From the NCBI RefSeq assembly GCF_000400465.1, contig NW_008806294.1, positions 112,958-144,957 on the forward strand: 32,000 nucleotides of DNA. Reading direction: 5' to 3'. A model generated the notes under the pieces. It was given only the letters and a program-made list of their open reading frames with translations. It searched no databases and had not been told where the DNA came from. The stretch comes from Wallemia ichthyophaga EXF-994 (taxonomy: Eukaryota > Fungi > Basidiomycota). Position 1 is the first letter of the stretch; each line of letters starts with the position of its first letter. A program made the position numbers and the translations under genes. Below, one piece after another: positions 1-32,000 of the stretch.

Positions 1-44
1 GCCGCAGCGATGATACCAACGGTGAAGACAGTTTGAGCGATCAT
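1..44 (-). CDS. Class I hydrophobin, 5' end only (runs off the window)
   Basis: Reverse complement reads MIAQTVFTVGIIAA, 42/44 nt identical to the start of the hydrophobin at 506. TATAAAGG at 96-103 (-). Confidence 0.8.
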   Translation of the reverse strand, partial: MIAQTVFTVGIIAA

Positions 45-95
45 TGTGAAGAGTGTGTAGGTTGTGTTGTAGAGATAAACCAAGTGCACCTCAGC

Positions 96-444
96 CCTTT
101 ATAATAATTACATACCTATGCTAAAGACAACGGGCAGGACTAAGGGTGACTATATCATGAAGGTACGGGCTAATTCTTGATTCATCATTCGGAACGAAGA
201 TGTGATCTTGTGATGAATATCAAACACGGAAGTTATTACCGGTAGTTGCAGATAAATTAAAGTAGAGCGCTATAACATCATCAGAAGGCAAAAGATTTGC
301 ATTTTTTTTAAATTATTTCATTTCTACACATCTCATCACCTCCTTCATTCGGAATGTGACTTGCCTTTTTGGAAATTTTAGCGCGAAGGAGCTTTGCCTA
401 GACTGGGTATGAAGACAAAAAATAATTTTTCTCTACTATAAAGG
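96..444. promoter_or_regulatory. Bidirectional promoter of the divergent hydrophobin pair
   Basis: TATAAAGG on - (96-103) and on + (437-444), each about 50-60 nt before an ATG. TCATTCGGAA occurs at 185-194 and 345-354. Confidence 0.55.
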
Positions 445-505
445 AAAGGCGAGCACCGGCTACCTTGTTTCCTTACGACTTCTTAGCTCTTATATCTCTA
501 TTACA

Positions 506-958
506 ATGATCGCTCAAACTGTCTTCACCGTTGGTATTATCGCTGCTGCCTCTGCTGGCTGGGAGCCAAAGACTGGCTCTTGCAACACTGGCTCTATTCA
601 ATGCTGTAAGTATAAGTTGTTTAGCTTCGCACCATCTTACATCGACAAGGCAACCTTGATGAAAAGAAGCAAGTCAGCACCGGCAAGAACGATGCTCTCA
701 TCTCCACCGGCGACATTGCATCCCAAATCGGTGTACAATGTGACCAAGTCCCACTCTTGATCGGAGTTGCTATCGAGGGTTCGTAAAAGTTTTATGTCCT
801 TCTTAAAGCTGACACTCTACAGACGAGTGCAAGAACACCCCAGTCTGTTGCGAGGACTACGACGGCGAGTCTGCAATCGGTCTTGGTAAGTTGGGTTTTG
901 ATATCCATCTACGTGTCTCACCTTTTGCACAGGCTGTGACGCTCTCCCAATCATCTAA
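506..958 (+). CDS. Class I hydrophobin (105 aa)
   Basis: Exons 506-605, 650-778, 823-885, 933-958. Signal peptide and 8-Cys pattern C-CC-C-C-CC-C (GSCNTGSIQCC...VQC...ECKNTPVCC...GC). Acidic composition. Confidence 0.93.
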
Positions 959-1328
959 GCAAGAGTCGCGTTTGCGAAGACGTTTACCATTATTAAGTGG
1001 GCATTGTAATTATTTATTAACAAATATTGTTACCCTGAAAAGAGTTGTGGGAGTGATTATAGGAGATGTGGCTTTGAGGGCTAAGTATTTGGTGAGCTAT
1101 AATAAATCAGGAAATGTAAACAAATACTGTCGTCACTGTACTCCAGTTTGTCTTTCATTTAAAGATTAGATTACATTATAGGTGAGATAAAGTGTACAAA
1201 TATGACGTTGACGCTAATCGAAAGAAAACCTTGATGAGGTCATCGGAAAGTGCTAACGCAGCATTTTCAACTCCGCGGAAGAACTCTAAGTGCTTTATCT
1301 AAGATGTGTCAATAAGACACAGTCACGC

Positions 1329-2008
1329 TCAAACCAACCCACCTTTCGATCTCAATGCGTGCACGAAGTTGACGACGCTATCAACCTCTCTAACATTTTG
1401 ATGGCGGTAATGAGTGCTGACAACGTCGTTAAATAGTTCATGTGCCTCGTCAATGTCAGGTAGGATAGCCTCTTCTTCCATATCTTCTGGATCAAGCATA
1501 TCGTCGTCGTCTTGTTGAGCGGATACGCCTATAGAGGCAGAGCGGGAAGATTTCCTTGAAGGGCGTCTTTTCAAGGGATTGGAAGGGTCATTGAAGGCGT
1601 CGTCTTGATCGATTGGGTCGTGCAGTTGCTCGGTGGAATCTGAAGGGTGGTGATGGATAGTTGGGCGTAGAGCAAAAGGCAGGACAACAGCGCCTGTAGA
1701 GTCTTTAGGCTTTGGTGGTAGATGCTCTGCTAAACGATAGTTGGTCATGTATCGATGAAGTGCAGGAGTGGGGAGAGTAGACAGGTCCAAGTGCTTTAAA
1801 CTGAGTGAGCTACTTCAATAGGCTAAAATTCATCATTTAAACTCACAAGGCTCTCACTCCCCTCGATTCTCAACTCACCAAATCGATTGTCCTCGCTCTT
1901 GGTTGTAATATGCCGTGAATATCCATTCGGTGATGTATAAACACTCGAATCATCATGCCTACGCCTTTTATTTGGCTGCGTTTGCTGAATTTGTCTGATG
2001 TAGCTCAT
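1329..2008 (-). CDS. SAP30: SAP30-like Sin3/HDAC complex subunit
   Basis: DLSTLPTPALHRYMTNYRL motif and C-terminal Sin3-binding region (VVSTHYRHQNVREVDSVVNFVHAL). Preferred model: exons 2008-1847 and 1793-1329. The 5' exon is uncertain (alternative ATG at 1926 with donor at 1878). Confidence 0.75.
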
Positions 2009-2050
2009 TACGGTTCAACGAGGAATATACCTTCAACTCAGACGATCATC

Positions 2051-3529
2051 ATGCCAGAAAATTTATTTAAAAACGTTGGAGATCTCGTCGGCGACTTCGA
2101 GGAGAGCCCCGTACAAGAAATAGAATCGCTCTGTATGGACTGTGAGAAGATGGGCGTCACTAGAATGCTGCTCACTATGATCCCTTACTTCAAAGAAGTC
2201 GTTGTTATGTCCTTCAAATGCGATCACTGCGGTAATATTAACTCAGAAATTCAATCTGCAGGTGAAATTCAGCAGCGTGGCAGTCTCCACACTGTACATG
2301 TCACTTCCCCGGAAGACTTGGATAGACAAATCGTTAAATCTGAGCACGCTACCGTCTCTTTCTTAGAGTATGAGCTCACCGTTCCAGAAGGTAGAGGTCA
2401 GTTGACCAACATCGAGGGCGTTATCAGGGACACCATCCGAGACCTCTCGATGAATCAGCCACTGAGAAAAGTTTTAGATGTGGAGGTTTACAACAAAATT
2501 AACCATTTACTCTCCAGATTGAGAGGTGCTGTTGGTGCATCTGATGATGAGTACAACCCTGAAATCGTCGATGGTCCAACTTCTTCAATCGAAGACAAGA
2601 ACAGAGCTGATGAAAGCCATGATGCTCTTCCATTCACAGCTTTCACCGTACAAGTTAGAGATCCATCAGGTAACTCCTTTGTCTCCTTTAAGGAATCTCC
2701 AAACGATCCAAAGTGGTCTATTCGTGCCTTTAAGCGTACACACGAAGAGAATGTCGCTCTTAGACTCGCAAATGAAGAAGATAAACCACAAGAGAATGTC
2801 AAGCAGGTCGCAGGTCTCAGCGATTCAGATGAGATCACTGCAGACGAAGTCCTCCAATTCCCTGGCATATGTTCAAGTTGCGCAAAGGACAGTCCAACCA
2901 ACATGAAAAAGGTTAACATCCCTTACTTCCAAGATATTTTGATCATGTCAACCAACTGCGAGCACTGTGGATTCAAGGACAACGAAGTCAAATCAGGTGG
3001 TGCAATTCCAGAGAAAGGCAAGCGTATCACTTTAAAGGTTGAAGATGAGGAGGATTTATCTAGAGACATTCTCAAGTCAGAGCACGCTGGTTTGTCTATT
3101 CCAGACATCAACCTCGTCCTTGAACCTGGAACTCTTGGTGGTAGATTCACAACCCTTGAAGGTCTTCTCGCTCAAGTTTACGAAGATCTCTCGACAAAGG
3201 CTTTCATTGGCGATAGTGCTATCGATACTCAGGCTGGTGATTCAGGATTAATTGGTAGTACTCAAATGCAGGAGTTTGATAAGTTTTTGACCCAACTCAA
3301 GACTGTCATGACAGCAGCAAAACCATTTACCGTTATAATCGACGATCCTCTCTCCAGCTCTTACATCCAAAACTTCAACGCACCAGAACCCGATGAACAA
3401 ATCCTTATTGAGGAGTATGAGCGTACTCACCAGCAGAATGATGATCTAGGATTAACACAGTGGGTTTATACGTTTAAAGAGGGACGAACTGACAAAATTT
3501 TCTGCAGAATGAAGACTGAAAATTACTAA
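2051..3529 (+). CDS. ZPR1: Zinc finger protein ZPR1 (eEF1A chaperone)
   Basis: Two ZPR1 modules (EIESLCMDC...FKCDHCG; CSSC...TNCEHCGFK). Start MPENLFKNVG at 2051. Intron 3460-3507 gives the conserved C-terminus DLGLTQMKTENY. Confidence 0.95.
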   Translation: MPENLFKNVGDLVGDFEESPVQEIESLCMDCEKMGVTRMLLTMIPYFKEVVVMSFKCDHCGNINSEIQSAGEIQQRGSLHTVHVTSPEDLDRQIVKSEHATVSFLEYELTVPEGRGQLTNIEGVIRDTIRDLSMNQPLRKVLDVEVYNKINHLLSRLRGAVGASDDEYNPEIVDGPTSSIEDKNRADESHDALPFTAFTVQVRDPSGNSFVSFKESPNDPKWSIRAFKRTHEENVALRLANEEDKPQENVKQVAGLSDSDEITADEVLQFPGICSSCAKDSPTNMKKVNIPYFQDILIMSTNCEHCGFKDNEVKSGGAIPEKGKRITLKVEDEEDLSRDILKSEHAGLSIPDINLVLEPGTLGGRFTTLEGLLAQVYEDLSTKAFIGDSAIDTQAGDSGLIGSTQMQEFDKFLTQLKTVMTAAKPFTVIIDDPLSSSYIQNFNAPEPDEQILIEEYERTHQQNDDLGLTQWVYTFKEGRTDKIFCRMKTENY

Positions 3530-3679
3530 CCTTAAGCATTCCTTTGAGCACTCATAAAGGACTAAGTTATTTCTCTCTATAGACATGTGTACATTTTTAT
3601 CGATCTTTCCTTTGCAAGCCAGTGCAATTTCCATTCTTAAAACACGCACGTGGGTGATTGTTTGCTTCCCACGTTCAGT

Positions 3680-5163
3680 ATGATTGTGCCAACAGTAGCT
3701 AGTATCTTGCTGTATATATCTCAATTATTCGTTGGGAGTATTGTCAGGGAGTCAAATGATTTCACTTTGCCTTCTCTGGGCGAGAGCAACACCAGCTTTG
3801 TCAACTCGCTCAAATTGAATAATGTAACGGATATGAAGAGGCACGGTAGACTAAGCAAGTGGTCTGCTACCAATAAGGCAAGATTTCTTAAGGATCTGGA
3901 CGCCGGTAAGGCTGGTGATTGGATCGTCGGTGAGATTCTCAAACACTGGTAATTCAACTCCCCCTCACCCCGTTTACAGCTCTAGGCAACCAGGCTGCAG
4001 ACACAGACAGTCTCGCTAGCTCTATCGCTATGGCTTACCACCTCGAACATACACAAGAAGGTACAAATGCAATCGCTTTATTACAAACACCGCGTGACTC
4101 GTTAGACTTACGTCCAGAAAACAAACTGGCGTTGAGGGATGCAGCTATGTCCCATGGAGACCATCAGGATCTGCTCACAATCGATGAGTTACCGATGAAA
4201 GTTAAGAGACTTGCACCTCTGCTTAAAGGTATAGCGTTAGTGGATCACCCAGAGCCAGTTGGTGATTGGAAGCTAGCCAACATTTCTGCAATCATTGATC
4301 ATCACAAGGATAGGCATTGGGGTGAAGATGCTGATCCGCGTATCATTGAAATGTCCAAGAGCTGTTCATCTCTAGTTGCTAGAGATCTGATGAATGATCA
4401 CAGGAATCTACAAATGGAGGGTGAAAAAATGCCTCGTGAGTTAGCAGATATACTCCTCGCAGCGATTGCATTAGATAGTGATGGATTGGAGAACGCGACT
4501 GATGTAGATCTTAGCTCTGCTGTAGAGCTGTACAAATACGCAAACGGACAGCACAAGAAATTCAAAAGCAAGAAATTTTTCAAGTACATGACCAAGCTTA
4601 ATAGAGCATATAGAAATGCTCGCAAGGATCTTGAACAGCTCAATTTCCTCGATCTGCTCAAAAGAGACTATAAAGGTGACCTCTTCCAGCCCTCAAACCA
4701 CAAGCAGCACAGATTGCACCTCGGGTTCGCCAGCATACCATTCTCAATTGAAGATCAGATTAAAAGATCGCTTCCTAGCAAAACACTTCGCGAGTACAGA
4801 GCCATCGAGCGGCAGTTCATGATTGATAGAAGCAGCGATATAAACGTCATTATGTCGAAACACAAGGAGAAAGATGTGAACGGGGAGAAAGTTAAAGTGA
4901 GAGATATAGGCGTGCTCGTCAGACACGATGGCAGGCTGAATGGCACTTCACTCGCGCAAGTTTCGTTCGACAATATTGTTAAAGCGATTGAAGGCAATTT
5001 GCAAGTAAAGAGGTGGAATGGATCTGATGGCGGAGACGATGGTGGAGAGTTAGGCGGACGCAGACGAATCTGGACACAAATCGGAGGCAATGGTGCGGAC
5101 AGTGGTGGCGTCGGAAGGAAGGTAATAAGGCCGCTAATAGAGGAATCATTGAGGTATATTTGA
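3680..5163 (+). CDS. DHH-family exopolyphosphatase (Ppx1/Prune-like) with N-terminal hydrophobic signal
   Basis: Exons 3680-3929 and 3980-5163 (477 aa). Motifs GNQAADTDS, LVDH, IIDHH, SCSSLV and DHHA2-type LLKRDYK. Confidence 0.85.
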
Positions 5164-5291
5164 AGGCTATGAAACGTTCCAATGCCATAATACATTCGCA
5201 CAATTTTAATATTTTTGTACTCGTGCGCCGATTTGACTGGCCGACATGCGCCCCCTTAAATTACGACACTTGAGATCTAGACGATAAATTT

Positions 5292-8230
5292 ATGGCAAGC
5301 ACGAGCAGCGCAATCCAGCAAATAATATTTCGTAAGCCTTCGCGGAAATATTCAACGTCTGGTTTTGAGCGCAGATCGATTTGGGGAAAGACTGGGATAG
5401 ATTTGAACGGGAGCGAGAGCGGTAGCGCAGGCGACACAACCAGTGAGCGTGGCAGCAGCTCACCTGGTATGAGATCAAGATCAATTTCGATATCTCGTCC
5501 GCCATCTGCTTATTCTGCTTATTCTGCACGGACTGCTCGGTCAGCAGCCTCAGCACCCTTAGCAACCGCGCAGAATACAGAAAAAGAGCTGCCGAAGCCA
5601 TACGAGGCCAATGAGGGCTCTGAGATTAGCACTATTATTGAAGATAATGAGGACACGGAAACTATCAACGGCGAACGTGCAAATGGGTCTGAAAGCGTGA
5701 GCAGAAATTGCTATACTCATACGCCTACTGAAACTTAGCAGACATTTAGAGCTGAAGATGCGAGAGCCAATGAAGCTCAGGACCAAGATTCACATTCAGA
5801 TTCCTCGTCTTCCTCAAATTCACTCAGACGCAGTGCATCCTTCAAATCGCTAGCTCAATCAGTTGCGTCCACAACTGACCAGTCTTTTGTCTCTGCACAG
5901 GAAAGTATAGAATCCATGTCGAGTGCAGCGTCATTCCACTCAACACCGTCGACATTAAACATTCAAGGGGATGATGAGAACGATGCTAGCTCTGTGAGCT
6001 TGGCCTCGCAGTATTCTCAGAGCAGCGCGAATAACGACGAAAGAGAGGCCCTGGACGCTGCCACTGCTTTGCCTGACGTACAGGTGGACAACAGACGACA
6101 GAGTGCCGACAGCGCCAATAATGTTGATGCAAACAAAGAATCCAAGCCCAACAACAGCACTGATACTAGCCCCGCCAATACTGTAGTCGATAGTATTTTC
6201 GATAGCACACAAAGAAGCCATGGAAGCCCTACCTCTGAGCTGGAATCTAACATCAGCACAACAACAGCAGCAACTGTGACACCGAAGCAGTCGCCAACGC
6301 TGCCCCTTTCGCCAAAAAAGAGAAATTTTTCAACTACCAGTAACGCATCAACAGTCAGAGCATCAATGACCAGGAATCTGCCAGATGCACCAGCTGTACC
6401 AGTTACGACCGCTTTATCAGTTGCACCAACTGCACCAACTGCACCAACTGCACCAACTGCACCCGCTACATCTGCTACACCACCAAAAGGAAATAGACGA
6501 AGAGTAGCATCAACTCCGTCTAACAACAACCAAGTGAACTTTAGACGGCTCTCCACCGATACAAGCTCAACAAAACCACCTTTACCTGAAAGACCGCAGA
6601 GTCAACTGCTGCTACCAAGCGATTTCGTAAAAATGCGCAAAAGTGGTGGTTCACCGAGCACTGTCGGTGATAGTGTTGTTAGTGAGAGTACAAAGTATCC
6701 TGCTTCGAATGCTACATCAACTACAAACAAGATTCCACGCTCGGAAGCGACGAGCGCGACAACACGCAGTCGGACATGGTCAGTTAGTGGAACTGCACTG
6801 TCTAGCAAACCTAGCGTGAAGAGACCTACGACCAGCATAGACCAGATGCTACCTGATGATGCTTTAGGTATAGATCGCTCAATGCTTAGTATCAGTGTTA
6901 CAAGTGGAGCAGCTGAGAAGCTGACCAAACCAAGTAAATCCTTCATGGGTAAAAAGAGAAGCGCGAACTGGAGCGGAGCGCGTGGTAGAAAGCACACACA
7001 ACTATACAAACCTACGATAACACTCGGATTGAACAGCCACTTCAAACCACCTCAGAAATTAGATCCTCATTCTGTTCTCATCAAAGGTGCGTGTTTTTGG
7101 CTTTGTGGTTCTGGCTAACGCTATCAACAGTTCATAGCACCGCTTTGGATAACTTTGACGCGATGACTCTCATGCGTGGCTCTAACGCCCAATACAACAA
7201 CAAGAACAAAAGTGGCATGGAGGCCCCACCTGGTCCTGAGTACGGCTTCATCCCTGGTAGAATGGCTCTCGGACAGGTCGTAGAGGTTGGTTGGAAAGTG
7301 AAAAACATCAATCGCCAGTGGGTATGGGCTTTGCTCTCTACAGAGAAGGTGAGAAGAGGTGTTTGTGAAAAGGCCAACTGCTAACCTATCACTTTAAAGT
7401 CGGGATGTCTTAGCGAATACATTGTCGTCAACCGGACTAGAGTTTCGCCGGCACCTATCGAAAAAGCCGGTCAGGACATTAGCAAATTGTCTACTGTCCC
7501 TCTTAAAGCATTTGCGGCACAAAAGCTCTCCACATCACACATGGCACAACTAAAACAAGGATCACGCATTCTTGTACTCGCCGCTAGTTCCAACCCGTAC
7601 AACTCCGTATCGACTTATATCATAGAAGAGCTGAAAGAGCGTAATTGTCAGGTATTTGTGCAGACAACGACGCACTCCGATTTTAACTATGGCGTTGGAG
7701 TGTACGAGTTAGCAGGTGCATTGAAAGATATCACTTCTGACCAGCTCGAGGGTAGTTTCGAGATGGTGATCGATGCGCGACTTTGTTTTGACGAAAAGGA
7801 AAACATCCAGGCTCTTGAGTGGTGCAGGAGGATTCTATGCAGAAATGGCGCATTTATCACACTCGTTCCTGACATGATGGACGTCGATCAATCAAAACCA
7901 GTCAAGACGCGGAGTCTTTGGAGTCAAATAGTCGGCATGCTTTTTGGTAGTCAGTCCAGAAAGAGTTTACAGAAGGTCGTTCTCGGCGTACCTGGCGAAG
8001 ACGACGTCGACCCGGCGTCAGGTATGGATGTGAGAGATATTTTGGATGAGATTGCTCGCAAGATTAACAGTGGTGTTTACTCCACATTCCTCAACGACAA
8101 GTCGCACATTAATGCATATCAGCTGGAGAATGCCACGTCGGCATTCCATACTATTGGGTTTAATGAGAGGGGGAACCATATCAACAATCAACCTTTATCA
8201 GATTATGCAGTTGTTAGGATGCGTTCTTAG
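5292..8230 (+). CDS. 933-aa protein: about 570-aa Ser/Thr/Pro-rich disordered N-terminus plus GroES-like/MDR (enoyl-reductase/ADH-like) C-terminal fold
   Basis: Exons 5292-5696, 5739-7086, 7131-7348, 7400-8230 join in frame. VLIKVHSTALDNFD...GFIPGRMALGQVVEVG...SGCLSEYIVV is typical of the ADH_N domain. Confidence 0.75.
6423..6464 (+). repeat. 9-bp coding tandem repeat (GCACCAACT)n encoding (APT)n
   Basis: Four perfect copies plus a partial copy, seen directly. Confidence 0.9.
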
Positions 8231-8315
8231 TTTTTTTTTTTGTTTTACAGTCTACTTTTAATTATATTACAATGCACTTGCAATTACTTTTAATTTTCGT
8301 CTATACGTTTGATTC

Positions 8316-9672
8316 TCACTTCTTCTTGCGCGATATGTCTTTGGCTTTTTTGCCTCCGACACTCATTTCTTCATCGTCGTTCAGCACACCGGCCAAGTCC
8401 ATAGCTTCGCGCGCAACCTGATTGATGTACTTGAAGCGATCAGCGCCAAGATGAACACCACCATACCATCTCGTTACAACAACTAGAACGTCTGAGTTGG
8501 GTGTCAAAGCGAGCGATCAATGGAATGTCTTTGTGTGTACTCACTGTTTACATCCTGGAGATATGTTTGATGAGATCATGTGCAAAAATCGGAAATCATA
8601 CGCGAAAACAAAAAGAAGAAACCTACCAAAATAGACAAAAGGTGCGCAATACGATTGCCTGCAGCAGATTCGCCGTCGTCATCATTATCTGAGATTGAGA
8701 TGTCAGGTTAGCATTGCAGGGAGAGTTGAAAAAGACCAACCTTGATGCTGGACACCATCAGGGGATCTGAATCTCCAAGCATCTAGAGAGGTGTGAGGAT
8801 TGCGGAGAGTGGTAGTGATAAGAGAGCACCCACTGATAACGGGATGAGTAGCACGAGCAATTTTCTACCACAGAAATCAGCACGAATCGCCAAAGCAACA
8901 CGTACCCACTCTATCGTTCTGCAAATGGCCCAGAATGAGTGGTACCTGTGTATGTGAAGAGATGCGAACGCAATGGCCAGCTTATGTGGTGGTGTGAGAG
9001 GGGGTAAATGTTAAACATACGCATCGACGACTGACCGAAAGTAGATTTGGAGTAAGTAACAGAAGGTGTAGTAACGATTTCGAGTCCATCAGGCAGACCA
9101 TCGAGTTGATGTTCTAGAGAAGCAGCAAACGCCGCATCTTCCTCCAATTGTCTCTCCTGAGCAATAAGTTGAGGATTAGTGGCTAATCTGACCTCGCGCT
9201 CCTCCTCTCTTTGCAACTCGCCAACAACGACTCTATTAGTGAGATCCTCGTACCATTTCGTGCATTTCTCGCGCGCGTCTTCTACACCGTTATAGATGGC
9301 AGCCTCGCCTTGTACCCACTCAGCCCCGCCCGTCTGGGATATGAATGAACGGAGGATCTGACCGAAGAGGGAGGAGTCCACGCCGTGGGAGCCTATGTAT
9401 TTCGACAGGAGTTGCATCTGCGGCGCGGCTGTGTGTGGGTATGCTTGAGGGAGTGATATAAGAATATCGATGCCGATTTCGTCGTGTGGTTCGAGAAGGT
9501 TTGCTCCCACTACTATCCGGATCGTCCCCGGCTCGTCATCCGCTTGATTCTCCCGCCCCTCTTCGCCGAATTGACACAGGGCTTCGGGACCGTAGATGGC
9601 CTGCAGTGCTTCTAGCTCGGTGGCGAGCGTGTCCCTGCCGCTTTCGTACAGTTTGGTGATGAGATCCTGCAT
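8316..9672 (-). CDS. YIH1: IMPACT-family protein (RWD + UPF0029), Gcn2 regulator
   Basis: Exons 9672-9036, 8980-8910, 8864-8834, 8782-8741, 8688-8627, 8554-8545, 8491-8316 (342 aa). Motifs ELEALQAIYG, KIARATHPVINAWR, DDDGESAAG, VVVTRWYGGVHLGADRF. Confidence 0.92.
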
Positions 9673-9800
9673 CGCACGCGTGCTGTGTCCTGTGTGCTGC
9701 TTAGTGCTCTCGTGGTGGCACACAAACAAAGACAAAAGATAGAAATATCGCTCAATCGATTCATGCTCAGTTCAGTTCTACATGTGTTCCGGTAGATGGA

Positions 9801-10524
9801 TCAGCCCAGCGACTTGTTCAGATAGTCTTCCGTTAGCGCCTCAGCGCCGTCTCTGACTTCTACAATCTAAGCGGCGTCAGCGAGGCGCTGTTGCATTCGC
9901 AGTACTCAATACTCACCCTACTGACTTGAGCCACCTGCTGGAACATTGATAAGCCACTGTAAGCGGGGTAAGCAAAAGCAGCGGTACTGTCTCGCTCCAA
10001 CTCACGACGCGTGCAAAGTATTCATTTCCGGTGAGGACGTAGTCGGTTTCCAGTTGATCATCGCTAGAGGCACGGCTAATCTGCCGTCAGCGTGTTTGAG
10101 GGGGTATGATATAACGACGTATCGCGGCGCGTTTTCTGGAAGTTCTGGTGTTCGGTGTGAGCTGGAGGTGTGCGCCGGTCGCGGAGGACACTCCCACCAT
10201 CTGCCAGCTCCTCCACGGAAATGTTCTCGAGGCGCTCGTCGACTTCCAGGCAGAGCTGATGATGTTGTTAGAAGTGTGCGCAGACGCGTCTGAGAGTGTG
10301 GGCCACCTTCTGCTTGTTGATCTGCGTGGCTGGCGTTAGTACCCTTTCAATCCTCATACGCACAACCCCACGCACTTTGACAATCAACACGGAAATACCT
10401 TCAAGTCTGCTGAATCTGAATTTACGCAGCTCCTCTCGGACTTGGACGGGTATGTCGATCTGGCGCTATCAGATAGGCAATTCAAACGCCTCTTTTGCCC
10501 GCTCACAGTTTTCGATTGTGACAT
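9801..10524 (-). CDS. GMF1: Glia maturation factor (ADF-H family, Arp2/3 debranching factor; yeast AIM7)
   Basis: Seven exons (10524-10507, 10459-10376, 10321-10307, 10255-10198, 10144-10006, 9956-9917, 9866-9801) give 139 aa: ELRKFRF...[31 protein letters not shown]. Absent from the ORF track. Confidence 0.9.
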
Positions 10525-10565
10525 GGTGGTTGAGCTGAATGCTGTTATCTATCTCCCCAACGCCC

Positions 10566-11101
10566 ATGACATTCCCTCTGGTGCACAGTCTGTGGATATT
10601 GAATAAAGCAGGCGGATTGGTGTACTCGCGGTCTTTTTCTGGTGCGTTTTGCTCCACTTGCGCTTTCACATACGTTGTCTCAATCGCAGTTGGACAGATC
10701 AATTGCCGGGGCTCAACTCTAATGAGCAGCTCGTGTTGGCTGGCACATTGCACGGTGTGCATGCCATCTGCTCGCGCATTTCCCCAATCACGACCTCTAA
10801 ATGCAGCGGTGTACAAGTACTCGAATCCGATTCGTTCGATCTAACTATCTTCTTGACAAGGACTGGTGGGTTGTATGCGCTTTGATTAGACACGCTATTA
10901 ACCCACACAGGCACAAAATTCGTCCTGATTACCACACCAGGTCATCCAGCTACCCAGGCACTCCTCAGTAGGGTTTACGAGGTTTACGCAGACACAGTAA
11001 TGAAAAATCCTTTCCATATACCTGAAATGCCAATACGGAATGAAATTCTCGACAGGACGCTCGATGGATTCCTGCGAACACCCGATTTTATGACTCATTA
11101 G
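10566..11101 (+). CDS. TRS23: TRAPP complex subunit Trs23 (sybindin family)
   Basis: Exons 10566-10641, 10698-10865, 10911-11101. Motifs LWILNKAGGLVY, GTLHGVHAI, TGTKFVL, YADTVMKNPFHIPEMPIR. Confidence 0.92.
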
Positions 11102-11231
11102 AGAAGAAAAAGCGTTATTCATTATTAATACAGTTGTTGTAGTCTATGCGCGGTGTTTTTTACGTGTTGTGAAATTCTATGCAAGTTGAGACAAAGTTGG
11201 AAGGTATCATTCGGCATCAGAATTTACCTCT

Positions 11232-12099
11232 TTAAGCTTGCACTTTCACGCCAACTTGCGCATCCTTCTTGGCGAGATCCATTTCACGCTTACGCTTTTC
11301 AAATGCGCGCTTCATCACGAAGAAGTCCTTGTGGAGACCACATTCAGTCTTCTGGCCACCTTTGTCAGACCATCTGCCGGAGCGTTCATCGGCATCTGAG
11401 GTAGCCACGCCAGATGGAGCCTTGGTAGAGTGCCAGTCACCGACGCTCTTGTAACCCTTGTCGAGGAGAGCGTTGTAGGGGACTTTGTTATTGTCCGCGT
11501 ACGCCTTGACTTGCTCGAAGGTCCATGATGCTAATGGGTTAACTTTGATAAGGCCAGTTTCATCAATTTCGATAGCAGGAATTGCAGCCCTCTCTCCACC
11601 TTGACTGCGTCTTCTACCGGTCAAAACGGCTTTAACGCCGAGTTCTTCGTATGCTCTACGAGCTGGTTCTACCTGAAGTGATTTTAGTGGAAATATGTGG
11701 AACACAAAGTAAACCCACCTTTACAGCGAAATCGTACATATCTTCATCCGAGATCCACAACTCTTTTCCGTAAAGAACCTCAAATTGTTTGACGTTGTTG
11801 ACGCCGTTTGGAATGTAGTTGTGTAGCTTAGCAGAGTATTTCTCGCTAACAGTTCTCGCCAAATCGATTGTCTCATCGAAGTGGTACAAAGTATCAAGGA
11901 AGATGAGATCGACGGCGTGTGCAGCTCCTCTAGCCTTGCTGATTTTGCTGATCATGTCAACTGCAATCGTACCTGTTAATCCGAAGGCTGTCGTTTGGTA
12001 GAGTCCATCAAGGTTATCCATTGCCCATTCTAATATTTCTTGAGGGGAGGCGTTGGAGAGCTGCTGATTGGCTGCTTCAAGTTGAGATTGTGAGATCAT
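11232..12099 (-). CDS. MET16: PAPS reductase
   Basis: Exons 12099-11719 and 11672-11232. Motifs QTTAFGLTG, FLDTLYHF, KVEP, TGRRRSQG, GYKSVGDWHST, ERSGRW, TECGLH. Confidence 0.96.
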
Positions 12100-12731
12100 A
12101 TCCTATTTTCACTTGATCGTAATGGTTTAAGTCATTTCAATTCTCTTTTCTCAAATTCTTTATAATCACGCCTTTTTTATGACAAATCCGTGATAATTTT
12201 CTTTTTGTAGTGTTTCATACTATTCTAATATCCTTTATAACACCTACTAAAATATTTTTTCATTTCTATTATTCCGCCGCATTTCGGTGCTAAATTCCAA
12301 AAATTTTCATTATTAAGCCGATTGGCAAGGTATTTACTAGAGTGATATTTGTAATACAAATGATTATTAATATGACTAGCTTATCTATAATTGCTCGGGA
12401 TCAATAATAAAATTCCATTCTCAGCAAGGTATGGGAGGCCAACGAGCAGGGACGAGAGAGAGATGGATTAGACGATTACAATTTGCGGTTGCTTGTAGAC
12501 TACTTGACAAAGTTACAAAGTCGCCACAGCAAAACTCGGCAGCAAGTATAACGCTCAATGAATTTACATTGAGCAGTAAATAAATATATCAAAATACACT
12601 CCAAGATTCCACTAATATTATTTTATATTTTAAAATTCTTGTTTCTTATTTTTGACTTGTGTCATTGCCCGCCAATCATAATCTTCGCATTTTGCAGATT
12701 CCTTCATAATCACCTCCACCAGCAAACCCCA

Positions 12732-14625
12732 ATGAACTTGCGCAATCTCACCAAGTACAGGCAAGCGTGTCCCTTCCTCGGCAGCAACACCACCAAGCAG
12801 CTCTCCACCCTTAGCCACACCACTTCCAATGGATTCACCAGCAATCTCACCAGCAAAGCTCAGAGCTGTCCAATCATGGGTCCTGCCATCCAACAACAGA
12901 AGAAGCATTACGCCTCTGTTGCGTCCAAGAAGGATGTCGACGCTATCCACAAAAACCAAGGCGTTAAGAAGAGTTCCGGTGGCGTTTGTCCTCACGCAGC
13001 AGCTGGAATAGCAGCAGCAAAGGCAGCTGCAGCTGCAGCTAATGCTCCAATCCCTCAATCCCCTCCATCACCGTCCACCTCCTCAGCCTTATTCAACTAC
13101 GACGACTTCTACGCCCAGCAACTCCAAACAAAGCACGATGACGCCAGCTACCGTTACTTCAACAACATCAACAGACTCGCCCACAAGTTCCCAGTCGCCC
13201 ATACTTCACGCCCTGATGAAGAAGTCACTGTGTGGTGTTCGAATGACTACCTCGGTATGGGCAAGAATCAGATTATCATCGATACTATGAAGAAGACGCT
13301 TGATAAGTACGGTGCAGGCGCTGGTGGTACGCGTAACATTGCAGGCAATGGTCAGCTTCATCTCAGCCTTGAAGCTGAACTCGCATCACTTCATCGTAAA
13401 GAAGCTGCACTCGTCTTCTCTTCGTGCTACGTAGCCAATGATGCCACTCTCTCCACTCTCGGCTCTAAGCTACCGGGTTGTGTCATATTCTCCGATTCGC
13501 AGAACCACGCTTCGATGATCCAAGGCATCAGACACTCTGGCGCTAAAAAGGAAATATGGAAGCACAACGACCTCAACGACCTCGAAGCTCGTCTGAGTAG
13601 ATACCCTAAGGAAACTCCAAAGGTATGTAATAGCACTGAGCTTATTAATCACCCACACTAACCTCTGCATTTCCACCCAGATCATTGCATTTGAGTCTGT
13701 TTATTCCATGTGCGGTTCTATAGGACCAATCCGTGAAATCTGTCAATTGGCTAAGAAATACGGCGCAATCACCTTTAACGATGAAGTCCACGCTGTTGGA
13801 ATGTATGGTCCAACTGGCGCCGGAGTAGCTGAACATCTCGATTTTCAACAACACACCAAGACATCCGACGCCGTCAATGGCTCTGTAATGGACCAAGTTG
13901 ACATTATCACAGGCACACTAGGCAAAGCGTATGGAGTAGTCGGTGGTTACATAGCCGGTTCCGCAGATTTCATCGACATGATACGCTCATATGCACCGGG
14001 ATTCATCTTCACCACGTCAATTCCACCAGCAATAGCTGCCGGTGCGCAGGCGTCGATTGCCTACCAGAAAGCGTACAGGGGCGATAGAATCAAGCAGCAG
14101 ATCAACTCGCGTGACTTAAAGAATAAACTTCGCCAAGTTGATATACCAGTTGTGCCAGGACCCTCTCATATCGTTCCAGTCCTTGTAGGTGATGCTGCAC
14201 TAGCCAAGCAAGCCTCAGATTCTCTCCTCGTCGATCATGGCGTTTATATGCAGGCACTCAACTTTCCAACTGTGGCTGTAGGTGAGGAGAGACTGAGAAT
14301 TACGCCTACTCCCGGTCATAGTATCGACGCTATGCAACACCTCGTTAGAAGTCTCGATGAGGTTTGGAATAAATTACAGATCCCTCGCGAATCAGACTGG
14401 ATTAAACGTGGTGGTAGAGCTGGTGTAGGTCAGCCAGAACTCGTCGACGCTGACCCTCTCTGGACCGATAGCCAACTAGGCTTGCTTGGTGAAAACCATC
14501 ACTTGCCTGATATCTTCAATCACAATATTGAAGAAGCTAAGCAGATTGCTACTGAAAGATTGCAAGACCTCTTGGAATCCCACGCTGATGAGGACATTGT
14601 GCGTATCGTAAATGGTAGCGAGTAG
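12732..14625 (+). CDS. HEM1: 5-aminolevulinate synthase, mitochondrial
   Basis: Exons 12732-13622 and 13681-14625. Three N-terminal Cys-Pro heme-regulatory motifs (ACPF, SCPI, VCPH). Motifs [36 protein letters not shown]. Confidence 0.97.
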
Positions 14626-14780
14626 GGTTCAGCAGGCTGTATATTGTATCGAGTCAAAAATTATACATCGATTAACTTTTTGACAAAAGCTTTCATGTGA
14701 TGATGCATGCTTAAGATATCAAATAAATTAACAAAGGATAGTGAAATGAAACAAGAAAAGAAAAAAGCTAATCACTCACG

Positions 14781-17070
14781 TCAATGCCTCGATTTACCAG
14801 TCATCCTCAAGTAATCCTTAAAGGCATACTCAATAGATCTATTGATGAGATTTTGAGGCAATTTCCTAACCTGATCGAGAATATCGCCTCTGCTCGCACT
14901 CCCAAGGATCACCTTCATCGATTGACTAACAACTGGGAGGGGTATGAATCGAGTCAATATTTCAATAGCTGCATCTTTGCCTGCTTCCGATATCTCATAT
15001 TCTTCAGCGGTGGGGAATATTGCGTTAGATTGAGATTCCTGATCCGACTCTGGCTGTAACTTTGACTTTGACTGATCTGACTTTGACTGCGACTCATCCA
15101 ACTTTTCCTTTACAGTGAAATCTTCGTCTTGTTCTCGAGCGAGGACCTCTAACTCTTTTGTTATGTCATTGATTTTACCATTCACATTGTAGTTGTCGTT
15201 GTCTGTGCCATTATCTGTGCCATTATCTGCCACTTGGCTCACTTCTTGGTGTCCCACTTCCGACTCCTCCTTCTCCCTTCCTTGCTTTTCTGCTTTTCCT
15301 CTCTTGCCCTCCCTCACGTCTTTCTCGAGAAGATTCTCACCCAACCCAAACCAAGTCGCGAGGAATTTATTGCGTTCTTTAAATGAGTACAGAGTGCATG
15401 ACTTGGCCCAGCTACTCATCCTTGACACTAATGTAGGTGGCTTTTAAAGTTAGTAAGCAGGAAATGAAAAAAAGAGACTCACTGTATCAGGATCAACGAC
15501 TTGAATTTTACCATGCCAACCCACTCTAGCTGAAAGATGGTGCTGTTTAGCGATAAAGTTTTTGTACGGATTGAAAGCAGCGCCCGAGACTGTCTGTTCA
15601 ATCCACTCCTCCACATTTCCATTACGTACCCATCTCGCCTCTGTTAGTGGCTGTTTCGTCTCGAGTGCGCACTCGATGGTAATGGATTGTTCGTTAAGCT
15701 GGGGTAGTCCATCACTTTCTCCCTGTTCTGTCGCCATTAATCTCTGTAGCGGTGGTACCGTCTCATCTTGAACATCAAGCATATGCTTCTGTTTAGAAAG
15801 CGGTATGTAAGATTCCTTCTCGCTATCCAACATTTCAACAATTATACCAGGACATATTCGCATCGTGTCAGCCTGGTCAGCGTCCAATTGAGCTTTGTGT
15901 GTGCTGAGTATGATTTGCTTTTCGCTTTCTGGGAGATAGCTTGTACTTTCTACCATGTTGGATAAAGGATCATCCACCCGCTGTAGACGCATCCTCATCG
16001 ATACGACACCCTCTTTGCGCTTGATGATTATGTGTTCAATCAGCTCGGCGTCTAGAACTATCCGACGTGTGTTAAGTGCGTATGATATTGATACTCTGTT
16101 CGAGGATGGCTCGAGGATGCCGGTCTTGTCCATTTTTTCTTCGATTTCGCGGATTTTACTGTCGATGGGGTCGTGTGTGGATGTGTCTGTTGATCTGTCT
16201 GCTGACTCCTCGTCATGAGAGGGTGGAAGTGGGATAGTACCACGCTTACTCTCCACAGTAGCTGGAGAAGCAAAGTACAATCTCAACCTGGCGTTTTCCT
16301 TGGCTGCGTCAGTCTCCTTACATTCTTCCTCATCTGGCTGCTTCCATTGCCAGTTTATAGAAGGGATAGAGATAGCAGTAATTCTGAAATCGGTCAAAGT
16401 TCTTCTCTTGTCATCTGGATGACAATTTTTTGTCCTATCTCTACCAGCAACAGGAGTAGATCTAACTGCTTTCGCCTGCCTCTTTGTAGATCTGTTATTG
16501 GTGTTACCAGAGTTCATAGCATTATGCGATCGTTTGTTTGAATTCAATTGCTGGTCTTGATTATTCGCCGGGAAATTTGGACGCTGAGGGATAGCGGCGT
16601 GTGTTCTTTGATATTTATGCTGAGGATGGCGTTTGTGGTTGGTTTCGTGAGCGTAAGATTTATTTAGGAAGCCGGTGTAAGTGTTAGTCCGTCCACGCTT
16701 CGTTGGTGGCTCAGGCTCGGAACGATTGGGAGCAAGTGGGGGCGGATGAGGAGGTGGATAGTAAGACTGAGTGGGTATGTTTATAGGCACGGGCTGTGCA
16801 ATTGGCTGCGTCGGATGAGGCTGAGGATAGAAATAAGCTGCGTTGGTGTACGCGCTGTTGAAGGCTGCGTATTCTTGGTGATGGTGGGAGTAAGAATGCG
16901 TATACTGCGAGGGTATTTGTTGAATATCTTCTGCTCTGTGTCCATAACCATCTGTGTGATGTTAGAATTACAGCGTGTAAAGGACACACAGAGCACTGAC
17001 AATTATCAAACGAATTCACAGGATTGCTAGCTTTTTCGTGCTTCTGCTGCGCTGATTGCCTCTTTGACAT
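14781..17070 (-). CDS. Hypothetical protein (732 aa), disordered N-terminus plus globular segments
   Basis: Exons 17070-17001, 16951-15483, 15440-14781 join in frame with canonical GT/AG ends. No family recognised with confidence. Confidence 0.7.
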
Positions 17071-17130
17071 ATAAATTCAAGGTTGATGACAGCTCTTGTT
17101 CACCCTTTACCACCACCAATCAATTTCATT

Positions 17131-17954
17131 ATGGATGCGCCTGCACCTGCAGCTCGCAGGTCGGCTTCAGGACGTGCACAGATGTTAAATGGCCTACGCA
17201 AACCTTCACAGCTTGAGATTGAGCAGCATGACTTTATCGTGAGTTGTTATACGTCTTGAGCATATACAACGGCTAATCACGCGTTTTATTTTACCAGCTA
17301 CAACAACAACAAGCCACCATCGATCAGCTTGCAAGTCTGCAGGCTCAGACCCAGCAGATATTCGCTCAAATGGATTTGAATGGTGCACACGCGCCCAACA
17401 ACCGCGAAGCAATCTCAAATAATATGCAGAACATGACAAGAACACGCAGATTATCTAGTAATCCTCCTCCAACCAGCGCTAATCATCGCTCCAATACTCC
17501 CTTCAAAGGCCGTAGACCGGCAAGCTTAAACCTGTCAGCACTCAACACCGCAGCACCAATTCATGAGGAGCTACATAATGCTCCACTACCACACACTGCG
17601 ATTCACAATTCCAACCAACCTCATCGCAACAACAACGCCAGCAAGAGAAAAACTTACTCTAACTTGGGCCACCTCCCTCCAGTTCCGCAGTCTGCACCTG
17701 CTAACGCTCCAAATGGAAGACATTCCTCCTTCCGTGTCCCTTCAGCACTCAATTCTGCAAACAACGCTCCTCAAGGTTGCGTGAGACAACCACGTGGTCC
17801 ACCTTCAGAAAACCTCGAGGCTGTTAACTTTAGCTCCAGACAACGCAAATTGGCAAGTAGACGTTTGTCTGGTTTGGCTGGCATAGCTGGCGCTAGACGT
17901 AGAGTCAGTGTGGCTCCTACTGGTGACCCAATCGATGCATCAAATGGCGATTAA
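17131..17954 (+). CDS. Low-complexity Asn/Pro/Gln-rich protein with C-terminal RQPRGPP motif (254 aa)
   Basis: Exons 17131-17238 and 17298-17954. VRQPRGPP...NFSSRQRK resembles SUZ-C-type RQPRGP motifs. Confidence 0.7.
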
Positions 17955-18391
17955 ACTGTGTTTATTTTAACACTCCCCTCGAACACCCCAAGCATTATTT
18001 ACGTTCTACGTACATTCACAATCTCTTTGTATTATAGTGATATCAGCAATCCATTCAAATGTTTTCTTGTGACGCGCCAGTTTGGGAACGAATGCTACAA
18101 ATGATACGAATACTACGAATGCTATAAATACGACGCAGGGATAGAAGGAGCATACTGCGGAATGAGCCTTGGCAATACTATCCGCGACGTACGTATGTGC
18201 CCCTTCAATCAGTGCATGGTGTCACTCGAGGTAGAAGCTAAATCACCTTGATTATACGCAACACAAGATTTGGCGAACGTCCTAATACATTTCGTAGTAC
18301 AGAATCGAACCTATCTATTACACTCTAGAATAGCACAAAAAAATGTCTTCAGCAGTAGCAAAGGTTGAGGAAAATTATGATTAAAATTCTT

Positions 18392-18398
18392 AAAAAAA
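18392..18398 (-). terminator. RNA polymerase III terminator (T7)
   Basis: TTTTTTT on the - strand, 6 nt after G37 of the permuted tRNA 5' half. Confidence 0.7.
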
Positions 18399-18404
18399 TC
18401 ATAG

Positions 18405-18480
18405 CCGTAGTCGAATACTCTACCATTGAGCCAGCCGGCCGTGGTGACCGACGCAGGGCTCGAACCTGCAACCTTTCGAT
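18405..18480 (-). tRNA. Circularly permuted tRNA-Arg(ACG): 3' half (18480-18445), CCAC linker, 5' half (18440-18405)
   Basis: 3' half ATCGAAAGGTTGCAGGTTCGAGCCCTGCGTCGGTCA precedes 5' half GGCCGGCTGGCTCAATGGTAGAGTATTCGACTACGG. Rejoined, they form a complete 72-nt cloverleaf: acceptor GGCCGGC/GTCGGTC, D stem GCTC/GAGT, anticodon stem TTCGA/TCGAA, loop CTACGGA, T stem GCAGG/CCTGC. Confidence 0.88.
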
Positions 18481-18491
18481 ATCAGCTACTC

Positions 18492-18502
18492 CCATTGAGT
18501 TA
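18492..18502 (-). promoter_or_regulatory. A-box-like element upstream of the permuted tRNA
   Basis: TAACTCAATGG has one mismatch to TRGCNNARYGG and lies 25 nt before the B box GGTTCGAGCC. Confidence 0.55.
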
Positions 18503-18670
18503 TTTTGAACTGAAAGCTTTACTTAAATCAACACAATATAATAAAAGAACAAACTTGCACAAAGAAATGCTCAATTAGTGCAAAACTAATACCTTCAGTT
18601 ATGTGGGAACATAGACACTAGAAAATATCTACGTGCTGAAGTAGAGTTTTTAGATGCACAAAATCAAAGT

Positions 18671-19729
18671 TTAGGAAGTCGACTTGTAAGTCCACTCGCA
18701 AGCGCTATGCCACCTGTGCAAAACAAGAAAAAACATGTGTTCAAACCACTTGGTATCTGATATAGATATCTGATATAAATAGTTAACTCCACGACGATGA
18801 CAAAATGCTAAAGTATGATATGATATCCCTAAGTTGGTATGCTTTGAGTTCTCTGTCGTGACAATCTCCTGCCAATGACCACCTTCAGTCCTTGTAAGTG
18901 CGGCACCAATAAATATGGTCTCTGAAAAGGCGATCGTCGAAATCCATCTTGTACTCCATAGTATGCAGATGGCAAAATACGCACTCGACCCACAACTTTG
19001 TAAGACAGGTAAAGTTCTGATCATAGAGCGCATTTCTAAACTGCTCTATCCACACGAGCGCAAATCTATCATACGCGACAGAGGTAGAGTCAAGTAGACT
19101 ACCGAAATTTATGTAGAGGGATTCCACACGCGGGTAATTTACCTTGAGGATGGAAGCCAGACCCGGAATGAGTGTTGGCTGTGCAGCGCCAAAGCCCATT
19201 CTGAGGTGAGTGACAGTGGTGAGTGCTGGTAATTTCTCGAGATGGTGAAGGTCATCACAAGCCATCTCGAGCGTAGTGACACGTTTGAGCTTGTTGTTAA
19301 TCATCACAGAGGTTGACAGAACTTCTGCCTTGAGTTGGCCATCGACCTCGCTGTCGTCATTGATGTTGAGTCTCAATTTCTAAACAAAGTAAGCACATCT
19401 GAGACGCAGGGCTGCGATCCTACCTCTACGCTCATACAGATATGTTTATCGTTGAGTAGCTGTGTCAAGCTGACCAATTGCCGGCTTATTTCTTTGGGAG
19501 TGACAGGCACGAATCTAGAGATGCCGAGATAAGACAGCGATGGGGAAACGTTGAGAGTTTTGAAAAGAGCGTTGTAGCTGAGAATGCGCAGGGTTTTGCA
19601 TGTAAGTGTGAGTGCGAGTGGGGAGATATCGACGATCATTTCCAGGATCTCAAGCGGAAGCTTGCCGAGGTGGCAGGTGAGCATGTAGCCTAAGCTATTG
19701 CGCGGCAATTGCACGGCTCTTGACAGCAT
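18671..19729 (-). CDS. F-box-like protein (start and 3' end uncertain)
   Basis: LGKLPLEILEMIVDI...TCKTLR is F-box-like. Intron 19423-19380 joins the two ORFs. The stop is either 18885 or, after one more intron, 18671. Alternative start at 19684. Confidence 0.5.
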
Positions 19730-19951
19730 TTTTGTGATGATAGAAAGTGGTGGTAGGGGATCAAGGGGGAAAGCGGGCAAAAACGGGAGATGTGGACTGT
19801 GAAAATATCATGAGTAGCGATTTAATTGAAATACGTTGTACATGCCTCTAGTCGACATTCAGACACCTTCATTAGATCCGGAATGTCACATTCCTGATGA
19901 GCATAATGTACGCGAAATACCCCGTCATCCTTACACAAACGCATACAACAA

Positions 19952-21229
19952 ATGCTACAAGAACTTCTTGCATTTGCGTATGAAGCGCCCAGTCTCCCTA
20001 TTCCCAATTTGTGCGCGTCGCTCGTTCTCCCCCTCCAAGCGCGTCTATTAGTAGCGCCACCATCAAACTCAAACACTACAACGAGAGTTGTCTTGCTATT
20101 TCTAGCTATCAGCGTTGCTGCACTGGGCGAGACTCCAGACACACGCGACAACTTCATCATTGGTTTCACCTACAATGTTTTCATTTTCGCCAGTTGCATG
20201 CATTCAGTGCATCTAACTTTCACCACACGTAGCCGAATCGACACGCCCAAGATCATTTCCTTCTCCCAACACGACCACCACGATTTAGGGTGGGGTGGTG
20301 CGGTCGAGATGCTGACCAAGTGGGTGTTGCTATCCATTCTCTTTCTCCGTCTTCATCTGACAGGCGCGCAGCCTTCGAGGAATCGGGATGAGCTGGGGGA
20401 TTGCGCACGAGAAGCTGCCGGCAGTGTATGAAAATTTTGCTTCGAGCCTTCTACTCGATATAGTCAAACATCACGTCATCTCACTCTCCGCTATGGCCGC
20501 ACTTTCGCGTTTTGGCCAGCACAATCACGGTAAGACGCTGTGCGAATTGGTGGGGTGCGATGTAGCCATCACTGTCGCCATGTTCGGACTTGCTTGGTCT
20601 GCTATCACTTTGACGTATAACATATACTCACTTTGTGTCTATACTCTCGCTAAATTGTGCGACTTGCCTTTTGATAACTACAGGTGGCCGCCACTGTTTG
20701 GGAACCCTCTCGCCGCTGATAGCATACGCACGTTCTGGAACGATAAATGGCAGTGTTCCTTTAGGCGTCACTTTATTATGTGCGGATATAAGCCGGTTTT
20801 TCACTCGCTCAATAGTCTGTGCATTCCTGGTGATATTCCCCACTATTGCGGTATTATTGGTGCCTTCACTGTCAGTGGTCTTCTCCATGAATACTGCATA
20901 AGGTGCACGTCTGGTAAGATGCTCATGTATGGCTCATATCCTACTTTCAAATTTTTCATCATGTGGGTGATTAAGACTTGGAAAACAATTCCTAACAGTG
21001 TACATTATACAGCTCCGGCTTGGCAATTGTAGTCGAGAACTTGGTAAAGGAATGCACCGGTCGGAGAGTCGGAGGCATTTATGGTCGCTTATGGACCTGG
21101 TCCCTCCTCTTCATCCCCGCACTTCACATGTCTAGACAATGTCTTCTTGCGTTCGGTCCGATGTCAGACTTTGTGGATTGGGAGGTATGGAGGTGGTTTG
21201 TACCTCTCTCGTTCGCCATCAAAGCGTAG
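19952..21229 (+). CDS. MBOAT_2 / wax-synthase-like membrane O-acyltransferase
   Basis: Exons 19952-20319, 20372-20962, 21013-21229. Motifs LTNLRGIG, WPPLFGNP...SIRTFWNDKW, AFTVSGLLHE, TGRRVGGIYGRLWTW. Confidence 0.85.
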
Positions 21230-21509
21230 GATAGCAATATACCCAAAGCACATGCATACTATAACTCTCATTGAGTTAACTCAATAACTTATTACTCATG
21301 AATAGCATTTATTAATTTCGGAAGCTGTGTGATCAGCGGTCTCAGGCACACTAAAAAGGTGGCAGATGACTATGAGACATTGCCGAGGAACTGTTTCAAA
21401 GAGCTTGTGATGTCTAGATGACTGCATAGCTTCGGGTATTACTAAATTGTCCCACACAGCAATCTGAGATATATAAGAGGGTCTTCTTTCTTCCTTAAAG
21501 ACCGTTAAA

Positions 21510-22256
21510 ATGAAGGTTCAAATTGTTACACTCGCAACTATCGCAGCGCTCGCAGCTGCATTGCCACAAGGTGGTGAGCCTCCAAGTGGAACAGCATCTG
21601 AAACGTCTATGTCCACCATGCCAACAGAGAGCACATCTATGCCAGGAGAAACATCTACAATGCCCCCAGAAGAGACGTCTACAATGCCTCCAGAAGAAAC
21701 GTCTACAATGCCCCCAGAAGAAACCTCCACTATGCCTCCAGAGGAAACGTCTACTATGCCTCCAGATAGCACATCAACGATGCCAAACGGCGTGCCTGCA
21801 CCAACAGAGACGGGCATGGCGATCCATCCAAATGGTAACATGAGCAAGTGCGTGGATGTTGCCGGAGCAGAATTCAGCAATGGAACACCAGTGCAAATCT
21901 ACGACTGCAACGACACAGAAGCCCAGAAATTCGTTTTTACAGAGGGTGAGACAAAAGTGAAGGTGAGTTGGTCTTGCAGTATACACGAAGCATGAGCTTA
22001 CACTAATTCCCATCAGGTGGCCAACCACGATTACTGTCTCGATGCAGGCTCAGATCCAGCCTCTGGAACAATGGCGAAAATTTGGCAGTGCTATGAGGAT
22101 CTGGATGCACAATCTTTCTATTACACTGACGACTACAGAATGGCAGTCTTGGGAGAAGGGCTGTGTCTCGATCTTACCGACGGCATGATGGCGAATGGGA
22201 CGGTGTTACAGACCTGGTACTGCACCGACAACAACACCAACCAGATCTGGAATTGA
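21510..22256 (+). CDS. Secreted ricin-B (CBM13) lectin-domain protein with Ser/Thr/Pro/Met repeat linker
   Basis: Signal peptide MKVQIVTLATIAALAAA. Exons 21510-21962 and 22017-22256. Motifs KCVDV...NGTPVQIYDCN..AQKF, YCLDAG...KIWQC, LCLDLTDG...LQTWYC...NQIW. Confidence 0.9.
21651..21785 (+). repeat. 24-bp coding tandem repeat encoding (TSTMPPEE)n
   Basis: About 5.5 degenerate copies starting at 21651, 21675, 21699, 21723, 21747, 21771. Confidence 0.9.
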
Positions 22257-22390
22257 GTTATCTGGACATATTGATTGTAATTCATCCCATAACGACATAA
22301 CTTTAATCATGACATCATTAAGATAACGAGTATGAGGAATGTATTCATATTTTGGTGTGCTGAAGGAAGGACCAGGCAGGCACGGAGGAG

Positions 22391-23080
22391 ATGCGAGAGC
22401 AGAAGCAAGCACGAAGGATAGCACGAGGAAGGCACGAACGTCGAGGAGCAGGAGCAGCGTCAAGTTACAGGATACCCAGAGCTATGAGAACAATGAAAGC
22501 AGTGGACACACAAGCGCAACTCAACGACATAGCCGAGTTCGTCAAGCAGACAAGGCGATCGAAGCACATGCGCACGCGCACGCACTTAGACACAGACACA
22601 GAAACAGACACAGATGTAACCGCACATGGATCCACACTGATGGGAGAAATGCGGCGACGCCACGAGAGAGAAGTCGCAGCATTGAAGCAGACCCACCTAG
22701 AAGAGATATCAGCAGCATGTCGATATCTGCGCGAGAAGACACAACCATCACTAGCATCGCCTTTGTCTAATGCGCACGACGCGCACAAGAAGAGGAGGCG
22801 TGGACGCGACTCAGGCATACTCTCTCTAGATACACGCGATACGAATATAACGCAGGAGCAGATCAATATGGCAATTAACCAACGCGATAGATTTCTCAGG
22901 GAAGCTGCACGTAAGAAGGACACATCAGGCAGATCAGAAACAGCACACACAGCAAACTCGGCACGCACAGTACACACAGCACACGATATACATCAACCTC
23001 AACCTCGACGTCAATCCACTCTGCCGAGCATAAGCTTAATGTTTCCAGGCTACTTTGACCGCAGCAGAGGGGATATATAG
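22391..23080 (+). CDS. Hypothetical coiled-coil-like protein (start possibly 22484)
   Basis: 229-codon ORF with helical charged segments. No family recognised. Confidence 0.4.
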   Translation: MREQKQARRIARGRHERRGAGAASSYRIPRAMRTMKAVDTQAQLNDIAEFVKQTRRSKHMRTRTHLDTDTETDTDVTAHGSTLMGEMRRRHEREVAALKQTHLEEISAACRYLREKTQPSLASPLSNAHDAHKKRRRGRDSGILSLDTRDTNITQEQINMAINQRDRFLREAARKKDTSGRSETAHTANSARTVHTAHDIHQPQPRRQSTLPSISLMFPGYFDRSRGDI

Positions 23081-23428
23081 AGACATGTACATCATCTTAT
23101 GTTATATCAAATTACATTATACCACATATACCCACGTACATACGCACGGCGAACGAATTGGGACACGCGGCTGAACGAATAGCACTGCAGCGGACATGGC
23201 AACGGAAATGGACACGGAATTGATCGAGACTCTCTTCACCTTCCTTTTATGGCTAGTGAGCGTGTTTAGTGCGAGACTTTCGAATACCAAAACCAAAAAA
23301 GTGAGTCGGGGAATCGGGCAGTCGGGCAGCCGGGGAGACTAAGACAGACTAAAAAGGTAATATGAGAGCTATAAAAGAGGCAGGCGAGAAATCTCTTACT
23401 TTACAACGCAAAACACAACCACAACACA

Positions 23429-23790
23429 ATGATTGCTCAAACCATCTTCGCTACCGCTCTCGCCGCCACTGTCTCGGCCGGATGGACCTCTAAGACTGGC
23501 TCATGTAACACAGGCACCCTCTCATGCTGTAACACCAACAAGAAGGTGCAGAAGTCCACCGGTGAAGAGAGCGGTCTCCTTCACACTGGCGACGTCCTCG
23601 ACCAAGTTGCCATCCAATGTACTCAGATCCCAGCTCTCATTGGCGTTGCTATAGAAGGTGAGTAAATGCGTTTGTTTTATATGGCAATTGACACCCCTCA
23701 GATGAATGTAAGAACACTCCAACCTGTTGTGAGGACGTTGAGGACGATGGTCTCGTCGGTATCAACTGCACCCCTATCTCCCTCATCTAA
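23429..23790 (+). CDS. Class I hydrophobin (105 aa)
   Basis: Exons 23429-23657 and 23702-23790. Signal peptide, 8-Cys pattern, TATAAAA at 23370-23376. Paralog of the gene at 506. Confidence 0.93.
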
Positions 23791-23945
23791 GCTGGTTAGA
23801 TGTATGCTTTATGCTTTGTATAACCCGACACATTTGATACTACTTAATAGCTACATTCTGAGTTGTAAAAATTGCACATAAGACATCGCAGACATAGCAA
23901 CATGGACATATCAGCGCCCGAAATAAATCTGTATTTACACACCAA

Positions 23946-24978
23946 TCACCGCCAAGGGACACGGGGGCCGATAGCGCGCATTCTAAACATGGCAAAGGCG
24001 ACACCAGCGAGAGTGCCTGAGAGCCTAGACTTGTGCGCTCCGACGGAGTAAGGGGAGGTGAGGGTGTTGTAGGCGTCCCAAGCTACCAAACCGCCAACGG
24101 CCATCCTGTGAAAAGTGCATGAGTAATCAGTCGTGAGTGTCGTGCTGCATTAGACACCCACCAAGCCTGCACCGGTAGGAAGAAATAGAGGGAGAAGGTG
24201 GCGTGTGGGTTGGCTGCAGCGAAGAAACCGAGCGTGCTACCAACCGCGCCTGTGATGTGTGTGAGATGAAAAAGAAGAGTGAAAAAGTCAAACCATAACA
24301 CACCCGAAGCACCGTTGGAGGGGTTGGAGAGCGTGGCAGCGGATGCGGCTAATCCACCTCCACAGTAGAGTGCTAGGAAAGTGCGCGCACCTAGCATAGC
24401 AATTGCGTGCGGAGCCATCAAGTAGAAAGTGAGCATATTGAAAATGAGTGAATCGACGCGTGTGTGCAGGAAACTGGACGTGAGCAGTGTGTGTAAGCGT
24501 CCTGAAGAGAGGTTGTACCAGCTGCGAGGGGTGTGTCAGTGACGTTGCTATCAAGCTGTCGCGCTATCAAGCTGACACGCTATCAAGCTGACACGCTATC
24601 AAGCCGACACGCTATCAAGCTGACACGCTATCAAGCTACCACAACTGCTCACCTCGCTGTAAAGTTCTTCAACATAAAGCGCATCCAGCGTGGATCGTTG
24701 AAACGTTTCCACTGAGCATCGCTCAATACGAAGAGAGCATACACGGCGACATTCGCCCCCATAACGCTGTATAGGAGGTGGTTGGGGTGTGGATTGAAAC
24801 CGCGTCTGAAGAAGCGCTGCCAGTTGTCTCTGTGGCTGTTGCCGCTGTTGCCGCGCGGGAAGTAGGTGGTGCGCAGAGCCCTCGTGTGCATCTGCGTGTG
24901 TGCATGTGTATGTGGATGCACACCGCCACTCCTCCACTGCAATTGCACTTGCAATCGCCCCGCTAATCGTGATAGCAT
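23946..24978 (-). CDS. Rhomboid-family (PARL/Pcp1-like) membrane protein, probably catalytically inactive
   Basis: Exons 24978-24653, 24521-24304, 24249-24162, 24105-23946 (263 aa). Motifs NFTASWYNLSSGRLHTLLTSSFLH, FNM, NGASGA. Basic N-terminus consistent with mitochondrial targeting. Confidence 0.82.
24547..24637. repeat. Intronic 16-bp minisatellite (GCTATCAAGCTGACAC)n
   Basis: Five full copies plus a partial one, no spacers, inside rhomboid intron 1 (24522-24652). Confidence 0.95.
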
Positions 24979-25033
24979 TCTTATTCCGTTTCCGTCGCGA
25001 AGAGAGAAGACAGAAGGCAGCGGACACACGAAA

Positions 25034-25705
25034 ATGGCAGTGCCTGGACAGAAAAAGGAATCGCTTACGCCAAGTGAACTGCATTTCATAGCGACATCCG
25101 AATACGTGGTGGAGATTGTACCCAATTTCTCAATGGGCCAGATACGGTTGTTGAGTGTGAGTGGGTGTTTGTGCGCCGTCGACTACGCTAACCCTGCAAA
25201 GGGTATCTGGGGACCATTCACACCGCCAGGCAAAGCCAGAGTGCCTCTGTGGCTGGCACTCGATTTGAAGCGGCGGAAGAGGTGCTCGATAGTTGCGCCA
25301 GAGTGGATGAGCGTCGATCATCTACAAGAGAGGCTCAAAGACGAGACCACTCACGGCGAGTACGCTGATTTGCCATTCCGGTATTTGGAAATATCAAAAG
25401 CGATAATCGGCGTGGCTGGTGAGGATGTAGACAATGCAGCACTCATTCGCAGTCTGCTGATGGATATTCGTCAGGCACGCCAAACAAAGTCGCGTCAAGG
25501 TGTTGTCAAGATGAATGACGCGGGCATGGCCATGACGGGGATCTCCCAGCTCGAAATCAACGAACTGCGGCCATTCTTTGTGCAGTCATTTGGCGTGATG
25601 AGGAGGCTGGGTGGTGCACATGTCGCAGCGCCAATGAGCCAGTCGACGCAGATACCAAGCCAGTTTACCCTGGATGAGGATGGATGGGATGTGAGTGGGG
25701 TGTAG
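25034..25705 (+). CDS. PSF2: GINS complex subunit Psf2
   Basis: Exons 25034-25156 and 25202-25705. Motifs EIVPNF, GPFTPP...VPLWLALDLKRRKRCSIVAPEWM, LPFRYLEI, DIRQAR. Confidence 0.94.
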   Translation: MAVPGQKKESLTPSELHFIATSEYVVEIVPNFSMGQIRLLSVSGCLCAVDYANPAKGIWGPFTPPGKARVPLWLALDLKRRKRCSIVAPEWMSVDHLQERLKDETTHGEYADLPFRYLEISKAIIGVAGEDVDNAALIRSLLMDIRQARQTKSRQGVVKMNDAGMAMTGISQLEINELRPFFVQSFGVMRRLGGAHVAAPMSQSTQIPSQFTLDEDGWDVSGV

Positions 25706-25838
25706 CGGGATATAACGAGCAGGTGAAATGAGCAATAAGGAACTGTAATAAGTTAAAATACACGAATCTATGTGATGCAAGTGTGGTTAAAATTTTCACA
25801 ATTTTCACTTGTAGAGCCTTCTCAGTCGAAATAACCCG

Positions 25839-26546
25839 CTAAAACAAACTATCTTCATCTCTCAAATACTCACCGACATCAGCTTGATGGAAAACGACGA
25901 GGCCAGTGGGGTCTAGCTTGCGGGTATCGACAGTGGATCTCGCGCTGACACCGAAACCGAGGGGGACATCAGCCATGCTAAGAACGACGACACCTTGATG
26001 TTCGGGGGTGTCTTCAGTGATTCTGCCGAGGTGTGCCTTAACGACGTGATTTCCGTAGAGGAAGGGAAGTTCACCGTTTGGTTTAACCCAGACCTGAGAA
26101 CGGGGTTAAGCGGGTGTATAATCTATAGCCACGGCTGCGCACCTTAAACCTCGCCCACCTCGCCAGAACATCCAACGAGCCAATTCCAAGTTTAAATTTT
26201 CCAGATTTTGTGAATTTTCCGAGGCATTGACCGATGCTAATGAGATTTGGACGGGCAATAGACGTGGCGAGGTTGTTTATAGGGGTGTTGAGGAGGAACA
26301 CCTTATCCTTCTGTAGCCTGAGCAGAGGAGCTGTGTCTTCGTCGAGGTCGTCTGCATCTCCAGCAGGATTGATGACGTGAACGAGGTTCTTGCCCTGGGA
26401 TCTTGATCAGATAGTTCATCGCAGCCGCACACCACGTACGACGTAATTGGCCAGCTTTTCAAACACAGCGCGTGTCTCTTCCTCTGTGAGTGGTCTCCTG
26501 GGAGTGTATGTGAGCGGAATATCCCAATATTTATCCAAAATTACAT
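25839..26546 (-). CDS. NIP7: 60S ribosome biogenesis protein Nip7
   Basis: Exons 26546-26545, 26497-26440, 26394-26143, 26093-25839 (188 aa). Motifs [51 protein letters not shown]. Confidence 0.94.
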
Positions 26547-26640
26547 TTTATTTTTGAGTTTTTCTTGATGGCTGTTGCTGTTCAAGGTGGTGTCCCCGCC
26601 TCCATCTCACCCACCAACGCCCAATTGGAAAAACATCGAA

Positions 26641-27450
26641 ATGGTCTTCAGAAATTCCTACGACTCTGACAACACCGTTTTCTCCCCACAAGGAAGACTC
26701 CACCAGGTCGAATACGCTTTGGAAGCTGTCAGGCAAGGTTCTGCCGCTGTTGGGCTCAGGAGCAACACCCACGCAATTCTCCTCACTCTCAAGCGCTCTA
26801 CCGGCGAGCTTGCCAGCTACCAGCAGAAAGCGTTCAAGATCGATGACCACCTCGGTATTGCGATCGCTGGTCTCACCAGTGACGCACGCGTTCTCAGCAA
26901 CTACATGCGCAATCAAGCCATGTCCTCTAGGCTCCTCTACGGCCGTCCAATCCCCGTAAACAGAATCGTCTCGCAGATCGCTGAGAAGGCGCAGCTTGCC
27001 ACTCAGCAATACGGCAGACGTCCTTATGGTGTTGGTTTCCTCGTTATTGGTCAGGATCAGACTGGCCCTCACCTCCACGAATTCAGCCCAGACGGCAACG
27101 CCTTGGAGTATGTAGCCATGTCCATCGGTGCACGCTCTCAAATGGCTAAAACTTATCTCGAGAAGGAGCACGATAAGCTGGCAGAGTGTAGTTTGGATGA
27201 GCTCATCCACCACGGCTTGCAATCCCTCAAGGCTTCTCTCCAGCAATCTAAAACTCTCACCCCCCTCAACACCTCCATCGCCATCGTTGGTCCTCCAGGT
27301 CCAAACGAGTCTGGCGTCAAGAGCGAAGGCTCCTTCAGAATCCTCGAGGGTGACAATGCTAAGCCATACATCGATGCCTTGGGTCAGGAGGAGCAGACAC
27401 AAGCGCAGACACAGCCAACGCAGCAAAGGGATGTCACTATGCAGGAGTAA
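26641..27450 (+). CDS. PRE5: 20S proteasome subunit alpha-6 (PSMA1 ortholog)
   Basis: Intronless. Motifs FRNSYDSDNTVFSPQGRLHQVEYA, RRPYGVG, IGARSQ. Confidence 0.96.
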   Translation: MVFRNSYDSDNTVFSPQGRLHQVEYALEAVRQGSAAVGLRSNTHAILLTLKRSTGELASYQQKAFKIDDHLGIAIAGLTSDARVLSNYMRNQAMSSRLLYGRPIPVNRIVSQIAEKAQLATQQYGRRPYGVGFLVIGQDQTGPHLHEFSPDGNALEYVAMSIGARSQMAKTYLEKEHDKLAECSLDELIHHGLQSLKASLQQSKTLTPLNTSIAIVGPPGPNESGVKSEGSFRILEGDNAKPYIDALGQEEQTQAQTQPTQQRDVTMQE

Positions 27451-27538
27451 ATGAGATGTGAGTATATGTATGACTATGATAATATCCAGTGTGAAACATG
27501 AAAATTTTATGCATGATGTATCATGTATGATGCATTAC

Positions 27539-28978
27539 CTATTGTACTGTTGTGTTTATCTTCCTTTGCGATTGCGCTTGCAGGAGGCCCTTCTCCCACT
27601 GCGCTCTGACTCTCGCCGCCATCCCGGGTCTGCGCAACGACGCGACAAGGGCGACGTACGCGCTAAGCAGGGCGACAGAGCCAGCCTGATGAGCCGCAGC
27701 GAGGGGAATAGGAACGAGGTAGAGGAGAGTGCTTATGCCTAAGGAAGCCTGCAAAACCACAGTGCCTGACGTAACATTGAGTAGTGTTTTAGTGAGAGGT
27801 GGCAAGCTCTTCTTCACACCTGGGCTGCGCAATGCCAGTGCGTGCATGGCCAATGTGCCAATGAGGGTGGTAGTGGCGAGTATGCGATGGTCCATCTGCG
27901 CCGTCGAAGGGTTTTCCGTCATGTTGCGCCACCACAAATCAGCTCCGTCTGCTCGCCGCGAATAGCGTTTATCCCAGACCTCGTTCCACGGTGGCGACAC
28001 GCCCTCACCCATCCACGGGAACTCGTTGTAGATAAGCCCCGCATCGAGCCCGGCAACGAACGCACCCGAAAGTGCCGTGAGGAAAACTACACCCAAACCT
28101 GTGCGCGCGAGTACCCTGAACTGCCTCAGTGGTCGAGTCGCACTCTTGCCAAGCACCTTCTCTGGCTGGTGCACCCCGCTCACACTACCACCCCCACCAA
28201 CGGCCCAGTCACGCGCCGATGCCAGCCCCGCATAGAGCGTGGCTACATAGAGCGCGAGTGCTGCACCCAGATGCGCAGCGAGGCGGTGCTGGCTGACGCG
28301 GGGAGTGGCGCCAGCGTGCGCGAAGTTCTCCTCCTTCAGCCCACTCTCCACCATATACCACCCGAGGAAGCCCTGGAAAGCTATGCCAAGCCCCAAGCCA
28401 CCGACTGCCCAGCGCATCCCGCGGGATAGCTGCCGACGCGCGACCAAGTACCCCGCTGGAAGGATAAACGCAACACCTATCGCCCTCCCGAATACCCTGT
28501 GCGCCCATTCCATCACGTAGATCCGCTTGAAATCCTCGAGGGATATGCGGCTGTTGAGCCTGGTGGGAGTGAGTGGTGTGTATGTGTGTGTCTTACCAAC
28601 TCACATTCTATACTCAGGCGTCTGCTTGTACTTGTCAAACTCAGCCTGCCAATCCTCCCCGCGTGGCAGCGTTACGCCTGTGATGGGCTTCCATTCTGTG
28701 ATACTCAATCCACTCTCCGTAAGCCGGGTGACGCCACCGACAACAACGATCCCCGCTATCAACGCCGATAGTGAATAGAGCCATTTTGAGGCGCTAGGGT
28801 GGGTGAGTGTGGGTTTTGGCGTGTGCGTGGGTGTTGGTGGTGTCTGTGAGTGGATTGATCTGAATGGTGCTATTCTCCAGCGAGTGGGGTGTACGCTGTT
28901 TTTGCCTTGTATGCCGTGTACACCTCGAAAAGCCCCCGAGATTCCAACCGGCCGGGAATAACTCAAACATCTAAACAT
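27539..28978 (-). CDS. COX15: Heme A synthase
   Basis: Exons 28978-28605 and 28559-27539. Motifs [63 protein letters not shown]. Confidence 0.96.
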
Positions 28979-29006
28979 GATCGTTGTCTTCCAACTTTCA
29001 ACGACG

Positions 29007-29414
29007 ATGAATAGAATATCAAATATGGCGAGAAGCTCTGGCTTCAGGAGCAGCATTAGAGCACCAGCCACAGCCACAACTACAACCACTCCACTCCGCT
29101 TCTACTCGGATGCCACTGCCACCACCGCTGAACAGCCTCTGGCCGGTGAAGCTCGGATCAAGCAGAAGCTATCAGACACCTTCAGCCCATCTAAGCTCCA
29201 AGTCATGGATGTCTCTGGCGGCTGTGGCTCTTTCTACGCTATAAACATCGCTTCAGACTCCTTCAAAGGCCTAACAACGGTTAAACAACATCGTTTGGTT
29301 AACGAAACCCTTAAAGAGGATATCGCTGGTATACATGGTTTGCAAGTGGGTGTATTCCTCATAAGCTTCTTACTCCTACTCACCCCCACACAGCTCAAAA
29401 CAGCCGCTGAATAA
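29007..29414 (+). CDS. BOL3: BolA-family protein (BOLA3/Bol3-like, mitochondrial Fe-S maturation)
   Basis: [29 protein letters not shown]. Intron 29346-29393. Start at 29007 or 29025. Confidence 0.88.
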
Positions 29415-29539
29415 TCCTTTTAGAATCTTGTATTATAATTCATTGATCGTGCAAGCATATCGTTAATCTTAAAAAGTACGCATGCAAAATGCGATTGAGT
29501 TCGCTAATCTTGGGTGCGCCAAAAGAATGCAAAAATATT

Positions 29540-29637
29540 AGCCCCACGCGGGGCTCGAACCCGCAGCCTTGTGATTAAAAGTCACCCGCAGCCTTGTGAT
29601 TAAGAGTCACACGCTCTACCGATTGAGCTAGCGAGGC
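29540..29637 (-). tRNA. tRNA-Lys gene with a duplicated anticodon arm (CTT, then TTT)
   Basis: GCCTCGCTAGCTCAATCGGTAGAGCGT[GTGACTCTTAATCACAAGGCTGCGG][GTGACTTTTAATCACAAGGCTGCGG]GTTCGAGCCCCGCGTGGGGCT. Length is 98 nt = 73 + 25. Followed by T5. Confidence 0.85.
29561..29610. repeat. 25-bp tandem duplication inside tRNA-Lys (24/25 identical)
   Basis: Copies at 29561-29585 and 29586-29610 differ only at the wobble base (29579 vs 29604). Confidence 0.95.
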
Positions 29638-29924
29638 TAGTTATCATGGCTTATTAACTTCAAATTATAATCAGATTGCAGCCTTAGACAAATTTTTTTC
29701 ATTCCAAAGAACGCTGTAGCACATCAAAGGACTATTTTGCCATAGAAATGCTTGTATATAACAAGCTAATGTCTAATTCGAATAGATATTATCTGATATC
29801 TGCCCCCTCAATGCTCCTATATTCCACATGACATCATGAGCATATGATCATAATGTAGTGTGAAAAAGCGCAGTCAATCGCAGTCGCAGTTAAACATCAA
29901 CGTTCATAACAAGAAGCAATCAGA

Positions 29925-32000
29925 ATGTCTTTGAGAACAGCAAGGTTAGTAATCGCTGCCATTTCCCGCCAGAGCTGACGCAGATCAGCACGCCGCTCCT
30001 AGGCGACAGAGAAAGAAGCAGTGCAGAAGAGAGTTTGAGAGGGAAGCAAAAGCGGAGGAAATTCCTACGCTACATCAAGGTACTACTCCCACTCCTGCTA
30101 TTCACATTTCTATTTATCGTGGGTGCGCTGACACTATACAAGAGCTGGGACGTGGCGAAACATCCACCTACAAATGCTCTCCATCCACCCACACAGCCGT
30201 ATGCACCAGACGTGCAACTAAGCACGCCGTGGACGGACGACGCGGTGGCCGGGAAGGGATGGCAAACGCATCCGCGGCCGACACTCTACAGAAACGCGTG
30301 GAAAACACTCAACGGGATCTGGACATACTCACCAGCACACGCTGCAGACGATATCGCTCACCCGCCCTTTAACCAGACACTAAAGCGGCAAGTGCGTATC
30401 CCCGCCTGCGCAGAGAGCGGGATGAGCGGTGTAGGCGAGGACAGGAGTGAGTGGATGTGGTACAAGACGCGTTTCGACGCGTTGGAAGCGGGTGGGAGTG
30501 AGAGTAAAAGTGAAACAGACACACGCGACCGCCACATCCTCCATCTCGACGCAGTCGATTACGAGGCAGTCGTATTTGTCAATGGCGTCCAAGTCGCCGC
30601 TCACACAGGTGGATACACGCGTTTCAGTGTGGATATTACTGAGGCGATGAGCGTACGAGCGGATGCAGAGGCACACGCACACCCACACGAGCTCATAGTC
30701 TGGGTGAGAGACCCAACAGACTCGCTCGACGAAAACATACCGCTCGGGAAGCAGCGCACTGTCGATATGCACATGTTCTTCGCGAGCTGTAGCGGGATAT
30801 GGCAGAGTGTGTGGCTCGAGCGCATACCTCGGGAGTACATAACGCAAGTTGCCGTGCAGGGCGACCAGTGGGGAGTGGTGCGCGGGGCTATCTACACGAA
30901 CAGCAACGATACTGCGCCCGTACACTTGGAGCTGCATGAGCAGGAGCAGCACTCGTCACGACCACTCGCAACCCACACCGTCCCCTCAAACACCCCTTTC
31001 GAATGGTCTGTTGAGGGTGTGTCGCAGTGGAGCGTCGCCCACCCGCATCTTTACACGCTCTCAATCCACACAGACACAGACACCGCCGATAGTTATCTGG
31101 GTTTCCGCAGCGTTTCGAAAGGCATGGTAGATGGAGCACTCAAGCCACTCGTCAACGATGAGTTCATCTTCACTCTCGCCACCCTCGACGAAGGCTACTG
31201 GCCTGACGGTCTTTATACGCCGCCATCCGAGGGAGCGCTTCAATACGATATTGGCTACCTCAAACGATTGGGATTCAGCGGGATACGCAAGCATATCAAA
31301 GTCGAGCCAGATGTTTTTTACTACATGTGCGATAAGATTGGTATGCTCGTTTGGCAGGATATGCCGTCTCTCATGCACGATCGCACTCCAACCGACGCGC
31401 AGATAGCCGAGTTTGAGCGACAGAGCGTGGAGATAGTGCGCACACACTCACACTTCCCCTCCATCGTCACGTGGGTGCTGTACAACGAGGGCTGGGGGCA
31501 GGCTGATGGCGGTGTAGAGGAGGCATTGGTGGGGAAAGTGCTTAATGTGGACAAGTCACGCTTGATCGACGCAGCAAGTGGATGGAAAGATAATGGGTTT
31601 GGGGACTTTCACGATACACACCACTACAGCGAGCCATTGTGTGGATTGAACGTGGAGACGTCGCTGGTGACACCTCCCGATGCACATGCACATGCACACA
31701 GGATAGAGGTTAATATGGAGATGGGCGGAGTCGGCCATCTCGCACCATCGCAGCACAATTGGTTTGATATGCGCACTTATAAAGACACTTACGAGATAGC
31801 GGGGGATGTACAGACGTGGAATTTCCGCACACTGTCTATACTGCGCGAGTTGAAGGAGCAAGTCTTGTTCACTGGGAGGTGTGCAGGTGCAGTGTATACA
31901 CAGACTAGCGATATAGAGAGTGAAGTGAATGGGCTGCTTTCGTATGATCGCAGATACAGTAGACCGGATGTGAGGAGGTGGCGGGAGGCCATTCGGGGAT
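29925..32000 (+). CDS. Glycoside hydrolase family 2, type II membrane-anchored (3' end beyond the window)
   Basis: Exon 29925-29944, intron 29945-29988, then open to the end. TM segment YIKVLLPLLLFTFLFIVGALTLY. Motifs HPRP, LNGIW, DAVDY, SGIWQSVWLE, GYWPDGLY, IRKHIKVEP, VWQDMP, YNEGWGQ, EMGG. Missing from the ORF track because there is no stop. Confidence 0.92.

Follow-up and report, generated by a model that had tools for sequence, protein, structure and literature searches.

We report what is most probably (roughly 80%, in our estimate) a functional type II (37/38) circularly permuted nuclear tRNA-Arg(ACG) gene, a unit conserved across Wallemia, on the minus strand of the window (the whole 32,000-nucleotide stretch of DNA analysed here). 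The two halves of the tRNA share a strand but stand in reversed order, the 3′ half first, with a linker of 1–4 nt between them; this holds for the window and for three named Wallemia species. The original prediction of a real permuted tRNA-Arg(ACG) gene in a fungus is supported by the anatomy of the locus, its behaviour under rotation, its conservation and its covariation. Judged by sequence comparison, the Wallemia permuted tRNA-Arg(ACG) is a genuine, evolutionarily maintained gene family.

Read on the minus strand, the unit is composed of a leader, tRNA positions 38–73, the linker CCAC, positions 1–37, the trailer CTATGA and a run of seven T. The leader (18481–18516) includes a vestigial tRNA 5′ half and ends in GUAGCUGAU; we assign it to the conserved gene unit on the basis of a 93% unit match and a constrained fold. 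Directly before position 38 it reads ...CAGTTCAAAATAACTCAATGGGAGTAGCTGAT. The 3′ half with its T arm occupies 18445–18480 and is identified by its sequence, by comparison with relatives and by rotation. From 18480 down to 18445 it comprises A38, TCGAA (39–43), AGGTT (44–48), GCAGG (49–53), TTCGAGC (54–60), CCTGC (61–65), GTCGGTC (66–72) and A73. The B box GGTTCGAGCCC, recognized by sequence as an internal Pol III promoter element, covers the T-loop region at 18456–18466.

The linker (18441–18444) intervenes between A73 and G1. The 5′ half, which follows at 18405–18440, provides the 5′ strand of the acceptor stem, the D arm, the 5′ strand of the anticodon stem and C32–G37. Read from 18440 to 18405, it is made up of GGCCGGC (1–7), TG, GCTC, AATGGTA, GAGT, A, TTCGA (27–31) and CTACGG (32–37), and the anticodon ACG lies at 18408–18406. 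Bases 1–4 of the trailer (18399–18404) are predicted to pair with the leader, lengthening the anticodon–leader helix, and the T7 run (18392–18398) is a presumed Pol III terminator by its sequence. A 3′ half, a 4-nt linker, a 5′ half, a 6-nt trailer and T7, with the break at 37/38 and an Arg(ACG) identity, had been proposed beforehand, and this description proved exact to the base.

Joining the halves at G37–A38 yields a 72-nt tRNA-Arg(ACG) with a canonical cloverleaf and a sensible anticodon. All of its 21 cloverleaf pairs are standard (three of them G–U), just as expected from the claim that the halves are complementary in every stem. The conserved tRNA residues U8, A14, G18G19, A21, U33, G53, T54 T55 C56 and A58 are present in the window copy. 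The D arm is there as described, but the uniqueness ascribed to it did not stand, as the same D arm occurs in Wallemia tRNA-Arg(UCU).

The original prediction also held that standard scanners would miss such a gene, and this is what we observed. In the native orientation of the window, ARAGORN called no tRNA anywhere. At gathering thresholds, the sole Rfam match in the whole window was a Lys gene at 29540–29637. A permissive scan with the Rfam tRNA model (RF00005) recovered the locus only partially, at 14.4 bits against a threshold of 29, which falls short of a conventional gene and is the result to be expected if the gene is permuted. The best Rfam match in native orientation was YrlA (RF02553), which scored 35.2 bits (E 4.7e-6) for the window copy and 29.4 bits for that of W. 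hederae; both scores are below the gathering score of 69 bits and do not place the locus in that family.

The outcome changed upon rotation. When the surrounding sequence was rotated at each T-loop motif and submitted to ARAGORN in search of an intron-bearing tRNA, the locus was called cleanly as tRNA-Arg(acg), broken at position 37. Rotated T-loop candidates numbered 413 in ~190 kb, and a tRNA that depended on rotation was obtained at only four loci, all of them Arg; the remaining two calls were ordinary genes, one for Ile(AAT) and one for an intron-containing Val(AAC). Since only the true Arg loci were rotation dependent among the 413 candidates, the observation is exact and far beyond chance. 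tRNA prediction in the W. ichthyophaga genome paper was carried out with tRNAscan-SE 1.23. Because neither ARAGORN nor the Rfam tRNA model recognises the natively oriented permuted gene, fungal tRNA inventories compiled with colinear scanners may be incomplete and may lack an isoacceptor that is actually present.

The search for relatives started from JGI metagenome contigs, which we scanned for the 22-nt 3′ end of the window tRNA. It returned one Wallemia contig (L013), which was permuted, and three chance matches in bacterial coding sequence. This contig carries identical halves in the permuted order, but its linker measures 1 nt and its leader and trailer are not those of the window. The mitochondrial carrier encoded next to the unit matches its W. 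mellicola CBS 633.66 counterpart at 100% identity. A conventional Arg(ACG) gene was not encountered among the scanned JGI contigs, whose coverage is too thin to infer absence.

We compared the carrier loci of the W. mellicola reference (L015), W. hederae (L014), four W. ichthyophaga strains (L020–L023) and a further W. mellicola-type metagenome contig (L025). In all of them the gene order is carrier, hydrophobin and, on the opposite strand, the permuted Arg(ACG) unit. Copies at this orthologous locus come from W. mellicola CBS 633.66, two W. mellicola-type metagenome contigs, W. hederae and the four W. ichthyophaga strains, so that the permuted order is found there in at least seven independent assemblies and three named species. 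Synteny in sister species, suggested earlier as a check, is thereby confirmed for one orthologous locus shared by W. mellicola, W. hederae and W. ichthyophaga. As the window copy sits at a separate locus beside the 5-aminolevulinate synthase gene (ALAS), the unit is present at no fewer than two genomic sites in the genus.

The linker is not constant among the copies: the window and W. hederae share CCAC, W. ichthyophaga has CTAC or CTGC, and W. mellicola has one nucleotide, A. The B box GGTTCGAGCCC is invariant across all intact copies. In EXF-994, the W. ichthyophaga reference strain, the carrier-locus copy has an extra T in the T loop (B-box region) and a different linker; the extra T may reflect either an error of sequencing or a genuine defect. 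Beside the W. mellicola copy we found no LTRs that would hint at insertion of a Pol III-targeted retroelement.

Between species, the 72 nt of the two halves are 93–100% identical, whereas the upstream, leader, trailer and downstream segments match at 43–60%, which is the noise level. The one exception in the flanks is the leader common to the window and W. ichthyophaga (82%); over window positions 18402–18516, which take in 36 nt of leader, the units of these two match at 93%. At 5 of the 72 positions, W. hederae departs from the other sequences. One of these changes lies in the D loop, and the other four make up two compensatory pairs, each with its partners in opposite halves: U–A to C–G at 28:42 of the anticodon stem and C–G to A–U at 3:70 of the acceptor stem.

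With the halves aligned in genomic order, every sequence keeps 21 of 21 pairs, and all 42 of the 42 cells pair. Slid controls, in which the partners were shifted by 1–3 columns, gave 26–45% pairing and zero compensatory double changes. In a neutral simulation with five random substitutions, the probability that at least four fall in stems and all pairs survive was ~0.001. We used these two controls because a column-shuffle control was powerless (121/500), there being just two distinct tRNA sequences. The covariation argument consists of two pairs in one divergent species, W. hederae, and on this small sample of two distinct sequences it points to selection on the structure formed between the halves.

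Such compensatory changes are characteristic of an RNA that depends on pairing between two separately encoded halves; they would not be expected in a decaying relic. We saw none of the marks of a pseudogene, namely lost pairing, loss in relatives and flank-like divergence; the pattern was the opposite. The same applies to decay of the locus in relatives, which had been named beforehand as an observation that would speak against the gene: the permuted order is conserved and the changes across the halves are compensatory.

To describe the putative splice sites, we folded the anticodon arm together with the trailer and leader of six precursors, forcing only the anticodon stem. All six adopted a common architecture consisting of the 5-bp anticodon stem, a small internal loop and a leader helix. 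In the loop, C32 U33 (A34) stand opposite leader positions −2 and −1 and A38. In the helix, leader positions −3, −4 and −5 pair with C35, G36 and G37, and the helix runs on into the trailer; in the constrained fold of the window copy, positions −3 to −9 are paired with C35 G36 G37 and with trailer positions +1 to +4. Position −3 is G throughout, −4 and −5 are invariably C or U facing G, and −1 and −2 are freely variable. Extra leader–trailer helices, built of unrelated sequences, are found in W. mellicola (13 bp) and W. hederae (11 bp). The folding energy of the whole precursor stands out in W. mellicola (z = −3.3) and is unremarkable for the window copy (z = −1.0).

The same fold is formed by a natural intron, that of W. 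ichthyophaga tRNA-Arg(UCU) (L020, 20888–20995), in which a 3×3 loop of positions 32–34 against −2, −1 and 38 is followed by a 5-bp helix over 35, 36, 37, +1 and +2. We found no strict BHB (3-4-3 bulge-helix-bulge) in the leader and trailer; instead they form a loop plus helix like the Arg-UCU intron, with the predicted 5′ cut site inside or at the end of the helix, unlike in a strict BHB. By the established yeast mechanism, the eukaryotic tRNA splicing endonuclease measures from the mature domain. The likeness to the native intron, and not to a strict BHB, would therefore be the relevant one, and a loop plus helix should in principle be adequate for a ruler-type eukaryotic endonuclease. In the modelled folds, the precursor has the appearance of an intron-containing Wallemia pre-tRNA of the ordinary kind, cut open within the intron and closed at the acceptor end.

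The comparison with tRNA-Arg(UCU) extends further, since the two genes have an identical D arm and T-loop sequence as well as the same splice-site geometry, and presumably share their enzymes. They differ in that Arg(UCU) has a closed intron loop and free acceptor ends, whereas in the permuted gene the 'intron' is open and the acceptor is closed by the linker. Ordinary intron-containing tRNA genes (Val-AAC, Arg-UCU and Lys-CUU) lie nearby in Wallemia, which indicates that the splicing machinery is in use.

Putative Pol III signals accompany the unit in its different copies. A-box-like elements (TAACTCAATGG, TATCTCAATGG, TCATTCAATGG and TAATCCAGCGG) precede the B box by 32–41 nt; they are no more than matches to the consensus, and the element of W. 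hederae is weak. In the window, the element, identified by its resemblance to the consensus, lies within the leader at 18492–18502 on the minus strand, and the B box starts 36 nt downstream of it. A run of T4–T7 begins 7–19 nt after G37 in every orthologue, and no T4 occurs within the unit.

The window leader also contains a stretch, CTCAATGGGAGTA, that equals the Arg D arm minus 2 nt. The window leader resembles tRNA 5′ halves (p 0.002–0.02), and so, significantly, do those of W. ichthyophaga and W. mellicola; no single isotype stands out. From this resemblance, we read the leader as a vestige of the 5′ half of an upstream gene, possibly kept for its A box, and this reading fits the duplication-and-loss model (PMC3978253).

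Maturation of the permuted transcript would probably proceed as follows. Pol III would transcribe the unit as a single RNA of ~115 nt, the halves of which would fold into a normal tRNA body with the acceptor stem closed by the linker. The leader and trailer would pair with each other and with C35–G37, mimicking an opened intron-containing pre-tRNA. The tRNA splicing endonuclease would then cut after G37 and before A38, and the fungal tRNA ligase would join G37 to A38, giving a circle. Removal of the linker would fall to RNase P and tRNase Z or to exonucleolytic trimming, after which CCA would be added and A34 deaminated to inosine. The 1-nt linker of W. mellicola would demand unusual end processing.

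[quoted passage not shown] The acceptor hairpin (1–4 nt loop) and both end-processing sites are already present in the primary transcript, the long leader–trailer helices of W. mellicola and W. hederae would hold the two pieces together, and in the yeast pathway end maturation normally precedes splicing, which counts for this order. We nevertheless consider it unlikely, as a loop of 2–5 nt (A73 plus the linker of 1–4 nt) on a 7-bp stem would make a poor substrate for RNase P and tRNase Z as long as the anticodon side was unsealed, and in the studied algae a linker-retaining circular intermediate has been directly detected (PMC3978253). The sequence itself does not discriminate between the two orders of ligation and end processing. 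More distant from our reading is the idea that the locus is dead and represents a tRNA-Arg(ACG) pseudogene without function, left by rearrangement or by truncation of a tandem duplicate. It is accepted that permuted genes arise when a tandem duplicate loses its outer halves, and intermediates on this route would look alike (PMC3978253); moreover, the leader would pass for a decayed 5′ half, the intergenic slot of the window is a rearrangement hotspot that harbours tRNA-Ile(AAT) or tRNA-Lys(UUU) in relatives, and the EXF-994 copy has its T-loop insertion. A relic is, however, hard to reconcile with halves that stay 93–100% identical while their flanks are randomised and with two compensatory pairs across them. 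It would equally have to explain why each lineage retained a T-run, a B box and a splice-site-like fold from different sequences, and how the unit persisted at an orthologous locus in three species and spread to a second one. The comparative data thus largely refute a dead relic, which we regard as very improbable.

It is hardly plausible, too, that the product is a tRNA-like non-coding RNA that works unprocessed, as a module of the Y-RNA/YrlA type, and that no translating tRNA is made from it. YrlA belongs to a bacterial family tied to Ro/Rsr. It is a tRNA-like module of the same topology, with a terminal stem, T arm, acceptor-like stem and D arm in this order, and the shared circularly shifted arm order is the reason why it gives the best native Rfam match; the leader and trailer do form a terminal stem in Wallemia as well. 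On the other hand, the YrlA scores are far under the 69-bit gathering score (about half of it), and the Wallemia terminal stem has no conserved sequence. What is conserved is a complete anticodon loop split across the ends of the RNA, with C32–G37 and A38 invariant and the adjacent leader bases variable. In addition, the cut-site geometry copies that of a real Wallemia tRNA intron, and the rejoined molecule has all the features of an elongator tRNA-Arg. An assembly or chimeric-read artefact has a negligible chance of being the explanation. One metagenome contig (L026) does have an inverted junction exactly at the expected tRNA segment, but the same order of halves recurs in independent assemblies, namely the JGI W. 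mellicola genome, one JGI and one ENA metagenome, W. hederae and four W. ichthyophaga strains.

Of the origins that we considered for the permuted gene, the most likely is a head-to-tail doublet of an intron-containing Arg gene, the outer halves of which would have decayed; the upstream 5′ half of this ancestral doublet would survive only as the A-box-bearing leader. It is a speculation that the doublet was RNA-mediated, for example by template-jumping reverse transcription of a CCA-tailed, intron-containing pre-tRNA. Template jumping would explain both the A73-CCA-C linker of two lineages and the vestigial upstream 5′ half, yet we leave it as speculation because the linker is not conserved. 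We also considered, and rejected, an encoded CCA or a retro-copy of a mature tRNA: A73-CCA-C occurs in the window and W. hederae only, with CTAC, CTGC or a single A elsewhere, and a linker that varies among species in this way is not a conserved functional CCA.

Wallemia genomes may also contain an ordinary Arg(ACG) gene, which could make the permuted copy redundant. We tentatively entertain, at somewhat less than even odds, a stronger proposal, in which Wallemia lacks conventional tRNA-Arg(ACG) genes altogether. The codons CGU, CGC and CGA would then be read solely through permuted genes, so that the heterotetrameric Sen endonuclease and Trl1/Tpt1 would routinely make and reopen circular tRNA, in a system that would have arisen independently of the algal cases.

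Since 2007–2011, permuted tRNA genes have been reported only from one archaeon, a nucleomorph, a red alga and some very small green algae, and they tend to be treated as a curiosity of algae and archaea tied to BHB-type splicing. A 2014 review places the eukaryotic cases only in unicellular algae and a nucleomorph, and the archaeal ones in Thermofilum (PMC3978253); a 2026 review of tRNA gene repertoires gives the same distribution of unicellular algae, nucleomorph and Thermofilum. Our full-text literature searches for permuted tRNA genes in fungi, Basidiomycota or Wallemia retrieved none. The earlier statement that no fungal precedent was known is thus borne out in the searchable literature, the 2026 review included, within which the Wallemia gene would be the first permuted tRNA gene in a fungus and the first outside algae and one archaeon.

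The Wallemia unit shares with the algal permuted tRNA genes (2007; PMC3978253) the upstream position of the 3′ half on one strand, a short intervening sequence and the 37/38 junction, which is the commonest type in algae. Leader–trailer pairing (predicted in Wallemia) that would present both cut sites, CCA presumably added post-transcriptionally, and a proposed origin from a tandem duplicate with lost outer halves are likewise common to both (2007; PMC3978253). The differences begin with the host, in our case a basidiomycete fungus and hence an opisthokont (2007; PMC3978253 for the algae). The predicted Wallemia cut sites lie in a local eukaryotic-type intron architecture and not in a strict BHB. 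Upstream TATA-like promoters are believed to drive the algal genes (PMC3978253), whereas in Wallemia the B box is preceded by a putative vestigial A box. Finally, only one isoacceptor has so far been found in permuted form in Wallemia.

The genes of prasinophyte green algae and of the Bigelowiella natans nucleomorph (Maruyama et al. 2010) are also eukaryotic nuclear or nucleomorph genes of the same topology, and adjacent partial duplicates in them have been read as intermediates, much like the vestigial 5′ half in Wallemia (PMC3978253). They belong to another lineage and are BHB-based, whereas the conservation of the Wallemia gene can be traced, with compensatory changes, across cultured and sequenced species. 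In Thermofilum pendens (Chan, Cozen and Lowe 2011), intervening sequences are also very short, down to 1 nt as in W. mellicola, and CCA is encoded in them (PMC3978253), recalling the CCA after A73 in the window and W. hederae. The archaeal system differs in its BHB-dependent homomeric endonuclease. Given the alternatives CTAC, CTGC and A, the CCA-like linker of Wallemia is probably not a functional encoded end.

If the permuted reading is true, standard fungal enzymes of tRNA splicing, ligation and end processing can handle a permuted precursor. It would also provide an independent origin in which to test how permuted tRNA genes arise, and would make the circular-intermediate pathway testable near the yeast toolbox, in fungi that are cultured, sequenced and genetically approachable.

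The genes in the window are eukaryotic and of basidiomycete type; they include ZPR1, the intron-split ALAS, COX15, MBOAT and hydrophobins. The permuted unit adjoins ALAS, at a place different from the carrier–hydrophobin–tRNA locus. The GC content of the window is 0.48, close to the 47.5% of W. ichthyophaga coding sequence. With the 93% match of the tRNA units, this puts the window in Wallemia, within or near the ichthyophaga/hederae branch of the genus. The closest metagenome and SRA contigs form two groups. In one of them ALAS is 92% identical and the GC content is 0.39–0.40, and this group shares one sample with the W. mellicola-type contigs; in the other, the identity is 81% and the GC content 0.31.

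The syntenic slot is occupied by a normal tRNA-Ile(AAT) in the distant relative (GC 0.31) and by a tRNA-Lys(UUU) in the closer one, where synteny is broken. The presence of these other tRNA genes and the synteny break mark the slot as a tRNA-associated rearrangement point. We also examined whether the window leader was a relic of the neighbouring Ile gene, as it aligned to the Ile 5′ half of the distant relative (p 0.001). This idea was dropped because the leader is conserved in the W. ichthyophaga unit at another locus (93% for the unit) and because, in a panel of tRNA 5′ halves, it fits the Arg, Ile and Lys D arms equally.

Depending on the lineage, one intergenic slot, which lies 3′ of the ALAS-side genes, contains a different tRNA gene, in each case on the same strand: the permuted Arg(ACG) in the window (~18000–18700), Ile(AAT) in a relative with very low GC content (L001, 15437–15510) and Lys(UUU) in a further relative (L016, 15294–15368). 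Past the slot, the gene order of L016 departs from that of the window, and the contigs of the low-GC relative all terminate just beyond this point. The slot seems to mark a rearrangement breakpoint associated with tRNA genes.

The low-GC relative (GC 0.31) is represented by the ENA metagenome scaffolds L001–L009 (e.g., ERZ28598171 scaffold_330), which are syntenic with the window. Its ALAS and ZPR1 show 81% and 72% identity, respectively, to those of the window, and it is present in dozens of metagenome samples. It may constitute an unsequenced lineage related to Wallemia.

Downstream of the permuted Arg unit of the window, approximately 95 nt from G37 and on the minus strand, lies a second B-box-like motif, GGTTCGATTC (18302–18311, within TAGAGTGTAATAGATAGGTTCGATTCTGTAC). 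The Rfam scan gave no tRNA match at this position. The motif might derive from an ancestral doublet, as a decayed remnant of the 3′ half of its downstream member; alternatively, it might be due to chance. A short repeat array (18088–18129) also lies downstream of the tRNA terminator, at a distance of approximately 280 nt; it comprises four overlapping ACGAATGCTACAAAT-like copies, each 15 nt long and spaced at 9 nt.

At the carrier locus, where a permuted tRNA follows the carrier and hydrophobin genes, we compared the copy of the reference strain EXF-994 (L020, KE007226.1, ~12133–12210, minus strand) with those of three other W. ichthyophaga strains. In EXF-994 the T loop carries one additional T (GGTTTCGAG) and the linker reads CTGC, while in the other three strains the T loop is intact and the linker is CTAC. 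The extra T reflects either an error in sequencing or a defect specific to this strain; in the latter case, EXF-994 must have another functional copy.

Two more contigs cover this locus in other species. The ENA metagenome contig L026, of the W. mellicola type, is 99.7% identical to L025 (a contig of the same type) up to the expected start of the tRNA unit. From that point on, it continues as an inverted copy of sequence located ~250 nt beyond the unit. The rearrangement in this region of L026 (7528–7674) is due either to misassembly, with a chimera formed at a short inverted repeat, or to a genuine inversion by which the permuted gene was removed. The other contig, L024 (Logan SRR25399871, 93 kb), carries the locus of a further species with a window-like GC content of 0.47; its DNA here is ~80% identical to W. 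ichthyophaga and W. hederae alike. It stops within the hydrophobin gene, just before the expected position of the permuted tRNA.

Permuted Arg units also gave sub-threshold matches to the bacterial Rfam family YrlA, with 35 bits in the window (18398–18489, minus strand) and 29 bits in W. hederae (L014, 12420–12519). The cause of these matches is the order of arms in the tRNA-like module of YrlA, which is permuted in the same way. As a fast screen for permuted tRNA genes, one could use a model of the YrlA type or one built for the purpose.

The sole conventional tRNA that ARAGORN (-i) and Rfam detected in the window is tRNA-Lys(CUU) (29539–29638, minus strand; Rfam 56 bits), in which ARAGORN places an intron of 25 nt at the canonical position. 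The intron, ATCACAAGGCTGCGGGTGACTTTTA, repeats the flanking exon sequence in tandem almost perfectly, corresponding to positions 38–53 followed by 27–37, with the anticodon UUU instead of CUU. Judging from this sequence, the intron looks like the product of a 25-bp tandem duplication.

Follow-up and report, generated by a model that had tools for sequence, protein, structure and literature searches.

The leader of a permuted tRNA-Arg(ACG) gene in the fungus Wallemia: a D-arm-like sequence read as promoter or as RNA

Introduction

Permuted tRNA genes, in which the 3' half lies ahead of the 5' half, have so far been known from a few algae, one nucleomorph and one archaeon; most eukaryotes lack them (2014 review, PMC3978253), and no report of such genes in fungi was found in the literature searched. 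Transcription of the earlier examples has been explained by TATA-driven, TFIIIC-independent initiation. For the algal genes, the standard model of origin is a tandem duplication followed by loss of the outer halves (PMC3978253). A stretch of 32,000 nucleotides (the window) from the type strain EXF-994 of the salt-loving Wallemia ichthyophaga, scaffold KE007244.1, carries the protein genes ZPR1, 5-aminolevulinate synthase and COX15 and, on its minus strand, a permuted tRNA-Arg(ACG) gene whose leader resembles the D arm of the gene itself. Identity between the locus and this scaffold is 100%, as it is between the neighbouring protein and one from W. ichthyophaga. The question is what this sequence does and where it came from: whether it acts as DNA, supplying an A box upstream of the B box, or as RNA, and whether it is the footprint of a lost half-gene.

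A conserved permuted tRNA-Arg(ACG) gene

Read along the minus strand from 18546 to 18392, the locus comprises TTTTATTATATT, an 18-nt spacer, CTTTCAG TTCAAAA, TA ACTC AATGG GAGT and AGCTGAT, followed on the same strand by the 3' half, CCAC, the 5' half, CTATGA and TTTTTTT (Table 1). With the 3' half ahead of the 5' half on one strand and a short linker between them, the gene is a type II permutation (junction 37/38). In native order it escapes detection, as ARAGORN calls nothing at the locus, nor any tRNA across the window, and the Rfam tRNA model does not find it either; the sole Rfam alignment there is to the permuted tRNA-like module of YrlA (35 bits). Once the halves are swapped back, ARAGORN calls a normal 75-nt tRNA-Arg(ACG), which confirms the permuted gene that a preliminary description had proposed at this place. 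The alternative of a gene in ordinary order, with a long intron and its 3' exon downstream, was rejected, since the T7 run lies 6 nt past G37 and no 3' half follows downstream. Because ARAGORN and the Rfam tRNA model miss permuted genes, and tRNAs were annotated with tRNAscan-SE 1.23 in the Wallemia genome paper, a decoder for CGU, CGC and CGA may seem to be missing from Wallemia genomes.

Table 1. Features of the permuted tRNA-Arg(ACG) locus, in order of transcription (positions are those of the window)
Feature	Positions	Strand	Remarks
TATA-like TTTTATTATATT	18535..18546	-	~24-35 nt upstream of conserved CAG (18512-18510)
Leader start CTTTCAG TTCAAAA, contains TTCA(A/G)A	18503..18516	-	candidate transcription start region
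A-box-like 11-mer TAACTCAATGG	18492..18502	-	invariant in 10 strains; position 3 is T in the paralogue
Pseudo-D-arm hairpin: ACTC 18500-18497, loop AATGG 18496-18492, GAGT 18491-18488	18488..18500	-	in all predicted folds
Leader 3' segment AGCTGAT	18481..18487	-	pairs with C35-G36-G37 and the first two trailer bases (constrained and free folds)
3' half of tRNA-Arg(ACG), positions 38-73	18445..18480	-	B box GGTTCGAGCC at 18466-18457
Linker CCAC, 4 nt, between A73 and G1	18441..18444	-	
5' half of tRNA-Arg(ACG), positions 1-37	18405..18440	-	true A box TGGCTCAATGG and anticodon ACG
Trailer CTATGA and T7 run (Pol III terminator)	18392..18404	-	

The permuted gene is found at two loci in W. ichthyophaga, two in W. 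hederae and one in W. mellicola. At the window locus the copy is shared by nine further strains of W. ichthyophaga and by W. hederae, and a fourth relative (Logan contig, L023) has a truncated syntenic copy there, which was left out of the leader comparison since the contig stops within the 5' half. The second locus, adjoining YHM2 and a hydrophobin gene, occurs in W. ichthyophaga, W. hederae and W. mellicola. A scan of metagenomes for further copies returned one useful locus, that of W. mellicola; another match, a tRNA followed by a partial D-arm-like stretch, was read as bacterial and irrelevant.

All 21 cloverleaf pairs hold in each of the six distinct sequences (100% of 126 pair cells standard). 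Two double changes separate W. hederae from the rest, C3:G70 to A3:T70 and T28:A42 to C28:G42, each of them in a stem that forms solely between the two halves. Downstream of the trailer, all copies have a run of at least 4-6 T. Because the compensatory changes fall in stems that join both halves, the permuted gene is, to judge from its sequence, functional; since the cloverleaf and the T-run are conserved across the copies of different species, the permutation is evidently older than the radiation of the genus.

Some neighbouring observations concern the history of these loci. The second copy of EXF-994 (L028, 6133-6209 (-), scaffold KE007226.1) carries in its T loop an extra T (GGTTTCGAGCC) that is missing from this copy in two other strains; it reflects either a mistake in assembly or a mutation that inactivates the copy, and in the latter case the window copy could be the sole intact one in EXF-994. 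At the spot syntenic to the window gene, defined as that after the orthologue of the gene at 17370-17954, W. mellicola has an ordinary tRNA-Lys(TTT) (L022, 4758-4832 (-)) and a distant relative from metagenomes an ordinary tRNA-Ile(AAT) (L001, 15437-15510 (-)); the site seems to be a place of tRNA gene turnover.

Sequence and variation of the leader

The leader, AATAACTCAATGGGAGTAGCTGAT (18504-18481, minus strand), reads TAACTCAATGG-GAGT at 18502-18488 and aligns with the region of the true D arm (18431-18415) as CTCAATGG--GAGTA, with 13/13 identities and one 2-nt gap (p ~0.004). In local alignment, scores as good were reached by 19-22 of 5000 shuffled leaders and by 9 of 2522 other 50-nt segments of the window. 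Without gaps, TAACTCAATGG is identical to the true A box at 9/11 positions. Between the end of the 11-mer (18492) and the start of the B box (18466) there are 25 nt, and an AT-rich TTATTATATT lies at 18544-18535, 33-42 nt upstream of the 11-mer. The preliminary description had seen a decayed D arm here, with an ACTC-AATGG-GAGT hairpin, an A-box-like element 25 nt before the B box and an AT-rich element roughly 30-40 nt further upstream. The coordinates agree with all of this, the hairpin (18500-18488) is present in every predicted fold, and the likeness to the D arm is stronger than had been claimed.

One of the 12 positions of the TATA-like element is variable among ten strains. W. mellicola and locus 2 of W. 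hederae have such an element too; no clear equivalent was found upstream of W. ichthyophaga locus 2 and W. hederae locus 1. In the window's tRNA-Lys gene, TTATAATTT occupies -36..-28. That gene (29540-29637 (-)), of ordinary order, scores 56 bits with Rfam and is missed by ARAGORN; at 29559-29614 it contains an internal tandem duplication of 25 nt, giving two consecutive anticodon arms, CUU then UUU. Possible readings are a pseudogene, an unusual intron within the gene, or two genes in one.

A comparison of ten W. ichthyophaga strains shows variation at 0/72 positions in the mature halves, 3/4 in the linker, 8/17 in trailer and terminator, 6/18 from -54 to -37 and 6/34 from -100 to -67. In the leader (-36 to -1) just one position of 36 varies, which argues that the whole of it from CTTTCAG on is constrained, beyond the 11-mer alone. 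The flanks at 18392-18404 and 18517-18534 (-) are polymorphic at 33-47% of positions, as compared with ~7% in DNA further off (L011-L020).

The second W. ichthyophaga copy has its leader in common with the window copy from about -36, and within the hairpin the paralogues differ at two positions only, ACTC/GAGT versus TCTC/GAGA, an A:T to T:A swap. Both positions are partners of one pair, and complementarity is kept; by our own estimate the chance of such a compensating pair is ~0.006, for a covariation that is a single event. Because the sole differences between the paralogous hairpins compensate each other, the comparison points to selection at the RNA level. The changed base corresponds to position 3 of the A-box consensus, where G would be expected.

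Leader-trailer pairing and intron-like features

A MAFFT alignment of five leaders contains two invariant features only, the motif TTCA(A/G)A and a G at -3 (18483 in the window), ahead of the 3' splice site. In W. ichthyophaga and W. hederae the motif is 29-30 nt away from the splice site, in W. mellicola 47 nt. Apart from these two features, the W. ichthyophaga leader does not align with those of the other two species. Despite their differing sequences, the W. hederae copies and W. mellicola form strong leader-trailer duplexes in comparison with shuffled trailers (z -3.1 for W. hederae copy 1, -3.6 for copy 2 and -4.9 for W. mellicola). Pairing in W. hederae begins at the TTCA(A/G)A motif, and the D-arm-like bases of W. 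mellicola lie inside an 11-bp leader-trailer duplex. In W. ichthyophaga, which has a short trailer, the leader-trailer helix comprises 5 bp and is not significant alone (z -1.8 and -0.8); the hairpin is predicted to stack directly on this helix, formed by AGCUG with C35-G36-G37 and two trailer bases, and the predicted fold places the 5' splice site within the helix, not in a bulge.

No strict 3-4-3 bulge-helix-bulge was found at the junction in the predicted folds of the Wallemia copies. A candidate for a strict motif, C32-C35 with leader GTAG, pairs at locus 1 and is broken at locus 2 (GAAG), for which reason the AGCUG:C35-G37 helix is preferred. Cleavage at the 3' site of eukaryotic tRNA introns needs an anticodon-intron pair, between a purine at -3 and a pyrimidine at 32. 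Such an arrangement is seen in an ordinary W. hederae tRNA-Val(AAC) gene with a 31-nt canonical intron (L026, 8339-8442 (+)), ~2 kb from the second permuted copy, which has a purine at -3 opposite pyrimidine 32, and the permuted leaders have G at -3 together with C32. The partner of G(-3) may be either C32 or C35.

The leader as a possible promoter element

The decayed D arm could instead be a working A box that restores the order of A box then B box, with TFIIIC placing TFIIIB on the AT-rich element; we consider this unlikely. Its attraction lies in the 11-mer itself, which matches the true A box at 9/11 positions, keeps T1, A7 and G11 of the minimal consensus and is invariant in ten strains between hypervariable flanks. 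Relative to the B box, the 11-mer is on the promoter side, and the TATA-like element lies 33-42 nt further upstream, so that the succession of TATA-like element, ~25 nt, CAG, 9 nt, 11-mer, 25 nt and B box resembles a compressed type-2 promoter. In W. mellicola, TGGTTCAATTG likewise matches at 9/11 and has the G at position 3. TauA reads mainly DNA shape. In yeast, the A box positions tauA and TFIIIB (PMC11724288), and its consensus is TRGCNNAGTGG, with the minimal form TNGNNNANNNG (PMC11724288); by our count against this consensus, TAACTCAATGG agrees at 7/9 specified positions and at 3/4 of the minimal ones, G3 being absent.

The spacing, however, speaks against an A box, as natural distances between the A and B boxes of yeast tRNA genes are 31-93 bp, most commonly 32 (PMC11724288), whereas the distance is 25 nt in the window copy and 22 or 30 nt in W. 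mellicola. Position 3, a G in the consensus, is A in the window copy and T in its paralogue, and this A/T difference is matched 13 nt away, a match for which a DNA-binding motif has no need. Moreover, the 11-mer is not recognisable in either W. hederae copy, the corresponding W. mellicola bases are paired with the trailer, and in assays of yeast tRNA-His a pseudo-A box failed to substitute for the real one (PMC11724288). By-eye alignment had given A-box-like 11-mers for W. hederae (TAGCACAGCAG, TAATCCAGCGG); these are unsupported by MAFFT, and their 6-7/11 matches to the true A box are not significant. The orthologue comparison suggested in the preliminary description thus gives a divided answer, with invariance of the 11-mer within the species and a 9/11 match, at another distance, in W. 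mellicola on one side and its disappearance in W. hederae on the other. The claim that the D arm was kept as the promoter A box is, given the spacing, the missing G3, W. hederae and the compensatory swap, mostly left without support, and as a reading of these sequences it appears weaker than one at the RNA level.

The two roles are not exclusive, and the D-arm bases could serve both as a DNA and as an RNA element. It might be, at similarly low odds, that the relic's upstream A-box-like site lets the permuted gene survive in a fungus that presumably uses TFIIIC, the same bases being promoter and split-intron hairpin; if true, such a dual role would explain the rise and persistence of permuted tRNA genes outside TFIIIC-poor algae.

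Origin of the D-arm-like sequence

The preliminary description derived the gene from a tandem duplication with loss of the outer halves. In favour of this, D-arm-like leader sequence recurs in two of the three species, upstream and in the right orientation: besides W. ichthyophaga (p ~0.004), the W. mellicola leader contains the D-arm-like TCAATGGT (p ~0.014), which overlaps TGGTTCAATTG, the W. mellicola 11-mer with 9/11 identities to the true A box. On the other side, neither W. hederae leader has a significant likeness to the 5' half, so that a relic was either erased there or never existed; no relic of an outer 3' half was found past the trailer, where comparison of trailer and 3' half was not significant in any copy; and the arrangement is not simply colinear, as 6 nt separate the leader relic from the 3' half, whereas positions 27-37 need 11. 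On this sequence evidence, it is plausible that the D-arm-like piece is the footprint of a head-to-tail duplication; the interpretation in the preliminary description, footprint and promoter taken together, is partly supported.

Other candidates for relics were set aside. The leader has GTTCA..TAACTCA in common, by eye, with the syntenic tRNA-Ile(AAT) of the distant relative (L001), of whose 5' half it could have been a decayed copy, but the local alignment is not significant (724/5000 shuffles). A B-box-like GGTTCGATTC lies at 18302-18311 (-), 94 nt downstream of the permuted gene. As an outer 3' half or a relic of a syntenic tRNA-Ile it was rejected, having no T-stem and no significant alignment with tRNA-Ile, tRNA-Lys or tRNA-Arg, and no such B-box-like sequence was found downstream of the other permuted copies. 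In EXF-994 the linker reads CCAC, as it does in the two copies of W. hederae; other W. ichthyophaga sequences have TTAC or TTGC at locus 1 and CTAC or CTGC at locus 2, and in W. mellicola the linker consists of one A. Eukaryotic tRNA genes seldom encode CCA, the ordinary ones examined have none right after the discriminator base, and the linker CCA may be a hint of an RNA-mediated origin, in which a dimer arose via an RNA copy. It is not required, since it is mutated in other strains and absent in W. mellicola.

Might the likeness be fortuitous, with the leader shaped by nothing but its folding into a hairpin or a duplex with the trailer? Hairpins that are short and have GG in the loop evolve easily, the W. 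hederae leaders have no D-arm likeness, a 3'-half relic is absent, and the leaders of the species cannot be aligned save for TTCA.A and G at -3. Chance would nevertheless have had to produce, in two lineages, matches to the same part of the 5' half (p ~0.004 and ~0.014), correctly oriented and upstream of the 3' half, and our own Fisher combination over four independent leaders gives ~0.002; we regard this account as somewhat less likely still than the promoter one. Age raises a different difficulty. As the permutation is old and the neighbouring intergenic DNA saturated, a neutral relic should have vanished, and its survival in W. ichthyophaga would most readily follow from reuse as a hairpin or from later copying of the true D arm. 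Such copying, by gene conversion or slippage from the D arm ~70 nt downstream, would account for a near perfect match in W. ichthyophaga, although the permutation predates the split of the three species and intergenic DNA is unalignable. Within a given species the two loci show concerted evolution, which suggests that conversion is active at them; the W. mellicola leader has a local direct repeat, TTCAATGG TTCAATTG; and the duplication in the tRNA-Lys gene of the window indicates that internal tandem duplication of tRNA genes occurs in this genome. Still, there is no direct evidence of such an event, and the leader piece has a 2-nt deletion and a stem-closing pair of its own, unlike the true D arm, which makes secondary copying the least probable of these histories.

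A model of the leader as part of an opened intron

On the comparative evidence, the leader would be kept because its RNA folds and takes part in processing, and not as an A box of the promoter. In the explanation favoured here, to which we assign a probability of about 0.55, 18481-18516 (-) is the transcribed 5' leader, leader and trailer together are an opened canonical 37/38 intron, and the relic has been reused as an RNA hairpin. AGCTGAT would pair with C35-G37 and the first trailer bases, with the G at -3 preceding the 3' splice site in a small loop, and the upstream part of the leader would form a helix that extends the anticodon stem, namely the ACTC/GAGT hairpin in W. ichthyophaga and the long leader-trailer duplex in W. 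hederae and W. mellicola. By analogy with the known pathway of algal permuted genes, the tRNA splicing endonuclease would cut the precursor and ligation would follow; the ends would then be processed at the 1-4 nt linker and CCA added, yielding the mature tRNA. Most likely, the D-arm-like sequence would descend from the outer 5' half of a head-to-tail dimer and have been taken into use as the hairpin. Transcription probably relies on the B box and on upstream sequence, that is the TATA-like element where present and the TTCA(A/G)A region, which we infer to be the candidate start (18503..18516); a putative contribution of the relic as an A-box-like site would be secondary.

The most interesting result is a conserved family of permuted tRNA-Arg(ACG) genes in a fungus, with an opened canonical intron as probable leader and trailer. 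A conserved and evidently functional gene of this kind in a culturable basidiomycete genus makes its transcription and origin testable. The leader is the best available clue to that origin, through its D-arm relic and, in some copies, the CCA at the junction, and is a concrete candidate for an RNA processing or promoter element.

Comparison with known systems

The closest parallels are the permuted tRNA genes of Cyanidioschyzon merolae, of prasinophyte green algae and of the Bigelowiella natans nucleomorph (Soma et al. 2007; Maruyama et al. 2010; PMC3978253). The Wallemia genes have in common with them the 3' half first, both halves on one strand, a junction at 37/38 (type II), an acceptor stem closed by a short linker, predicted pairing between leader and trailer, a T-stretch after the 5' half and, sometimes, an AT-rich or TATA-like element upstream. 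They differ in belonging to a basidiomycete, in having a linker of 1-4 nt as against 7-74 nt in C. merolae, and in a junction that resembles a eukaryotic anticodon-paired intron with a purine at -3 and not a strict bulge-helix-bulge. The D-arm-like hairpin in the leader also sets Wallemia apart from the algal genes, which are thought to be TFIIIC-independent, while Wallemia presumably uses TFIIIC. In Ostreococcus, as cited in the review (PMC3978253), a leftover tRNA half beside a permuted gene has been interpreted as an intermediate, or a footprint, in the duplication model; there the extra half is recognisable and lies downstream, whereas the Wallemia piece consists of 13-15 nt of a D arm, lies upstream and is apparently selected as an RNA hairpin.

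Compared with a type-2 Pol III promoter, the leader is similar in that a TATA-like element, an 11-mer resembling TRGCNNAGTGG and a perfect B box follow one another in this order, and dissimilar in its 25-nt spacing, the lack of G3, the absence of conservation in W. hederae and the apparent selection at the RNA level. The permuted tRNAs of Thermofilum pendens (Chan et al. 2011, PMC3218864) likewise have a permuted order, and CCA ends the 3' half in some Wallemia copies as it does there; in Wallemia, however, this CCA is not conserved (TTA, CTA, TTG or none), and promoter and splicing systems differ. Canonical 37/38 introns, such as that of the W. hederae tRNA-Val, are matched by the anticodon-intron pairing, the purine at -3 opposite pyrimidine 32 and the same junction. 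Unlike these, the Wallemia intron is open, with the leader as its 3' part and the trailer as its 5' part, and its ligation would give a circle that still needs a cut at the acceptor end.
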